Below, piece after piece: positions 1-64,000 of a stretch of DNA of 64,000 nucleotides (positions within the stretch are counted from its first letter, which is position 1; every line of letters begins with the position of its first letter). Below the pieces are notes generated by a model. That model was not told the origin of the DNA, searched no databases, and saw only the letters and a list, made by a program, of their open reading frames with translations. This stretch comes from Candidatus Micrarchaeia archaeon (lineage in GTDB: Archaea; Micrarchaeota; Micrarchaeia; Micrarchaeales; CABMGC01): the NCBI GenBank assembly GCA_049966395.1, contig JBMFUT010000002.1, forward strand, positions 1 through 64,000, given 5' to 3'. The position numbers were made by a program, and so were the translations under genes.

Positions 1-236
1 CATAATAAAAATTATAGAAGGGTAACAACTTATAAATCTTTTCATCATTTTAGGCGTGCACCGTATTCTGCTTCCGCGCCTGAGGCGCGCCAAAGGTCAA
101 AAGGCAGGATAGTTACACCGAAATTTACCGAAAGATTTAAATATCTTATTGCGCATTTACTTAACTGCTTATTTTAGCAATATTTAAAAAGGTTCCTACA
201 TGATTTACGAGGTTAAATGCTATATTAGGTGATTTT

Positions 237-1349
237 TTGGCAGTAAAGAAAAAACACGATAACGCAAAAGCCGCGAAAACGAAGAGTCATGGCAGCAAGG
301 CAGCAAGTATTGGCAAGTCAGCCGCCACAACAGAAGTCCCTCAGGCAGGCACCCAGTCGCAGTCCTTCGAGGAGCGCAGCGCAGAAGCAGGTCAACAAAC
401 CGAAATGAGTGAAGCCGCTTTCGAAGTGCAAAAATCCGCGACGCACGTCACAAGATGCCCAAGCTGCGGCAGCACCGACATAATATATGATGCGGAAAGG
501 GGAGAACTTGTTTGCAACAATTGCGGCCTAATAATAGAGGAAAACATAACCGACACGGGCCCGGAATGGAGGGCTTTCGATGCCGATCAGAGGAACTCCA
601 GGGCCAGGACAGGCGCCCCAATAAAGTACATGAAGCCTAACAAGGGGCTTGTCACAGAAATAGACATGTACAACAGGGACATCCGTGGCGCAAAGCTTCC
701 TTCAAAGAGGCAGGCTCAGCTTTACAGGATGAGGAAATGGCACAAGAGGGCCAGCATAGCGAGTTCTAGTGAGAGAAACTACCTCATAGCGCTGCCTGAA
801 CTTAATAGGGTTGCGAGCTACCTAAGCCTTCCTGACAACATAAGAGAGAGCGCTGCGCTGCTCTACAGGCAGTGTGTCAAGAACAACCTGATAAGAGGTA
901 GGCCTATAGAAACAGTAGTAAACGCCGCGCTGTATGCAACGTGCAGGAGCGCCGGGATGCCAAGGACACTCGATGAAATATCGCAGATATCTGGGGTTCC
1001 GAAGAAGGAGATAGGCAGGGCTTATAGAGTAATATCCCACGAGCTAAACCTTAAGATACCTCTTACAGATCCTGCAAGCTACGTGCCAAGGTATGTGGCA
1101 GCATTGAAGCTTAGCGGCGAGGCTCAGGAAAAGTCTTTCCAGCTCCTGAAGCAGGCAATGAAGAAAGGGCTTGTGAGTGGCAGAAGCCCGACAGGAGTTT
1201 CAGCAGCAGCAGTGTACATTGCAGGTGCACTTGTCGGCGAGCGAAGAACGCAGAAGGAAGTTGCAGATGTTGCCGGCGTCACTGAGGTTACAATAAGGAA
1301 CCGCTACAGGGAGCTCAAGAAGGAGCTCAACATAGACGTGAACCTCTGA
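237..1349 (+). CDS. tfb: Transcription initiation factor IIB (TFB) with a long low-complexity N-terminal extension
   Basis: Zn ribbon CPSCGS...CNNCG, B-reader GPEWRAF, two cyclin repeats, C-terminal VTEVTIRNRY; TTG start preceded by GGTGA. Confidence 0.97.
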   Translation: MAVKKKHDNAKAAKTKSHGSKAASIGKSAATTEVPQAGTQSQSFEERSAEAGQQTEMSEAAFEVQKSATHVTRCPSCGSTDIIYDAERGELVCNNCGLIIEENITDTGPEWRAFDADQRNSRARTGAPIKYMKPNKGLVTEIDMYNRDIRGAKLPSKRQAQLYRMRKWHKRASIASSSERNYLIALPELNRVASYLSLPDNIRESAALLYRQCVKNNLIRGRPIETVVNAALYATCRSAGMPRTLDEISQISGVPKKEIGRAYRVISHELNLKIPLTDPASYVPRYVAALKLSGEAQEKSFQLLKQAMKKGLVSGRSPTGVSAAAVYIAGALVGERRTQKEVADVAGVTEVTIRNRYRELKKELNIDVNL

Positions 1350-1386
1350 CGCGCTTTTATTTTTTGCGCAACAAAGGTATCTTAAC

Positions 1387-1824
1387 ATGAGAGCACAGAT
1401 AGCCGCAGTTTTTGCAATGGCGCTTTTAGCAATTGCGCTGCATTACGCTGCGCCAGCCTTGGCGCAGCAGCCTTCTCCTACAATCGGAAGCGGCAACTAT
1501 ACATCCTCCGCCGCAAAAACTTTCATAGCGAGCGCCTACAATTACGTCAATGCCATAAATCAAAGCGGCTACCTAGTCTTCATGCCAAACCTCACGCTTT
1601 CCTACAAATACCTCGACGATGCAGAGAGCATGTACAATTCTTCGCCAGGCACTGCGGTAATATATGCCAGCAAGGCGATAAGCGCCGCAAGGCTTTCGTA
1701 TCAAAGGATAAGCTATTACAAAGCTTATTCTTTAGTGGTGCTTGTCGTCTTCACTGTCGCTGTGGGTATAATACTTTACAGGCTGATGAAACCAATAAAG
1801 CAGCAGCGAAAAAGACGAATGTGA
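1387..1824 (+). CDS. Hypothetical secreted/membrane-anchored protein
   Basis: N-terminal signal peptide, C-terminal TM helix followed by a basic tail. Confidence 0.75.
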   Translation: MRAQIAAVFAMALLAIALHYAAPALAQQPSPTIGSGNYTSSAAKTFIASAYNYVNAINQSGYLVFMPNLTLSYKYLDDAESMYNSSPGTAVIYASKAISAARLSYQRISYYKAYSLVVLVVFTVAVGIILYRLMKPIKQQRKRRM

Positions 1825-1930
1825 ATGCCTGCTGCCCTCAACCTTTCTATTTCAAAAACTATCTGAATAGCGACGCTTCGCTTGCAGAAAAGGTTTATTA
1901 ATTAAACTGCAATTTATATACGGTGCTTTT

Positions 1931-3850
1931 ATGAGGATATTGCAACTTGATGTAAATAGAATATTTTACGAGCTAGTAAAGCCGGAAGCAAGCGTTTACG
2001 AGGAATCTAAGGAAAAGAAGTTCGAAGTTAATGACGCCCTGGTGCTTCTGGTCTCTGTAGAAAAAGGCGACAACGAGGAAGTGGCAAGGAAGGCGGTTGA
2101 CGATGCGGTTGCATTCGCTTCAAAAATAAAGCGCAAAAAGCTTGTGCTATACCCGTTTGCGCACCTAAGCAACAATCTGGAAGAGCCAAAAAGCGCCGCT
2201 GCCATATTCTCGAAAATGAAAGAGGAAGCAGTTTCTAAAGGGATTGATGTAGTCGCTGCGCCTTTCGGCTGGAACAAAAGCCTCCAGCTTGACGTCAAAG
2301 GCTACCCGCTTGCCGAGCAATCGAGAAGCTATGACGCTTCCAGCATTTCAGAAAAGCCAAAGAGCAGCGCCGCGCCGAAGGAGACAAAAAAGCGCGAGCA
2401 AATAGAGAGCGCAATAACAGAATCTGCAGCTCTAAAGGAGGAAGAAAAGGTGACATCGAAATGGTATATACTAGATACGTCAGGCAAGCTTCACTCCGTC
2501 GACAAATTCGACTTCAAAGGCCATGAAAACCTGAAGAAGCTAGCCAAGTACGAGATGGAAAAGGTGAGAAGCTACCAGCAGATGCCTGCTCATATAAAGC
2601 TCATGCAGCGCCTTCAGCTCGTAGACTACGAGCAGGGTTCCGACGCCGGCAACATGCGCTACTATCCTAATGGCAGGCTGATCAAGGGGCTTCTCGAGAG
2701 GTTTGTCACGAGCAAGGTGATAAGCTACGGCTCGGTAGAAGTCGAAACCCCTATAATGTACGACTACGGTCACAAGGCGCTCAAGGACTACCTTAACAGG
2801 TTTCCAGCAAGGCACTACGTCGTAAAGTCTGACGACAAAGAATACTTCCTGAGGTTTTCAGCGGATTTCGGGCAGTTCCTTCTCATGAGCGACGCGACTA
2901 TATCTTACAAGCAGCTGCCATTCAGGTTCTACGAGCTTACAAGGTACAGCTTCAGGAGGGAGAAAAGCGGGGAACTTGTGGGCCTGAAGAGACTGAGGAG
3001 CTTCACAATGCCTGACATGCATACGCTATGCAAGGATGTGGAGCAGGCAAAGGCAGAATTCATTTCGCAGTTCAAGTTCGGGAAGCAGATGCTGAGCGAG
3101 ATAGGCATCGACAGCGCGGATTACGAGACGGCGCTCAGGGCCACTGAAGAATTCTGGAACAGCAACAAGGATTTCATGGCAACCATCGCCAGGGAAAACG
3201 GCAAGCCAATGCTATTGGAGCTTTGGAACTACAGATACGCATACTTCGACCCTAAGTTCGAGTTCAACGTAATAGACTCTATGGACAAGGCTGCCGCGCT
3301 TACAACAGTGCAGATGGACCACGAGAACGGAAAGCGCTACGATATAACTTACATAGACAGCGACGGCAGCGAAAAGTATCCTATAATATTGCATTGCTCC
3401 CCAAGCGGCGCAATAGAAAGAGTGATATATGCATTCCTGGAGCTCGCATACATGAAGGAGAAAGAAGGCAAGGTGCCCGCATTTCCTCTTTGGCTCACCC
3501 CTACGCAAGTCAGGATGCTGCCCATATCAGCCAAGCATTTGGATAAGGCTGTGCAATTGGCAGAATCTCTTAAGTCAAGGGGCATAAGGGTGGATGTTGA
3601 CGACACCGAAGCCACGCTGGAAAAGAAGGTGAGGAATGCAGAGCAAGAGTGGATACCTTACATGTGCGTGATAGGAGACAAGGAAGCAGCTTCGGGCAAG
3701 CTTTCAGTAAGGGTAAGGGAAGAGAAGTCGCAGAAGCAGATGGCTCTCGAAGAGCTCGCTGCCGAAATAGAGGAAAAGACAAAAGGCATGCCAAAGTCAG
3801 AGCTTTCGCTCAATATGCTGCTTTCAAAGAGGCCAGTGTTCTTCGGGTAG
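1931..3850 (+). CDS. thrS: Threonyl-tRNA synthetase, archaeal type with N-terminal editing domain
   Basis: YPFAHLS and APFGWNK editing-domain motifs, FRREKSGEL motif 2, HCSPSGAIER motif 3, anticodon-binding domain. Confidence 0.97.
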   Translation: MRILQLDVNRIFYELVKPEASVYEESKEKKFEVNDALVLLVSVEKGDNEEVARKAVDDAVAFASKIKRKKLVLYPFAHLSNNLEEPKSAAAIFSKMKEEAVSKGIDVVAAPFGWNKSLQLDVKGYPLAEQSRSYDASSISEKPKSSAAPKETKKREQIESAITESAALKEEEKVTSKWYILDTSGKLHSVDKFDFKGHENLKKLAKYEMEKVRSYQQMPAHIKLMQRLQLVDYEQGSDAGNMRYYPNGRLIKGLLERFVTSKVISYGSVEVETPIMYDYGHKALKDYLNRFPARHYVVKSDDKEYFLRFSADFGQFLLMSDATISYKQLPFRFYELTRYSFRREKSGELVGLKRLRSFTMPDMHTLCKDVEQAKAEFISQFKFGKQMLSEIGIDSADYETALRATEEFWNSNKDFMATIARENGKPMLLELWNYRYAYFDPKFEFNVIDSMDKAAALTTVQMDHENGKRYDITYIDSDGSEKYPIILHCSPSGAIERVIYAFLELAYMKEKEGKVPAFPLWLTPTQVRMLPISAKHLDKAVQLAESLKSRGIRVDVDDTEATLEKKVRNAEQEWIPYMCVIGDKEAASGKLSVRVREEKSQKQMALEELAAEIEEKTKGMPKSELSLNMLLSKRPVFFG

Positions 3851-3854
3851 TAAA

Positions 3855-4763
3855 ATGGACAGCAGCGCCCTTTTGCAGGAATTCTACGAGGGCGAGGTGC
3901 TTGACAGAGACACTTACGCTGCACTAGCTTCAATTGAAAAAAGGCCCAAGCTGAAGGAATTATTCGGCAAACTGTCTAAAGTCGAAGAGAAGCACGCCGG
4001 GATATGGAGCAAGCTGATAGAATCTGCCGGCCTCAAGCCGCGCCCTCCGAAATTCAAGCGTATAAAAGTCGCGCTTTTTTACATAGCCAGAATTCTGCTG
4101 GGCCCCGCATTTATGGTCAATCTGTTGGAGCGCAATGAGGAAATAGGCCTTTCAAAATACAACAGCGCGCTGAAGAGCGCACCCATGAAAAGGAGGGAGA
4201 AGGCACTATTGGAATCTGTCATAAGCGACGAAAAGGGGCACGAGGCCGCCTTCATAAAAGCCGTGCGCAGCGAGCAGAAGAGCCTGCAGTACATAGAATC
4301 TATAGTCTTCGGCATGAACGACGGGCTTGTAGAGGTGCTTGCCGCCATATCTGGCATAGCTGCGTTCGCTGCAACCAATTCAATAGTAGTACTGGGAGGC
4401 TTCATAGTAGCTGTCTCTGGAGTGCTCTCGATGACTGGCGGCGCCTATCTTGCCGCGAAATCGAAGAAAATAGTAGGCAGCGCCACCACCGAAACGCCTG
4501 CGCGCGAGGCTTACTATACGGGCATCTCATATTTCATAGGTTCGCTTTTCCCCATAGCTCCGTTTGCGATTGGCATGCATTCTTATCTGGGTATAGCAGC
4601 CGCTGCGCTGCTAACAGGCATTGCCCTATCCTTTGCCTCTATAGTTATAGCAGTGCTGGGAGGCACGAGCATAAGGGCGCGCATATTGGAAATGCTCGGA
4701 ATATCCTTCGGCGCTGCGCTGCTCACAACTATAATAGGCACAATAGGAAAAACATTCATATAG
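3855..4763 (+). CDS. Rubrerythrin/ferritin-like domain fused to a VIT1/CCC1 iron transporter domain
   Basis: EEKH and DEKGH diiron motifs; IVFGMNDGLVEV and LSMTGGAYL VIT1 motifs; several TM helices. Confidence 0.88.
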   Translation: MDSSALLQEFYEGEVLDRDTYAALASIEKRPKLKELFGKLSKVEEKHAGIWSKLIESAGLKPRPPKFKRIKVALFYIARILLGPAFMVNLLERNEEIGLSKYNSALKSAPMKRREKALLESVISDEKGHEAAFIKAVRSEQKSLQYIESIVFGMNDGLVEVLAAISGIAAFAATNSIVVLGGFIVAVSGVLSMTGGAYLAAKSKKIVGSATTETPAREAYYTGISYFIGSLFPIAPFAIGMHSYLGIAAAALLTGIALSFASIVIAVLGGTSIRARILEMLGISFGAALLTTIIGTIGKTFI

Positions 4764-4826
4764 AAACAGGTCTGCAACTATCTCAATGCCCTATTTGCAG
4801 TATGCAATGCTTAGCATGAGCACTTG

Positions 4827-6467
4827 CTATGTCTGACTCGCGCTTTCTATCCTGTATATTACAATTTTGGAATAATAGCTTGCGTTTGGTGGAATGGCTT
4901 GGTATACCTCACTCCTGGTGCAGTTGCTGTCCAACCATTTAGCAATCAAATTCTGCTCATCAATTGTGGGAGGTCCGTACTGCGGTTCTACCATAAAAAG
5001 ATACGATATTCTTTCATAGTCGCTTTTAGTGCATGCAAGCGAAGTTTCATTTCCGTATGGATTCTCATGCAAAGTAAGAGCTCTGATGTTGCTATTGTAT
5101 TTGTCAGCAAACTCTAAGTAATACAGAGTGTTGAACCTGAAGCCTGTTGGCGCTAAGGTGTAAATGTCAAGCGCACCTTCTGTGCTTGCCATCCTTTGTA
5201 TGTAAGATACGGCATTGCTGAAAATATTGTTGCTATATACTATGGAGATGCTATCCACCTTGAGCATCCTGTAAGTCGGAATATAGGCAATTGGAAGTAC
5301 AATTACAAATATTACGAAAGCTGCCTTAAGTATACTATTATTTTTTCCCAGTCTAGCTTTTGCAAAGTCATATAAAGAAAGCAATGCATATCCCCCAAGA
5401 AAAGCGAAAGGTACTGCGTCTATTGCAAAATACCTGGACAGCGCGGGCACTCTATAGTAAGCATTTATTGAAGAGGATCCAAATATCAGATACAAGGACA
5501 TTGCCCAACACACAAGCGAAATGTAATCCACATAGGAATTTCTTTTCAAGAGCCCTATTGCTGTGCCTACGATTGCTAGGATGACCAAGGGTCCGATGGG
5601 ATATGTATTAAATGCGCTAGGGCTATTTAACATGGCAGATGTGTTCCCAAAAGGCGTCAGGAGCATGTAAACCTCCCTGGCTATAGTCTCGCCGCTTGGC
5701 GAGGCCATATAGTTCAAAGAGGCAAATGCGTTTCCTGTCACAGCATAGAAAACTGCGAAGTACGCGAACAAACCAACTGCGAGCCCAGCAGCGGCGGCGG
5801 CAAGCATTTTCTCTTCCTTGAAGTTACTGCTAGTTTTTTTCCTTTTCAGTGCGCCGCTTATGTACTCTATAACAATCAGCAGCGCAAACAATCCTACATA
5901 CATGAATGCCTGGGTCTTGACGTATATGGTGTACGCTGCGAGAAGCCCTGCAACCGCTGACATCTTGACGCTCATTTCCTTTCTCGCCAATATGAACGCG
6001 TATAGCGATAGTCCTACTGCAAAGCCCATGTTTATGTCAGGCAGCACCCTTGTCACATAATCCGTAAGGAACGGCGCTAGCGCAAGCAGATACACAGAAG
6101 CAGCAGCAAAAGTGCCTCCATAAACGCGTTTTGAAATTTGGAATGCCACGATAAGAAGAAGCACGTACTCTACTATGCTTGGCAGAATCGCCTGAAAGCT
6201 TCCGTATCCAAAAAGCAAGAAGGAAGCGGCTATTGCAATTATGTTTAGGAATGCATACGCAAACAAGTTTGCAATGAAGTCACTGTCTCCAACGATTGCG
6301 TCGTGAGCATAATGTATGTACCATGCATCGTCATAAAATGGATCTGGGCCGGAATACAAGTATGCGCTCGCCGCAAGCCCCAATAAGATTGAAACGAGAA
6401 GCAGCAGCTCAGGCAAATAATCTTTGCTCCTCTTTTTACCCTTGTGCGAGGTGTTGCGGCTGGGCAT
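4827..6467 (-). CDS. GT-C fold membrane glycosyltransferase (PMT/ArnT, GT39-like)
   Basis: About 12 TM helices, DD motif in the first loop (YDDAWY), LPD motif, YVK and RYF motifs. Confidence 0.75.
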   Translation of the reverse strand: MPSRNTSHKGKKRSKDYLPELLLLVSILLGLAASAYLYSGPDPFYDDAWYIHYAHDAIVGDSDFIANLFAYAFLNIIAIAASFLLFGYGSFQAILPSIVEYVLLLIVAFQISKRVYGGTFAAASVYLLALAPFLTDYVTRVLPDINMGFAVGLSLYAFILARKEMSVKMSAVAGLLAAYTIYVKTQAFMYVGLFALLIVIEYISGALKRKKTSSNFKEEKMLAAAAAGLAVGLFAYFAVFYAVTGNAFASLNYMASPSGETIAREVYMLLTPFGNTSAMLNSPSAFNTYPIGPLVILAIVGTAIGLLKRNSYVDYISLVCWAMSLYLIFGSSSINAYYRVPALSRYFAIDAVPFAFLGGYALLSLYDFAKARLGKNNSILKAAFVIFVIVLPIAYIPTYRMLKVDSISIVYSNNIFSNAVSYIQRMASTEGALDIYTLAPTGFRFNTLYYLEFADKYNSNIRALTLHENPYGNETSLACTKSDYERISYLFMVEPQYGPPTIDEQNLIAKWLDSNCTRSEVYQAIPPNASYYSKIVIYRIESASQT

Positions 6468-6591
6468 TCATATCTCAAATATCTATCATACTATTTGCAT
6501 TTATATCATTTGTGCTTTGGAATTCAGTCAATTTGCACATAAGCAGCGCAATCTTTTTATAGATGCTCGCCAAATGTGAATCAGTGTTTTA

Positions 6592-6747
6592 ATGGCAACG
6601 CTACAGACGCCGCAGCAGTCGGCAGGAATACTGAGCTTCTACGACGCCCCGGAGAAAGGCCCGAAGCTCAACATGAAAGTGATAATAATAGCAATAGTAG
6701 TATTCGCCATCATAGTCCTGGTTTTCGACCACTTCGTACCTGTCTGA
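6592..6747 (+). CDS. secG: Preprotein translocase subunit Sec61-beta (archaeal SecG); not in ORF track
   Basis: Manual translation MATLQTPQQSAGILSFYDAPEKGPKLNMKVIIIAIVVFAIIVLVFDHFVPV; SAG(I/L)xxFYD...K motif plus one C-terminal TM helix. Confidence 0.9.
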   Translation: MATLQTPQQSAGILSFYDAPEKGPKLNMKVIIIAIVVFAIIVLVFDHFVPV

Positions 6748-6774
6748 AATTCAAATACTGAAAAGAGCTCGGAA

Positions 6775-7644
6775 TCACGCCAACTCAAACATGTCTTTTT
6801 TTATTTCGCTCACGTCGCCGCTTTCTGCAAGTAGGTAAAGCACGGCCCTCGCGCCCTCCTCGTCGACGTTGTATTTTGCAGCGATGTCAGTTACCTTTTC
6901 TGCCCCTTTTTCTAGTTCTTTTAGGAACTTGCTTCCGTATCTGTCGAAGAACTGCCTCATGACTATGTAGAACTTCTTGTTGAAAGCCCTAGTGCCGAGC
7001 ACCATCCCCTGCCTTATGCTCTCTTCCAATGCCAAGGAAAGGCTTGATGCTTCCGCCTCGCTAGCTATCACAACGAAGCCCTTGCTTTCTAGCTCCTTAA
7101 CGTTTTCATTCTCCTCAGTGCCCGCATAACTGCCGCGCTGCTCCACGCGCTTGTACTGCGGCACTGCAGGCTGCACCTGCTCTGGCTTTGGAGTTCCTTG
7201 AATCTGCCTCTTCCTCATAAGGAAGCTGTCGTATATGCTCTTAGAAATGCTGTAAAGCTCGCTGCCGCTTTTGCTGTCCTTGAACAGTGACACCGCGTTC
7301 TTTTTCTCCAGCTGCCCAAGCACCTTCTTTTCGCTCTCGTTTAGCATCTTTTCCACAGCCTCCTTGCTCCTGGCGTTGTACCTTAGCGTGTCAAGCTTCT
7401 TGAGCACCATTATTTCGTCGTCGCTGAGGCGGATCTGAGGCCTGAACTGGCCCTTCTGCTGCTCTGCGCTCGGCTGCTTGCCCATCAGTATGCTTGCAAC
7501 GTCAGACTTCTTTGCAAACAAGAAAGCGTTTTGGCTGTACCTGAAGAAATCGACTTCGTCGTTCTCCTTGAGGTGGAAAGCATCCACAACATCAAAAGGC
7601 AAGTAGATCACAAGTTTGTCCTTCTGCTTGTACACCTTGACCAT
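6775..7644 (-). CDS. Hypothetical protein with AbrB/MazE-like N-terminus and probable winged-helix segments
   Basis: N-terminal LVIYLPFDVVDAFHLKENDEVDF fits the AbrB pattern; C-terminal VTDIAAKYNVDEEGARAVLYLLAESGDV is HTH-like. Confidence 0.6.
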   Translation of the reverse strand: MVKVYKQKDKLVIYLPFDVVDAFHLKENDEVDFFRYSQNAFLFAKKSDVASILMGKQPSAEQQKGQFRPQIRLSDDEIMVLKKLDTLRYNARSKEAVEKMLNESEKKVLGQLEKKNAVSLFKDSKSGSELYSISKSIYDSFLMRKRQIQGTPKPEQVQPAVPQYKRVEQRGSYAGTEENENVKELESKGFVVIASEAEASSLSLALEESIRQGMVLGTRAFNKKFYIVMRQFFDRYGSKFLKELEKGAEKVTDIAAKYNVDEEGARAVLYLLAESGDVSEIKKDMFELA

Positions 7645-7692
7645 TCAACCCCCAGGAAAAAGTATTTTATTAGCTTCCTTTGATATAATAAC

Positions 7693-9228
7693 ATGCAAAG
7701 TCTAAAAGGGTTTGTATCCTATACAAGCAAGGAAATTTCTCCTAGTGAATCTCGTGCAATCGACCTCAACGCAATGGCGCTTGGCATATCAGATGCGCAG
7801 CTCATGGAGTCTGCCGGCATAGCCGTTGCAAACTTCATAAGGTCAAAATTTCCAAAGGCGAGAAAGATCTTTTTCATATGCGGCAGCGGAAACAACGGTG
7901 GCGACGGCTTCGTCGCCGCAAGGCACCTTTCAGATCTTGATGTGAGAGTCGCGCTGCTTTCGAGAAGGGAGCAAATCAGGGAAGGCCCGGCAGCATCAAA
8001 TTTCAGGGCGCTTTCTGGTATGCTTTCCGTGAATCTGAGGGACGACGCTAGTTATGACTTCATTGCGTCGCAGCTGAAGGAATGCGATATAGTTGTCGAT
8101 GCAATTTTCGGCACTGGATTTTATGGCAAACTTCCGCATAAAATCTGGCGCATAATAGAGGCTGCAAACAATTCCAAGGCTAAGCGCATAGCGGTGGACG
8201 TGCCATCGGGATTTTCAGGTATCTCTGCAGCAGAACAGGCGTTCAATGCCGATTACACAATCACGTTTCACAAACCAAAGGATGGACTCATGCATTTCAA
8301 GCCAGCAGGGAAAGTTGTCGTGGCCGAGATAGGCATACCGATCGAAGCAGAGCTTCTTACAGGTCCCGGCGATCTTTTCATGGCGTCTCCAAAGAGAAGC
8401 TTATTCGCTGACAAAAATGCTAATGGGAGGCTGCTTCTTGTCGGAGGCAGTGATGTTTATCTTGGCGCTGTAGTTGCAGCGTCTATTGCTGCGCTCAGGA
8501 CAGGCGCCGGCTATGCTATCACATACGTGCCAAGCCACCAGGCTGTGGCAGCAAGAAAGCTGAGCACAAACACGGTTATAAAGCCGATGAGGGGCACGCA
8601 TCTTTCAAGTGAAGACTTGCCTACCCTAGAATCAGAAATGCAAAAGGCAAATGCCCTTGCGATAGGCATGGGCCTTGGCACAGAGGAGGAGTCGCTCCGA
8701 GCAGCCGCTGCGCTGATAGAATACGCAAACAGTATTGGCAAACCGTCTGTGGTAGACGCAGACGGAATAGGATCCCTCAAATTCGCAAAGCTTTCAGATC
8801 CGTCGCTCGTTGTAGCAACCCCCCACCACAGAGAATTCTTCAAGCTCACAGGAAAGCAGCTGCCAGGCGAGGACGCAAGCAACCTCGGATACAGGATTGA
8901 TGCCGCGATTGCAGCATCAAAGCGCACAGGAATATGCATTCTGCTCAAGGGCCACAACACGGTCATAACAGACGGCAAAATGCTCAAGATAAACATGGCA
9001 AGCTCTTCAGTGCTAGGAAAAATGGGCACCGGAGACGTGCTTTCAGGCATAATAGGCGCATATGCCTCAATGGGTGCCAAGCCTTTCAGGGCGGCTGCCG
9101 CAGGGGCATACCTTCACATGAGAGCGGGGGAGATGCTTGCAATAGAGAAGGGATACCACATAGTCGCAAGCGACCTGATAGACCAGATACCTAGGATAGC
9201 CAAGGAGTTCGACAGGATAGAGCGATAG
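7693..9228 (+). CDS. nnr: Bifunctional NAD(P)HX epimerase/dehydratase (YjeF/Nnr)
   Basis: LMESAG, GSGNNGGDG, DAIFGTG, DVPSG, VVDADG, TPHHREF and GTGDVLSG motifs. Confidence 0.95.
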   Translation: MQSLKGFVSYTSKEISPSESRAIDLNAMALGISDAQLMESAGIAVANFIRSKFPKARKIFFICGSGNNGGDGFVAARHLSDLDVRVALLSRREQIREGPAASNFRALSGMLSVNLRDDASYDFIASQLKECDIVVDAIFGTGFYGKLPHKIWRIIEAANNSKAKRIAVDVPSGFSGISAAEQAFNADYTITFHKPKDGLMHFKPAGKVVVAEIGIPIEAELLTGPGDLFMASPKRSLFADKNANGRLLLVGGSDVYLGAVVAASIAALRTGAGYAITYVPSHQAVAARKLSTNTVIKPMRGTHLSSEDLPTLESEMQKANALAIGMGLGTEEESLRAAAALIEYANSIGKPSVVDADGIGSLKFAKLSDPSLVVATPHHREFFKLTGKQLPGEDASNLGYRIDAAIAASKRTGICILLKGHNTVITDGKMLKINMASSSVLGKMGTGDVLSGIIGAYASMGAKPFRAAAAGAYLHMRAGEMLAIEKGYHIVASDLIDQIPRIAKEFDRIER

Positions 9229-9229
9229 A

Positions 9230-11122
9230 ATGAACAGCAATCCTATGCTCCACGCCAAGGAGGTTTTTGCAAGCAGCATAATGGAAGCCATGCGTAGCCT
9301 TGGAATTGCCGCAGACAGCGCGCAGGTATACCAGAGCATAGTGATGCAAGACGGCAGCAAGGGTGATATGAGCTCGTCGATAGCTTTTAGGATTGCCCAC
9401 ATGGAAAATATCCCGCCGCACCAGGTTGCGGAGAAGATTGTCGGCGTCGCGTCTCCGGTGCAGCCGATAGAAAAGATAGAGGAATTCAACGGCTACATAA
9501 ACGCATGGCTCGACGTTGCATCATTCTCAAAGGAAGTAATAGACGCAGTCCTTGCGCTCAAGGAGGGCTACGGCTCAAGCGATTCTGGCAAGGGAGAAAA
9601 GGTAATTGTAGAATTTCCTAGCGTGAACCCAAACAAGTCGTGGCACGTTGGCCACCTCAGGAACGCGCTATTGGGAGACACCATAGCAAACCTTGCAGTT
9701 GCGCACGGAAGCAGCGTCGAAAGGATAGACTACATAGACGATCTGGGCCTCCAGATGGCAGAAATACTTTGGGGTCACATCAACATGAAGGGGGAGCCGG
9801 ACAAGAAGTACGACCTCTGGCTCGGCGAGAGATATGTAGAGATAAACAAGATGATAAAGGATCAAGGCAAGGATGCCGAGGTGGGGGAGCTTTTGAAGAA
9901 GATGGAAGCCCTCGATACAAGGGAGGCCAAGGAGGCGAGGAGCATAGCTGAGAGATGCGTCGCAGCGCAATATGAAACCGCTTACAGCTACGGCATATAC
10001 CACGATCTCATGATATGGGAGAGCGACATAGTGAGGGCAAGGCTTCTTGAGCAGGCAATGGAAAAGGTGATCAGCAGCGGAGCCGCAAGGAAGGAAAGCA
10101 GTGGCAAGTACGCCGGCTGCACGGTTGTAGACCTTTCGGCAGAATGGCTTCCGGCAGAGCTGAAGGGCATGGCTTCAGACGCCAAAGTGCTAATAAGGAG
10201 CAACGGCACCGCCACATACCTTGCAAAAGACATAGCTTTCCACATGTGGAAGCTAGGAATGCTAAAAGACAGCTTCAGCTATTCGCTAGTGGGCAAGCAG
10301 CCTAATGGCAAAGCCCTGATTACGACGTCTGCTGAAGGATCCGAAAAGGTGCACTTCGGCGGCGCATCGGTAGCAATAAATGTAATAGGGTCTGCCCAGA
10401 GCTATCCTCAAATGGTGCTGCGCAGCATATTCTCGCTTCTAAGCAATGAGCAAAAAAAGATAGTGCATTTGTCATATGGAGAGGTCGCGGTCGAGGGAAG
10501 CGCAACCATCAGCGGCAGGAAGGGCGCCTGGATGGGCAAGGACCGCAACTACACAGCAGACGATCTCCTCAAAGAAGCCACAGCACATGCAAATTCAATC
10601 ATAAGGGCAAACGAGCGCCTCAGCAAAGGCATTTCTGAAGATGACATTAAAGAAATCTCCCTCAGTGTCGCATTGTCCGCAATAAAATTCGAGTTCTTGA
10701 GGGTTTCACCAGAGAAAAAAATATTCTTCACTTGGGAGCGCGCTCTCAATTTCGAGGGCAATTCCGGGCCTTACTGTATGTACATGCACGCCAGGGCGTC
10801 AAGGATCCTCGAGAAAGCCGGAGCTTTCGACGCTTCTTCTGTAGACTATTCGCTGCTTTCAAGAGGCGCCGAGTTCGAGTTGGTCAAGGCAATAGCAGAT
10901 CTGCCTGAGCGCGCATCCAAGTCTTTCGCAGAGCTCAGGCCGAACATAATAACAGACTATGCCATAGAGCTCTCTTCTAAGTTCAGCAAGTTCTACGAAG
11001 GAGTGCCAGTTCTCAAGGGCGGCGGCGCAAAGTCGGCAAGGCTGGCGATAGTCTATGCAGCAAGGTTTGCGCTGGCAAACGCGCTTGCGCTTCTTGGCAT
11101 AAGAGCAACAGAGCGCATGTAA
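9230..11122 (+). CDS. argS: Arginyl-tRNA synthetase
   Basis: SVNPNK..HVGHLRNA (HIGH motif), RSNGTATY, FEGNSGPY..Y.HAR, C-terminal ERM. Confidence 0.97.
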   Translation: MNSNPMLHAKEVFASSIMEAMRSLGIAADSAQVYQSIVMQDGSKGDMSSSIAFRIAHMENIPPHQVAEKIVGVASPVQPIEKIEEFNGYINAWLDVASFSKEVIDAVLALKEGYGSSDSGKGEKVIVEFPSVNPNKSWHVGHLRNALLGDTIANLAVAHGSSVERIDYIDDLGLQMAEILWGHINMKGEPDKKYDLWLGERYVEINKMIKDQGKDAEVGELLKKMEALDTREAKEARSIAERCVAAQYETAYSYGIYHDLMIWESDIVRARLLEQAMEKVISSGAARKESSGKYAGCTVVDLSAEWLPAELKGMASDAKVLIRSNGTATYLAKDIAFHMWKLGMLKDSFSYSLVGKQPNGKALITTSAEGSEKVHFGGASVAINVIGSAQSYPQMVLRSIFSLLSNEQKKIVHLSYGEVAVEGSATISGRKGAWMGKDRNYTADDLLKEATAHANSIIRANERLSKGISEDDIKEISLSVALSAIKFEFLRVSPEKKIFFTWERALNFEGNSGPYCMYMHARASRILEKAGAFDASSVDYSLLSRGAEFELVKAIADLPERASKSFAELRPNIITDYAIELSSKFSKFYEGVPVLKGGGAKSARLAIVYAARFALANALALLGIRATERM

Positions 11123-11174
11123 CTCCCAGTGCGGCATAGCGCAGAAAACCAATTTGATGACAGCAGCACTTGCG

Positions 11175-13673
11175 CTAGCTATTGGCCTTGATGAATCCAA
11201 TATTGGCGTCTATCCTTTCCAGCGTCTGCTTTACGCTTCTTTCTATGTCTGCCCTGCTGTTGCCCTTGGCAGAGAAGAAAGATGCTATATCATTCCTGGT
11301 CTTTGCTTCCGAGACAGTGCTGAGGTTGTCAACAAACCTCTGGAGCATGTGGGCGCCTTCGCTGTATTTCTTCATGAAAGATTCCCAGTTGCGCTTGGTC
11401 CATCCCCACAGTATCGACTTGCCCACAGGGTTAGAAGCCACGACAGACGGGATTGTCATCGAGTCCTGCAATTTGACGAATCTGGATTTTGAGAACGCAA
11501 GCGCCTCACTAACGAGCTCCTCGCTGCCGAAGTATCCAAGCGCCCCGAGCAGCCTCACTTTCTCGTCGGGCCTTTCTTCGTTGTTGTATAATTTGACTAT
11601 TTTGTCGAATGTTTTTTTGTCGCCATTGCGCGCAACTACTGCGTAAACCGCGCCCTTCAGGTCGGCGTCTATGCTTCCTATTCCGCTGCTAAACATCTTT
11701 TTTGCCGAATCAACGGCCTTCCTATCTCCAGAAATTCCGGCGGCAAGCAAAGCGGCTCCTCTTAGCTTGGAATCTGTTGTGCTTTCCCCCTTCCTCTTAG
11801 ACAGGCCGAGCCTGCCAAGTATTGCGTTTGCAAAATTCCTCCTCAGCTCATTGACATCTTTGTAATATCTTTGGTTGTAGGAAAGCAGCGAAAGGAAGTT
11901 CAGTTCAGAGAGCAGCTCCGCGTTTGCTGGATAGCCTATGCCCATGCAGTACTCTGACACGAAGGTCATGTAATTGCTGAGCTTCATCCTGCCAGATCTT
12001 GTAGCAGCAAAGAGATCGCTCACGAGACTCCATGCGTCAAGCCCGTCTATCATGCCCTTCTTGACTAGCTCTCCTAGCTTTCCAACCGTCTTTTCGTCGT
12101 AGTCGCTCCTGTGGAAAGAAGACAGGCCGTAGTTGAGTTTTATCCATTCTGCGCCTGCCACTTTGGCCGACTTGCCTTTCATGAGCATGCTCCCTTTTCC
12201 ATTGTCCGTAATGTATGTTATTGGTATGGGCCATGGCTTGTCTTCTGCATAGCCTCCTATGAGGAACCTCTTTTGGTAAAGGCCTATGCTTTTGCCTGAC
12301 TTCCTTTCTATTACTACAGGATATCCTTTCCTCTCTATCCATTCCTTCATGAGCCTAGAGACTCCCTTGACTGACCCGCGTGCCCTTGAAGCCTGGTCTA
12401 TTGCAAGCCAAAGGTCCTGTTTCTCGGCGTTGCCGAAACTGTGTTTAGTCAAATACCTGTGCAACCCCTCCCTGAAGGCGTCCTTGCCTACGTAAGATTC
12501 GAGCATGTGAAGAATGCTGCCTCCCTTCTCGTAGCTTATATTGTCGAAGATGCTGTTTATTTCTGCAGGGGTCTTGACCTTGACATTTATGGGATGCGTG
12601 TTCTTAAGTGCGTCTGCAGAAAGCGCAGTGCCGAAAACAGCCATGGCGTATTCAAGGCCTATGCGCCATTCCGGATAAAGCTCGTCCATCGCCTTGTAAC
12701 TCATGAACGTGGCAAAACTCTCGTTGAGCCAAAGGTCGTCCCACCATTTCATTGTGACAAGATCCCCGAACCACTGGTGCGCAAGCTCGTGCATGACAAC
12801 TTCGGCTACTCTCTGCTTGTTGGCAATTGGTGAGTCATCGGCAGCGAGCAGCGCAACCTCCCTGAAAGTTATGGCTCCCCAATTCTCCATTGCGCCAGCT
12901 GCGAAGTCAGGTATTGCGATCAGGTCCACTTTGGGCAGCGGGTAGTTTATGCCGAAGTATTTCTGATAGTATGATATGGCCCTCTTTGCAAAATCAAGAG
13001 CGATGCCTCCAAGTGCCTTCTTTCCCGCAGTCGTAACTACTCTTATTGGCATGCCGCCAAGCTTGCCTTCAAGATATTCGAATTTGCCGACGCCCATGTA
13101 GAGCAGGTAAGTCGACATGCGAGGCGTCTCCTCGAAGCGCACGGCCTTCTTGCTTCCTAATATTTCTACATTCTTTACGGGCATGTTGGATATTGCTTCA
13201 AGCTCCTTGTCGACAACGAGGGTGAGATCAAAGATTGCTTTTGCCGAGGGTTCGTCTATGCATGGAAACGCTGCCCTTGCGTCTGCTGGCTCGAACTGCG
13301 TCGTGAGGAGGTAATTCTTCACGCCTTTGCAAGTGTAGCTGCTCCTGTAGAAGCCGTACATGCCGTCGTTGTTCTTGCCCTTGAAAGATATCATCACCTT
13401 GATCTTTCCCTCGACGGCTCTCGGAAGCGCCAGCTTCACAGTCTCCTTCTTCGCGTCATAGGATACTTTTGCATCAAAAGTCTTGCCATTTGATTCTGCG
13501 AATGCCTTTTTGATTTCGAGCTCCTTCGCATGCAGCAATAAAAAGGTGCTCTTCTTGACTCTCATCTCTATTGTCTCTTCGCCATCAAATGTGAATGCGC
13601 GCATGTCTGGCTCTATCCTCAAATCATAGCGCTCCGGTATTTCAAATCCGTATATAACTTCGGTCTTTTCCAT
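11175..13673 (-). CDS. M1 family zinc aminopeptidase (tricorn-interacting factor F2/F3-like)
   Basis: GAMENWG, HELAHQWFG...LNESFA (HEXXH-18-E), ERAP1-like C-terminal domain. Confidence 0.96.
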   Translation of the reverse strand: MEKTEVIYGFEIPERYDLRIEPDMRAFTFDGEETIEMRVKKSTFLLLHAKELEIKKAFAESNGKTFDAKVSYDAKKETVKLALPRAVEGKIKVMISFKGKNNDGMYGFYRSSYTCKGVKNYLLTTQFEPADARAAFPCIDEPSAKAIFDLTLVVDKELEAISNMPVKNVEILGSKKAVRFEETPRMSTYLLYMGVGKFEYLEGKLGGMPIRVVTTAGKKALGGIALDFAKRAISYYQKYFGINYPLPKVDLIAIPDFAAGAMENWGAITFREVALLAADDSPIANKQRVAEVVMHELAHQWFGDLVTMKWWDDLWLNESFATFMSYKAMDELYPEWRIGLEYAMAVFGTALSADALKNTHPINVKVKTPAEINSIFDNISYEKGGSILHMLESYVGKDAFREGLHRYLTKHSFGNAEKQDLWLAIDQASRARGSVKGVSRLMKEWIERKGYPVVIERKSGKSIGLYQKRFLIGGYAEDKPWPIPITYITDNGKGSMLMKGKSAKVAGAEWIKLNYGLSSFHRSDYDEKTVGKLGELVKKGMIDGLDAWSLVSDLFAATRSGRMKLSNYMTFVSEYCMGIGYPANAELLSELNFLSLLSYNQRYYKDVNELRRNFANAILGRLGLSKRKGESTTDSKLRGAALLAAGISGDRKAVDSAKKMFSSGIGSIDADLKGAVYAVVARNGDKKTFDKIVKLYNNEERPDEKVRLLGALGYFGSEELVSEALAFSKSRFVKLQDSMTIPSVVASNPVGKSILWGWTKRNWESFMKKYSEGAHMLQRFVDNLSTVSEAKTRNDIASFFSAKGNSRADIERSVKQTLERIDANIGFIKANS

Positions 13674-13766
13674 TCGCTCGCCATTTTCATTTCACTATTC
13701 ATCACAAAAATGATAAATAGCAAACTGAATGCCTTGTGTAGGCAGATAAAAAAGCGCATTGAGTAG

Positions 13767-14451
13767 TCAGCGCATTGCCCCTTCGGCAAGCTCCTTGTTG
13801 GCTTCCTCCATGTCCTTGAGCGAGTCTATCGACCTCCAGTAAGAATCCGCGAATTCTGTAGCGTTTATCATCCCTTTAGGTGCGAGCTTCTCGAAAACAT
13901 CCTTCTCGAGGCTCCCGTTCCTAGGCGCGAATTCGAACACCTTCCTGTCCATGAGGTATATTCCTGCATTTATCATGTGCTGCCTGAGCAGCGGCTTTTC
14001 CTCGAAGCCGAGAACCTTGCCCTGCTTTGCGACTACTATACCAAAAGGGCTCCTAAGTGGAACGAGGGCAATTGCAGCGATGGCACCATCTACAGAAAGC
14101 CTGCCTATGTCTATGTTTGTGAGGATGTCGCCATTTAGAGCATAGAATTTGCTGCCCTTCACAAGCCTTTCAGTGTTCTTCAGCGCGCCCCCAGTGCCAA
14201 GAGGCTCGCTTTCCTCCGCATATTTGAAATCAATACCAAAATCCTTAACCTTTCTTTTCAATATATTCAATAATCTGCTCCTTTTTGTAGCCCACTGTTA
14301 TTACTGCCGTATCTACTCCTGCCCTAGCAAGCCATTCGCATTGCCATCCAATTATCGGCTTGCCCGCAATAGGTATCATGGGCTTTGGCATCTCTTCAGT
14401 TATAGGTCTAAGCCTTTTTCCGAAGCCGCCAGCAAGTATAACCGCTTCCAT
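13767..14451 (-). pseudogene. Sugar-1-phosphate nucleotidyltransferase split by a 1-nt frameshift (pseudogene or sequencing error)
   Basis: [14 protein letters not shown] in ORF 14245-14454 continues as EPLGTGGAL..NGD..INAGIY in ORF 13767-14270; removing one T from GGTTAAG restores ...KKGKDFGIDF. Confidence 0.85.
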
Positions 14452-14510
14452 CAAAGCACCGTATAATATTCCAAAGTTATCTTTATAATGTTTGCATATT
14501 CAGCGCATGC

Positions 14511-15611
14511 CTATCTCAGGCTTTCGCAAAGCGTCTTAAATTTCTCCCTTATCCTTTTTTCAGAGAATTCCCTCAGTATGGAAGGTATGTTCTTCTGCAG
14601 CCTTGCAACAAGCTCAGGATTTTCGTCAAGCTCCCTTATGCGCTTTGCATATTTAGTTGGATCATCCTCTATTATAGCGTTGAAACCATTCCTGGCAGCG
14701 AAGCCCTGGAAGGCCACGCTGGTTCCAATCACTGGCTTGCCAGCGATAAGATAGTCAAGCACCTTTGACTTGAAGCCTGTTCCATGCATAAGCGGGGCAA
14801 TGCAGAGGTCGGCTTCGCCAAGCCTCTTTTGCAGCTCTTCGTCAGTTATTTCGCCAAGGCATGAGAAGTTTCCGTGAGACCTTGCTGTGCATCCCCTTCC
14901 TACAACGTAGAATGTTTTGTTCGGCACCGCAGGTGCTATCTCTTCCTCTATTATGCGCGCCGCCTCAGCATTGGGCGGGTAGTCGCACGCGCCAACGAAA
15001 AGTATTTTCCTTATCCTTCTTATGGTCCTTGGCTTTCTCATTTTGCCCACCGGCAGCAGCTGCATGACGTAGCTCTTTTCCTTTGCCGAAGGTATTTCCT
15101 CAACGAGGCGCTTTCTGTCTTCTTCTGTAGGCAGTATGATGTGCGTTGAAACGCCTATCATTTTTTTGTAGATGTGCATCTGTCGCCACAGGTAAATTTT
15201 CTTCAGTATTGCCTTAACTGGCGCAGGCGCCCCGACACTGTCGACGCGAAGCGCGAAATTGTATATGACGTCAGGTGAATCCGTCAACACAACAATGCTG
15301 CATTTGTCTCCGTGCAGCCTGTTATACGCAGCTGCGACAGCGGCAAGCTCTCTGTCGAAAACTATGACAACCTTCGGATCGAATTCGGCCAGTTCTTCAA
15401 GCATTCTCCTTCTTCCAGCAATGCCTGAAGATCCGAGCACGTGCTCCGTCATTCCTTGGACTCTTCTTGTGCTAAAACCCCTGCCAAGCGAAAATATCTC
15501 TTCTTTCGCGCTGCATATTTCGGCAAACAGTCGGGCAAGCCTCATAAGTGCCTTGTCATGCCCCGCAAGCGTCCCTAATGGCGCTTTTCTTATCAGGGCT
15601 ACGCGCATCAT
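14511..15611 (-). CDS. Glycosyltransferase family 4 (GT-B)
   Basis: FVGACDYPPN and ADLCIAPL..GTGFKSKVLDYLIAGKPVIGT C-terminal GT4 motifs. Confidence 0.85.
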   Translation of the reverse strand: MMRVALIRKAPLGTLAGHDKALMRLARLFAEICSAKEEIFSLGRGFSTRRVQGMTEHVLGSSGIAGRRRMLEELAEFDPKVVIVFDRELAAVAAAYNRLHGDKCSIVVLTDSPDVIYNFALRVDSVGAPAPVKAILKKIYLWRQMHIYKKMIGVSTHIILPTEEDRKRLVEEIPSAKEKSYVMQLLPVGKMRKPRTIRRIRKILFVGACDYPPNAEAARIIEEEIAPAVPNKTFYVVGRGCTARSHGNFSCLGEITDEELQKRLGEADLCIAPLMHGTGFKSKVLDYLIAGKPVIGTSVAFQGFAARNGFNAIIEDDPTKYAKRIRELDENPELVARLQKNIPSILREFSEKRIREKFKTLCESLR

Positions 15612-15748
15612 TGAATCGTATTAAGAATCAATTCAAACAATAAAAGCCTTTTGACCATATAGCATATGCAAGCGCAATCAAATGCGTCTCTCAATGCACT
15701 CTGCCAAAAGGTTTTTAAGCATAGCGCAAAAGCGATATAAATAAGAAA

Positions 15749-17068
15749 ATGCTTAAAATTATCATGCGTGAAGCAACAATCTCCTCATCATCAGACGAGG
15801 CGCGGCTTAACAACGATTTCTACTCCAACAACTCTGAGCTATGCTTCAAGACAAGGGCCATGGGCGAGGACTACCAGAAAGCATTCGCAGAATACCTGTA
15901 CAAATACCTAGCCATTTCAGGCATCGAAAAACCGAGAATACTCGAGGTTGGAGCCAACAATATCAGGTTCGAGAGCGGAATCTACAAGAGGATAATGGAA
16001 CTGGATGCGCGCAACCGCACCGATTTCGCGGAAGCAGCAACTTATACCATAATGGACATATCAAAAGCTGCCATAACGGAAGCGAAAGAAAGTCTAACTA
16101 GTACTGAGACCTTCAAGACATTGCTTAGGATAGGCGACGTCACAAAGGGAATATACGGCAATTACGACGTCATAATAGCAAACGAGCTCTTCGACGACCT
16201 CGGCCACGAGGTTGTTGCAAAGATCGGGGGCAAAGCCTATTTTGTAAACTATGCTGTCAGGGTTTCATACACTTCCGATCCGCTTTTTGAGCCACTCTGG
16301 CCGGTTGTAATAGAGGTTTCAGGCCACGGCGAGGTTGACGATGCGACATATGCTAGGTACGGCGACTTGATTGGCATGATGGAAAACGGCAGGGTGTGGT
16401 CTTTCTCAGAAAACGTCGACAGGGCAATATCAAACATGGCGGAAGCGCTGAACAGCGGAGGCATGCTATGGATGCACGACTACGGTTTGCTTTACCCTGC
16501 GCCAAAGGCTTATTCAAACGGCATAAGGCGCCTCTTCGCTCCAAGCGTAGAATCGGCTATGCTGAGCATAGAGAACGGCGACCACCTTGGCTACCAGGTA
16601 ACTACAGATGTAAACTTCATGCAAGTGGCAATGAGCGTTTCTGCGTCAGGCATGAGCATAGCAAAGATGGAAGACCACGAGCTTTTCGTCGGAAGGAAGG
16701 ACGGCAGACTAAACATAAGCTCAATAGCCATTGCCGCTGCTCTTGACAATATGCCGGATTGGAAGCTTGAGCTCATAGAGTCGATGCTAGGCATAAGGGA
16801 CATAGGAGGGCCCAGGCTCAGCATCGTTTCATTCCTGAATTCGCGCTTCTCCAACGCGCTCCTGCTTTCCGAAGGGCGTATACTGCCGAGGAGCGAGTCG
16901 ATATTAGATCTGTCAAAGCTCGGCTCCGCCGCAGAAAATCTTTACAATGAGATTAGTGCATCATTCTATTCAAAAGGAATAAAGAGAACTGTCAACGCAT
17001 CGCCACTGGTAGATATAGCGGCGATAAAGGAGGGCAATGCCGATCTCACTGAATTGCTGAGGGCGTAG
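15749..17068 (+). CDS. SAM-dependent methyltransferase, MidA/NDUFAF7-like
   Basis: ILEVGA, IIANELFDDL, HDYG and TTDVNF resemble MidA-family motifs. Confidence 0.65.
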   Translation: MLKIIMREATISSSSDEARLNNDFYSNNSELCFKTRAMGEDYQKAFAEYLYKYLAISGIEKPRILEVGANNIRFESGIYKRIMELDARNRTDFAEAATYTIMDISKAAITEAKESLTSTETFKTLLRIGDVTKGIYGNYDVIIANELFDDLGHEVVAKIGGKAYFVNYAVRVSYTSDPLFEPLWPVVIEVSGHGEVDDATYARYGDLIGMMENGRVWSFSENVDRAISNMAEALNSGGMLWMHDYGLLYPAPKAYSNGIRRLFAPSVESAMLSIENGDHLGYQVTTDVNFMQVAMSVSASGMSIAKMEDHELFVGRKDGRLNISSIAIAAALDNMPDWKLELIESMLGIRDIGGPRLSIVSFLNSRFSNALLLSEGRILPRSESILDLSKLGSAAENLYNEISASFYSKGIKRTVNASPLVDIAAIKEGNADLTELLRA

Positions 17069-17410
17069 CATGTGTGCAGGCAATTATACTGCCAAGCCGA
17101 TATTATAATAGTATTATAATAATGCCGGAGCGGCAAAGGAAGCGAACAAATATAAGCTTTGCATGCGAAGTATTACCTGCAAGGCAACAGATGGAATGCA
17201 CGCAACGCCAAATAATCAACGGCATTGCCGTTTTGGCCATGCAAAATTGAAAAATAGCATTTCGTCGAAGGCATTCGTCTATAGCAGAAGTATGGTATAA
17301 CAATCGTCGATTATCGGCGAATGTCATATAAAAAAAATGTTAAACATATGAGCAGTATTTAAATACTTTGCTTTTGAATAACATCTCAACAAAAATGTTT
17401 AAGTGATAGC

Positions 17411-20400
17411 ATGAAAAGTATAAACGCGAAGAGAATAGCCGCTATCGCGGCAAGCTTGATAGTAGGTCTTGCATTCGCAGGACCAGTCTCTTTCCAGAAC
17501 GTGCCCATAATAAACAACGCAGGCCAGCCAGTAGTGCAGATAGTCGTAGGTTCAACAGCAATGCCTAGCGACGGCGTAGTGGCTGCAAACATAGCTGCGG
17601 TAATAGGCAATCTGGCGTACACATCCACACCAATAACAGCGACAGTGAATGGCAAGGGCGCAGTGAGCTGCGCAGTAACAACGCCAACATGCACGCTGAG
17701 CAACCAGCAAGTCTGGCTTGGCGAAAAAGGAGTGGTAGTGCCTACAGGCAGCTATAAGATAAGTACATTAATAGGATCAATAATGAACAGCGGAGTGCTG
17801 AACTACAACACGCTCTCAAGCACAAAGACATTGGACACCTCAGGCACATACTCATATCCAGAAGGATCTTCAGCGCCATATGCAATATCTACTTCACCAA
17901 CCCAGAGCGTCTTCACGGGCATAACATCATACAACCCAATACCAGTAAACCAGAGCGCATTGGCAGGAACTAACGGCGGAGGCATGAGCTTCTCGCAGTT
18001 CTCTTCATACTTTAACGGAAACTACTCCGACAACATAGTGCAGCTGACAAACGCGCAGGTTCCAGGTCTGATGTCAAGCAGCGGACCAAACTCTGAGTCA
18101 GAATACCTATGGCTCATGGGCTTCCCTGTATACGACCAGGCGCTGAACAACTTCGCTTTGCTTGACGCAAACGGAGCTTATCAAGTGACATTCGGCACAC
18201 CAGTGCCACTCTACTCTGGCACTACAAGCGCGTACAAGTCAATAACATTCCTAGGAGAAAACTGGACAATATATGGCGGAACTCCGCCATCAGTATCCAC
18301 ACTTCCATCATCAAGCGAGTACGTAGTCGGAGGAAAGCTTGAACTTGCACAGTCAATAACTCCAGTGCAGACAGTCTACGTCGGCCACAACATAACATCA
18401 GGACCAATAGAAGTGGTACTGCAAGACTTGTCATACCCTAACAGCTCAGGAGGCAGCAAGGCAGCAATCGCGGTATACAACCACGGCGTGCTGACAAACG
18501 AGACGGCAATACCTCCATACACAGTCTATCCTGTAAACAGCAGCGGCACAACGCTATACATAGGCGTAGGGCAGACATTCCCAGGCCTTTATGCATACCA
18601 GAAGTGGGCAAAGATACAGCTCTTCAGCAACGTCTTCAACATAACATCAGGAAAGAACTTCAACTCTAACAACAACGACTGGCTTGCAGCGATAAGGTGG
18701 ACAACGAACCAGTCAACAGCACCAAGCGCATGGGGCAACTACGCCGAGCTTCAGGGCATAATACTCTACAGCAACTCTTCTAAATCACAGACAATGGTGC
18801 CAGGATCGTCATTCACATTCATACAAAACCCAGCAGTATGGAAGTTCAACTTCCTGGGCGACTCTTTGGGTGCGCCTGGAAGCGGCAACTCAAACTACGA
18901 CCCTCTGACATTCTCAACAGCAACAAGCACAGCAGGCACGACATACCAGAACCCAAGTGGTCAATCTGGTCAAGCGCCGCAAGCAAATACATATAAATGG
19001 ACCAATGCTGGCAGCTTTACAGCAGTAACTGGTAGTTCAATAATAATGGCATACGGCAACACAACAGCAATAACAGAGCCAACAAGCCAGTTCACAGTGT
19101 CAAGCTCTGTGCCTACAGCATTCACAATAAAGCCTCCGGCAGGAACGCCAGCACCATCTTCAAGCCTTGGCAGCGTTACATACAACCTTGACACATACGA
19201 ACTAACGCAGTCCAATGTAGTCGAATCGAACTCGCTCACTGCAGCAAATGGAGCCGCAAACCCGGGATTGATAGTAGTTCTAAGTCTAAACTCAGGACTT
19301 GATCCCAACTACATAACAAGCTCCAATCCACTAACAGTCAAGATATCAGGCTACAAGGGAGGAACACCGACATCTGGAGGAACAGTGCAGTTCACCTCAG
19401 GCACCTCAGGCTTGACACAAACAACATCACAGGTACTAGACAACATAACAAACATACAACTCAGCTATCCACTTCCAGCACCAGGCGTAAGTATATCTGT
19501 ATACGAAACCGCCAACACACTAAATCCGGCTTCTGCCAATGTGCCCTTGGCAACACTATCATACTATGGCCCGACAGTAATGTACTCAGTGCCTAACTAC
19601 AACTACGAAATCTCTGCACCAGCAAGCACAACAACGGTAGACTACGGCGAGGAGAGCGGTGCGCAAGTGCCTTTCACACTGACTGCAAATGTGCCAACCA
19701 CCACACAAACAGCGCCATACCAATACTTCACATACAACATGCCTGAAATAACACTGCCTTCAACAACAACGCCAAACGCATATGTCTATCTCGGCTTGAT
19801 GAACCAGTCAAGCGTGGCAGATCCAACACCACTCTACTGGCTCAACCAGACAAACAGCGACAACAACGCAATGACCTACACAAGCTCGCAGGGCCACACA
19901 GTAAAGGCCGTGCAGGGCTTCAGGACAGAGCGCGGCAGCGAAGTGGCTGCAATATCGCCAACATCAGTGACATACGACATGGCGAAGGCGGTAGACGCAC
20001 TGGAATTTGTGGTAGGGCCATACTCTTCGGCAGTCAGCTCAACAACAAAGACATACGGGCCATACGGAGTAGGGCAGGCAACTAACATACCAAACGTAAC
20101 AATAGCGCAGGTGAACGCCTCATGCAGCTTCTCTTCAACAAGCTGCAGCGTAACAGGGCTGAGCAACCTGACAGCAACGCCTTCAGTGACAAGCGCCACA
20201 ACGCCTGTAACACTGAACACAGCAACAACGCCACTCGCAGTGCTCGACAGCAACGCAAACCAGGCTGCAACATTGATAGTCGTGGGCAGCAAGTACGTGA
20301 ACAGCGTAGCATCGCAGATATTCGCGCAGAACCCAAGCCTCGACAGCAGCTTCGGCCCAGGATCAGTGATAGTGCAGGCATTCGGCACAAACCGCATACT

Positions 20401-20482
20401 GGTCGCAGGATACACGGCAAACCAGACAGTGACTGCAGGAAACGAGTTCATACAGGACCTGCTCACAGCGGCTGGACAGTAA
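17411..20482 (+). CDS. S-layer protein (Methanococcales/Thermococcales-type N- and C-terminal S-layer domains)
   Basis: KRIAAIAA signal peptide, IVVGS.A..SD.VVAANIAA.IG N-domain, LIVVGSKYVN...ILVAG C-domain, S/T/N-rich with many NxS/T sequons. Confidence 0.88.
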   Translation: MKSINAKRIAAIAASLIVGLAFAGPVSFQNVPIINNAGQPVVQIVVGSTAMPSDGVVAANIAAVIGNLAYTSTPITATVNGKGAVSCAVTTPTCTLSNQQVWLGEKGVVVPTGSYKISTLIGSIMNSGVLNYNTLSSTKTLDTSGTYSYPEGSSAPYAISTSPTQSVFTGITSYNPIPVNQSALAGTNGGGMSFSQFSSYFNGNYSDNIVQLTNAQVPGLMSSSGPNSESEYLWLMGFPVYDQALNNFALLDANGAYQVTFGTPVPLYSGTTSAYKSITFLGENWTIYGGTPPSVSTLPSSSEYVVGGKLELAQSITPVQTVYVGHNITSGPIEVVLQDLSYPNSSGGSKAAIAVYNHGVLTNETAIPPYTVYPVNSSGTTLYIGVGQTFPGLYAYQKWAKIQLFSNVFNITSGKNFNSNNNDWLAAIRWTTNQSTAPSAWGNYAELQGIILYSNSSKSQTMVPGSSFTFIQNPAVWKFNFLGDSLGAPGSGNSNYDPLTFSTATSTAGTTYQNPSGQSGQAPQANTYKWTNAGSFTAVTGSSIIMAYGNTTAITEPTSQFTVSSSVPTAFTIKPPAGTPAPSSSLGSVTYNLDTYELTQSNVVESNSLTAANGAANPGLIVVLSLNSGLDPNYITSSNPLTVKISGYKGGTPTSGGTVQFTSGTSGLTQTTSQVLDNITNIQLSYPLPAPGVSISVYETANTLNPASANVPLATLSYYGPTVMYSVPNYNYEISAPASTTTVDYGEESGAQVPFTLTANVPTTTQTAPYQYFTYNMPEITLPSTTTPNAYVYLGLMNQSSVADPTPLYWLNQTNSDNNAMTYTSSQGHTVKAVQGFRTERGSEVAAISPTSVTYDMAKAVDALEFVVGPYSSAVSSTTKTYGPYGVGQATNIPNVTIAQVNASCSFSSTSCSVTGLSNLTATPSVTSATTPVTLNTATTPLAVLDSNANQAATLIVVGSKYVNSVASQIFAQNPSLDSSFGPGSVIVQAFGTNRILVAGYTANQTVTAGNEFIQDLLTAAGQ

Positions 20483-20505
20483 TCCCGATACAAATAGCAA
20501 GTTGA

Positions 20506-20540
20506 GAAGCCCATTTTGGGCTTCCTTTTTCTTTTTATTT
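20506..20540 (+). terminator. Hairpin plus U-rich tract terminator after the S-layer gene
   Basis: GAAGCCCA-TTT-TGGGCTTC followed by CTTTTTCTTTTTATTT. Confidence 0.7.
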
Positions 20541-20748
20541 AAGCCCTTTAGCGTCAGCCATGCGCGGCTTCTTCAAATTGGCAATATTCAAGCATTTCAA
20601 AATAGGTATTGGCATTGGGCAATGACCGCAGTGCCTAATGGCTATTGCATTCAAAGCGAATTCTTGCGCAATCTTCCGTCAGCGTTGTTCCGGCTCATGC
20701 ATTCAAGAAACCTTTAAAAATATTTACTGCAATATTATTGTGACCTTT

Positions 20749-22806
20749 ATGCGCAACACCCAGAGAACCCTATTGCTAGCTTTTTCATTCTCTATTGCAG
20801 CTGCCATGCTTTTCGGCGGAGCTTTCGCCGCTTCCTTCGCTTCCGTGCTGCAGGACTACAACGTGCCCAACTCCCTCATATCGTCGCTTTCGCAGCATAA
20901 CATAACATATGACGGCATGTCATATGCTGCTTTCTACAACGGTACGCACCTGTATTTCCTTATAAACAGCACTGACGACGCCCTCGTGACCAACGCCACC
21001 CAGATATTTGTTATAATACGCAACTACACTCTGCAGAGCAGCATAAGCGCGGCCAACTTTCCAGAGATAGCGCAGATGATGCACAGCTACGAGAATTCTT
21101 CAGCGCCTTCGCTCAACGACTGCCTTGTCGAGACTGGGCTAAACAGGTTCAATTGCACGCTTTCCAACTACTGCTTCTCCTGTCAAGCGGTGCCTAACTG
21201 CGACAGGGTGATGTACCAGACCGACGGTCCAAGCGGATCGTTTGGCCTCGGAATAATAAAATTTGAAAACCAGTACGGCTGGCTGAACAGGAGCTACAAT
21301 GCATTCTACTCAAGCATTCAAAGCATAAACATCTCCAACGCGCAGCAGAGGCTGCGCGCCATAGACTCATCGTTCTCAAACATATCAAACCTGACGAGGA
21401 GCATATACCAGAATCCAATATTCCCTCCGACTGCAAACATAACCAATTCGCAGCTTCAGTCGTGCATCTACTACCACACTCCGGCAACCTCCCCATGGTA
21501 TTGCGTTGCGCTCGGCTACTGCGGCTTCCTCACATACAACTACTCACAGCTCAACGGCATCGTTGCAAGAATGTTGCAGATAAACATGCTGCCTATCACT
21601 GATCAGCAGATTGTGAGCATTGCAAACAACGCAAGCAACATAGAATCATACTACATAACCCCGGTGCTCTACAAGAGGCAGACTTCGGCGCTCATGCGCA
21701 TACTAAACACTACGCTGGCCAACTACTCGTCGCTTGTATCAGGGTCGATGATGCTGCTGAGCCACGTGGACAACATTACGCTTTCGTCAGAGCTTTCGAC
21801 GCTAAACCAGAGCTACAACAAGCTTCTCAGCGGCTATGTTGGAATGAACCTTACATCTGAGAACGCTACGCTTGCAAAAGAGGTTGCCGCGCTCTCAGGC
21901 ACATACTCAAAGCTCAATGCGACATACAGCAAGGTGCTTGCCATGGCGAGCGCCAACACAGCGCTGCTGCTTAAGAAACAGCTAGATTCAATGGCGCCGT
22001 CTGCGCAGCTCCAGAGCCTTGCGCTGGAGGAGGCAGGTCTAAATGGAATGGCTACTGGAAAGACGAGCAACATGTCGTACCTTGAATCGAGCCTTTCTTC
22101 AGTGTATTCCAAGGCTTCTGCGATATACACATATCCTTCGGGGCTGACTGAGCTCGCAAGATCAATAGACACGCCTTTTGTAAGGAGCATGCTTTTCAGC
22201 ATGAAGCTGCCTTACTTCAGCGGGGTTGCGCTTGCGCCAGCAATAGCATCGATTCTCTCTATATTGATAAGCGTAATTGTCTTTGCGCTGCTGCTGTTCT
22301 ATTACCAGAGGCTCAGGATGAAGCGCAAGCTCAGGTTAAACAGGAGGACAGAGAGGAACTGGCATATGCTTTTCGCAATATTGGGCGTAATATTGATAGC
22401 ATACATAATAGTCGGCTACGCATATGCCGCTGCGGCAAACTCTTTCGCGCCTTACAGCGCGTTCAAAAACGCAGTAGCGAATTCTAAGAGCGTAGTAATA
22501 GCAATCAACGGCACGCCGACGGTTGCAAGCTACCAGTGCGCCAGCATGATAAGCAGGTCGCTTCTTGCAGAGAACAAGACGCCGGTGATCATATCCATTA
22601 TTAACAACACGTGCGTTTCAGGGGCGGGCACTGCAAGCATAAGCGACTGCATGAACTTCTACGCAACGTCTAACATACCTGTAATAATACTTACAAACAG
22701 CAGCTCCGACAGCATAAATATTTATTCCTTCTACGGCACAAAAATGATTGCAAGCGGGGATTCTGCATACATGGCAGCATGCTACCCGTCGCTTTTGGTG
22801 AAGTGA
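20749..22806 (+). CDS. Large membrane-anchored Cys-containing surface glycoprotein, function unknown
   Basis: Signal peptide from ATG 20749, many sequons, clustered Cys, two TM helices around a basic loop, C-terminal domain shared with the next ORF. Confidence 0.75.
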   Translation: MRNTQRTLLLAFSFSIAAAMLFGGAFAASFASVLQDYNVPNSLISSLSQHNITYDGMSYAAFYNGTHLYFLINSTDDALVTNATQIFVIIRNYTLQSSISAANFPEIAQMMHSYENSSAPSLNDCLVETGLNRFNCTLSNYCFSCQAVPNCDRVMYQTDGPSGSFGLGIIKFENQYGWLNRSYNAFYSSIQSINISNAQQRLRAIDSSFSNISNLTRSIYQNPIFPPTANITNSQLQSCIYYHTPATSPWYCVALGYCGFLTYNYSQLNGIVARMLQINMLPITDQQIVSIANNASNIESYYITPVLYKRQTSALMRILNTTLANYSSLVSGSMMLLSHVDNITLSSELSTLNQSYNKLLSGYVGMNLTSENATLAKEVAALSGTYSKLNATYSKVLAMASANTALLLKKQLDSMAPSAQLQSLALEEAGLNGMATGKTSNMSYLESSLSSVYSKASAIYTYPSGLTELARSIDTPFVRSMLFSMKLPYFSGVALAPAIASILSILISVIVFALLLFYYQRLRMKRKLRLNRRTERNWHMLFAILGVILIAYIIVGYAYAAAANSFAPYSAFKNAVANSKSVVIAINGTPTVASYQCASMISRSLLAENKTPVIISIINNTCVSGAGTASISDCMNFYATSNIPVIILTNSSSDSINIYSFYGTKMIASGDSAYMAACYPSLLVK

Positions 22807-22810
22807 TTTT

Positions 22811-23401
22811 TTGGCAAATGTGCAAAAGGCAAAGACCGAGGGCAGGCGCAATCCTGCAAAGCAGGAGCAGCAGCAGAAGGAGCGCCAGCAGAAGGAGCAG
22901 CAGCAAAGGGAGCAGCGCCGGAACAACGAAACTCTCGGATACATAGCCGCTATAGCAGCTATTGCAATAATAGTCTTCCTTGTGTATTTCGTCTTTTCAA
23001 ACTACCTTACTACTTCATTCTCTGCTTTCAAGGGCAATTTCGACTCTGCGCCGAGGGTTGCGATAGCTGTAACATACAGCAACACGACGCAGCTTCCATA
23101 CCTTATAAACTGTCTTGAAAAGACTGCCTACATGCTTGCGCTGCATGGAAGAAAGGCCACGACAATGGACGTTTTCATCCTTAATTCCACGAGCTGCACT
23201 TATTCTATAACAGGCATAGGCGGACCGGCAAACATAACCACAACCCAGGCTTCCAAATGCCTAGCGGTGGCAAGGTCTGAGCCAAGCATATTCCTAAACT
23301 ACAGCGTCACCAACAGCACAGAGATAACGCCGTACCACATGTACGTATATGGCAACAACGCTTATATGCAAGCTTGCGGCGTAGCTTCGGAGTTCTCGTA
23401 G
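22811..23401 (+). CDS. Hypothetical single-TM protein, paralogous to the C-terminal domain of the upstream gene
   Basis: Q/E/R-rich N-terminus, one TM helix; SAFK...C...C...C...AYM.AC pattern shared with the upstream protein. Confidence 0.75.
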   Translation: MANVQKAKTEGRRNPAKQEQQQKERQQKEQQQREQRRNNETLGYIAAIAAIAIIVFLVYFVFSNYLTTSFSAFKGNFDSAPRVAIAVTYSNTTQLPYLINCLEKTAYMLALHGRKATTMDVFILNSTSCTYSITGIGGPANITTTQASKCLAVARSEPSIFLNYSVTNSTEITPYHMYVYGNNAYMQACGVASEFS

Positions 23402-23439
23402 CATTAGCATGCACGGATTTCTGCCGCCAAAATACTGAT

Positions 23440-24759
23440 TTACTTGTAGCGCAGCATTGCTCCTATTCCCCCAAAGCCAATGAGAAACTCCTTGCCGTAA
23501 GAGCTCTCACTAGAAACGAAGACTGTCTGTATCCCGTTGGCGTCTGCCATGCCTATGAGCTCTTCCAGAGCGTCCTTGTTCTCGCTTACGCTCCGTCCGG
23601 TTTCAATGTCCGCGATTATTCGCTCCTTGTCTGCAGGCGAAGCAGACCTGTCTTTGGAAAGCCTGCTTGCTTCTTCCACAAGCGCCATGAACTGCGGATC
23701 AGGCGCCTCGCTGAGTATTTCAACATGCACTATCTGCCTTGAGCTTTTCTCGCTCTTGTAGACAAGCATTACCTCCATGCCCTGTTGGCTAGAAACCTTT
23801 TCGGAATAAAGCTCAAGGTCGTCGTTTATTATGAGCATCGATGCCTGCTTCTTTTCAATCTTTTCCTTGACGTTGGCATAGCCGTACACCGCAAGGCCGC
23901 CAGACGAAAGCTCCCTCATGAACCTCTCGAGCACCTGCCTTTCCTGCGAAGCCTCCTGCTCCTTCAGAAGCTCCTGCGCCTTCTCGACAAGCTCGTTGAG
24001 CCCAGTTTCGTCTGTATATCCTGTGTCATACATGCCCAATACCTTTATCTGGTAGTTGAGCGCGTTCTGCTTTATGAAATTTTCCTTAGAGGGTCCAGGC
24101 CCTCCTACAATGAGCCCCTTGAACTTTGTGCCTGTCTGCAGGCCTTGCTCAAATATGTCATTTATGCTAGAGGCTATTCTCTTGTAGTAATCTTCGGTGC
24201 TTTCCTGTATTGCCCTCTCGTACCTGTTCGCGCTCTGCCCTCCTTTCCTGACCTTTGCATGCGCTGTGGAGTTGAGCCTCTTCAGCACTCTTATGTAAGG
24301 GCCCTTGAGCGTGGCTATTGTGGCCTCCCTTCCGTCAAGCACAACAAGTAGGAAAGTGTCCTTTGCCTCTACAATATCCTCTATAGGATCCAAAAGGAAT
24401 GTCGAATCGCACCTGTATATGTTAACCTTGAGAGGCGCCGGTGGCTCCATGGAAAAGAGCTCTATGTCTGTCTTTCCGGGATTGTCGGAGATGTTGCCGC
24501 AGAATATTGCAAGGCCGTTCTTTGGCGTCTCCTTGAAAAGCCTGAGATACTGTATTATCTTGTCTATTGCGCTTATGACATTGGTCCTCGTGGTCTTGGA
24601 CTTTATGTTTGAAGATGTGCTTCGCTCCTCCCTCAGCTTGTTTGTCTCTTCGCTTATCTGGAAGCCAGCGGGTATGTATATGCTTATGAGCTCGGTGCCG
24701 TTGCCCCTGATCGACTTTAGCCTCTTTATCTCCCTGTGCATATTGTACTCTTCCTTCAT
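23440..24759 (-). CDS. prf1: Peptide chain release factor aRF1
   Basis: GTELISIYIP, NIKS, YRCDSTF, GGQS and FGGIGAMLRY motifs. Confidence 0.97.
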   Translation of the reverse strand: MKEEYNMHREIKRLKSIRGNGTELISIYIPAGFQISEETNKLREERSTSSNIKSKTTRTNVISAIDKIIQYLRLFKETPKNGLAIFCGNISDNPGKTDIELFSMEPPAPLKVNIYRCDSTFLLDPIEDIVEAKDTFLLVVLDGREATIATLKGPYIRVLKRLNSTAHAKVRKGGQSANRYERAIQESTEDYYKRIASSINDIFEQGLQTGTKFKGLIVGGPGPSKENFIKQNALNYQIKVLGMYDTGYTDETGLNELVEKAQELLKEQEASQERQVLERFMRELSSGGLAVYGYANVKEKIEKKQASMLIINDDLELYSEKVSSQQGMEVMLVYKSEKSSRQIVHVEILSEAPDPQFMALVEEASRLSKDRSASPADKERIIADIETGRSVSENKDALEELIGMADANGIQTVFVSSESSYGKEFLIGFGGIGAMLRYK

Positions 24760-24908
24760 TGAATTACCTGGCTATCCTTTCAGTTGTTGCCTGTCTGTAG
24801 CATCTGCAACGGAATCTGCGCTGCTGCCATTCTAATTTCGCTTGTGCATTATATATATTTTTGCGCGAACCTGAAAAGGCGCAAAAACCAAATAGCCACG
24901 TCGCTGCG

Positions 24909-26225
24909 CTAATTTGAATTTGGTTTGCCAATTTTGTCCTTGCCCATATACGGCACTAGCACTTCTGGCACGGTTATTGTGCCGTCGCCATTAGCGTAAT
25001 TCTCTACAATAGCGACTATGGTCCTGTTTGTTGCTATGGCTGTGGAGTTTAGAGTGTGCACATATTTCCTTTCGTTGCCCTCGTCATACTTTATGTCTAG
25101 CCTGAGCGACTGCCAGTCTGTGCAATTTGAGCAGGAAACTTCTTCCCTGTATGCGCCCTGCGCAGGCATGTACGCTTCAATGTCGTACTTCTTTGCGGCA
25201 ACAGTGCCTATGTCCCCTGTGCATACGTTTACAACCCTGTACGGTATTTTCATCTTCTGGAAAAGCGATTCGGCATTCGCAAGCAGCTCTTCATGCAGCT
25301 TCCAAGAATCCTCTTGCTTAGAGAATATGAACTGCTCCACCTTGTAGAAGTGGTGGACCCTGAATATGCCTTTTGTGTCCTTGCCATGGGCTCCTGCTTC
25401 CCTCCTGAAGCAAGGGCTCACCCCGACGAATTTCTTCGGCAGCTCGTTTGCAGACAGCACCTTGCCAGCGTACATTGCGGCCATCGGGTGCTCAGAAGTG
25501 GCTATCATGAAAAGCTCGTCGTTTACGTGCTCTATGTCTTTGTCTGCCTCAGCTTCCTTCGGATCTGCCGCCTTGTAGAGCATCTCCTCGAAATCACCGA
25601 AGGCAGTGACTCCCTTGTAGTACTCCTTCTTCATCATGAGCGGCGGAGCTATGAGCATGTAACCTTTCTTAATGAGCTCGTCTATGGCAAACCTTATGAG
25701 AGACTGCTCAAGAAGCGCTATATCACCCTTAAGGTAGAAGAACCTGGCTCCGGCAACTTTCGCGGCTTGCTCGAGCTCTATGAGTCCCATTCTTTCCAGA
25801 ATGTCTGCATGGCTCTCCCCGCCCTTCTTCTCTATGCTCCCCCATCTTTTCACTTCTTTGTTCTCGCTGTCGTCCTTTCCATATGGCACCGACTCATGCA
25901 GCACGTTCGGCATGTTCCAGAGTATCTTGTCTATCTCAGCCTCCTCTTCCGCAATTTTCGCTTCTCCATCTTCTATTCTCTTTTTTGTCTCGGAAAGCCT
26001 CTTTATTATCGCGTCTGCCTCTTCGTTCTTGCCCTCCTTCTTGAGCCTTGAAATTTCCATGCTAAGCTTGTTCCTTTCGGCCTGCAACGCCTGGGTGGCC
26101 GTCTTGAGGCTTCGCCACTCCTTGTCAAGCTCCAGCAGCCTGTCCAGCGGGTAATCGCTGTGCCTTCTTGCCAAGGAATCCCTTATAGCTTCCAAGTTGT
26201 CTCTTACATATTTTGTCGTAAGCAT
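24909..26225 (-). CDS. serS: Seryl-tRNA synthetase
   Basis: N-terminal coiled coil, ATSEHP, CFRREAG..GIFRVH.F.KVEQF, SCSNCTD, TLNSTA. Confidence 0.98.
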   Translation of the reverse strand: MLTTKYVRDNLEAIRDSLARRHSDYPLDRLLELDKEWRSLKTATQALQAERNKLSMEISRLKKEGKNEEADAIIKRLSETKKRIEDGEAKIAEEEAEIDKILWNMPNVLHESVPYGKDDSENKEVKRWGSIEKKGGESHADILERMGLIELEQAAKVAGARFFYLKGDIALLEQSLIRFAIDELIKKGYMLIAPPLMMKKEYYKGVTAFGDFEEMLYKAADPKEAEADKDIEHVNDELFMIATSEHPMAAMYAGKVLSANELPKKFVGVSPCFRREAGAHGKDTKGIFRVHHFYKVEQFIFSKQEDSWKLHEELLANAESLFQKMKIPYRVVNVCTGDIGTVAAKKYDIEAYMPAQGAYREEVSCSNCTDWQSLRLDIKYDEGNERKYVHTLNSTAIATNRTIVAIVENYANGDGTITVPEVLVPYMGKDKIGKPNSN

Positions 26226-26293
26226 CTATGCACCGCTGATGAGTTATATACGAATAAAATCTATAAATATATCCTGCTAAAGAGATATTGCCT

Positions 26294-26379
26294 GCGGGGG
26301 TGGCAGAGCCTGGTCAAATGCGACGGGCTTAGGACCCGCTTGCTTAGCGCATGCGAGAGTTCAAATCTCTCCCCCCGCA
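26294..26379 (+). tRNA. tRNA-Leu(TAG), long variable arm, CCA not encoded
   Basis: Acceptor GCGGGGG/CCCCCGC-A, anticodon loop CTTAGGA, T arm GAGAG-TTCAAAT-CTCTC. Confidence 0.93.
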
Positions 26380-26392
26380 AACGGTAGATTAA

Positions 26393-27094
26393 ATGCCTGA
26401 GATAAGCATTATAATACCATCATACAACGAAGAAGCGTACATTGGGGAGACGCTGGAAAGCATAAGGCGCCAGCCTTTCAAGGACTACGAGATAATAGTG
26501 GTTGACAAGAACAGCGAAGATAATACAGAAAAAATAGCGAGGAAATATGCGAAGGTCATAAAAGAATCAAAGCCGGGAATAGCACTTGCTAGGAACGTTG
26601 GGGCAAAGCATGCCAAGGGAAAAATACTCCTTTACATAGACGCCGACACTAGCGTGAGCAGGAGCACCCTGGCATCATACAGCGCGGCCATGAAGGACAA
26701 ACAGATTATAGCCGCCACAGGCCCAATATACCCAAGGGAGAAGGTGAGCTGGTTCGTGAATCTAGGCTACAAGGTGGTTTCTGTGCTTTTCGTCAGGCTA
26801 TCCATAATTTTCGGCAGGCCTTCTCTTGTGGGGTCTAACTTTGCAATAAGGAAAGACATTTTCGAGAAAGCTGGAGGATTCAATGAAAAGTTCATGACTT
26901 ACGAGGACTGGGATCTTTCTCACAGGATCAAGAAATTCGGTAAGATATCATATCTAAGCGATGCCGTAGTATACACAAGCGCAAGGAGAATACACGAGTG
27001 GGGCATAACGGGGTTTTTTGTGTTCCACTTCGGCAACATGATACGTTACAACATATTAAAGAAGCCAAAGGAGGAATACAAGCCAATAAGGTAG
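26393..27094 (+). CDS. Glycosyltransferase family 2
   Basis: IIIPSYNEE, IVVD, ARNVGA, IDAD, GGFNE...EDWDL, TSARR. Confidence 0.93.
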   Translation: MPEISIIIPSYNEEAYIGETLESIRRQPFKDYEIIVVDKNSEDNTEKIARKYAKVIKESKPGIALARNVGAKHAKGKILLYIDADTSVSRSTLASYSAAMKDKQIIAATGPIYPREKVSWFVNLGYKVVSVLFVRLSIIFGRPSLVGSNFAIRKDIFEKAGGFNEKFMTYEDWDLSHRIKKFGKISYLSDAVVYTSARRIHEWGITGFFVFHFGNMIRYNILKKPKEEYKPIR

Positions 27095-27146
27095 CGCCTG
27101 CGAATCCTTACAAAAGGTATATATATCTCAAATCAGATTAAAATTC

Positions 27147-28151
27147 GTGGCGCAAGAAGGGACAGTCAACAAAGTTTCGGCAGATGTTCCTCTAGGGGAT
27201 CTTCGCACTGCAATGCGCAAGACAGCATCCGACATATATTCAGAGCTCTGCTCCTCCATGAAGTCTTCAGAGAGATACAAAACAATAGTGGCGCAGAATC
27301 CCGCACTGTCAACAGTAATAGGCGCCTTTGAAAACATCGACTTGATTTCTTCGTTTCTGGATCTTGACATGCAAAGGGCGATAGAGAACAGGCAGGATCC
27401 TTCAAATATGTTTTACAATCACCCTCCAGAAATAGCGCTGATAAAAGTAATTTCCAATGCTCTTTCAAGCAAATCTGCGGAAATGCTCAGCGCGCTGAAC
27501 AGGACAATGAACCCCGGTGGAAATCCTGCCCTGAAGGAAAAATTTACAGAGACGGAAGCGGCTTTGGACACTATCTCTTTTGACATAGACCTCATGCTGT
27601 ACAAAGACGACAAGGATTTCGCCAGCAACTCGATGCTTTCTATACTTAGCGCAGCGGCGTGGATGTCAAGCTACGTAGACACTGCAAGGAGCATAAAGAT
27701 GAAATTTTCATTGGACATAGCTAGCGCTGCAGCTGCCAGCATTTCTTCATATAACCTATTTTCGCTCACAGAGTCAGAGGCGAGGAAGCTTTTCGATTTT
27801 GTAAATTCAAAGTTGTTCGCTGGTGCGCTCAACAGCTTGGATGCTCTGGAAAGCACAACAGGGGCATCCTTCACTGCAACGATAAATAGTTCCCTCAGCC
27901 AGGAGGAATTGCTGGCCGGCGCCAATTTCGAGACCCTCGCTGTCTTCTCAATAGTCGCGATGATTCAATATGCAATGCCAAATGCGTATGCTGTCACAGA
28001 ATCTATAGTAAACGACATGACTTCCACAAACAATATCAACGAGGCTATCGTTTCAAAAGTGATAGGTCTTGCAAAGGATCTTTATTTAGATGCGTCAAAA
28101 GGAAGAAGGGAAATAAAATCTGACAAATCTTGGGATAACGCTTACATGTAA
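27147..28151 (+). CDS. Hypothetical soluble helical protein, C-terminus NAYM
   Basis: 334-aa ORF with an upstream TATA-like element; no recognised family. Confidence 0.65.
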   Translation: MAQEGTVNKVSADVPLGDLRTAMRKTASDIYSELCSSMKSSERYKTIVAQNPALSTVIGAFENIDLISSFLDLDMQRAIENRQDPSNMFYNHPPEIALIKVISNALSSKSAEMLSALNRTMNPGGNPALKEKFTETEAALDTISFDIDLMLYKDDKDFASNSMLSILSAAAWMSSYVDTARSIKMKFSLDIASAAAASISSYNLFSLTESEARKLFDFVNSKLFAGALNSLDALESTTGASFTATINSSLSQEELLAGANFETLAVFSIVAMIQYAMPNAYAVTESIVNDMTSTNNINEAIVSKVIGLAKDLYLDASKGRREIKSDKSWDNAYM

Positions 28152-28164
28152 TAAAGTGATGTGA

Positions 28165-29322
28165 ATGGCCGAAAAGGTCAATGAATTAAAATCTAAGGCG
28201 TCTTTGATAAATGCAAAGCGCGGCGAAGCGAATACTGAACAGACTGTTGAAGAAAAGATAAATGCCGTGCTCTACGACGCACTCAAGGAAGTAAAAAATT
28301 ACGTAAGCGAGCAGATGGCAGACAAGGAAAGTGCAATAAGGGCCACTGTGAAAGAAATGCGGGCAATTAAAAAATCGCTCGGCATAAGCCGCGTGCCTCT
28401 ATACGAAATTCCTATGAATGCAAACGAGCTCAGCAGGCTTTCAGGTACAAATGTTGTCGAGAAAATATCAGCGCAAATGCCAGGACCATACAGCCTAGAA
28501 GTGCTGGTCATGCGCAGTTTTATCGACTCGGTAATCTTGCGTATGAGGGAAATCGCAGCATCTTTGAATGATTTTGGCACAGATATAAACTACGGCGAAC
28601 TGGTATCTGGTATTTACATTGTCAAGCACAATGTGGAAAGACTAAACAAGGTAAGCGCAGAGGACTGGTACAACGTTGGAAACAGGTATGCAATTTCGAT
28701 TTTGGCGCTGCTATCAATAGATGCAAATGGCAGTGCAAATGGCAAGGATGAAGTCGCCAAGCCAGAAATTAGCATGCCAAAGATGGAAGACGCCATAAAC
28801 TACAAGCTCTCTAAGCTGCAGGGCTTGGGTTTTGTGCTTGACGACAAGACCCTATCCTCAGCATGGCAGCGCCTTGTAGAGAAGTACTCTTTGCAAAAGT
28901 ATTCCAAACTTCTGGCTTCGCTAGACGGCTTTTCAAGGCTTCTTTACAGCAGCGAAGTGCCGTCTTATGCCGAAGTGGTAAGGAGGGCATACGGCCAGAC
29001 AAGCGAAACAGAAAACGGCGAATATGCAGGAACTTCATACGAAACGGGCAATGCCGACAAAAGCATGCGCCTGGACGTTTTCATCCTTTCTACTGCTGCA
29101 CAAATGGCATTGTCGAAGTTTATCGCTGTTTTTTTGGTGGAGGGAGAGATGGCCACCATAGCAAACAAAGAAATCAACCTAGCAATAGCAATTGACAGGA
29201 TAATGGCCAAAAACGAAATAGACGTAAATTTTCTGAAATTATTTGGGGAAGTCGTAAACCTGCTTTACGAACCCCCGAAGCCAATAATCAACAAGGCGTC
29301 GCAGGATTCAATGTACGGCTAG
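28165..29322 (+). CDS. Hypothetical soluble protein, C-terminus SMYG
   Basis: 385-aa ORF starting 13 nt after the previous gene with a GTGA SD-like element; no recognised family. Confidence 0.7.
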   Translation: MAEKVNELKSKASLINAKRGEANTEQTVEEKINAVLYDALKEVKNYVSEQMADKESAIRATVKEMRAIKKSLGISRVPLYEIPMNANELSRLSGTNVVEKISAQMPGPYSLEVLVMRSFIDSVILRMREIAASLNDFGTDINYGELVSGIYIVKHNVERLNKVSAEDWYNVGNRYAISILALLSIDANGSANGKDEVAKPEISMPKMEDAINYKLSKLQGLGFVLDDKTLSSAWQRLVEKYSLQKYSKLLASLDGFSRLLYSSEVPSYAEVVRRAYGQTSETENGEYAGTSYETGNADKSMRLDVFILSTAAQMALSKFIAVFLVEGEMATIANKEINLAIAIDRIMAKNEIDVNFLKLFGEVVNLLYEPPKPIINKASQDSMYG

Positions 29323-29378
29323 CCTCTGGAAAAGTATAAAATATTTAGCTAAACAATATTGAATACCCTAGTGGTTGC

Positions 29379-29546
29379 ATGGAATATACTAAATACGAGA
29401 AAGCAAGGATAATAGGCGCAAGGGCTCTGCAGCTTGCATATGGCGCTCCGCCGCTTGTCGAGGTGCCAAAGGGCACTACGGATCCTATAAAACTGGCGGA
29501 GCTGGAGTTCAACGCCGGCGTAATTCCGATAGTAATATTGAGGTAG
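29379..29546 (+). CDS. rpoK: RNA polymerase subunit Rpo6 (K); not in ORF track
   Basis: Manual translation MEYTKYEKARIIGARALQLAYGAPPLVEVPKGTTDPIKLAELEFNAGVIPIVILR. Confidence 0.97.
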   Translation: MEYTKYEKARIIGARALQLAYGAPPLVEVPKGTTDPIKLAELEFNAGVIPIVILR

Positions 29547-29552
29547 CTTTGC

Positions 29553-30986
29553 ATGGACGATTATGACATCATAGTTGCAGGGGCAGGCGTTGCAGGCTCC
29601 ATAGCTGCCGCCGCAGCGGCAAAAGGCGGCGCAAAGGTACTACTCCTGGACAGAAACAAGGCTGAAGAACCTGGAAAAAAGACTAACTGGGGCTGGGTGT
29701 GCGGCGATGCCGTAGCAAAAACCCACATAGACCTGATTTCAAAGGAGCTTGGCGTTAGCTTTTCCGAGCCCGAGCTCAATCTAAAGGTAGACGGCGTGTA
29801 CGTGATAAGCCCTGACATGAAAACAAAAGTAATGTTCGAGGGTGTGGGATACAGCCTTGACAGGCCAAGGTTCGCAAAGAAGCTTCTAGACATTGCAATC
29901 AAGAACGGCGCAGAATTCAGGCCTGAATACGAAGTCGAAGGCCCAATAATAGAGGATAACCGAGTTGTTGGAGTATACGGAAAGGATGACAAGAAGAAGG
30001 ACTACAGGATAAGGTCAAAGCTGGTAATAGACGCGCTTGGCATAGCGAGCACGCTCAGGAGGAAGCTTCCGGAAAACGAGTACGTCGAAAGGAACATAAG
30101 CACTGACGACATAGAAGCCACCGGACGCTACATAATGAATTTTGACCAGGTCGCTGAAGACGAAACGTACTACGACCCTAAGAACGCCATAATACATCTG
30201 AACCAGGATTTCGCTCCAGGAGGCTACGGTTGGGTTTTTCCGAAGAAGGGCAAAGTAGTCAACATAGGCATAGGTGTGGAAAACAAGAGCCTTTCTGCAA
30301 GGAACGCCGCAATGGGGAAGAAGGACACGCTCCACAGCCTTATAGACGAGTATGTGGCGTGGAACAAGGCGATAAAGAAGAGCAGTCTTGTAGAAGAATA
30401 CAATAACGGCAAGGGCTATTGGTCTGTAAGCGTAAGGAGGCAGCTTGACAGCCTGGTTTACAACGGTTACCTTGGCGCTGGCGACAGCATGGCGATGCCA
30501 AATCCAATAAGTGCAGGAGGAATAGGTCCCGCAATGACAGGAGGGCTTTTGGCAGGGCAGACGGCAGCGGAAGCGGTATCAGAGGGCAACACTAGCATGG
30601 AATTCACGTGGCGCTACAACGTCAAGTACAACCAGATCTATGGCAACAAGACTGCTGGCCTAGAGGCGTTCAGAATATACCTGCAATCTCTTAACAACGA
30701 CTTGATAAACTACGGCATATCAAACTTCCTTACAAAGGAAGAAGAAGTGCAGATATCGTATGGCATAATACCAGAGATGACTCTCAAGAGCAAGTTGTCC
30801 AAGGCAATAAGCGGGCTCTCTAACATAAGTGCCTTCAAGAATCTCCTCTTTACCGTTTCAGAGATGAAGAAGCTGGACGCGCTCTACAAGAGGTATCCGA
30901 AGAGTCCCAGCGAATTCAAGGAGTGGCACACCGCTGTTAGCGCGGAAATAGCCAAAGTGAACAAGAGGTTCAAGAAGGTTGCTTGA
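29553..30986 (+). CDS. Geranylgeranyl reductase family flavoprotein (DGGGPL reductase-like)
   Basis: GAGVAG FAD motif, CGDA, PGGYGWVFP, GDS...NPISAGGI. Confidence 0.9.
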   Translation: MDDYDIIVAGAGVAGSIAAAAAAKGGAKVLLLDRNKAEEPGKKTNWGWVCGDAVAKTHIDLISKELGVSFSEPELNLKVDGVYVISPDMKTKVMFEGVGYSLDRPRFAKKLLDIAIKNGAEFRPEYEVEGPIIEDNRVVGVYGKDDKKKDYRIRSKLVIDALGIASTLRRKLPENEYVERNISTDDIEATGRYIMNFDQVAEDETYYDPKNAIIHLNQDFAPGGYGWVFPKKGKVVNIGIGVENKSLSARNAAMGKKDTLHSLIDEYVAWNKAIKKSSLVEEYNNGKGYWSVSVRRQLDSLVYNGYLGAGDSMAMPNPISAGGIGPAMTGGLLAGQTAAEAVSEGNTSMEFTWRYNVKYNQIYGNKTAGLEAFRIYLQSLNNDLINYGISNFLTKEEEVQISYGIIPEMTLKSKLSKAISGLSNISAFKNLLFTVSEMKKLDALYKRYPKSPSEFKEWHTAVSAEIAKVNKRFKKVA

Positions 30987-31759
30987 AAGGTGGCTTGTTG
31001 CTAGAGCTGATGCTAAGCGCAGACGGTATTTCTCTCAGCTACTTCCACGAGAAGGCATCCCTTAAAGTTATAGACCGCATTTCATTCAAGGTCTACTCAG
31101 GCGAGTTTCTCTCAATAGTGGGCCCCTCTGGTTGCGGCAAGTCCTCAATGATAAGGATAATGGCGGGGTTGATGGAGCCAACGGCAGGTCGCGTATTTTA
31201 CAAAGGCAAGGAGGTCCACAGCCCCCCAGAAGGCATAGCACTCGTATTCCAAAACTTCGCGCTTCTACCTTGGAAGAACGCACTCGACAACGTCAAGCTG
31301 GCACTAGACAATTTTCCTATTTCAGACAAGGAGAAAACGGAGAAAGCCATGAAGGCGCTGAATGACGTAAACCTAGGCGGTTTCGAGAGCGCATATCCTA
31401 GCGAGCTCAGCGGAGGAATGAAACAAAGGGTGGGTTTTGCAAGAGCTCTTGCCGAAGATCCGGATCTGCTGCTCATGGACGAGCCATTCAGCTCTCTCGA
31501 CGATCTCACTGCCTCGCAGCTGCGCGGAGAGGTTCACCACATACTGAAGGACAAGTCGCTCCCTGTCAAATCGGTTGTGATGGTAAGCCATAACGTTGAC
31601 GAAGTCGTTGAGCTTTCCGATAGGATACTGGTTTTTTCAAAGGCGCCGTCGCACATAGTCGACTCCATACCGGTTAGGATGAAGTACCCTAGGGAAAAGC
31701 AGAGCAGCGAATTTCAGTCTATAGTAAACAGGATATACAAGGATCTATACTCAGACTAG
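30983..31759 (+). CDS. ABC transporter ATP-binding subunit, nitrate/sulfonate (TauB/NitT) family; start may be 31010
   Basis: GPSGCGKS, VFQNFALLPW, LSGGMKQR, LMDEPFS, SHNVDE. Confidence 0.93.
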   Translation: MKGGLLLELMLSADGISLSYFHEKASLKVIDRISFKVYSGEFLSIVGPSGCGKSSMIRIMAGLMEPTAGRVFYKGKEVHSPPEGIALVFQNFALLPWKNALDNVKLALDNFPISDKEKTEKAMKALNDVNLGGFESAYPSELSGGMKQRVGFARALAEDPDLLLMDEPFSSLDDLTASQLRGEVHHILKDKSLPVKSVVMVSHNVDEVVELSDRILVFSKAPSHIVDSIPVRMKYPREKQSSEFQSIVNRIYKDLYSD

Positions 31760-32247
31760 TCCTCCTTCATCCACAGCCTCTGCTTGCCATCGTAGTCTAT
31801 TATGTTGAAGTAAATGGCCCACTGGAAAAGTAGCACGCTTATTGCTGCAGCATTCTCAGAAGGGTTTGCCATGTATATTATACCATTGTTCATGAGCGTT
31901 TCTGAAAGGTCTTCTGTGCTGAATTTACCTTTCTCCACAGAAAGCCTGTATGCGGTTTTGAATGGCTCCACAGACTTCAGCCTTTTGCCAACCTCAGCTA
32001 TCGCTTTATCGCTGTTGGCGTGCATCTCCTTCCCGAGCTTTGTGAGCTCTACATTTTCATCGCTTATTTTAACAAGACCTAAGAAGTCAGCCGCGTTGAT
32101 CTGCGGCCAAAGAAGGTCCACATTGCTTTTTGTCACTTTTGCAATTTCAGCAATGCTCATCTTGGAATTGTTATGAAAAAGCGTCCTTATGAGCCCGTTG
32201 ACCCTGTTTAGCCTGGCATCGGCAGGAAACAGTTCAGTATCGCCCAT
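31756..32247 (-). CDS. Stand-alone AAA-associated C-terminal domain of NitT/TauT ABC ATPases (winged-helix-like)
   Basis: P.DA..NRVNGLI..L...IAEIA...VDLLWP.INAA.FLGLV...VELT.LG pattern. Confidence 0.7.
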   Translation of the reverse strand: MGDTELFPADARLNRVNGLIRTLFHNNSKMSIAEIAKVTKSNVDLLWPQINAADFLGLVKISDENVELTKLGKEMHANSDKAIAEVGKRLKSVEPFKTAYRLSVEKGKFSTEDLSETLMNNGIIYMANPSENAAAISVLLFQWAIYFNIIDYDGKQRLWMKED

Positions 32248-32345
32248 CTAATCCATATTTAATTTACCGCAAAAATATTAAAGAGTAATGCCTTAAGGCA
32301 AGCCGCATAAAATTTATAGTTTTGCAGTGCAATTCATAAATGCGC

Positions 32346-32462
32346 GGCGGGGTAGCTCAGGTGGTTAGAGCGCTAGACTCATATGCTAAGCATGATGAGT
32401 GATGAGCAATTTGCTATGACTAAGAAATCTAGAGGTCGCGTGTTCGAGTCCCGCCCCCGCCA
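32346..32462 (+). tRNA. tRNA with CAT anticodon (elongator Met most likely; Ile2 not excluded), 43-nt intron at 37/38 (32384-32426)
   Basis: Acceptor GGCGGGG/CCCCGCC-A, anticodon stem CTAGA/TCTAG, loop CTCATA|intron|A, T loop TTCGAGT; lacks initiator A1-U72 and the GGG stem. Confidence 0.92.
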
Positions 32463-32474
32463 TAAGGCGTATGC

Positions 32475-32876
32475 ATGGATTTCAGGATAAGAGAAACCGT
32501 AAGGCTATACGACACTGATGCTCAGGGCGTGATGCACTACGCAAGCTACTACAGGCTATTCACCGACGCCATAGACGAATTCAGGAAGAAGGTGCTGCCC
32601 GGGTACTCTCTAACTTCTGCCAGCGTTTCCTTTGTCACTGTAGAATCCCACGCAGAATACCTCAAGCCAGCAATGCTCGGCGATGCTCTTTATGTGAATC
32701 TCTCTCCTAAGCTAATTTCTAGGAAGGCATTGAGGTTCGACATCAGCGTCTACAAAGGCGCAACATTGATATGCAAGGGGCATACTGTGCAGCTGGCAAT
32801 AGACGCAAGTAGATGGAAATCAGTCGAAATTCCATCGGAAATCATTAGCAAGATGGGTCTTCAGAAAAGGCATTAG
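32475..32876 (+). CDS. Acyl-CoA thioesterase, YbgC/4HBT hotdog family
   Basis: VRLYDTDAQGVMHYASY and EYLKPAMLGD motifs. Confidence 0.92.
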   Translation: MDFRIRETVRLYDTDAQGVMHYASYYRLFTDAIDEFRKKVLPGYSLTSASVSFVTVESHAEYLKPAMLGDALYVNLSPKLISRKALRFDISVYKGATLICKGHTVQLAIDASRWKSVEIPSEIISKMGLQKRH

Positions 32877-32883
32877 TAGAATT

Positions 32884-33116
32884 GTGGTGCGCCGTAGCCC
32901 TCCTTCTGTTTTAGGTGGCATTTGACTAAGCGGCTTGAGCCTTGCACGCTCACAGCCTGCGCATCGGTCGTTTCACCCGCACCCGCGCGCTCGTCTTGTC
33001 ATAGCCTAATGCGCGGCAGCGGTGCCGTTTCTGTGCCGAATTATGCTTTACGCAATGCAGGCTCTGCGTGGGAGGAGCTTCCTCCGTTGTGAAACGGTAA
33101 GCCACCCGCGCACCAC
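32884..33116 (-). ncRNA. rnpB: RNase P RNA, compact (about 233 nt)
   Basis: Minus strand: P1 GUGGUGCGC/GCGCACCAC, CR-I GAGGAAGCUCCUCC pairing with CR-V ACAGAAGGAGGGCUA (P4 with bulged U), CR-II ACAGAAA, CR-III UGAAAC, CR-IV UAG..AAUG; TTTATATA box about 23 nt upstream. Confidence 0.93.
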
Positions 33117-33222
33117 GATAACGATTATCCAGTTCAGGTATATAAATTTTCTTTAGGCGCCAGATTTAGACATCGCAAAAGTATAAATAATTAGCATTCC
33201 AAATTCCATCGGTGGCCTCTAA

Positions 33223-33615
33223 ATGGATGTCAAATACGCAATGCTTATGATTGCTGTCCTTTCAACTACGGTTTTCGCATCTAACAGCACAGCCACTTTG
33301 GTCACGAACAGCTACACTCCTCCAAAATACCTATCTGCAGTAATAGGCATACTGCTCATATTGGCAGTAATATTTATAGGCTTCGTTTTCATAAAGGACA
33401 TAATAAAGACCATAGCTGTATTGATAATACTGATAATAGTCGCATCTGTGGCCTACAGCTTCCTCACAACAGGAAGCCTAACTCTTGCTGGTTCCGCAGG
33501 GCTTATAAACAGCATAATAAGCGTTATCGGGGACATAGCCAAGCTTGCGCATCCGGTTTCATCTGTAATAAACAGCACAGCCGCGCCTGTCAGTACTGCG
33601 GCAAATGTCACGTGA
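33223..33615 (+). CDS. Small hypothetical membrane protein
   Basis: Signal peptide plus two hydrophobic helices; GGTGG SD-like element upstream. Confidence 0.7.
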   Translation: MDVKYAMLMIAVLSTTVFASNSTATLVTNSYTPPKYLSAVIGILLILAVIFIGFVFIKDIIKTIAVLIILIIVASVAYSFLTTGSLTLAGSAGLINSIISVIGDIAKLAHPVSSVINSTAAPVSTAANVT

Positions 33616-33617
33616 AG

Positions 33618-33815
33618 CTACGCTTCCGCAAGCTTTATATCTTCTTTTTCGACTGTTTTCCTCTTTGCGTGGGCCGCGAGCTTGACCGCCTTCTTGGCGA
33701 TGCTGTAGGCAAATATGTTGAGTGCCTCTGCGAAATAAGATATGGCATCGTCGCTTATCCTTGTGGCGCCCGCATCCTTTAATATCTTTTTAGCAGCAAG
33801 CCTTGAAATCGCCAT
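33618..33815 (-). CDS. Archaeal histone (HMf family)
   Basis: 65 aa; [16 protein letters not shown] and [17 protein letters not shown] histone-fold motifs. Confidence 0.95.
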
Positions 33816-33852
33816 GGAAAACATAGTTATTAATAAAAGAACATTTAAAAAG

Positions 33853-34341
33853 ATGCTCATGGAAATAAGGCGAATCGAAGCCGGTGATGAGGCTGGAATA
33901 ACGAAGCTTGTGCTAGAAATCTACAAGGAAGCCAGCTTCGCCACGACATTTGAAAAAGAGCCCAACCCTGAGGACATAACTTCTATTGTCAAGGAGAAGC
34001 TTTGGATGGTGGCATCAGGCGCCGCCGCCGACTACGTCGCAGTTGAAAGCGGGGAATTGATAGGCGAGTGCGAGGCTATAAAGGACGGATCAACAGGCAA
34101 GGTCGGCATACTTGTTGCAAAAGGTCACAGGAAGAAAGGCATAGGCTCAACGCTGCTGCGCAAATGCGAGGAAGATGCGCGCAAGATAGGAATAACGAAG
34201 CTTGTTGCCGAGATTGCCAGCATAAACAGCGCAGCGATATCGTTTTTCGTAGGCTCCGGTTTTGCTATAAAAGGCGAGGGATACCCGAAAGCCGGCGCCA
34301 TTAATGTGGTGCGTGCAGAAAAGGAAATAGCAAAAGGCTAG
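33853..34341 (+). CDS. GNAT family N-acetyltransferase (start 33853 or 33859)
   Basis: V...[11 protein letters not shown] motif A and N.AAISFF..SGF motif B. Confidence 0.9.
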
Positions 34342-34961
34342 CGTGCTACAGTGTAATTAAGGAGCAGCTTGCCTCCTACCTGTGATATCAGTACATACTC
34401 GGAATAGTTTGAGTTTGTCGCAGAGTAGTTGACAAGCCACACGCGAGTGTAATTTTCACCCATTATCGAAGTGGCATTGTAGAACTTTGCGTGCACGAAC
34501 ATGTTCGCATAGCCGTATTTGCCTATGAAGTTCTTTATGCTCTTCAATCCTATGTCGTAAGAAGCGGTAATTGCGGCAGGGTAAGATGCAAGAATGTAAC
34601 TTTTGTTCTGCAGCATGCCGTATACTGTGCAATTGCTCGTGTATATGTTGTCAACCCTGTTTATGAAACCGTATTTGGGGTAGTCGAAAGACCAGACGTA
34701 GTAAGAAGGGCAAGGCTTCGTGCTGTTGAAAATCACGGACGCTACTATGTGCCAGCTTCCGGGAAACGCGGAAGGAGTCACGTTTGTTATGTTGGCGTAA
34801 GCAGTAGGATACGCGTCGCTTATGTCGCTTTCTACCGCGGCAATTGCCTGCTGCTCAGTTACGGGCGGCGCAGCAGAGATGCGCGGTATCAAAAAATACG
34901 CGCTCACCAACAATATGGCTATGACCACAGCCGAAATCACTGTTTTGACAAGCAAGTCCAC
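34338..34961 (-). CDS. Hypothetical membrane-anchored surface protein
   Basis: N-terminal TM helix after probable GTG start at 34961, many sequons, Cys pair. Confidence 0.65.
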   Translation of the reverse strand: MDLLVKTVISAVVIAILLVSAYFLIPRISAAPPVTEQQAIAAVESDISDAYPTAYANITNVTPSAFPGSWHIVASVIFNSTKPCPSYYVWSFDYPKYGFINRVDNIYTSNCTVYGMLQNKSYILASYPAAITASYDIGLKSIKNFIGKYGYANMFVHAKFYNATSIMGENYTRVWLVNYSATNSNYSEYVLISQVGGKLLLNYTVAR

Positions 34962-35052
34962 ATTATACCTTCTGTATAAAAATTTAAATACATTGACTGA
35001 TAACAACAAATATGGTCTATGCGTCTTTTTTGGCGCTCCAAGCGATAATTGG

Positions 35053-35820
35053 ATGGATGTCCTTGACAAGATCAGGAAGATAATACTAGGCTACGAGGAA
35101 ATAGGCTCGGTTTCAGAGAATAGCAAGCGCATAGTTGCATACATGGAGAGCGACGGCTCCAAGCTTCTTACTTACGACGGCGTCACTTATTCTAGGATAG
35201 TGCCTGGGCTGTACACGCATTCATACTGGGACTACTTCATACCTTTGGCATACATATACGAAAAACCCAGAGTGCTGCTCATAGGGCTCGGCGGCGGAAC
35301 CACTCCGACGCAGCTTGAAACTTTGCTAGGAAGCGACCTGAATCTTGATGTTGTCGAGATAAGCAGAGGCATGGTAGCGCTATACAAAAAGATGAATCCG
35401 GATTCGAAGGCCAACATAATAATAGCAGACGGGGCCAAATTCGTATCAAGCGTCGAGCCATCCTCTTACAATCTTATAATACTGGATGCCTACAACGGTT
35501 CGAAGATACCAGAGCAGTTTCTGAATGAAGATTTTGTAAATTCGGCATACAGGGCGCTTCTTCCAAACGGGATCCTTGCAATCAACTTTGTGCTTGACAC
35601 AAAGAACATATTGCTATACCACAGTTACATAATGGCACTTGCAAAACACTTCAGCACTTTTACGCTTAGATACAAAGCTTCATCACTCAACGAGATAATA
35701 GTGGCTGCAAAAGGGCTGAGTAAAGATCAGATACTAGAAGGCATTAGGAAGATGCCCACAGGCAGCGAGAACAGGTTCCTGATAGAAGACTATAAGAGAA
35801 TGGATCAGAAGCGCTTCTGA
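35053..35820 (+). CDS. Spermidine-synthase-like class I SAM-dependent transferase
   Basis: VLLIGLGGGT, VVEIS, ADG..FV, IILDAY, L.PNGILAIN. Confidence 0.8.
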   Translation: MDVLDKIRKIILGYEEIGSVSENSKRIVAYMESDGSKLLTYDGVTYSRIVPGLYTHSYWDYFIPLAYIYEKPRVLLIGLGGGTTPTQLETLLGSDLNLDVVEISRGMVALYKKMNPDSKANIIIADGAKFVSSVEPSSYNLIILDAYNGSKIPEQFLNEDFVNSAYRALLPNGILAINFVLDTKNILLYHSYIMALAKHFSTFTLRYKASSLNEIIVAAKGLSKDQILEGIRKMPTGSENRFLIEDYKRMDQKRF

Positions 35821-35891
35821 TATTCGCCAATTGCCAGACTCTAACCAAAGCATATAAGCAAGTGCGTTTCAATCATTTCCTCGGCATTTGC

Positions 35892-36941
35892 ATGGCTGTA
35901 GAAACAAAATCCCCCGCAGTAATCAAGCTCTATGGAGAGCATGCGGTCGTATACGGAAAGTCAGCAATAGCCGCGGCAATAAGCATGTTTGCAAGCTCTT
36001 ATGTTGACGAAAGCCCAGATGGCAAGCTGCACGTGATCCTCAGCGACCTCAATAGGCATTTCGAGATCAGCGCAGACCAGCTTTCAAAATTGTACGAGCA
36101 ATATTCGAATAGGGTTGACATGCAATCTTATGCAGCATCTGCTTCCAAAATAGCGCCAAAGGAAGTACTTCCGTTCGCCACTATAGCCTCTATAATCTCA
36201 AGTGCATACAATGCGGAGCTCGGCATGAGTGTCAAAGTGCGCTCTGAAATACCGATGCAGAGAGGACTGGCAAGTTCAGCTGCATGCTCGACGGCTTTCG
36301 CGCTCTCGTTGCTTAAGTCTTCAGGAATAAGGCTGAGCGACAGCGATGCGATAGAGATTGCCAGGGTGGGGGAGAAAGTGAGCCACATGAGCGAGGGCGC
36401 AGGGAAGATAGACGTAAACACTTCATACTATGGCGGATATGTAAGCAGCATCTCCGGAAGCTTCAAGGTTGAGGATGTTGCGAGCGGAACAGAAGTCGTG
36501 ATAATCGACACAGGGCCCAAGAAGAGCACAGCAGAAACTGTCGGCAGGGTGCGGCAGCTCTACAATGAAAACAAGGTAGTTGCAGAGGAATACTTCGACA
36601 GGATAGACCACATTGCGACAGAGGGACTTTTGGCGCTCAAGTCTGGCAACCTGCGCAGGGCAGGACAGCTTATGACTGAGAACCACGAACTTCTTGGAAA
36701 GCTCGGCGTTTCCTCTGAAGCTCTTGATTCTGCAGTGTCTATCGCGGTGCGTGACGGCGCATACGGCGCCAAGCTCAGCGGCGGCGGAGGCGGCGGGATA
36801 GCAATAGCCCTTGCTGAAAACCCCGACACGTTTGTCATGCGCATGCGGAGCGATGGCATTGCAGCCTACAAGGTACGTATAACCAGCAGAGGCGCAAAGA
36901 GGTACTACAATTCAAGATTGCTGACATCATCCCACGAATAA
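35892..36941 (+). CDS. mvk: Mevalonate kinase (GHMP family)
   Basis: KLYGEHAVVYG, P..RGLASSAA, GAKLSGGGGGG. Confidence 0.9.
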   Translation: MAVETKSPAVIKLYGEHAVVYGKSAIAAAISMFASSYVDESPDGKLHVILSDLNRHFEISADQLSKLYEQYSNRVDMQSYAASASKIAPKEVLPFATIASIISSAYNAELGMSVKVRSEIPMQRGLASSAACSTAFALSLLKSSGIRLSDSDAIEIARVGEKVSHMSEGAGKIDVNTSYYGGYVSSISGSFKVEDVASGTEVVIIDTGPKKSTAETVGRVRQLYNENKVVAEEYFDRIDHIATEGLLALKSGNLRRAGQLMTENHELLGKLGVSSEALDSAVSIAVRDGAYGAKLSGGGGGGIAIALAENPDTFVMRMRSDGIAAYKVRITSRGAKRYYNSRLLTSSHE

Positions 36942-37039
36942 ATTCGTGGGCTTTCTGCTAATCATCTTGTAAATTCTTTCTAGTATCGCTGCGCAAGCAA
37001 TAATAACTTTTATTTGGGATATTCCTTTGATGATGCATA

Positions 37040-39436
37040 ATGCCAGCGGCAGAATTCAAGGGCATGAAAGTTGAAGAAGCGATGAAAAAGCTTTCATGTA
37101 CCGCGGAGGGACTCAAAAGCGAAGAGGCTCAGAAGAGGCTCGCGTCATATGGTGCAAACGAAATACCCTCTAAGAAGAAGAGCATGGTCCTTCTTTTTCT
37201 GAGCAAGTTCTATGGCCCTATACCAATAATGCTCTGGCTCATAATAGTGATATCATACCTGCTGGGCCACATGGTAGACTTTTATGTTGTGCTTGCGCTG
37301 CTCTTTTTCAATTCTATAGTCTCTTTTGCGGAGGAATACAAGGCAGACTCTTCGATAGAAATGCTCAAGAAGAGGCTAGTTGTCAAGGCAAGGGTCCTGC
37401 GCTCAGGATCTTGGATAGAGATAGACGCTAAATACGTCGTTCCGGGAGACATAATGAGGGTGCGGCTAGGCGACATCGTAGCCGCCGATGCGAAGGTAAT
37501 AGAGCCTGAAGGACTCGAGGCAAATGAAGCTGCGCTTACCGGAGAATCAATGCCTGTTGCAAAGTCAAAGTCTGATATGCTTTATACGGGCTCTTCAATA
37601 ACCCATGGCGAGGGAACGTGCGTAGTTGTTGCAACTGGGATAAACACTTACTATGGCAAGACGGCGAAGCTTGTAGAGGAGGCAAGGCCGAGGTCGCACC
37701 TTGAGGATACGATAATGTCTATAGTAAAGTACCTGGTAGCGGCAGACCTGGCAATAGTGCTCCTGATGTTCGCATATGGAGTAATTGTGCTGCATTCCGA
37801 GATAGCGATACTGCTTCCATTTTCTCTAGTGGTGATACTCGCTTCAGTTCCGGTGGCGCTGCCTGCCGCATTCACTGTAGCTATGGCGCTCGGGACAGAG
37901 AGGCTTGCCAATAGGCATGTGCTCATAACAAAACTAGAGGCGCTTGAGGAAACTTCCAACATGAATGTGCTGTGCCTTGACAAGACAGGCACAATAACCG
38001 AAAACAAGATTTTCGTCGAGCAAATGAGTGCGACGGGCTGCGGCGAGGAAGAGCTTGCAAGGTTTGCCGCCGAAGCCTCGAGGGCGGAAGATAAAGACCC
38101 CATAGACGCCGCAATGCTGGAAAAGGCAAAGGCGATGGGAGTAGAGCAGGGCAAGCAGATAAAATTCGTGCCTTTCGATCCTAGCTCAAAGAGAACAGAA
38201 GCCGAAATATCATTTGGCAAAGCTATCTATCGCGTTTCAAAAGGCGCGCCGCAGGTAATCGCGCAGCTTTGCAAACTAGGCACCTCTGAGCTTAAGAAAT
38301 TGAATTCGATAGTAGAGAAGTATTCTTCTTCTGGCTTCAGGAGCATAGCTGTTGCAAAGCAGTCAAATGGCAAGTGGCGCCTCATGGGTGTTGTTGCGCT
38401 TTCAGACAGGATAAAGCCCGACTCCCAAAAGTTTATAAGGGAACTAATATCTCTGGGCATAAGGCCGAAGATGCTTACAGGCGACAACATTGCGGTGGCT
38501 GAGCAGGTTGCGTCTGAGCTGAATCTTGGCAAGAATGTTCTCGATGCATCATCATTCGATAGGCTCACCGAAAAGGAAATGGCGATTGCTGCTGAAAACA
38601 CCGACGTCTTTGCAGGCATATATCCGTCAGACAAGTACAAAATAGTGAAGGCGCTGCAACAGCGCAAGTACCTTGTTGGAATGACAGGAGACGGAATAAA
38701 TGATGCGCCAGCCATAAAGCAGGCGGAGGTAGGCATCGCGGTGGAGAATGCCACAGACGTGGCAAAAAGCACGGCCGACCTGGTGCTCACAAGGAACGGC
38801 ATCGACGTCATTGTCGAGGCAATAAAGGAAAGCAGGAGGATATTCGAGAGAATGCTTACCTATACTATGGTAAAAATAGCAAGAGTGATACAGATAGTAG
38901 GGTTCATAGCCATAATCTACCTTGCCTTAGGATTTCTGCCAGTACTCTCGCTGCAGCTTATACTGCTCATATTTACCAATGACCTCATAAACATATCTAT
39001 AGCGACAGACAATGTAAGCTTCTCAAAGAGACCTACCGAATGGGACGTCAAGCAGATAACCTACGCCTCTTCGATTTTCGGCGTGCTGCTCGTGTTAGGC
39101 GCGCTCTCGCTTTCATATATTGACATCGCTATCCTGCACCTGAGTACGGCAGAATTCCAAACTACAATATTCCTGATGTTCGTGGTGACAGACAAGCTCG
39201 TGCTCTTCAACATAAGAACAAGGGACGCTCTGGCGTGGCGCATAAGGCCAAGCTCCACTCTCACAATAGCTGCTTTGGTAGGGATAACTGCGGGTATAGT
39301 ACTTTCTTACTTTGGAATACTGATGGCAAGAATAAGCGCATTGGCCCTTGCGGCGGTACTACTGGTGTCTCTTGCGTTTTTCGTCATTACAGAATACGCC
39401 AAGCCAGCGATTTTCAAGAAGTTTGGTATATTATGA
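37040..39436 (+). CDS. P-type ATPase, P3A plasma-membrane proton-efflux type
   Basis: LTGES, SVPVALP, DKTGT, PFDP..KRTE, KGAP, MLTGDN, GDGINDAP, and TND in TM6. Confidence 0.93.
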   Translation: MPAAEFKGMKVEEAMKKLSCTAEGLKSEEAQKRLASYGANEIPSKKKSMVLLFLSKFYGPIPIMLWLIIVISYLLGHMVDFYVVLALLFFNSIVSFAEEYKADSSIEMLKKRLVVKARVLRSGSWIEIDAKYVVPGDIMRVRLGDIVAADAKVIEPEGLEANEAALTGESMPVAKSKSDMLYTGSSITHGEGTCVVVATGINTYYGKTAKLVEEARPRSHLEDTIMSIVKYLVAADLAIVLLMFAYGVIVLHSEIAILLPFSLVVILASVPVALPAAFTVAMALGTERLANRHVLITKLEALEETSNMNVLCLDKTGTITENKIFVEQMSATGCGEEELARFAAEASRAEDKDPIDAAMLEKAKAMGVEQGKQIKFVPFDPSSKRTEAEISFGKAIYRVSKGAPQVIAQLCKLGTSELKKLNSIVEKYSSSGFRSIAVAKQSNGKWRLMGVVALSDRIKPDSQKFIRELISLGIRPKMLTGDNIAVAEQVASELNLGKNVLDASSFDRLTEKEMAIAAENTDVFAGIYPSDKYKIVKALQQRKYLVGMTGDGINDAPAIKQAEVGIAVENATDVAKSTADLVLTRNGIDVIVEAIKESRRIFERMLTYTMVKIARVIQIVGFIAIIYLALGFLPVLSLQLILLIFTNDLINISIATDNVSFSKRPTEWDVKQITYASSIFGVLLVLGALSLSYIDIAILHLSTAEFQTTIFLMFVVTDKLVLFNIRTRDALAWRIRPSSTLTIAALVGITAGIVLSYFGILMARISALALAAVLLVSLAFFVITEYAKPAIFKKFGIL

Positions 39437-40333
39437 GCTGGGTCTGTTTACCTTCTTCTCTATCTCTATGAGGAGGTCTATTATGAACCCCGCTATTATA
39501 GACAATATGCCTATCACTACAAGCATGAAAGCCATGAGCGCCCTGCCTATCCAGGTGAAAGTGCCCGTAGCAAGGAAATTCAGTATGACCATACTTCCTA
39601 GCGCCACTCCAGCAATTATCAGCGCAAGCCCTAATCCCCCGAAAACCAGCAGCGGATTGTAGTCTCTCGCTAGCCTTATTATGTGAGAAGCCACATTGAC
39701 ACCATAAAGCAGTTTGGATCTTGTAAGCTTAGATTCTCCGTAATTCCTTGGATAGTAACTGATTGGTATATCAACTATTTTAAATCCTCTCTTTGCGAGT
39801 TCTATAGAGAAGAAAGCATGACCCGCCCTGTAGGCGTCAATGTCCCTTATCGCATCAAGGGCTTTCCTGTTCATCACAAATAACCCAACTAGAAAGTCGC
39901 CCACGTTAGTCTTGTATACCGCGTTGAAAAGCCGCGACAGGGCCTTGTTGCCGAATATCTGGTAGCGCTTCATGGATCCCTTTGTCAAGCCCCCGAGCCT
40001 GTTGCCGAGCACCAAATCCGCCTTGCCCGACTCTACTATCTTGACTCCTTCTAAAATTCCCCTCGGATCGTGGGTGCCATCTCCGTCTATGCTTGCCACT
40101 ATGTCTCCATGGGTGTGCCTGAGCCCCAGCAGCACAGCTCTTTCCACTCCGCTGTCTTTCTGCCTTATTACTCTGGCTCCAGTGCTTTTTAGTCTTTCGT
40201 AATAGCTTCTGCTGCTTTTGTCCACTATTATTATTTCTACATTGCTACCGAGGAGTTTCCTTATCCTTTCCACAAGGCCGAACACCGCCTCCTCTTCTAT
40301 GGTCGGTATGACAACGCTTATCCTGCTTTTCAC
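39431..40333 (-). CDS. GT2 polyprenol-phosphate glycosyltransferase with two C-terminal TM helices
   Basis: VVIPT, IVD, DGDGTHDP, DLVLGNR, PISYYPR..GESKL. Confidence 0.85.
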   Translation of the reverse strand: MKSRISVVIPTIEEEAVFGLVERIRKLLGSNVEIIIVDKSSRSYYERLKSTGARVIRQKDSGVERAVLLGLRHTHGDIVASIDGDGTHDPRGILEGVKIVESGKADLVLGNRLGGLTKGSMKRYQIFGNKALSRLFNAVYKTNVGDFLVGLFVMNRKALDAIRDIDAYRAGHAFFSIELAKRGFKIVDIPISYYPRNYGESKLTRSKLLYGVNVASHIIRLARDYNPLLVFGGLGLALIIAGVALGSMVILNFLATGTFTWIGRALMAFMLVVIGILSIIAGFIIDLLIEIEKKVNRPSS

Positions 40334-40667
40334 AAAAGCACCACGGCAATCTGCAGCAAATGCCTCAATCTACTTCCAATTGAAAAATATAAATATGTGA
40401 ATAAATATGCATATTATAGCGAATTGGCGGCTCTCCGCAAAGCATTATTGGTTTGCATATTACAATTCTAAACTTTCTATAGAACGGTGCTATGCCAATC
40501 CCAACTTAACGCATGCCTTAACAATGTGAGCGAGAAATCCCACACTCTTTAGCGGTGGTAAAATAATTCAACATAAGGGTGAAATTCCTGGTGCCGAATA
40601 CCTGCACAAATACGGTATAAATCCCTTAGAGGCAAAGAGCATAATAGGCAACATTATAAAGGAAGAA

Positions 40668-41390
40668 ATGGAAATCGAAATATCAGGCGTCGAGGAAAAA
40701 GTGATGGAAGATGCAAACCTCTACGCCATATTTAACGTCAAAATCATCGCAAATGGCGTGTCATATCCTATAAAACTCGCATTTTCGATTACTGGCAACG
40801 GCAATATCGAAAAACTCAATGATTATTTCTCTGCGGTTATCTCGTCAATTGAAGAGATCTTGTCGCCAACGCTTGGCAAAGAGATTGTGAAGCCATTTGT
40901 CGCAGATCTAAAGGAAAGCACTGCCAAATTTTTGAGCGGGTATGGCAACCAGCCAGTAGGGTGGTACATAGAAGCAGGTAACAACATATACTACAGCAGG
41001 TACACCTACATATCAATAGCAGATAAAGACGTTGTAAACAGTCTCATGTCTATACTAAAGTCTTCCACAGGCAACGCGTCAAGTGCACTTAAAGATGGCA
41101 GCATATTTACAGAGCTTATACCAACCGGTTCGACTTTGCAAGCAATTAGCATATGCAAGAATATGCATGTTAACTTGCCTTCGCACGCAATAAGAATAGA
41201 TGCAAGGTCCAGGCTTGCTGATGAGGCAAAAGTTTTTACAAGCCTTCTTTTGGCATTGGATGTGATAGCAGCTGTTGATCTTTCACAGCGCAATATTGAA
41301 TACACCACAGGCATAATGCACAACGCGTATCGGCAGTTCCAAGACGCAATGAAAAAGTCAAAAAGGGAAGACCTGCCAGGGTATCAATAG
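40668..41390 (+). CDS. Hypothetical soluble protein, C-terminus PGYQ
   Basis: 240-aa ORF ending 6 nt from the tRNA-Gly 3' end; no recognised family. Confidence 0.65.
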   Translation: MEIEISGVEEKVMEDANLYAIFNVKIIANGVSYPIKLAFSITGNGNIEKLNDYFSAVISSIEEILSPTLGKEIVKPFVADLKESTAKFLSGYGNQPVGWYIEAGNNIYYSRYTYISIADKDVVNSLMSILKSSTGNASSALKDGSIFTELIPTGSTLQAISICKNMHVNLPSHAIRIDARSRLADEAKVFTSLLLALDVIAAVDLSQRNIEYTTGIMHNAYRQFQDAMKKSKREDLPGYQ

Positions 41391-41396
41391 TTTAAG

Positions 41397-41469
41397 TGCG
41401 ACCGCCGGGATTCGAACCCGGGTCTTTGCCTTGGAGGGGCAAAGTCCTACCAGGCTAGACTACGATCGC
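41397..41469 (-). tRNA. tRNA-Gly(TCC) with C at position 33
   Basis: Acceptor GCGATCG/CGGTCGC-A, D stem GTCT/GGAC, anticodon arm TTGCC-CCTCCAA-GGCAA, T arm CCGGG-TTCGAAT-CCCGG. Confidence 0.92.
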
Positions 41470-41864
41470 GCAGATAATATATATTTCAAAAAGTTTATAA
41501 TCCATTACAAGAAAACTGTGGCCTTCAGGCCGCTGATAAATTGTCCATTGCAGGTTAAGTTAATGGAGATAAATATATAAATATAGACTGCAATCCAATA
41601 TTTTAGATGCATAAGGGCTTCGAGGCCACAAAATGCAAAGGAACGCCTCGCAACCTGTTCGCCGATACCGCGTATGACAGCTAGAAAAGGCAGACTGCAA
41701 AGTATATAAATACTTCTGCTCATAATACTTCCTTATATATGCAGTTAAAGAAGGATGTGCTTTACGGCAGGGCTTGACTGCATTCGCCCAACGAGGGCGC
41801 TAAGCAGGCTCAAAAATCCAAATACTTTAGCTGTGATAGGCACTGGAAATTGCTAGATGATCTT

Positions 41865-42164
41865 ATGGCTGACCTTGGCAGAGACATAAGGCTTGCTGTG
41901 GACACCGGTAAGGTGGCCATAGGCGCAAAAGAAGCCGCTAAAGCTATAAACGCCGATTCGGCAAAGCTTGTGATCGTGGCTTCGAGAGGGATGAAGGAAG
42001 CCGTAGCAGACATGCTTCACACATGCAAGGTCGCAGGCGTGAAAGTAATAAAGTTCGAAGGCAGTGCCATGGAATTGGGAGCAACGTGCGGCAAGCCGTA
42101 CTCAATAAACGCAATGGCAGTGCTGGAGCCTGGCAACTCAAACATACTTAGCGAAAACTATTAA
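41865..42164 (+). CDS. rpl30e: Ribosomal protein eL30 (L30e)
   Basis: AVDTGKVAIG, AKLVIVA, ELGATCGKPY, EPGNSNI. Confidence 0.95.
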   Translation: MADLGRDIRLAVDTGKVAIGAKEAAKAINADSAKLVIVASRGMKEAVADMLHTCKVAGVKVIKFEGSAMELGATCGKPYSINAMAVLEPGNSNILSENY

Positions 42165-42177
42165 CAAAAGTGATTTA

Positions 42178-42606
42178 TTGGCGAAGGGAGAATTTGCTGC
42201 GAAGGTGCTCTCTAAGAAGAGGAAAGAGCAGCGTATGCTTAAAAAATGGTGGAAGAGGAAGCATTTCAAGCTGAAGCAGAAATACGATCCTGTTGGCACA
42301 GTGCCTATGGCAAGGGCAATAGTGCTGCAGAAGTTCGCTTTGCAGCAGAAGCAGCCGCACAGCGGCCAGATAAAAGCCGTGAGGGTGCAGCTGATAAAGA
42401 ACGGAAAAGTTGTAGGTGCCTACGTGCCTTACGATGGTGCAATAAGCTTCATAGACGAGCACGACGAGGTTACAATACAGGGCCTTGGAGGCTCGCAAAG
42501 AGGCCAGATGGGTTCGATACCAGGGCTCAAGTACAGAGTTATAGCAGTCAACGGTGCTGACCTTTTCGAAGTGGTCAAAGGCAAAAAGGAGAAGCCTAAG
42601 AGATGA
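42178..42606 (+). CDS. rps12: Ribosomal protein uS12 (divergent conserved loops)
   Basis: GEFAAK, VRVQLIKNGK, P.DGAISFIDEHDEV, GKKEKPR; position in the str-like operon. Confidence 0.96.
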   Translation: MAKGEFAAKVLSKKRKEQRMLKKWWKRKHFKLKQKYDPVGTVPMARAIVLQKFALQQKQPHSGQIKAVRVQLIKNGKVVGAYVPYDGAISFIDEHDEVTIQGLGGSQRGQMGSIPGLKYRVIAVNGADLFEVVKGKKEKPKR

Positions 42607-43379
42607 TGATTATGGATCAAGCAGAGAGCAACAACGCAAAAGCTGCAGAAGCGGCACAGGCGCCAGCGCCTGAAGCAGCAGCCCCCGCAGCACCAAAGAA
42701 GAGACAGAGGAAGCAGGCTGCGGCAAAGGAAGTGCCTTCTGAAAAGGCGGAGAAGCCGCAGAAGGCAAAAGTGCAGAGCATTCTGCTTTTCGACAAGTAC
42801 AGCTTCGACGATATAGTTGTTGAGGACAGGAGCCTCGCGGAATACATGAACATGAGTGTGAGAAGATACCCTAACATATACGGCAGGAGGAAAAATCACG
42901 CCTATTACACATCCCACATAAACATCGTCGAAAGGCTTGTAAACAAGCTGATGAGGGGAGGCACAGGGCGCAAAGTTGGCGGCAAGGTCATAAGAACTGA
43001 AGGAAGGCTGCAGGGCAAGAAAATAAAGACAATGCACATAGTTGAGGATGCATTCGACATAATAAACAGCAAGACTGGAAAGAATCCTCTCCAGAAGTTC
43101 ATAGAGGCGCTGGAGCACGCCGCACCTATAGAAGACACTACAAGAGTAAGATACGGAGGCATAACTTATAATGTTGCCGTGGACATAAGCTCAAAAAGGA
43201 GGGTCGACGTCGCGCTGAAGAACATAGCCCTGGCGGCAATAACCGGCGGCTTCAACAGCAGGAAGAGCATTTCTGAGGCTCTGGCAGACGAGATAATACT
43301 CGCAGCTAATGGAGATCCAAACAGCTATGCAATAAAGAAGCGCACTGACGCGGAAAGGATGGCAAGAAGCGCAAGATAA
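42603..43379 (+). CDS. rps7: Ribosomal protein uS7 with an Ala/Pro/Lys-rich N-terminal extension
   Basis: IVERLVNKLMR, AVDIS..RRVDVAL, LADEII.AA, ERMARSAR. Confidence 0.96.
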   Translation: MMIMDQAESNNAKAAEAAQAPAPEAAAPAAPKKRQRKQAAAKEVPSEKAEKPQKAKVQSILLFDKYSFDDIVVEDRSLAEYMNMSVRRYPNIYGRRKNHAYYTSHINIVERLVNKLMRGGTGRKVGGKVIRTEGRLQGKKIKTMHIVEDAFDIINSKTGKNPLQKFIEALEHAAPIEDTTRVRYGGITYNVAVDISSKRRVDVALKNIALAAITGGFNSRKSISEALADEIILAANGDPNSYAIKKRTDAERMARSAR

Positions 43380-43393
43380 AGATAGTGGTTCTT

Positions 43394-45586
43394 ATGGTAA
43401 GAAAAGAGTTTGTGGCTGAAGAGGCAGCTCACATAATGAGAAACATAAGCAAGATCAGGAACGTAGCCATAATAGCGCACGTCCACCACGGAAAGACGAC
43501 GCTGACAGACTCTCTGCTGGCAAAGGCGGGCATAATAGCAAAGACTGTTGCAGGGGAAGTGCTGTATACTAATTACGACGTCATAGAGAAGGACAGGCGC
43601 ATGACAATAAAATCCGCAAACATATCACTTGCCTTTTCTTACAACAATGAAGATTACATAATAAACCTGATAGACACGCCGGGTCACGTTGATTTCGGAG
43701 GCCACGTCACAAGGTCGATGAGGGCTGTGGATGGAGTAGTGCTTGTTGTAGACCCAGTGGAAGGCATAATGCCTCAGACAGAAACAGTGCTGAGGCAGGC
43801 GCTGAAGGAGCGCGCCAAGCCAGTGCTTTTCATAAACAAGGTGGACAGGCTTCTTAACGAGCTGAGGCTGAACCAGGACCAGGTTTACGAAAGGCTTCTT
43901 GCGCTTATAAACGAGGTAAATTCTCTGATAGACAGGTATGTGCCAGACGAATTTGCTGGAAAGTGGCACGTAAGCGTCGAGAACGGAAGCGTGTGCATAG
44001 GATCTGCCTACAAGAAGTGGGCATTGTCAATAAAGATGATGCAGCGCTACAAGGTAACTTTCAAGGACATTTACGAATACACTGCAAAGAACGACGAGGA
44101 AAAGCTCCAGGAGGTTGCGCCTATAGAAGAGGCGGTTCTCTCGATGATAATAGAGCACCTGCCACCGCCAAGCGAGGCGCAGCGCTACAGGATACCGCAA
44201 ATATGGCATGGAGACATAAACAGCGACATAGGCAAGGCGATGGTAAATGTAGATGCCAACGCCCCAGCTTGCATTGCAATATTCGGCATAGTCTACGACC
44301 AGCACAGCGGAGAGGTTGCTATAGGAAGGGTCTTCAGCGGCACTGTCAAAAAGGGTACAGAGTTATACGTTTCGGGGAAGCCAGATCCACAGCGCGTCCA
44401 GCTTGTCGGAATATTCATGGGCCCTGATAGGGTCACAGTGGACAGCATATCTGCCGGCAACATAGCCGCGATAGTAGGCATAAAAGATGTTTCAATAGGC
44501 GACACTGCAAGCGAGGTAGTAATTGAGCCATTCGAGCAAATAAAGCACTATTCGCCTCCTGTGGTTACCAAAGCCATAGAGGCAAAGGATACAAAGGACA
44601 CCATGAAGCTCATAGAGGCTTTGAGAGAGCTTTCTAAATCTGACCCCACGCTGGTAGTGGAAATAGACCAGGAGACAGGCGAGCACAAAATAAGCGGAAT
44701 GGGCGAGCTTCATCTTGACGTTATAGAGACAAAAATACGCGACGCATATGGAATTCCGATAGTGACGAGCGAGCCTATTGTGGTTTATAGGGAAACAATT
44801 GAGAAGGAAGTAAAAGACATAGAAGGCAAAGCGCCTAACAAGCATTCCAGATTCTATGTAAACGTAGCACCTCTTGAGCAGGGAGTTATAGACCTTATAG
44901 AAAACGGCACCCTAAAGGAGGGCAGGCCAAAGGGAAAGCAGTATGTCGACGCTCTCATAGAAGCAGGGCTGTCAAGGGAAGAGGCAAAGGGAGTGGAGGA
45001 CATATCAAACAGGAGCATGCTCATAGACGCAACGCACGGAGTGCAATACATGAACGAAGTCATGGAGCTGCTTATAGAAGGTTTCGAAGAGGCAATGAAC
45101 GACGGGCCTCTCGCAAGGGAAAAATGTTCTGGTATAAAGGTCTCAATAACAGATGCCACGATACACGAAGATCCGGTGCACAGAGGTCCGGCGCAGATTA
45201 TACCTGCAATGAGAAGGCCCATATACGCCGGAATGCTAACTGCGGGGGTTGTGCTTCTCGAGCCAAAGCAAAAATTCACTATTAACGCTCCTCAAGAATA
45301 CATGTCCGACATAATAGGCATGCTTCAGAGCAAGAGGGGGCAGATAATCGATATACAGCAGGAAAAAGAGCAGGTGACAATAGTAGCAAAGATGCCCGTG
45401 GCAGAAGTGATAAAGGGCTTCTCAGACGAAATGAGGAGTATAACTAAGGGCAGGGCAATATGGTACCCAGAATATGCCGGCTACGAAAAGATGCCGAAAG
45501 ATTTGCAGGAGCAGGTAGTAAGGGAAATAAGGAAGAGGAAGGGACAGCCGCCGGAGCCTCCGGTGCCGAGCCAGTTCCTCGACTGA
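43394..45586 (+). CDS. fusA: Elongation factor aEF-2
   Basis: DTPGHVDFGG, NKVD, GMGELHL, diphthamide loop HEDPVHRGPAQ; follows uS12-uS7. Confidence 0.97.
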   Translation: MVRKEFVAEEAAHIMRNISKIRNVAIIAHVHHGKTTLTDSLLAKAGIIAKTVAGEVLYTNYDVIEKDRRMTIKSANISLAFSYNNEDYIINLIDTPGHVDFGGHVTRSMRAVDGVVLVVDPVEGIMPQTETVLRQALKERAKPVLFINKVDRLLNELRLNQDQVYERLLALINEVNSLIDRYVPDEFAGKWHVSVENGSVCIGSAYKKWALSIKMMQRYKVTFKDIYEYTAKNDEEKLQEVAPIEEAVLSMIIEHLPPPSEAQRYRIPQIWHGDINSDIGKAMVNVDANAPACIAIFGIVYDQHSGEVAIGRVFSGTVKKGTELYVSGKPDPQRVQLVGIFMGPDRVTVDSISAGNIAAIVGIKDVSIGDTASEVVIEPFEQIKHYSPPVVTKAIEAKDTKDTMKLIEALRELSKSDPTLVVEIDQETGEHKISGMGELHLDVIETKIRDAYGIPIVTSEPIVVYRETIEKEVKDIEGKAPNKHSRFYVNVAPLEQGVIDLIENGTLKEGRPKGKQYVDALIEAGLSREEAKGVEDISNRSMLIDATHGVQYMNEVMELLIEGFEEAMNDGPLAREKCSGIKVSITDATIHEDPVHRGPAQIIPAMRRPIYAGMLTAGVVLLEPKQKFTINAPQEYMSDIIGMLQSKRGQIIDIQQEKEQVTIVAKMPVAEVIKGFSDEMRSITKGRAIWYPEYAGYEKMPKDLQEQVVREIRKRKGQPPEPPVPSQFLD

Positions 45587-45672
45587 AACAAAATGCGAAG
45601 CAATAAGTATTTATATATACTCATTCAAATAGGAAACCACTGATTGTTCCACCAATGAGACGAGGTGCTGTA

Positions 45673-46134
45673 ATGGCAAAATCATACGTGAAATTCGAAG
45701 TATCTAAAGAAGTGGCCGACAAGGCCTACGAGGCAGTGAGAGCAGCAAAGCAGAACGGGACAGTGAAGAAAGGGATGAACGAGACGACAAAGAGCATAGA
45801 ACGCGGCCTTGCGAGCCTAGTTGTAATTGCCGAAGACGTCGAGCCAGAGGAAGTGGTAATGCACTTGCCAATGCTTTGCGAGCAGAAGAAGATTCCATTT
45901 GTTTATGTCCCTGCCAAGCTCAACCTGGGCAAGGCAATAGGACTAAACGTGGGCTGTGCTGCAGTTGCAATAGAAAAGATGGGCGCCGCCGAGCCTATGG
46001 TAAAAGAAATAGTCGCCAAGGTGACAGGAAAGCCTGCAACTTCGCAATCAAAGCCAGTTGGAGAAGAAGCTCCGAAGCAGGAGCAGAAGCCCAAGCAGCA
46101 AAAGCAGAAGCAAGAGCAAAAACCAGAAGCGTAA
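45673..46134 (+). CDS. rpl7ae: Ribosomal protein eL8 (L7Ae) with a Q/K/E-rich C-terminal tail
   Basis: [38 protein letters not shown]. Confidence 0.96.
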
Positions 46135-46153
46135 ATTTGCAAGTGTGTTTTGA

Positions 46154-46384
46154 ATGGCTGAAGAGCAACAAAAATTTGCGGGATACCTGGCAGAAGTAGT
46201 GGAAGTGCTCAAGGTAAGGACCGGCATATACGGCGAAATAAAGCAAATAATGTGCAAGATTCTCGAGGGCGACCGCGACAAGGGAAGGGTCATAAGGAGG
46301 AACGTGGTTGGCAAGGTGAAGGCAGGAGACATAATAAGGCTGCCTGACACTAGCAGAGAAGCGAGGGAGATAAAGGCAAGGTAG
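46154..46384 (+). CDS. rps28e: Ribosomal protein eS28
   Basis: RTGIYGE...[24 protein letters not shown]; follows L7Ae. Confidence 0.95.
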
Positions 46385-46392
46385 GTGTGCTC

Positions 46393-46563
46393 ATGAGATG
46401 CTCATACTGCCAGAAGGAAATAGAAAAGGGCACTGGCATAATGTTCGTGCGTAAGAACGGCTCTGTAAGGTACTATTGCTCTAATCGCTGTTTCAAGCGC
46501 GACAGGATGAGGATGAAGATAAACAAGAAGGAGATAGAGGAGAACCTAAAGCAAACGGCATAG
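46393..46563 (+). CDS. rpl24e: Ribosomal protein eL24 (L24e); not in ORF track
   Basis: Manual translation [56 protein letters not shown]; canonical L7Ae-S28e-L24e order. Confidence 0.94.
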
Positions 46564-46593
46564 CGTTTGCCTAATCTCCTTAGGAGTGCTTCG

Positions 46594-47742
46594 ATGGAAA
46601 AAGTAATGCTTGTCCATTTTGGCGAGCTGTGGCTTAGGGGCAAGAACAGGCCTAATTATGTCAATCTCCTGAAAAATGACATAAGCTACAAGCTCAGCGG
46701 AATCGGCTACAAGCTCTACGACAGGCGCGACAGGCTTGTCATAAAAGCCCAAGAGGGCGCAATGCAAGAAATATCCTCAAGGCTGTCTAAGGTTTTCGGC
46801 ATAAGCAACTATGCCGTTGCAACTGTAGCAGAGCCTTTACTGCACTCAATATCATTGGCAGCGTTGCCATATCTCAAGGAGCTGAAGGAGCGAGGCGCAA
46901 AAAGCATAAGGATAAACGCGCACAGGTCTTACAAGGAGCTGAGCTTCGATTCTAACGACATTGTTAAGGAAGTTTCAAAGCTCATAGCCTCGGAAGGCAT
47001 GCAGCCTGCATTGAAGGGCGCGGACGGCAGCATTTTCATCAACGTGACGAAAGAAAGCTCGTACATATACTCAGAGGTGTCTAAGGGCGCCGGAGGCCTT
47101 CCAGCATTCAGCAGCGGAAAGGCTGTAATACTGCTTTCTGGAGGCATAGACTCGCCAGTAGCCGCATGGTTCGCCATGAAACGCGGAATGCAGCCAATAT
47201 ATTTGCACATACACGGCTTCAGGAGCAATGCCGAAGTCTCGCAAACAAAAATACCTCGAATAATAAAAGTCCTGGACAGTTATGCAAAATCTAAGTTTTA
47301 CTTTGTGCCTGCATACAAGTTCCAGATAGCGGCAATGAGGGCTAGCAGCAGATACGAGGCCGTACTCTTCAAGGCTTTTGCACTGAGGATCGCGGAGAAG
47401 ATTGCTATGAGAGAACACGCATACGCAATATATACTGGAGAAAGCATGGGCCAGGTTGCATCGCAAACCCCTATGAACATAATGGCATCGCAACTCGGAA
47501 TAAAGATCCCAGTAATGAGGCCTCTAGTAGGCATGGACAAGGAGGAAATAATAGCCATTGCCAGGAGGATAGGGACATTCGAAATTTCAATAGAGCCGTA
47601 CAAGGATGTCTGCTCGATAAACGCCAGGAATCCTGTGACAAAGGCGGATCCAAAAATAGTTAAGGAAATAGCATCCAAAATAAAGCTCGGAAGCGTTGTC
47701 TCAGGATCAGTGAAGCTCGCCGGTGCATGCGAAGCTACTTGA
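46594..47742 (+). CDS. thiI: tRNA 4-thiouridine synthase ThiI (THUMP plus PP-loop)
   Basis: GELWLRGKNR, GGLP, LSGGIDSPVA, GESMGQVASQT, RPLVGMDKEEI. Confidence 0.95.
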   Translation: MEKVMLVHFGELWLRGKNRPNYVNLLKNDISYKLSGIGYKLYDRRDRLVIKAQEGAMQEISSRLSKVFGISNYAVATVAEPLLHSISLAALPYLKELKERGAKSIRINAHRSYKELSFDSNDIVKEVSKLIASEGMQPALKGADGSIFINVTKESSYIYSEVSKGAGGLPAFSSGKAVILLSGGIDSPVAAWFAMKRGMQPIYLHIHGFRSNAEVSQTKIPRIIKVLDSYAKSKFYFVPAYKFQIAAMRASSRYEAVLFKAFALRIAEKIAMREHAYAIYTGESMGQVASQTPMNIMASQLGIKIPVMRPLVGMDKEEIIAIARRIGTFEISIEPYKDVCSINARNPVTKADPKIVKEIASKIKLGSVVSGSVKLAGACEAT

Positions 47743-48814
47743 GTATGAAGAGCAGCTCTACAAATATCTCTACCACAATCAGCAATATGACTATTATTTC
47801 CAGAACGTCCATCCTGTGGCTCCTGGCGGCCTCTATTATGGTATCCCTCCTTTTTTCTATAACTTCTAGCCCGTCATTAAGCAGCGATTGCCATTCACCA
47901 AGCTTGAATACGTCGAAGAAAAGATCATAGAGCCTTGAGAGGTACCATTCCCCAAACCCTGATATGGCTGACCTTGCGGCATTTGACATTTCGCTTATCT
48001 TGTCGTAGGAGCTGTTGAGCCTCATGCTCGCCATGCTGAGCTCCTTGCCCCCGAAAGGCTCGCTGCTCAGCACCTTCCTGATTATCCCTTCTGTCTCGCG
48101 TATCTCTTCAGAAAGCATCTTGCTGTATATCTGCATTTCTAGGAGCTGCACGTTGGCTATCTCGCTCACGATAAGCTCGTACTCGAAAGAGTCTGTATTG
48201 TCTATCATGAAGGCGCTCTCCCATCCCACGAATAGCGCGTCGCCGCTGCTGTAGGTTATGCTTTTGCTTAGCACTTCCCCTATGTAATGTTCATCAAGGC
48301 TCTCTGCATCAGGCTCGTCTATGAGCAGCCCCGCAATGAGCTTCCTGTACTGAGCCAGCGCCTTTTCCCTGTCAGCCTTGAGGTAATAGAAAGCGTAGCC
48401 CTCCTTGTAAGAAGAAACATGCACCTCTTTTATCTTTGCTAAGTTTTTTTCGACTTTTGCAAGCGCCCTGCCGGCAACTGCAGCTATGCCCTCCTTGGCA
48501 TTCTTGTCGAACGCAAGCTTTCTAAGCTGCTGTTCAGTAAGATTTTCCCTAAGCCTCACTCTTATTGACACGCTGCCAGTGTTGTATATTGCGGCCTGGA
48601 CCTTCAGCTTGTATTGCTTGTCGTCAATCGAAAGCACCTCGTCCTTGAGATTGAATACAGAGGGAAGGCTGAAAGTAGATATTTCCTCTGGCGTAGGCCT
48701 TGCATATTCATATTTAGAGAAGTCCTCGGGGTTCTTAAGCAGGCCCTTGAGCTCCTCTGCGCTGAACTTGCTCCCAACGTTGTATATGTATAGAAAAGAG
48801 GCTTCCGCATCCAT
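47735..48814 (-). CDS. Hypothetical protein with C-terminal TM helix, RMD1/DUF155-like
   Basis: C-terminal LEIIVILLIVVEI helix preceded by helical YL.RLY...W segment. Confidence 0.55.
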   Translation of the reverse strand: MDAEASFLYIYNVGSKFSAEELKGLLKNPEDFSKYEYARPTPEEISTFSLPSVFNLKDEVLSIDDKQYKLKVQAAIYNTGSVSIRVRLRENLTEQQLRKLAFDKNAKEGIAAVAGRALAKVEKNLAKIKEVHVSSYKEGYAFYYLKADREKALAQYRKLIAGLLIDEPDAESLDEHYIGEVLSKSITYSSGDALFVGWESAFMIDNTDSFEYELIVSEIANVQLLEMQIYSKMLSEEIRETEGIIRKVLSSEPFGGKELSMASMRLNSSYDKISEMSNAARSAISGFGEWYLSRLYDLFFDVFKLGEWQSLLNDGLEVIEKRRDTIIEAARSHRMDVLEIIVILLIVVEIFVELLFILK

Positions 48815-48910
48815 GATATTAAATCTGCTGCAAAGCATAAATACATTGGCGCAACGCACGCCATTTGGTAAAGTCTAAAAATCTTGCTTTCAAAGCTTAT
48901 ACTAGATTGC

Positions 48911-49930
48911 ATGATATTCGTTGACGATTTCTTGGATGGGATAAACCTGATGCTGCATCCTAGTGCCGCCACTTCGAAGAAGATGGACATAGGCAAGGCA
49001 TTTTCATACTACTACAAAATGACCATAGTCCCTCTGGTGATCTCAGAGGTGCTTGCAATACTGTTTGCGGTCTTCATGCTATCTATAATCAAGAGCAGCT
49101 TAGTCTTTACGAGCATCCTCGGAGGATTCGGCGCGCTTGACTTTATCGCATTGCCGTTGCTGATACTCTGGATTTTAATCCCAATCAGCATTTTCATCAG
49201 CGCAGGGCTCTATCACATATTCGGCAAGCTCTTCAGGCAGTTCAAAAACAGCTACAGCGCCACTGTCACAGCAGTAGTCTATAGCGTTGTGCCGACTGTA
49301 CTGTTCTACTGGGCTATAATAATACCAGTACTTGGCGGCATAATAAGTTTTGTCATGGGTATATGGGGCTTCATAGTGCTAGTGATAGCTCTTTCAAAGC
49401 AGCAGAAAATAAGCACGGGCGCCGCATTCGGCATAGCGATACTTGTACCAATAATAATAGGTATAATAGTCGTTATAATTGTCGCGCTTTTCGCCATTGG
49501 CGTTTTCCTTCCTATATTAATGTCGCACAATTTCACTAGTGCGCAAGTGCCGTATTCCGGCGCAGCAGGCTACAATTACAATTACACAGTAGCGCCCCAA
49601 GTGCAGAACCCGTCTGTTTCATCGTCCAACTACTCTTCATGCAACGGTTTCACGCTGTCGTCTAATTCGTGGGGTTCAACAATAAGAGGCGTATGCAGCT
49701 GGACAGGAGGCAAGCTTTACGTTTATGCCGGCGGGGGAACCTCCGGGTGGGAGGCAGTTAAAATAACAGGCGCAGACAACGTCACATACCTGAGCCAGTC
49801 TTCATCCACTTGGCATATGTCAAAATACGGCGCAGTGTACCTTCCTTCGCAAGACTACTTCATCACGCTCGCCACTGGTCAAGGCGGAGGGGCTTATGGA
49901 AACGCCGCTGTAGAACTTAAAGCATCCTAG
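48911..49930 (+). CDS. Yip1-domain membrane protein with an extra C-terminal extracellular domain
   Basis: Five-TM Yip1 pattern (HP..., AGLYHIFGKLF, YS.VP) followed by an S/G-rich beta domain with a Cys pair. Confidence 0.75.
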   Translation: MIFVDDFLDGINLMLHPSAATSKKMDIGKAFSYYYKMTIVPLVISEVLAILFAVFMLSIIKSSLVFTSILGGFGALDFIALPLLILWILIPISIFISAGLYHIFGKLFRQFKNSYSATVTAVVYSVVPTVLFYWAIIIPVLGGIISFVMGIWGFIVLVIALSKQQKISTGAAFGIAILVPIIIGIIVVIIVALFAIGVFLPILMSHNFTSAQVPYSGAAGYNYNYTVAPQVQNPSVSSSNYSSCNGFTLSSNSWGSTIRGVCSWTGGKLYVYAGGGTSGWEAVKITGADNVTYLSQSSSTWHMSKYGAVYLPSQDYFITLATGQGGGAYGNAAVELKAS

Positions 49931-50868
49931 TAATTCTTGTTAATCATGACGTCAATTGCATGGAGCAGCGCGTCGTCAGATCTTGCATATTTCAGCTTTA
50001 TTCCCATGCTTTTCATTTTTTTATTGCTGAGAAGTGTATTCGCTATGTCTCCGGGCCATCCCTTGCTGGTGCCGGTATAGCGTATCCTGGCCGTGCTTCC
50101 AAGCTTTTCCAAAAGTTTTTTTGCTATGAAAGATACGCTTGTCTGCCCATCCGTTGCAAGGTTAAGCAAAATATTCTTTCCAGTCTTGTGCGATGCGAAC
50201 ATTGCCTCAACGCAATCCCCTACGTCTATGTAAGATTTCTTCTGCTTTCCATTGCCAAGCACCTCAAGCTCTTTGCTGTTGTTCCTGAGCTTTTCTATGA
50301 AATCTACTAGCACACCGTGGCCCTGCTTGTTGCCTACTACGTTGGCAAACCTGTATATGGCATAGCTGAAGCCGAAAAGTTCGCCATACGCGCTTATGAG
50401 CCCTTCTGCAGCAAGCTTCGCAGCGCCGTACATGCTTATCGGAAGCAGAGGTCCATAGTCTTCAGGAGTCGGCTTCACTTTTGCATTGCCATAAACGACG
50501 CTAGACGAAGAGAACATTATGTCTGTGCAACCCGCCTTTCTCATCGCCTCAAGCAGGTTGTGCGTTGCAACAATGCCATTGTTGACGTCTATGCGCGTGT
50601 TCTTTATGCCTGCCCTTACGTCCGCATTTGCGGCCAGATGAACAACAGTGTCAAATCTGCCTTCCTTCAGCACTTTTTCTACCATTTTGCTGTCAAGGAG
50701 GTCGCCCTTTACTAAGGCAAAATTCTTTTTCCCAATTACGCCATTCAGGTTGCTGATTTTGCCTGAACTCAGGTTGTCATACGCGACCACGTAATTGCCT
50801 TCATCGACAAGTTTTTGCACTACGTTGCTCCCTATGAAGCCTGCGCCTCCTGTAACAAGAAATCTCAT
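49927..50868 (-). CDS. NAD-dependent sugar epimerase/dehydratase (GalE-like)
   Basis: TGGAGFIGS, HLAA, SSSSVVYG, YGAAK, GWPGD. Confidence 0.93.
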   Translation of the reverse strand: MRFLVTGGAGFIGSNVVQKLVDEGNYVVAYDNLSSGKISNLNGVIGKKNFALVKGDLLDSKMVEKVLKEGRFDTVVHLAANADVRAGIKNTRIDVNNGIVATHNLLEAMRKAGCTDIMFSSSSVVYGNAKVKPTPEDYGPLLPISMYGAAKLAAEGLISAYGELFGFSYAIYRFANVVGNKQGHGVLVDFIEKLRNNSKELEVLGNGKQKKSYIDVGDCVEAMFASHKTGKNILLNLATDGQTSVSFIAKKLLEKLGSTARIRYTGTSKGWPGDIANTLLSNKKMKSMGIKLKYARSDDALLHAIDVMINKNY

Positions 50869-50957
50869 AGCATCGCTTATTGATGGCATTTGAATTTATT
50901 AATTGTTACCATCGGCAAAGGTTACCTTTAAATATCACGAAATACATAAAATAAACC

Positions 50958-51767
50958 ATGGAAAAGACGGGCGAAATCAGAATCGAGTTTGAAGTGAAAC
51001 TGCCGGTAAAAAATCTTGAGCAGCGTACAAATTTGGAGTGCGGCCCTACAGTAGTGCGAGCGATGATAGAAGGCTATACAGGCAAAAGCATAAACGTGGA
51101 CGAATGGGAGCGCGACCACCTTTATCAATTCGTGGAGCACGGTGCTGACGCATATCAGCTTGCAGAGCTCATCCAAAAAATAAACAAAAGCAATGGAATA
51201 TCAAGGAGAATCGATGTTTATGCAGACTACAATCTCATATCTCAAGCGAATATTGAAGAAAACAAAGCAAGGCCTGAGAATCAGAAAATAGAGAGCACAC
51301 CACATACGTCTTACAAGGTCGCGGGCAGGGAGCATTTGAGCGAAGTAGAAATGCATCCAGGGATGAAACTAAAAGCAGAAGACATATACAGAAAGGTTTC
51401 AGAGGGCAATTACGTTATGCTTGAGTCTGGAGGGCATTGGGTGCTGGCATACGGGATAGTCAACTTCTATTTTGGAAATGCAAAAGAGAGGCTTCTTCTT
51501 ATAATGGATCCTGCGGATTCGGTAAGCAGAATGGCGGAAATAGGCGACGACAAATTAAAATTATATCAGTATACGAAACTGCTCAACGACAAATATATTA
51601 ATGTCAAAGATCTAGTGGATTTGGACAAAATAACAAGCAAGAACATAAATTCTATTTCAGCAGAAGACTTTAAGGAAAAGCCCGCTGAATTCGACTGCGT
51701 GACTGTGGCTCCTGAAAATGTAAAGAATCTAATAAAACATTACGGCCAGCATGCGCCTAAACCTTAA
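50958..51767 (+). CDS. Peptidase C39-like (papain-fold) cysteine protease
   Basis: Q-x5-CGP (QRTNLECGP), GHWVLAYG and IMDPA give a Gln/Cys/His/Asp catalytic set. Confidence 0.65.
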   Translation: MEKTGEIRIEFEVKLPVKNLEQRTNLECGPTVVRAMIEGYTGKSINVDEWERDHLYQFVEHGADAYQLAELIQKINKSNGISRRIDVYADYNLISQANIEENKARPENQKIESTPHTSYKVAGREHLSEVEMHPGMKLKAEDIYRKVSEGNYVMLESGGHWVLAYGIVNFYFGNAKERLLLIMDPADSVSRMAEIGDDKLKLYQYTKLLNDKYINVKDLVDLDKITSKNINSISAEDFKEKPAEFDCVTVAPENVKNLIKHYGQHAPKP

Positions 51768-51814
51768 AGGCAATACTCATATACTATACGCTCTGTTCAA
51801 CTTCAAGTGTTTTT

Positions 51815-52387
51815 ATGAAGGCTATAGGAATAGATCTTGACGATACAATTGCCGACTTTACTCCGGTGTGGCTCAGGGTAATCGAAGATACCACTGGCGT
51901 CAAGATAAACTACAGCGACATAAAGATGTGGCATGTCGAGAATCAGTTCAAGTTCCTTGACAAAAATGCCATAATCAGTGCCCTCAAGGTTGCATGGGAT
52001 GAGAGGCACAGTGAGATAGAAATTATTGACAGGCACATACCCTCGATAATCGACAACATCAGCCAATTCTACAAGATATATATCACTACAGCTTCGCTTG
52101 CTTCCGACAGCACAATCAAAGAATGGCTTTCGCTCAACGGGATAAGGTACAACAGGCTGGTGCATGTTGCGCACCATTCTGAAAAAATGATGGAAGAGGT
52201 TTACGCATACGTTGACGACAATCCCATGATGGCCGAAGAGTTCACATCGGCAGGCAAGAAAGTGGTGCTAATCAGGAGGCCTTGGAACGAGGGCACCAAG
52301 GAGAAAGAGAACTTGCTAATTGCAGACAATTGGGACGAGGTAGAGCATCTTCTTGTAAATCTAGCAGATAGGCGCCCTGATGAATGA
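51815..52387 (+). CDS. HAD-family 5'(3')-deoxyribonucleotidase-like phosphatase
   Basis: GIDLDDTIAD, ITTA, YVDDNP, RPWN, NWDE. Confidence 0.85.
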   Translation: MKAIGIDLDDTIADFTPVWLRVIEDTTGVKINYSDIKMWHVENQFKFLDKNAIISALKVAWDERHSEIEIIDRHIPSIIDNISQFYKIYITTASLASDSTIKEWLSLNGIRYNRLVHVAHHSEKMMEEVYAYVDDNPMMAEEFTSAGKKVVLIRRPWNEGTKEKENLLIADNWDEVEHLLVNLADRRPDE

Positions 52388-52393
52388 CTGCGC

Positions 52394-52669
52394 TCATCCT
52401 GTCCTTTTTATTACGTGGTAGCCGAATTGCGTTTTGACTATATCAGAAACCTGGCCCACTTCCAATTTGAACGCGGCGTCTTCAAATGGCTTTACCATCT
52501 GCCCCCTTGAGAAGTAGCCAAGGTCGCCCCCGCGCTTCCTGGATCCGTCTATGGAATACTGCTCTGCCAGCTTGGCGAAGCTCTCGCCCTTCTTAAGCCT
52601 CTCAATCACTTCCTGCGCAGTGCTCATCTTCTCAACAAGTATGTGCGAGCATCTTATCTTGTCGGACAT
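52394..52669 (-). CDS. Parvulin-type peptidyl-prolyl isomerase
   Basis: [42 protein letters not shown]. Confidence 0.95.
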
Positions 52670-52740
52670 GACATCACAATAGCCTTTAGTAGGGAAATAT
52701 TTTAAATAATGCATGCAATATACTCCTATTCGGTGCTACA

Positions 52741-53880
52741 ATGGGAGAAAAAATGGTCGTCACGCCATGGGAAGTCAGCGGTAGCATAGACTACGACAGG
52801 CTTATCAAGATGTTCGGCGTGTCTAGGATACCCCAGTCTGTTAAGGACGAAGTGCAGAATATCTCAGGCGAGAGGAGCTTCTTTTTGAGCAGGGACATCT
52901 ACTTTGCCCACAGGGACTTCGACCTCGCGCTTCAAGAATACAAAAAAGGTGAGGGCTTTTATCTCTACATGGGGAGAGGCCCGTCAGGACCCATGCACAT
53001 AGGCCACCTCATGCCTTTCATATTCACAAAGTGGCTTCAGGAAAAGTTCAACGTCAACCTCTACATACAGGTAACTGACGACGAGAAGTTCATGTTCAAG
53101 AGCAGCGCCGAAATGAGCAGCATAGACAAGTTCGCAGACGACAACATACTTGACCTCGCCGCTGTGGGATTCGATCCGGACAAGACTTTCATATTCAAGG
53201 ACACCGAGTACATAGGCAACGTCTACCGCATGGCAATAAAAATAGCCAAGAAGACGACATTCTCCACAGTAAAGGCGGTTTTCGGCTTCACGCCATCCAC
53301 AAACACAGGCATGATATTCTTCCCCGCAATAGAGATAGTGCCTACAATGTTCGAGAAGTCCCGCTGCGTTATACCTTCGCCGATAGACCAGGATCCTTAC
53401 TGGAGAGTGGCAAGAGACATAGTAGATGGCATGGGCTATAAAAAGCCGGCGCAAATATACTGCAAGTTTCTCCCTCCACTTGCAGGCACTGAGGGAAAGA
53501 TGAGCGCCTCAATACCTGAAAGTGCAATATACCTTACAGACACTCCTGAGGAGGTAAAGCACAAGGTTAACAAATACGCTTTTTCTGGAGGAAGGGACAC
53601 CGTAGAGCTCCACAGGAAGCTCGGAGGCAACCCAGACATAGACGTATCTTTCATATGGCTGCGCTACCTTCTAGAGCCGGATGACAACGAGCTCAAGCGT
53701 ATAGAGGAAGAATACCGTTCTGGAAAGATGCTCACTGGCGAGCTCAAGGCTATAGCAATAGAAAAGATAAACAGCTTCCTTGCAGAGCACAGGAAGAGAA
53801 GAGAAAATGCAGATAAAGCGGCCGAAAAGTACATGCGCACCGGAAAACTGGCAAGGAAAATGTGGGAGACTTTCTACTGA
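52741..53880 (+). CDS. trpS: Tryptophanyl-tRNA synthetase (archaeal/eukaryotic type)
   Basis: VTPWEV, GRGPS..MHIGH, TDDEK, IDQDPY, KMSAS. Confidence 0.97.
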   Translation: MGEKMVVTPWEVSGSIDYDRLIKMFGVSRIPQSVKDEVQNISGERSFFLSRDIYFAHRDFDLALQEYKKGEGFYLYMGRGPSGPMHIGHLMPFIFTKWLQEKFNVNLYIQVTDDEKFMFKSSAEMSSIDKFADDNILDLAAVGFDPDKTFIFKDTEYIGNVYRMAIKIAKKTTFSTVKAVFGFTPSTNTGMIFFPAIEIVPTMFEKSRCVIPSPIDQDPYWRVARDIVDGMGYKKPAQIYCKFLPPLAGTEGKMSASIPESAIYLTDTPEEVKHKVNKYAFSGGRDTVELHRKLGGNPDIDVSFIWLRYLLEPDDNELKRIEEEYRSGKMLTGELKAIAIEKINSFLAEHRKRRENADKAAEKYMRTGKLARKMWETFY

Positions 53881-53930
53881 CAATTCCTGTAAAATATATA
53901 GATGTATCAGAACAAATATGAAGTGTTTCT

Positions 53931-55394
53931 ATGGCTAACGAAGGCAACGCTTCAGACATAATTTCAAGGAGGGGCATCTACTACCCGGCCTTCGGCATAT
54001 ACAACGAGGTCGCGGGCTTCTACGACTACGGCCCTATAGGGCTCAGGATAAAGCGCAACATAGAGGCGCTCTGGCGCAGCACTTTCGTTGATCAGCTTGG
54101 CGCGCTAGAGATAGAGACTACAAGCATACTGCCAGAAATAGTCCTCAAAGCCAGCGGCCATCTTGCTTCATTCACAGACCCTATAGTAAAGTGCAAAGTC
54201 TGCGGCACGCCCTACAGGGCTGACAAGCTGCTTGAGGAATTCTACAATTCCAAGGGCGACGAGAAGTCAGCGAGCGAGGTAAGCAAGCTTCGCATGGAAG
54301 ATATAGAAAGGAGGCTCAAGGAGCACAACATAAAGTGCGCAAAGTGCGGCGGCGAGCTCTCAAATGTAGAATCCTTCAACCTGCTTTTCAAGGCGCCGAT
54401 AGGCCCCCTTGGCAGCGAAACAGGATATCTTAGGCCTGAAACCGCGCAGGGCATGTTCCTGGATTTCAAGGCGCTCTTCAAGACATACGGAATGAAGTTG
54501 CCCTCTTGCATAGCGCAGGTCGGCAAGGCATATCGCAACGAGATTTCGCCTAGGCAGCAGCTCATCAGAATGAGGGAATTCAGTCAGATGGAAATTGAGA
54601 TGTTCTTCGACCCCTCTGAAGAGCTGCACGGCATCGGCACCATAGACATTGAAGCGGCGCTCAAGACAAGAATAAACTTCTACAGTGCAGAGAAGAAAAC
54701 CGAGGAAAAAACGCTTGGAGAACTTCTAGAGTCAGGCAAGTTGCCAAACAGGCACTTTGCTGTGTTGCTATACCTGGAGCAGTCTATCGTAAGGGCGATG
54801 GGCTTTGACAACAGCATAACGAGGTTTGCCGAAATACCTAAGGAGGAAGCTCCACACTATTCGAAGGGCAATGTCGATCTAGAGATAAAGACGTCATACG
54901 GCTTTATAGAAGTTGCTGGCACCGCATACAGGACAGACTACGACCTCAGTGCCCATTCTAAGGAGTCTGGAAGCGAGATATCAGTTGTCAGCGGAGAAAA
55001 GAAAATAATTCCTCACGTGGTAGAAGCAAGTATGGGCCTAGACAGGCTGCTCTTTGCGCTTCTGGACAACAGCGTAGCTGATGACAACCGCGGCTGGAAA
55101 TGGCTCAGGCTACCAGAGCGCATTGCGCCATACGAGTATGCGGTATTCCCGCTCCAAAAGGACGAGAAGCTCATGGCAAAGGCACGCGAGATAGTAAGGC
55201 TGCTAGGCGAGAAGAGGGTGAGCTGCTACTACTCTGATTCAGGGAGCATAGGTAAGAGATATGCGAAGGCGGACGAGATAGGCGTGCCGCGCTGCATAAC
55301 AGTTGACTTCCAGAGCATTGAGGACGACACTTTCACAATCAGGGATCGCGACACAGCAAAGCAGGTAAGGAAGCAGCTTGGAGAGATCATATGA
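53931..55394 (+). CDS. glyS: Glycyl-tRNA synthetase (alpha2 type)
   Basis: YDYGP, LRPETAQG, RNEISPR..LIR.REF.QME, SIGKRYAKADEIG. Confidence 0.97.
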   Translation: MANEGNASDIISRRGIYYPAFGIYNEVAGFYDYGPIGLRIKRNIEALWRSTFVDQLGALEIETTSILPEIVLKASGHLASFTDPIVKCKVCGTPYRADKLLEEFYNSKGDEKSASEVSKLRMEDIERRLKEHNIKCAKCGGELSNVESFNLLFKAPIGPLGSETGYLRPETAQGMFLDFKALFKTYGMKLPSCIAQVGKAYRNEISPRQQLIRMREFSQMEIEMFFDPSEELHGIGTIDIEAALKTRINFYSAEKKTEEKTLGELLESGKLPNRHFAVLLYLEQSIVRAMGFDNSITRFAEIPKEEAPHYSKGNVDLEIKTSYGFIEVAGTAYRTDYDLSAHSKESGSEISVVSGEKKIIPHVVEASMGLDRLLFALLDNSVADDNRGWKWLRLPERIAPYEYAVFPLQKDEKLMAKAREIVRLLGEKRVSCYYSDSGSIGKRYAKADEIGVPRCITVDFQSIEDDTFTIRDRDTAKQVRKQLGEII

Positions 55395-56251
55395 TAGCTA
55401 AAGACTTCAGCATGCGCTATACTATAGAAAGCGCGCAGCCCTTGACATTCTGCGCAGACTACTCTTTTTCTGGAAGCTCCGGAAGCGTAGTTTATGCAAC
55501 GCGCAAGGGCGTTTTCAGGGTAAGGGCTTATCAGCATGGGAAAGATGCAGAACTGTCATACGAATACTCTGGCAAATATTCTGCGGCAGGGGCAAGAAGC
55601 GAAATAACACGGAGATTCAGTCTGGATCACGACATCAAGGAAATATACAAGCGCATAAGCACTGACAGCAACATAAAGAACGCAATAAGCCGCTATTACG
55701 GCTTGAGGGTCACGCTTAATGACCCTTGGGAGGCTGCTTTATCCTTTGTAGTGTCTCAATTCAACAACGTGAAGAGGATAAGGCGCATAATGAAGGCACT
55801 TATCGAGAATTACGGCGAAGAGGCAGACTCATCTCTTGGAATTGGCAGGCTCTTCCCAGAGCCGGAAGCAATAGCCGCAGCGACAGTGAAGGAACTCATG
55901 GCATGCGGCACAGGCTTTAGGGCGAAGTACATAAAGGAGCTTGCCGAGGAGTGGAATAGCATAGAAAGGAAAAATCTTGCCTCGAAGGGCTATCAAGAGG
56001 CCAAGGCGGAGCTGATGGAAATGAACGGGATAGGGGACAAGGTTGCGGACTGCATACTTCTCATGGGCTACGGAAAGCTAGAGGCGTTCCCTATAGATAC
56101 TTGGATAAAGAGAGTGATGGAGCGCGAATACCTTAAAAAGCGGAGCAGCATCAAAGAGATACACAATTTCGCGGAGAAGAAGTGGGGAAGTTATGCAGGT
56201 TACGCTCAGCAGTACATTTTCTGGCATGGGAGGAGTGCCGGGAGGAAATGA
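55391..56251 (+). CDS. 8-oxoguanine DNA glycosylase (OGG1/AlkA HhH-GPD family)
   Basis: SQFNNVKRI, GFRAKYI, GIGDKVADC, FPIDTW, AGYAQQYIF. Confidence 0.88.
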   Translation: MIAKDFSMRYTIESAQPLTFCADYSFSGSSGSVVYATRKGVFRVRAYQHGKDAELSYEYSGKYSAAGARSEITRRFSLDHDIKEIYKRISTDSNIKNAISRYYGLRVTLNDPWEAALSFVVSQFNNVKRIRRIMKALIENYGEEADSSLGIGRLFPEPEAIAAATVKELMACGTGFRAKYIKELAEEWNSIERKNLASKGYQEAKAELMEMNGIGDKVADCILLMGYGKLEAFPIDTWIKRVMEREYLKKRSSIKEIHNFAEKKWGSYAGYAQQYIFWHGRSAGRK

Positions 56252-56260
56252 GGTGTTTTG

Positions 56261-56857
56261 ATGATACCAAATATAGACGAAATAACCAAGGAGCTCTCTG
56301 CGCTTCAGAAGAGGCAGGACAGGGTGATGGATCTTTCAAGATCCATAATAAGACTGACAGGCTATGCGATAACAGCAATACACAACCGGGACTTCAAGTC
56401 CTCTTCGGCTTCTATGAAGGAACTGCAAGCGCTCATGAAGGAGCTCTCAGTCGCAGAAAAAGGCTTCGAATACTACTCCCAGCAAGCTCATCAGGAGTTC
56501 ACAGAGCTCATGGTATTCATGTCTGTAATCAAGGATGGTAAAATACCATCAATGAAAGAAATAGGCGAGACGGCAGTGCCCTATCTGCTTGGCATCATGG
56601 ACGTCGTCGGCGAGCTTAAAAGGGAGGCCTACGAGGCGCTCAGGAAGGGCGATGCCGCTGAAGCAGAGTCATACTACGAGAAGATGCAGGGAATATACGA
56701 TGCAACGAGGCACATAAGGTTTGCGGAGTCTCTCATGCCGGGCTTCAGGAAGAAGCAGGATGTTGCCAGGATACTGATAGAAGGCACAGGCAGCGATCTT
56801 CTTGGAGTGGCGCAAAGTAAGCACAGACACTCTTCACCAGGAAAACGCAACAAATAA
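56261..56857 (+). CDS. Translin/TRAX family protein (archaeal C3PO-like)
   Basis: SR.IIR....AI.AIH, QEFTE, YLLGIMDVVGELKR, RKKQDVAR. Confidence 0.85.
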   Translation: MIPNIDEITKELSALQKRQDRVMDLSRSIIRLTGYAITAIHNRDFKSSSASMKELQALMKELSVAEKGFEYYSQQAHQEFTELMVFMSVIKDGKIPSMKEIGETAVPYLLGIMDVVGELKREAYEALRKGDAAEAESYYEKMQGIYDATRHIRFAESLMPGFRKKQDVARILIEGTGSDLLGVAQSKHRHSSPGKRNK

Positions 56858-56903
56858 AAGGTTTAGACAGCTAATTTGCGGTATTACAAATAAAGTGGTT
56901 AGT

Positions 56904-57482
56904 ATGAGAACCTTAAAAGCGCAAAGCGCAATGGAATACCTAATGACATACGGTTGGGCTATACTTATAATAGCCGTAGTGCTAGGGGCATTGTTCTCTT
57001 TGGGGGTGTTCAGCACCGCCTCTTTAGTTGGCACAACTTGCGTTGCAAGCTCTGGATACCTTTGCAGCAATCCCATATTGCACGGTGGCTATTTCAACGT
57101 TACCATAGGCCAGGCTACCGGCACAGGCTGGTATAGTGCAATTGTATGCTTTGCGCCAGCCAACAGCACTGCCTCATTCTCATCGATGTCGGCGCCAAGT
57201 GGCAATACTATTTCATTTTCTTCGATTCAGCTTTCTACTACTACAACTACCACTACCATCCCGCCACAGTTAAGTACGGTGAGCTGCCCGAGCGGTACGA
57301 TAGCAGGCTTTGCAGCCCCACAGGCAATTGCGAGCGGGCAGCAGGTAAGCGCGTCTTTCAACGGCCTGCCAAGCACCGTAGGGGCAACAACATCAGGGGC
57401 GATATGGGCGGTATACCAAACTACAAGCTCAAGCCCTGTGTATGCAACTCAGATAGCAGTAGTTACACTCAAGGCGGTGTAA
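56904..57482 (+). CDS. Type IV pilin-like protein, copy 1
   Basis: Class III signal peptide MRTLKA|QSAMEY (Q+1, E+5) plus a hydrophobic helix. Confidence 0.9.
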   Translation: MRTLKAQSAMEYLMTYGWAILIIAVVLGALFSLGVFSTASLVGTTCVASSGYLCSNPILHGGYFNVTIGQATGTGWYSAIVCFAPANSTASFSSMSAPSGNTISFSSIQLSTTTTTTTIPPQLSTVSCPSGTIAGFAAPQAIASGQQVSASFNGLPSTVGATTSGAIWAVYQTTSSSPVYATQIAVVTLKAV

Positions 57483-57540
57483 ATTCTTTTTCGTTTTTTG
57501 ATCATTACTTATGTACATTCTGCCCACAAAGTGCAATGGC

Positions 57541-58395
57541 AAGGTTTAAATAGGTTTTATTTGCAGTATTACCAGGAAAGTGGTTAGTATGAGAACCTTA
57601 AAAGCGCAAAGCGCAATGGAATACCTAATGACATACGGTTGGGCTATACTTATAATAGCCGTAGTGCTAGGGGCATTGTTCAGCCTCGGCGTCTTCAGCG
57701 GTGCTTCACTGTTGGGAACAACATGCATCGCTAGCAGCGGATACCTGTGCAGCGGGCTTATATGGTCGCACACAAATGGATTGCAGTTCACATTCGGCCA
57801 GAGCACTGGCGTGAACTGGGCAGGAGCCAATATTTTCTATGTACCTTCGGGCACCGCCGCGCCAAGTTCAGTACCAAGCACTTGCGTTCAGTCACTTGGA
57901 AGCTTTAACAGTGGTCAGTCAACTCCAGTAACTCTAACAGGCAGTTGCTATGGCACTACTGTATCTGGATTATCTTCAGTAGGTGCAACAACGGCAGGTG
58001 CATTGTGGGCAGAGTACCAGACAGCGGCCGGCGGAACACAATACTTTACCCAAGTCGCAACCCTAACTGCAAAAGCAAGCTAATCTGCTGAATTTCTTTT
58101 ATTTTTTCTTTCTATTTTTCTGTTTTTTTGGTGTTTAGCATCAACTTTATTACTGTATATTTGCTTTGCAAAGTGCAATAGTAAGGTTTAAATAGGTTTT
58201 ATTTGCAGTATTACCAGGAAAGTGGTTAGTATGAGAACCTTAAAAGCGCAAAGCGCAATGGAATACCTAATGACATACGGTTGGGCTATACTTATAATAG
58301 CCGTAGTGCTAGGGGCATTGTTCAGCCTCGGCGTCTTCAGCGGTGCTTCACTGTTGGGAACAACATGCATCGCTAGCAGCGGATACCTGTGCAGC
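57541..58395 (+). repeat. 213-bp perfect direct repeat (57541-57753 and 58183-58395); a 105-bp core is also at 56892-56996
   Basis: Base-by-base comparison covering the promoter region, start codon and N-terminal pilin codons. Confidence 0.95.
57589..58083 (+). CDS. Type IV pilin-like protein, copy 2
   Basis: Same class III signal peptide; divergent globular part. Confidence 0.9.
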   Translation: MRTLKAQSAMEYLMTYGWAILIIAVVLGALFSLGVFSGASLLGTTCIASSGYLCSGLIWSHTNGLQFTFGQSTGVNWAGANIFYVPSGTAAPSSVPSTCVQSLGSFNSGQSTPVTLTGSCYGTTVSGLSSVGATTAGALWAEYQTAAGGTQYFTQVATLTAKAS

Positions 58396-58757
58396 AGCCC
58401 TATATTACACGGTGGTACTCTAACTGCAACAGTAGGTCAAGCAACTGGAGCCACATGGAGTGCAGCTACTCTCTGCTTGGTAGGCAGTGGTGTGGTACCG
58501 ACAACATCATGCACAAATGTTCCTGGCGCAAATGTCATAGTTAGCGGAGGACTAGTGTCAGGGCAGACAGCAACACCTCAATTTACTGCATATGTAAATT
58601 CTGCTGGTGGAGCAACTTCTCTGCCTAGCTCTGTAGGCTCCACATTCTCAGGCTACATATACGCAGTCTACACAGTCGGTAGTCAAAGCGGCCTTATGAC
58701 ACAGATAGCAACTATCACTGCAAAAGCAAGCTAATCTGCTGAATTTCTTTTATTTTT
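58066..58757 (+). repeat. 41-bp perfect direct repeat over the pilin 2 and 3 stop codons and T-rich terminators (58066-58106, 58717-58757)
   Basis: ACTGCAAAAGCAAGCTAATCTGCTGAATTTCTTTTATTTTT at both sites. Confidence 0.93.
58231..58734 (+). CDS. Type IV pilin-like protein, copy 3
   Basis: Same class III signal peptide; divergent globular part. Confidence 0.9.
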   Translation: MRTLKAQSAMEYLMTYGWAILIIAVVLGALFSLGVFSGASLLGTTCIASSGYLCSSPILHGGTLTATVGQATGATWSAATLCLVGSGVVPTTSCTNVPGANVIVSGGLVSGQTATPQFTAYVNSAGGATSLPSSVGSTFSGYIYAVYTVGSQSGLMTQIATITAKAS

Positions 58758-58783
58758 ATTCTATTTTTCTGTTTTTGTTAGGA

Positions 58784-59713
58784 TTAGCCTTCGCTCTTCT
58801 TTGCCTCTTCAATCATCTCCAGCGCTTCAATAAGCTCGTTGGCGCTTAGAAGCGGTTTCCTGAGCCTTTCATCGTCATCAGTGACCAGCCTGGGACAAGC
58901 AGTGTTGACGAAGGCATCGATTTCCATCATGTTGTTCAAGGAGTCGAAGTCGAAAGTGTTCGAAACCAGCAAGGCCGCCCGGAGCCCAGCCTTTTCTATC
59001 CTTTCCTTTATGATCTTGGCAAGCGCCATGTTGTACTGGCCGTTCTTCGTGCTAACCAATATTCCGAAACTCTTTGCATACATCGCGCTCAATATTCTGC
59101 CTTTTGACCTCTTTTTGTAGGCCTCTCTATAGCTATCTATAAACTCTACCTTTTTCGCAAATGGCTCTACGACAAGGAAAGGCTTGGTGGTTGCGAGAAG
59201 CGCGCCCATTGGATGGAAGAGCCCTCCGCCAAAGTAGACGAAAGCGTCAACATCTCCATCTATTCTAGCCGCGCTGCCTACGTCGCATCCGAGTATCTGG
59301 CCTTCGTGCCTCGCGAAGCCATAAGGCTTCCCTATTAAAACCTTCTTTCCGTGCTCCTCGTAGAAGCGCTTTATTTCCGGAAGCTGCTGTACATGTTGGA
59401 CAGTCGTCACTACTCCTATGGTATCGTGGCCCTCGAGCATTTTCAGCGATTCGGGAAGCAGCTCGAGGCTTGCGTCTATCCTGTATTCAACATATTCTAC
59501 GTTGAAATCGACGCGCATGAATTCAGCATGGCCGAAATGCACTAGCTTGTCCGCGCCTATGCGCCTTGCCTCGTCCAATGCCAGGTCGCACGCTCCGAAA
59601 GTCGGCGATGCCGATATCGCAACCTCGTTGCCCTCTGCTTCGAGTTTTCTTGCGTACTCAAGAGCGTGCTGCTTTAGCCCTTCAGGAAACTGCAAAAGTA
59701 TCTTCATTGCCAT
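58784..59713 (-). CDS. dph2: Diphthamide biosynthesis enzyme Dph2
   Basis: LQFPEGLK, FGACD, HFGH, GQILGC, TACPR (three Fe-S Cys). Confidence 0.95.
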   Translation of the reverse strand: MAMKILLQFPEGLKQHALEYARKLEAEGNEVAISASPTFGACDLALDEARRIGADKLVHFGHAEFMRVDFNVEYVEYRIDASLELLPESLKMLEGHDTIGVVTTVQHVQQLPEIKRFYEEHGKKVLIGKPYGFARHEGQILGCDVGSAARIDGDVDAFVYFGGGLFHPMGALLATTKPFLVVEPFAKKVEFIDSYREAYKKRSKGRILSAMYAKSFGILVSTKNGQYNMALAKIIKERIEKAGLRAALLVSNTFDFDSLNNMMEIDAFVNTACPRLVTDDDERLRKPLLSANELIEALEMIEEAKKSEG

Positions 59714-60666
59714 CACTTGAGATTCTCGTATTTAGTTGCCCTGTTCCACAGCTCGTTGAACCTTCTCTCAGCCTCGGTGTGGTTTATCCCTACAATATGC
59801 TCACTCTTTCTGTTTATTATGTTGAGCGGCGGTATCTTGTAGGCTATTGCCGAATCCATTATCATCCTCTCGTGCTGCCCCACGGCATCGGCATCATCCA
59901 TGATCCGCAATTCGAAGGCAGTGCCGCTGTTTTCGAGCTCCTTCTTGAAATCGTAATAGGCTTCAGAGAGCTCCTTGTTAAGCCTATCTCTTTTTGTAAG
60001 CACAGAAATGCTGCTGTAGTTGTTTGCATGGCCCCTCGAGATCCTGGAAAGATTTTTGAGCCCAGTGGCATCGAAGTGCGTGTCCAGTATCTTTATATCG
60101 CCATTGAGCTTTGACATGATCCTGTTTGAAAGCACTTCTATATTTGTGTAAGGTGTCTCGGGATTGACTTCAAAGTCCTTTGCAACCTTCTTTGGAGCTT
60201 TCCTCTCAGAAGTGGCAATGACGTAAATGCCCGCGACCACGCCTATGGCCGCGCCTACATAAGAGGATTCGAATATGTTTGCGGGCTCACTGAAGCTCAG
60301 GCTGAATTCAAGTATTGCCACAAGCACAGCTGCGACTATTGCAGAGAGCATAACTACTGCGGCTACAGCCCTTATATATGTGCGCGCAAATAGCCAGAGC
60401 GCGCCTGCAGCGAGGATTATTACAGCAAATGGAATTATGGCATAAGCGACATACATGGCTATGCTGAGCGATTGCATGCCTGCTATCGCAGCTATAGTGG
60501 AATTTGAAGCCTTTATACCGTATGCACTTATCGCACCGCTCAGCCCTCCGGCAAAGCCGATGGAGTATGATATCCTGGTTATGAGAAAGAGCGCCCTGAA
60601 GGACAGCATCACACCGGATATCAGTGCAAGTATAGCACCTATGTACAGGCTCCTTTGCGTTGGCAT
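59713..60666 (-). CDS. Four-TM membrane protein with a C-terminal PLD-like (HxR-x4-D) domain
   Basis: Four hydrophobic helices, then IKILDTHF...HERMIMD...FNELW. Confidence 0.55.
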   Translation of the reverse strand: MPTQRSLYIGAILALISGVMLSFRALFLITRISYSIGFAGGLSGAISAYGIKASNSTIAAIAGMQSLSIAMYVAYAIIPFAVIILAAGALWLFARTYIRAVAAVVMLSAIVAAVLVAILEFSLSFSEPANIFESSYVGAAIGVVAGIYVIATSERKAPKKVAKDFEVNPETPYTNIEVLSNRIMSKLNGDIKILDTHFDATGLKNLSRISRGHANNYSSISVLTKRDRLNKELSEAYYDFKKELENSGTAFELRIMDDADAVGQHERMIMDSAIAYKIPPLNIINRKSEHIVGINHTEAERRFNELWNRATKYENLK

Positions 60667-60701
60667 CAAATCCTAAATAATAATGCAAGAAAAAGTATAA
60701 A

Positions 60702-61271
60702 TTAGGCGGCTTCGACAGCAGCAGCGCCCTGAGCTTTGGCGCTTGCATTGCCAAGATCCTGCCTAATTATCTTGTATAATCCTGAAAGCTTTGATTTTGA
60801 CCTCCTCAGCGCTTCGTAGCCTATTTCTTTCTTTTCTGAAGGTATCTTCACTTCAAACAGCGCCTGGCCCCTGCTGACTCTTGCCGCTACAGCCGTAGGC
60901 TTTCCGAATGCGAGGGTCATTCCCTGCGAAATTCTGTCTGCACCGGCCCCGGTAGCCATTCTCTTTTCCCTAAGCACGTTGTGAGGATATGTGAGCACTC
61001 TGAAGAAGTAATTGCCAGGAATCTCCCTTTCCAAATACTTGTTGGCTGCCTGTCTTGCGGCTTCTATAGCATTGCTCCTGAGCTGCACGTCGTTTTCAGC
61101 CTCAAGTATAAGCTTCATGCCGTAATCTGGCTTGTCAACACCCATCTTGAATATAAGCAGGCTAGTGTGTGGCAGCGCTTTTATGTAGTTCTTCCTGGGC
61201 TTCCTAAGCGAGTACCTCGCCCATGCCTGGCTGTTTATCTTTCTAGTAGCTCTTGCAGGTCTAAGTCTCAT
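60702..61271 (-). CDS. rpl10e: Ribosomal protein uL16 (L10e)
   Basis: RPAR, AIEAAR..ANKYL, YPH.VLRE...GAGADRISQGM..AFGKP. Confidence 0.97.
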   Translation of the reverse strand: MRLRPARATRKINSQAWARYSLRKPRKNYIKALPHTSLLIFKMGVDKPDYGMKLILEAENDVQLRSNAIEAARQAANKYLEREIPGNYFFRVLTYPHNVLREKRMATGAGADRISQGMTLAFGKPTAVAARVSRGQALFEVKIPSEKKEIGYEALRRSKSKLSGLYKIIRQDLGNASAKAQGAAAVEAA

Positions 61272-61472
61272 TTAAACACCGTAAGATGCAAGCACAGCTG
61301 ACCTGTGCAAGCACTCTATTATTGGGTGCAAAAGCTATATAATGATTTCTATTAAGCGCGCATTTTTCTTCTCTCTTCAGTCGCAGGGCTCGCCGTCATT
61401 GTCAATCCGTTTGCGAAAGCTTTAAATATTTATTATAGTAAATATAATTTAGCAAAGTAAAAAGATGAGTAT

Positions 61473-61853
61473 ATGAATATACAAAAAGGCAAGGTATTTC
61501 TGGGTTTCGCGAGGAGCATATACCCAAAGCTCATAATACTGGTGCTCTTTGTGCTTGGCGGCGAGTACAAGGCGTCTGTGTTCTCCCTTGACATAATAGG
61601 CACGCTCAACTACGTTCAGGCGCTGCTCATGCACATAGGTCCTATGCTGAGCGCAGTGCTTTTCATAGTGGCAGGCATATTCTACGCGCTTGGCCAGATG
61701 CTGCCTCCGGACAAGAAGGCAAACTTCCACACCGCTTCCATAAACATAATAATAGGCGCAGTTATAGTCGCTGTACTCTCTGTAGCTTCAAATGGGCTTG
61801 CAATAGCCTCAACGCACCTGCTTTCGAATCTCACCATAAACATGACAAAGTGA
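61473..61853 (+). CDS. VirB2/TrbC/CedA1-like conjugative-type pilin candidate
   Basis: Leader plus two hydrophobic helices separated by a short basic loop (IVAGIFYALG..PPDKKA..IIIGAVIVAV). Confidence 0.6.
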   Translation: MNIQKGKVFLGFARSIYPKLIILVLFVLGGEYKASVFSLDIIGTLNYVQALLMHIGPMLSAVLFIVAGIFYALGQMLPPDKKANFHTASINIIIGAVIVAVLSVASNGLAIASTHLLSNLTINMTK

Positions 61854-61857
61854 ATAG

Positions 61858-62922
61858 ATGGATTACCAGCAGTTGCCCTTTGGCATTTACGGCTTCGGCA
61901 TGGCAACTCTAATTATAGCCATAATGCTTTCAATAAGCGGGATAGTACTAGGTATAGGCTACGCCTTAGATGACAAGCGGCTCAAGGAATTTGGGAGAAG
62001 CGAGATATACCAGTCGATAATAAACGCCGCAATGGTAGGCGGTCTCTTGGCGCTTTTCGCCAGCAACGGTATAATTACATCATTTATGAACAACATAACA
62101 TACTCATCAAGCAGCAGCTTCTCATGCCCCGAGTTCATGTCGAACAACGCTGCGCTGTGTTTTGCGTATAATTACCTTGCTGGAAGCTCCCCTTACACTT
62201 TCATGGGATCGCAGCACTCGTCGCTTCTTTCTACTATCTCGGGCATGCTTTTCGCGCTGATAGGCCTTGCAATAGTGCTTGGCATAATAGCAGGCATAAG
62301 AATAGACCTTCTTGTGGCTTCATTTTCGTTCAGCAATGTGCTGAACCCTTTCCTTTCCGAACTGCAGCACATAATAACAATCACTGCCGCAGCGTTTGTC
62401 GGAATATCAGTCCAAGCATCTGTGCTCTCGTTCGTGGCGCTTACTGCGACGACCGTTATACTTCCTACTGGGCTAATATTGAGAAGCTTTTATCTCACTA
62501 GGCGAGTAGGAGGCTTCTTCATATCTTTGGCAATAGGGCTTTACGTGGTATTGCCTTTGTCATATTTACTCAATGCCTTTCTTATGAACAGCTATTCCAC
62601 AAGTATCAACCAGACAAGCATAGAAAGCGTAACCAGCACAGCAAGTTCATTCAGCGGAAGCCTAGACGGCATATCTAGCTACAACTCTACCAACGAAACT
62701 TCAAATGGCGGTATTGTTGGCATGATAACTGGGGGAATAAGCTCTGTAGCAAACTCTGTCAGCGGCATTTTCAGTTCGCTGCTTGCCTTTGTCTCTGGCT
62801 TGGTAATGCAGGTTTTCATACTGCCTGCATTTAGCCTGGCAATAACATACATATCCATAAGGGAGCTTGCCAGAGCGTTAGGCTCAGAGGCGGCGTTTGG
62901 CGGTCTTATAAAGATGGTATGA
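61858..62922 (+). CDS. Polytopic membrane protein, CedA/VirB6-like
   Basis: 6-7 TM helices; LKEFGRSEIYQSIINA and GLILRSF..TRRVGGFFISLAIGLYVVLP resemble CedA segments. Confidence 0.55.
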   Translation: MDYQQLPFGIYGFGMATLIIAIMLSISGIVLGIGYALDDKRLKEFGRSEIYQSIINAAMVGGLLALFASNGIITSFMNNITYSSSSSFSCPEFMSNNAALCFAYNYLAGSSPYTFMGSQHSSLLSTISGMLFALIGLAIVLGIIAGIRIDLLVASFSFSNVLNPFLSELQHIITITAAAFVGISVQASVLSFVALTATTVILPTGLILRSFYLTRRVGGFFISLAIGLYVVLPLSYLLNAFLMNSYSTSINQTSIESVTSTASSFSGSLDGISSYNSTNETSNGGIVGMITGGISSVANSVSGIFSSLLAFVSGLVMQVFILPAFSLAITYISIRELARALGSEAAFGGLIKMV

Positions 62923-63638
62923 TGGAATTGAACGACACAAACATTTACGCGTACGCCATATACGCTTTTGCAGTGCTTTCGCTAATTTCCGCAGCGCTTT
63001 TCGGCAGCGCAACCCTGCTCCTACTGGCGCTTGTCCTTTCAGCGGCATCAGTTATTTACATGCATTCGGGCAGAATAATAAATGGCTTAATACTCAGTAG
63101 GTCCAGAGTAATAGAACTTTCAGGCGGCTATTCCTTGGATGGCAGCATGACCTCGGCAGTCAAAAGGGAAGGCGGTTCATACAAAAGCGTTTCTATAGCC
63201 GAACTTAAAATGGACAAACCCCTGCAATACAAAAGCGAGCAGTTTGCCGAAATAATAGAGAAGGCAGGAGTGCCTTTCGAATTTACCATAGGAATAAGAA
63301 AAATAAATACAAAGGCATTTACCGAGGCCCTGGAAACAAGGCGGAGGATGAAGGAAATAGCCATTTCTAACACTCCTTCTTCATCATACGAAAGGATCAG
63401 CAGGCTCAAAAGAGAGCTGTCAATGATAGAAAACGAGATAAAAAGCGTGGAAGATGGAAGCAAGCCTGTAGAAGCCTTTGCTTACTTGCGCTCCTTCGCA
63501 ACAGGCAGTGCCGCTGGCATAGCGGCGAGGGAATCCCAAGAGCAGCTTGCGCAAGTGGCCGAAATATTCAGGGCGGCGCTCGGAATAGGCTACAGCGTGT
63601 GCAAAGGCGAGGACCTTTTGCGAATAGTGGGGGATTGA
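62919..63638 (+). CDS. Membrane-anchored protein resembling the N-terminal part of a CedB/VirB4-type ATPase
   Basis: Two N-terminal TM helices and an alpha/beta domain with coiled-coil hairpin; in frame with the downstream ATPase. Confidence 0.5.
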   Translation: MMELNDTNIYAYAIYAFAVLSLISAALFGSATLLLLALVLSAASVIYMHSGRIINGLILSRSRVIELSGGYSLDGSMTSAVKREGGSYKSVSIAELKMDKPLQYKSEQFAEIIEKAGVPFEFTIGIRKINTKAFTEALETRRRMKEIAISNTPSSSYERISRLKRELSMIENEIKSVEDGSKPVEAFAYLRSFATGSAAGIAARESQEQLAQVAEIFRAALGIGYSVCKGEDLLRIVGD

Positions 63639-64000
63639 GTGCGCACATTCAGGCAGAGCTCGCGGTCTGTAAGTAATCTTTTTTTCCTTATCGGAAGCAC
63701 CGAGCCATCCAAGGCAGAAGCCGCAAAAGCATCTGACAGTTGCATATATCTTGGCAGAAGCTACATTCGTAGCATGCCGTCCTTCCTAGATCTAAGCGCG
63801 TCAATGAACCCTCACATATTCATATTTGGAATGACTGGCAGCGGGAAAAGCTACCTTATGAAGAGCCTGATAATGATGCTCTCTGTGGTTTCAGATGCGC
63901 TTGTCCTGGTAATAGATATAACTGGGGAGTACGCCGAATTTGGGGATTTTGCCGTGAATGTGGAATCTACAGCGCAGCTGCCTGAAGCGCTTCGCGGATG
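63639..64000 (+). CDS. HerA/VirB4/CedB-like P-loop ATPase, runs off the window edge; not in ORF track
   Basis: Manual translation from GTG 63639: IYLGRS...FLDL...MNPHIFIFGMTGSGKS...LVIDITGEY. Confidence 0.88.
   Translation, partial: MRTFRQSSRSVSNLFFLIGSTEPSKAEAAKASDSCIYLGRSYIRSMPSFLDLSASMNPHIFIFGMTGSGKSYLMKSLIMMLSVVSDALVLVIDITGEYAEFGDFAVNVESTAQLPEALRG

Follow-up and report, generated by a model that had tools for sequence, protein, structure and literature searches.

A rebuilt GTPase centre, probably without the canonical monovalent-cation site, in the elongation factor 2 of a Micrarchaeales clade, and its association with sarcin-ricin loop nucleotide 2655

Analysis of the archaeal elongation factor 2 (aEF-2) gene in the window, i.e. 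the whole 64,000-nucleotide stretch of DNA studied here, revealed substitutions in the GTPase centre that are real, are conserved under selection throughout one clade of Micrarchaeales and are concentrated in the active site. The canonical monovalent-cation site is probably lost, and the Arg or Lys newly present at position 69 probably faces the ribosome. Judging from the sequence comparisons, we see about an even chance that the clade has a lineage-fixed, rebuilt GTPase centre without the canonical cation site, in which Arg/Lys69 would be directed to RNA and the bulged G of the sarcin-ricin loop (SRL) would have been freed to vary. Positions 31, 60 and 69 of EF-2 are coupled in evolution, and the active-site changes have recurred independently in other archaea. 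No paper describing the His-type EF-2 centre or variation of the SRL at position 2655 was found in a literature search.

Regarding gene context, Pfam domains place L30e, S12, S7, EF-2 and L7Ae in one row, and a dph2 gene is also present in the window. The features on which the analysis draws are as follows.

41850-42164: L30e gene (Pfam), before S12
42178-42606, + strand: S12 gene (Pfam), upstream of S7
42603-43379, + strand: S7 gene (Pfam), directly upstream of EF-2
43394-45586, + strand: aEF-2 gene, 730 amino acids from the ATG (Pfam; best solved relatives are archaeal EF-2)
43475-43498, + strand: P-loop AHVHHGKT, residues 28-35; His31 is CAC, 43484-43486
43565-43579, + strand: N-terminal part of switch I, YTNYD; Asn60 (AAT, 43571-43573) for the T-11 Asp, Tyr58 for Val
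43592-43612, + strand: C-terminal part of switch I, DRRMTIK; Arg69 is CGC, 43598-43600; Met70 for Ile
43673-43687, + strand: switch II / G3 motif DTPGH, residues 94-98, intact, with the catalytic His98 kept
43835-43846, + strand: G4 motif NKVD, residues 148-151, intact
45164-45187, + strand: diphthamide loop HEDPVHRG of domain IV, residues 591-598, intact; a translocase hallmark
45655-46134: L7Ae gene (Pfam), after EF-2
58808-59689, - strand: dph2 (Diphthamide_syn, 242.7 bits against a cut-off of 33.2), whose product catalyses the first step in making diphthamide on EF-2

The aEF-2 reading frame may start at GTG 43385, which is in frame, or at ATG 43394, and ends at 45586 on the + strand. All five Pfam domains (GTP_EFTU, GTP_EFTU_D2/EF-G_D2, EFG_III, EFG_IV and EFG_C) score above their cut-offs, and the best solved relatives are the archaeal EF-2 structures 5h7j, 9ou7, 6q2d, 8hl1 and 6u45. 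The five-domain architecture, DxPGH with its catalytic His, NKxD, and HxDxxHRG accompanied by dph2 are all those of the EF-2 translocase family. The window sequence reads AHVHHGKT in the P-loop and YTNYDVIEKDRRMTIK in switch I, and an ungapped HMMER alignment to Pyrococcus aEF-2 (5h7j/5h7k) sets His31 opposite Asp, Asn60 opposite Asp, Arg69 opposite Gly and Met70 opposite Ile. The substitutions on which the first-pass annotation had remarked (Asp>His, Gly>Arg and Asp>Asn) are thus present in the open reading frame and in the alignment alike; its description of DTPGH, NKVD and the diphthamide His as intact, and of the gene as lying in its normal operon with dph2 in the window, is equally borne out by the motifs and Pfam matches listed above, and each changed codon is, as it had stated, one base away from a canonical codon. 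His31, aligned to Asp in 5h7j, occupies the place of the P-loop Asp that carries the cation-binding carboxylate, Arg69 stands for the Gly whose carbonyl is a cation ligand, and Thr71 (43604-43606) is the Mg2+ ligand of switch I. Both residues of the cation signature of Kuhle and Ficner are therefore replaced, with His31 for the P-loop Asp and Arg69 for the Gly at T-2. A search of the host genome (89% complete) for a second, canonical EF-2, as the first-pass annotation had suggested, detected none, and the other translational GTPases of this genome keep the P-loop Asp, so that the change is specific to EF-2. Given the sole copy and the operon context, the window aEF-2 is probably the organism's single working translocase.

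In canonical factors, the P-loop Asp and the switch-I Gly are described as the two protein ligands of a predicted monovalent cation (PMC8244253, PMC4342817), and in the EF-2 of Methanoperedens nitroreducens (MnEF-2, 6u45) Asp31 and the carbonyl of Gly69 are reported to form a nascent monovalent-cation site (PMC8244253). Canonical aEF-2 (P. horikoshii 5h7j/5h7l and MnEF-2) has the same five domains, DTPGH, NKVD, diphthamide loop, operon and apparent role as sole translocase as the window EF-2 (PMC8244253). The residue numbering of MnEF-2 matches that of the window EF-2 at 31, 69, 71, 98 and 148-151, but where canonical aEF-2 has Asp31, Gly69 and the T-11 Asp, the window EF-2 has His, Arg and Asn. 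Activation of e/aIF2-gamma involves an arginine finger contributed by another protein, eIF5. In this member of the same GTPase superfamily both cation-ligand positions are also replaced, by Ala and Asn, with loss of M+ binding (PMC4342817, Atkinson 2015 citing Kuhle and Ficner 2014), although the factor and the residues differ from those described here. The EF-G-2 (EFGII) of Thermus thermophilus has neither the Asp nor the Gly of the cation motif, its P-loop position being Gly (PMC4342817), yet it is reported to support poly-Phe synthesis (PMC8244253); it coexists with a canonical EF-G, as an additional copy, and is without the catalytic His, whereas the window EF-2 is the only copy detected and keeps His98.

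Regarding distribution within the Micrarchaeales, the combination of His, Asn and Arg or Lys is present in 119 of the 121 nearest EF-2 sequences (query included, at least 71% identical), and a basic residue, Arg or Lys, occupies position 69 in 120 of them. The EF-2 His codon was detected in 166 of the 176 sampled genomes of two Micrarchaeales GTDB families (75/82 in f1 and 91/94 in f3) and in none of the 224 genomes from 33 other (sister) families of the phylum. Both CAC and CAT encode the His in f1 and f3, with synonymous variation around the codon. When the His clade is compared with nine Asp-type Micrarchaeia EF-2s, D31H, V58Y, D60N, Q66K and G69R/K are the only radical fixed differences, the remaining fixed differences being conservative. 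On the stem of this one clade of two GTDB families, His, Arg/Lys and Asn would have replaced the P-loop Asp, the Gly of switch I and the T-11 Asp, respectively.

Two other accounts of the gene were considered. An artefact of sequencing, assembly or contig binning could be suspected where each change is one base from the canonical codon and where no public contig spans 43453-43656 (the Logan contigs of one public study, a hot-spring metagenome, match a small share of the stretch, and none of them lies over that interval; no RNA data set was listed as a match). Against this, the same states are found in 119/121 homologues, in many independent assemblies and in 166/176 genomes, with synonymous variation, and the gene lies in its normal operon inside the 64-kb window; the probability of an artefact is negligible, the clade-wide conservation effectively refuting it and making a check of the reads unnecessary. 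The first-pass annotation had considered three linked errors unlikely, and the recurrence of the same states with many synonymous differences across hundreds of related genomes agrees with it. A diverged EF-2 paralogue with another role is likewise very improbable. Paralogues of EF-2 that retain their G motifs are described from archaea (PMC6143161), and in the paralogue aEF-2p the diphthamide loop HxDxxHRG is lost and the domain IV loops are not conserved (PMC6143161; Narrowe et al. 2018). The window gene, however, is single-copy in a genome in which no other EF-2 was found, has an intact HxDxxHRG loop with dph2 present, lies in the S12-S7-EF-2 operon, and nests in the tree among bona fide Micrarchaeia EF-2s.

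The His P-loop was also detected in Woese-/Pacearchaeota, in Nanopusillus and in one Thermoplasmata lineage. At all 117 resolved AHIHHGKT-type loci of other archaea the Gly position, T-2, is occupied by Leu (112), Glu (3) or Cys (2), with Gly at T-2 and Asp at T-11 in none of them; the exception among His-type sequences is P0155, which keeps the T-11 Asp. Five His-type genomes of these other lineages, including the complete genome of Nanopusillus acidilobi, have one EF-2 each, and the Thermoplasmata carriers, whose genomes measure about 1.8 Mb and lie on large contigs, are not reduced symbionts. On an EF-2 tree built with the columns of interest left out, His changed 5 times; the loss of Gly went in the same direction as His in 4.8 of 5 independent pairs and the loss of the T-11 Asp in 4.5 of 5, with none in the opposite direction in either case, and the sign test gave p = 0.0625, the best value reachable with five pairs. 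The Gly at T-2 is not strictly needed by Asp-type EF-2, as C, S, A, Q, R, K and T occur there among 111 Asp-type representatives. The earlier remark that both cation ligands had changed together was therefore correct and extends to the T-11 Asp, the three sites being coupled. The co-occurrence of His with Arg that had been proposed as a check was found within the clade, as His/Asn/Arg-or-Lys, but is absent from the resolved loci of the other His-type lineages.

Regarding the ribosomal partner, the bulged G of the SRL, G2655 in E. coli, is among the most conserved ribosomal nucleotides. This nucleotide of 23S rRNA is altered in the same two families, being A in 31 genomes and U in 2. Among the 48 His-type genomes with data for both EF-2 and SRL, all 27 with A have Arg69 and all 13 with Lys69 have G or U, and there are 8 genomes of the Arg type in which G2655 is retained. 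The numbering was anchored on oligonucleotide sequences given in PMC3496166 for the wild type and for G2655U. A tree of full-length EF-2 genes yielded 6 independent pairs for residue 69 against the SRL base, of which about 5 changed the same way and none the opposite way; full-length genes were used because a tree of 300-base EF-2 fragments gave a single pair on starred branches and was too weak. Residue 69 has the strongest association with the SRL base among 539 variable EF-2 columns (Fisher p of 1e-6, with relatedness left uncorrected; p no better than about 0.06 in sign tests), but columns 697 and 175 are nearly equal to it, so shared ancestry accounts for part of the signal. The direction of the covariation runs against base composition, the AT-rich Lys codon occurring with G. 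The idea that the His type as such is tied to variation at position 2655 was rejected, as G is kept in 4 of 4 other His-type genomes and Nanopusillus differs at the position of G2661 instead, so that the SRL link is confined to the Arg/Lys clade. A search for non-G SRL variants in 121 genomes of the phylum of genome G404 gave 2 unverified matches, against about 13 for a reversed control pattern.

The same nucleotide has been studied in bacteria. Switch I of EF-G is reported to dock at G2655 (PMC8668904), an SRL with G2655U is described as binding EF-G much worse and IF2 only two-fold worse (PMC3496166), and in E. coli G2655C is given as lethal, with translocation blocked (PMC2896532, citing Leonov 2003). 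The nucleotide altered in these E. coli SRL mutants has A or U as its natural state in 33 genomes here. As Arg versus Lys at position 69 tracks nucleotide 2655, a contact of this residue with RNA is suggested, and not with the phosphates alone.

Arginine fingers, supplied in trans or in cis, act in Ras-GAP, G-alpha and hGBP, and the finger of hGBP1 is a P-loop residue that corresponds in position to His31. We know of no case in which a His replaces the cation of a GTPase. The first-pass annotation had proposed that the new Arg/His may replace the cation like a built-in arginine finger and give K+-independent activation; in such a model Arg69, aided by His31, would fold onto the alpha and gamma phosphates in place of K+. 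Such a finger would fit with a basic residue at position 69 in 120/121 of the nearest sequences and with the joint alteration of both cation ligands, and swaps between K+ and an arginine finger are documented within one GTPase family (dynamin with K+/Na+, hGBP with an arginine finger; table in PMC6310460), a precedent for a protein side chain taking the place of a bound cation in the same site, although the dynamin family, unlike EF-2, is not ribosome-activated. We nevertheless consider the built-in finger quite unlikely. With Leu, Glu or Cys at the Gly position in 117/117 other His-type loci it is not the general answer, and a choice between Arg and Lys that tracks an rRNA base would be needless for a phosphate-directed finger. 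Canonical EF-2, moreover, already has an Arg at T-3 that is not known to serve as a finger.

Alternatively, a cation, K+ or NH4+, could still be used, held by the carbonyl of residue 69, the phosphates, water and perhaps His31, in which case the substitutions would be near-neutral or compensatory drift in small, slow-growing symbionts and the SRL change an unrelated relaxation. The switch-I ligand is a backbone atom, so that a change of side chain need not abolish it (PMC8244253), and eukaryotic and some archaeal EF-2s combine Asp with residues other than Gly, the non-conservation in eEF2 being noted in PMC4342817. Other departures in the SRL of DPANN archaea, e.g., at the G2661 position in Nanopusillus and in genome G153, are also in keeping with drift. 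This explanation is unlikely, however, given that His, Asn and the basic residue are strictly conserved in two families, that changes at these positions again occur together in three or more distant lineages, a single sequence being the only mixed state, and that the Thermoplasmata carriers are not reduced symbionts. Imidazole is, in addition, a poor ligand for alkali cations.

In the explanation that we prefer, a rebuilt GTPase centre, the canonical Asp/Gly monovalent-cation site would be gone and His31, the sole constant of all His-type lineages, would replace the Asp-plus-cation arrangement beside the phosphates and the SRL. Arg/Lys69 would be directed to the SRL near nucleotide 2655 instead of being simply a phosphate-directed arginine finger, and the new contact between residue 69 and the SRL may free the bulged G to become A or U according to whether Arg or Lys is present. 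We infer these directions of the His31 and Arg69 side chains from the sequence. K+-independence of His-type EF-2 is plausible, with the counterpoint that the backbone carbonyl of residue 69 remains and that a cation could bind via other partners. A more far-reaching version, which we put forward tentatively, is that translocase and ribosome have remodelled the most conserved contact between them in this clade, that its EF-2 gave up K+, that the basic residue 69 reads nucleotide 2655 (Arg with A, Lys with keto G/U) and thereby released the bulged G, and that a cation-free His design recurs in archaeal EF-2, in Woese-/Pacearchaeota, Nanopusillus and a Thermoplasmata order.

The model in which K+ is the arginine-finger equivalent of translation factors is built on the P-loop Asp and the switch-I Gly, two residues regarded as near-universal. 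Natural lineages with a sole EF-2 without both residues, such as Nanopusillus and the other His-type lineages, are therefore a ready-made test of the K+ model and candidates for a K+-independent translocase, and at least one of them, Nanopusillus acidilobi, is a cultivated organism. Of possibly greater weight is the natural variation of this clade at G2655, a nucleotide that is lethal to mutate in E. coli, and its agreement with the state of one EF-2 residue; if true, this would be an uncommon example of a protein and rRNA co-evolving at the GTPase-activating centre, pointing to a specific contact. EF-2 and 23S rRNA serve as phylogenetic markers and conservation benchmarks, and invariants assumed for them are broken in these lineages.

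Several matches were set aside during the survey. A Leu at position 31 in P0111 is a singleton, the rest of its 90% cluster having His; an AHVRHGKT match in G013 was dropped as it had no EF-2 match at E <= 1e-10, and second AHxDHGK matches in other Micrarchaeia families are not EF-2 at E <= 1e-20. Matches to the SRL pattern with C (G058, G213, G248 and G332:C33) or U (G532 and G141:C31) and the odd matches G150:C2 and G154:C21 were removed as they are not rRNA.

The aEF-2 encoded in the window, which lacks the canonical cation ligands, is a real and selected variant fixed across its lineage, and a similar change of EF-2 recurs in several archaeal lineages. The features concerned are:

43385 (GTG) or 43394 (ATG) to 45586, plus strand: aEF-2, a single long open reading frame, 730 residues from the ATG
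Residues 28-35, plus strand: P-loop AHVHHGKT, with His31 encoded by CAC at 43484-43486 (translation)
Switch I, plus strand: ...VLYTNYDVIEKDRRMTIK, with Asn60 (AAT), Arg69 (CGC), Met70 and the Mg-binding Thr71 (translation)
Residues 94-98, plus strand: DTPGH (translation)
Residues 148-151, plus strand: NKVD (translation)
Residues 591-598, plus strand: diphthamide loop HEDPVHRG (translation)
58808-59689, minus strand: dph2, inside the window
37040-39436, plus strand: P-type cation-transporting ATPase (E1-E2_ATPase, Cation_ATPase_N), 4 kb upstream of the EF-2 operon

All five EF-2 domains were recognised by Pfam, as was the gene order L30e, S12, S7, EF-2, L7Ae, and an ungapped HMMER alignment to the solved Pyrococcus aEF-2 (5h7j/5h7k) placed His31 and Asn60 opposite Asp, Arg69 opposite Gly and Met70 opposite Ile. 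These analyses bear out the substitutions of the P-loop and of switch I described in the first-pass annotation, together with its intact DTPGH, NKVD and diphthamide His, its normal operon and the presence of dph2. Regarding the neighbouring genes, no connection of the P-type ATPase to the EF-2 cation question was found, and ribosomal protein S7 (42603-43379, plus strand) is extended at its N terminus by about 95 residues, with much Ala, Pro, Lys and Glu among them, the Pfam S7 domain beginning at residue 99.

A scan of the phylum with one genome per species (n = 401) detected the pattern AH[IVM]xHGK in 391 genomes; its His-specific form was present in the window's own genome and in 75/82 and 91/94 genomes of f1 and f3, two Micrarchaeales families, and in 0/224 genomes of the remaining 33 families. 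With His31 encoded by both His codons and synonymous differences nearby, the chance that the variant is an artefact is negligible; among public read contigs, none spans 43453-43656. Among close homologues (the best 120 of 8000 scored, all at least 71% identical, plus the query), 119/121 combine His31, Asn60, Arg/Lys69 and Met/Ile/Leu70; the singleton P0111 has Leu31 while its cluster mates have His, and P0119, also among the best 120 of 8000, is canonical at all four positions (Asp, Asp, Gly, Ile). A protein search of the own genome (693,655 bases, 34 contigs, 89% complete) detected no second EF-2, canonical or otherwise, a possibility raised in the first-pass annotation, the sole other match being a 437-aa GTPase at 29% identity; that the gene encodes an EF-2 paralogue rather than the translocase is therefore very improbable. 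The P-loop Asp is kept in a 437-aa aEF1A-like GTPase (GHIDHGKS...ERGITID), in a 429-aa GTPase (GHKDHGKS...EGGLTID) and in a 411-aa aIF2-gamma-like GTPase (contig C10, locus L006; GHVDHGKT...KRSMTIK), in the last of which Ser replaces Gly two residues before Thr. Many genomes of f4, f9, f11 and other Micrarchaeia families (e.g., G041, G075, G072) have a second AH[IV]DHGK site, for which no EF-2 match was found at E <= 1e-20 and which presumably marks a further GTPase, of the EF-2 family or otherwise translational, without a counterpart in the window's family.

Regarding the origin of the change, five other Micrarchaeia families have EF-2s of the Asp/Asp/Gly/Ile type throughout. In a quick IQ-TREE phylogeny of 63 full-length sequences these families branch before f2 (G025; Asp, Asp, Ser, Met), followed by an Asp-type f1 trio (P0119, G006, G022; support 99), which is sister to the His clade with support 100. 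Comparison of 120 His-clade with nine Asp-type Micrarchaeia sequences revealed the fixed differences D31H, V58Y, D60N, Q66K, V42L and G69R/K, and the conservative exchanges V8A, I154L, I171L, A201C, V247A and E370D. The EF-2 of G366 (locus L008, contig G366:C49, family f3, genus g27) has canonical Asp31, Asp60 and Gly69 and fell into the polytomy at the base of the His clade, with which it shares Leu42, Tyr58, Lys66 and YT.YDVIEKK; having the first three of these already, it represents either an intermediate state or a triple reversion, or else lies on a mis-binned contig. Grouping all His sequences without G366 was not rejected (p-AU 0.196), and a search for the SRL of G366 did not find it.

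More widely, 150 representatives at 50% identity were compared, of which 113 had a visible P-loop, with Asp in 111/113 and His in 2/113: P0125, which stands for 136 clustered Thermoplasmata EF-2s (AHIHHGKT...YLNFDEQEQARLLTIN), and P0155, in which Asp occupies T-11 and Gln T-2 (the positions of residues 60 and 69, counted from Thr71). The EF-2 homologues P0123, P0124, P0126-P0128, P0130, P0131, P0133 and P0137 (916-1233 aa) match only after query residue 21-34, no P-loop motif was found in them, and their genes look interrupted close to the P-loop, perhaps by inteins. Scanning 185,579 species genomes gave at least 120 AHIHHGKT loci, those listed being labelled Woesearchaeota, Pacearchaeota, Nanoarchaeota, Nanopusillus acidilobi (complete genome CP010514), Thermoplasmata including 'Lutacidiplasmatales', and some MAGs labelled Methanosarcinales; five such genomes searched whole have one EF-2 each. 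Switch I was readable in 117, where T-2 is occupied by Leu (112), Glu (3) or Cys (2) and T-11 by Trp (88) or Asn (29), with neither Gly at T-2 nor Asp at T-11 in any of the 117 listed. In the 63-sequence tree an Asp-type Poseidoniia sequence pairs as sister with the two Thermoplasmata His sequences (support 98), and a separate group (support 97) unites the His sequences of the Woesearchaeota, Pacearchaeota and L054 type. When the P-loop-to-switch-I columns were left out of tree building, P-loop His required five changes, and across five independent pairs Gly was lost in the same direction as His in 4.8 and Asp in 4.5, with none opposite (sign test p = 0.0625, the minimum attainable with five pairs). 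On an Asp background T-2 is less strict, with C, S, A, Q, R, K and T besides Gly, in agreement with Atkinson's remark on eEF2 (PMC4342817). The literature searched contained no earlier account of these EF-2 motifs, although the residues could stand uncommented in the alignments that supplement Atkinson 2015 and Narrowe 2018 (the P-loop is mentioned nowhere in the searched text of Narrowe et al., 2018), and nothing relevant on Micrarchaeota EF-2 GTPase, the SRL in DPANN or G2655A/U/C.

The sarcin-ricin loop (SRL) of 23S rRNA was examined because it activates translational GTPases; to our knowledge its bulged G2655 is universally conserved. The own-genome SRL reads CUCAAUACGAGAGGAACG against the Rfam consensus UAGUACGAGAGGAAC, within an LSU_rRNA_archaea match on contig 8 (locus L138, G000:C8:27314-27330, minus strand, outside the window), where AAUACGAGAGGAAC has A for the bulged G. 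E. coli numbering was anchored with two oligonucleotides, wild type and G2655U, whose sequences PMC3496166 prints. In 151 sampled phylum genomes, with G005 and G114 added to the counts, base 2655 is A in 31, every one f1 or f3, U in two f1/f3 genomes (G026, G114), and G in 60/60 other-family genomes with an exact core, counted by core sequence. Rfam placed 58 SRL regions inside LSU rRNA (the own genome, then 18/20, 1/7, 18/18 and 20/20 of the fetched batches), covering every SRL state counted for f1, f2 and f3 or entered in the table below; eight SRL-pattern regions were dropped as not rRNA. The base is G in all three Asp-type genomes of the order (G022, G006, G025) and in 4/4 of the other His-type lineages. 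It differs within genera (g15, A vs. G; g27, A, G and U), and since the rRNA fragments group by family and genus, it truly flips between close relatives.

Residue 69 and SRL base 2655 in the 48 His-type genomes with both SRL base and switch I
SRL A: 27 genomes; Arg69 27/27 (26 RRM, 1 RRL)
SRL G: 19 genomes; Lys69 11, Arg69 8 (4 RRI, 4 RRM)
SRL U: 2 genomes; Lys69 2/2

Thus, A occurs only with Arg69 (27/27) and Lys69 only with G or U (13/13), with a Fisher p of 1e-6 that ignores kinship. On a full-length gene tree that excluded columns 69-71 (47 genomes and two outgroups), SRL state changed nine times and Arg/Lys seven times; six independent pairs on well-supported branches gave about five changes in the same direction, none opposite and about one without change (pairwise sign test, median p 0.0625, range 0.031-0.125). 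Residue 69 is the top association with SRL state among 539 variable EF-2 columns (p 1.4e-6), but columns 697 (7e-6) and 175 (1.3e-5) are nearly as associated, so shared ancestry contributes to the signal. Base composition cannot explain the direction of the pairing, because the AT-rich Lys codon pairs with G. A sensible reading is that the keto oxygen of G or U (O6 or O4) could meet the Lys ammonium, A having an amino group there. In E. coli, EF-G docks with its switch I at G2655 (PMC8668904), EF-G binding to an SRL carrying G2655U is much worse and IF2 binding only two-fold worse (PMC3496166), and G2655C is lethal with translocation inhibited (PMC2896532, citing Leonov 2003), whereas A or U is natural in 33 f1/f3 genomes; the published work fits a possible contact in this region.

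In Methanoperedens EF-2 the Asp31 carboxylate and Gly69 carbonyl form the nascent monovalent-cation site, Thr71 is the Mg ligand and His98 the catalytic His (PMC8244253); numbering at the active-site residues compared is the same in the window's aEF-2, which shares Thr71 and His98 but has His31 and Arg69. In the accepted model the P-loop Asp and a backbone carbonyl of switch I hold the cation between the alpha and gamma phosphates, where it fills the role of arginine fingers in other GTPases, while eIF2-gamma, with Ala and Asn at the two ligand positions, lacks it (PMC8244253, PMC4342817, PMC6310460); the window's aEF-2 is likewise substituted at both, by His and Arg. The concerted change of both ligands (Asp31 to His, Gly69 to Arg) noted in the first-pass annotation was upheld and is repeated jointly in other lineages, and such replacement is best read as loss of the cation site. 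His would be the best candidate surrogate for Asp and cation, because it is the sole replacement common to all lineages. The combined proposal from sequence comparison, which we regard as an even call, is that the canonical site has been lost in His-type EF-2, that His31 may stand in for Asp and cation, and that Arg/Lys69 may face the SRL. Retained cation use is unlikely. The built-in arginine finger of the first-pass annotation, with Arg69 replacing the cation, appears more doubtful still: the co-occurrence of His with a basic T-2 holds in the Micrarchaeales clade, as Arg or Lys, but T-2 is Leu, Glu or Cys in the readable loci elsewhere, and the finger is therefore not a general explanation.

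A further SRL variation concerns E. coli position G2661, the sarcin cleavage site. The SRL-like 14-mer AGUACGAAAGGAAC, in putative 23S rRNA of Nanopusillus acidilobi (locus L140, G402:C1:569680-569693) and of G153 (family f21), which keeps G2655, has a GAGA tetraloop with A at the G2661 position.
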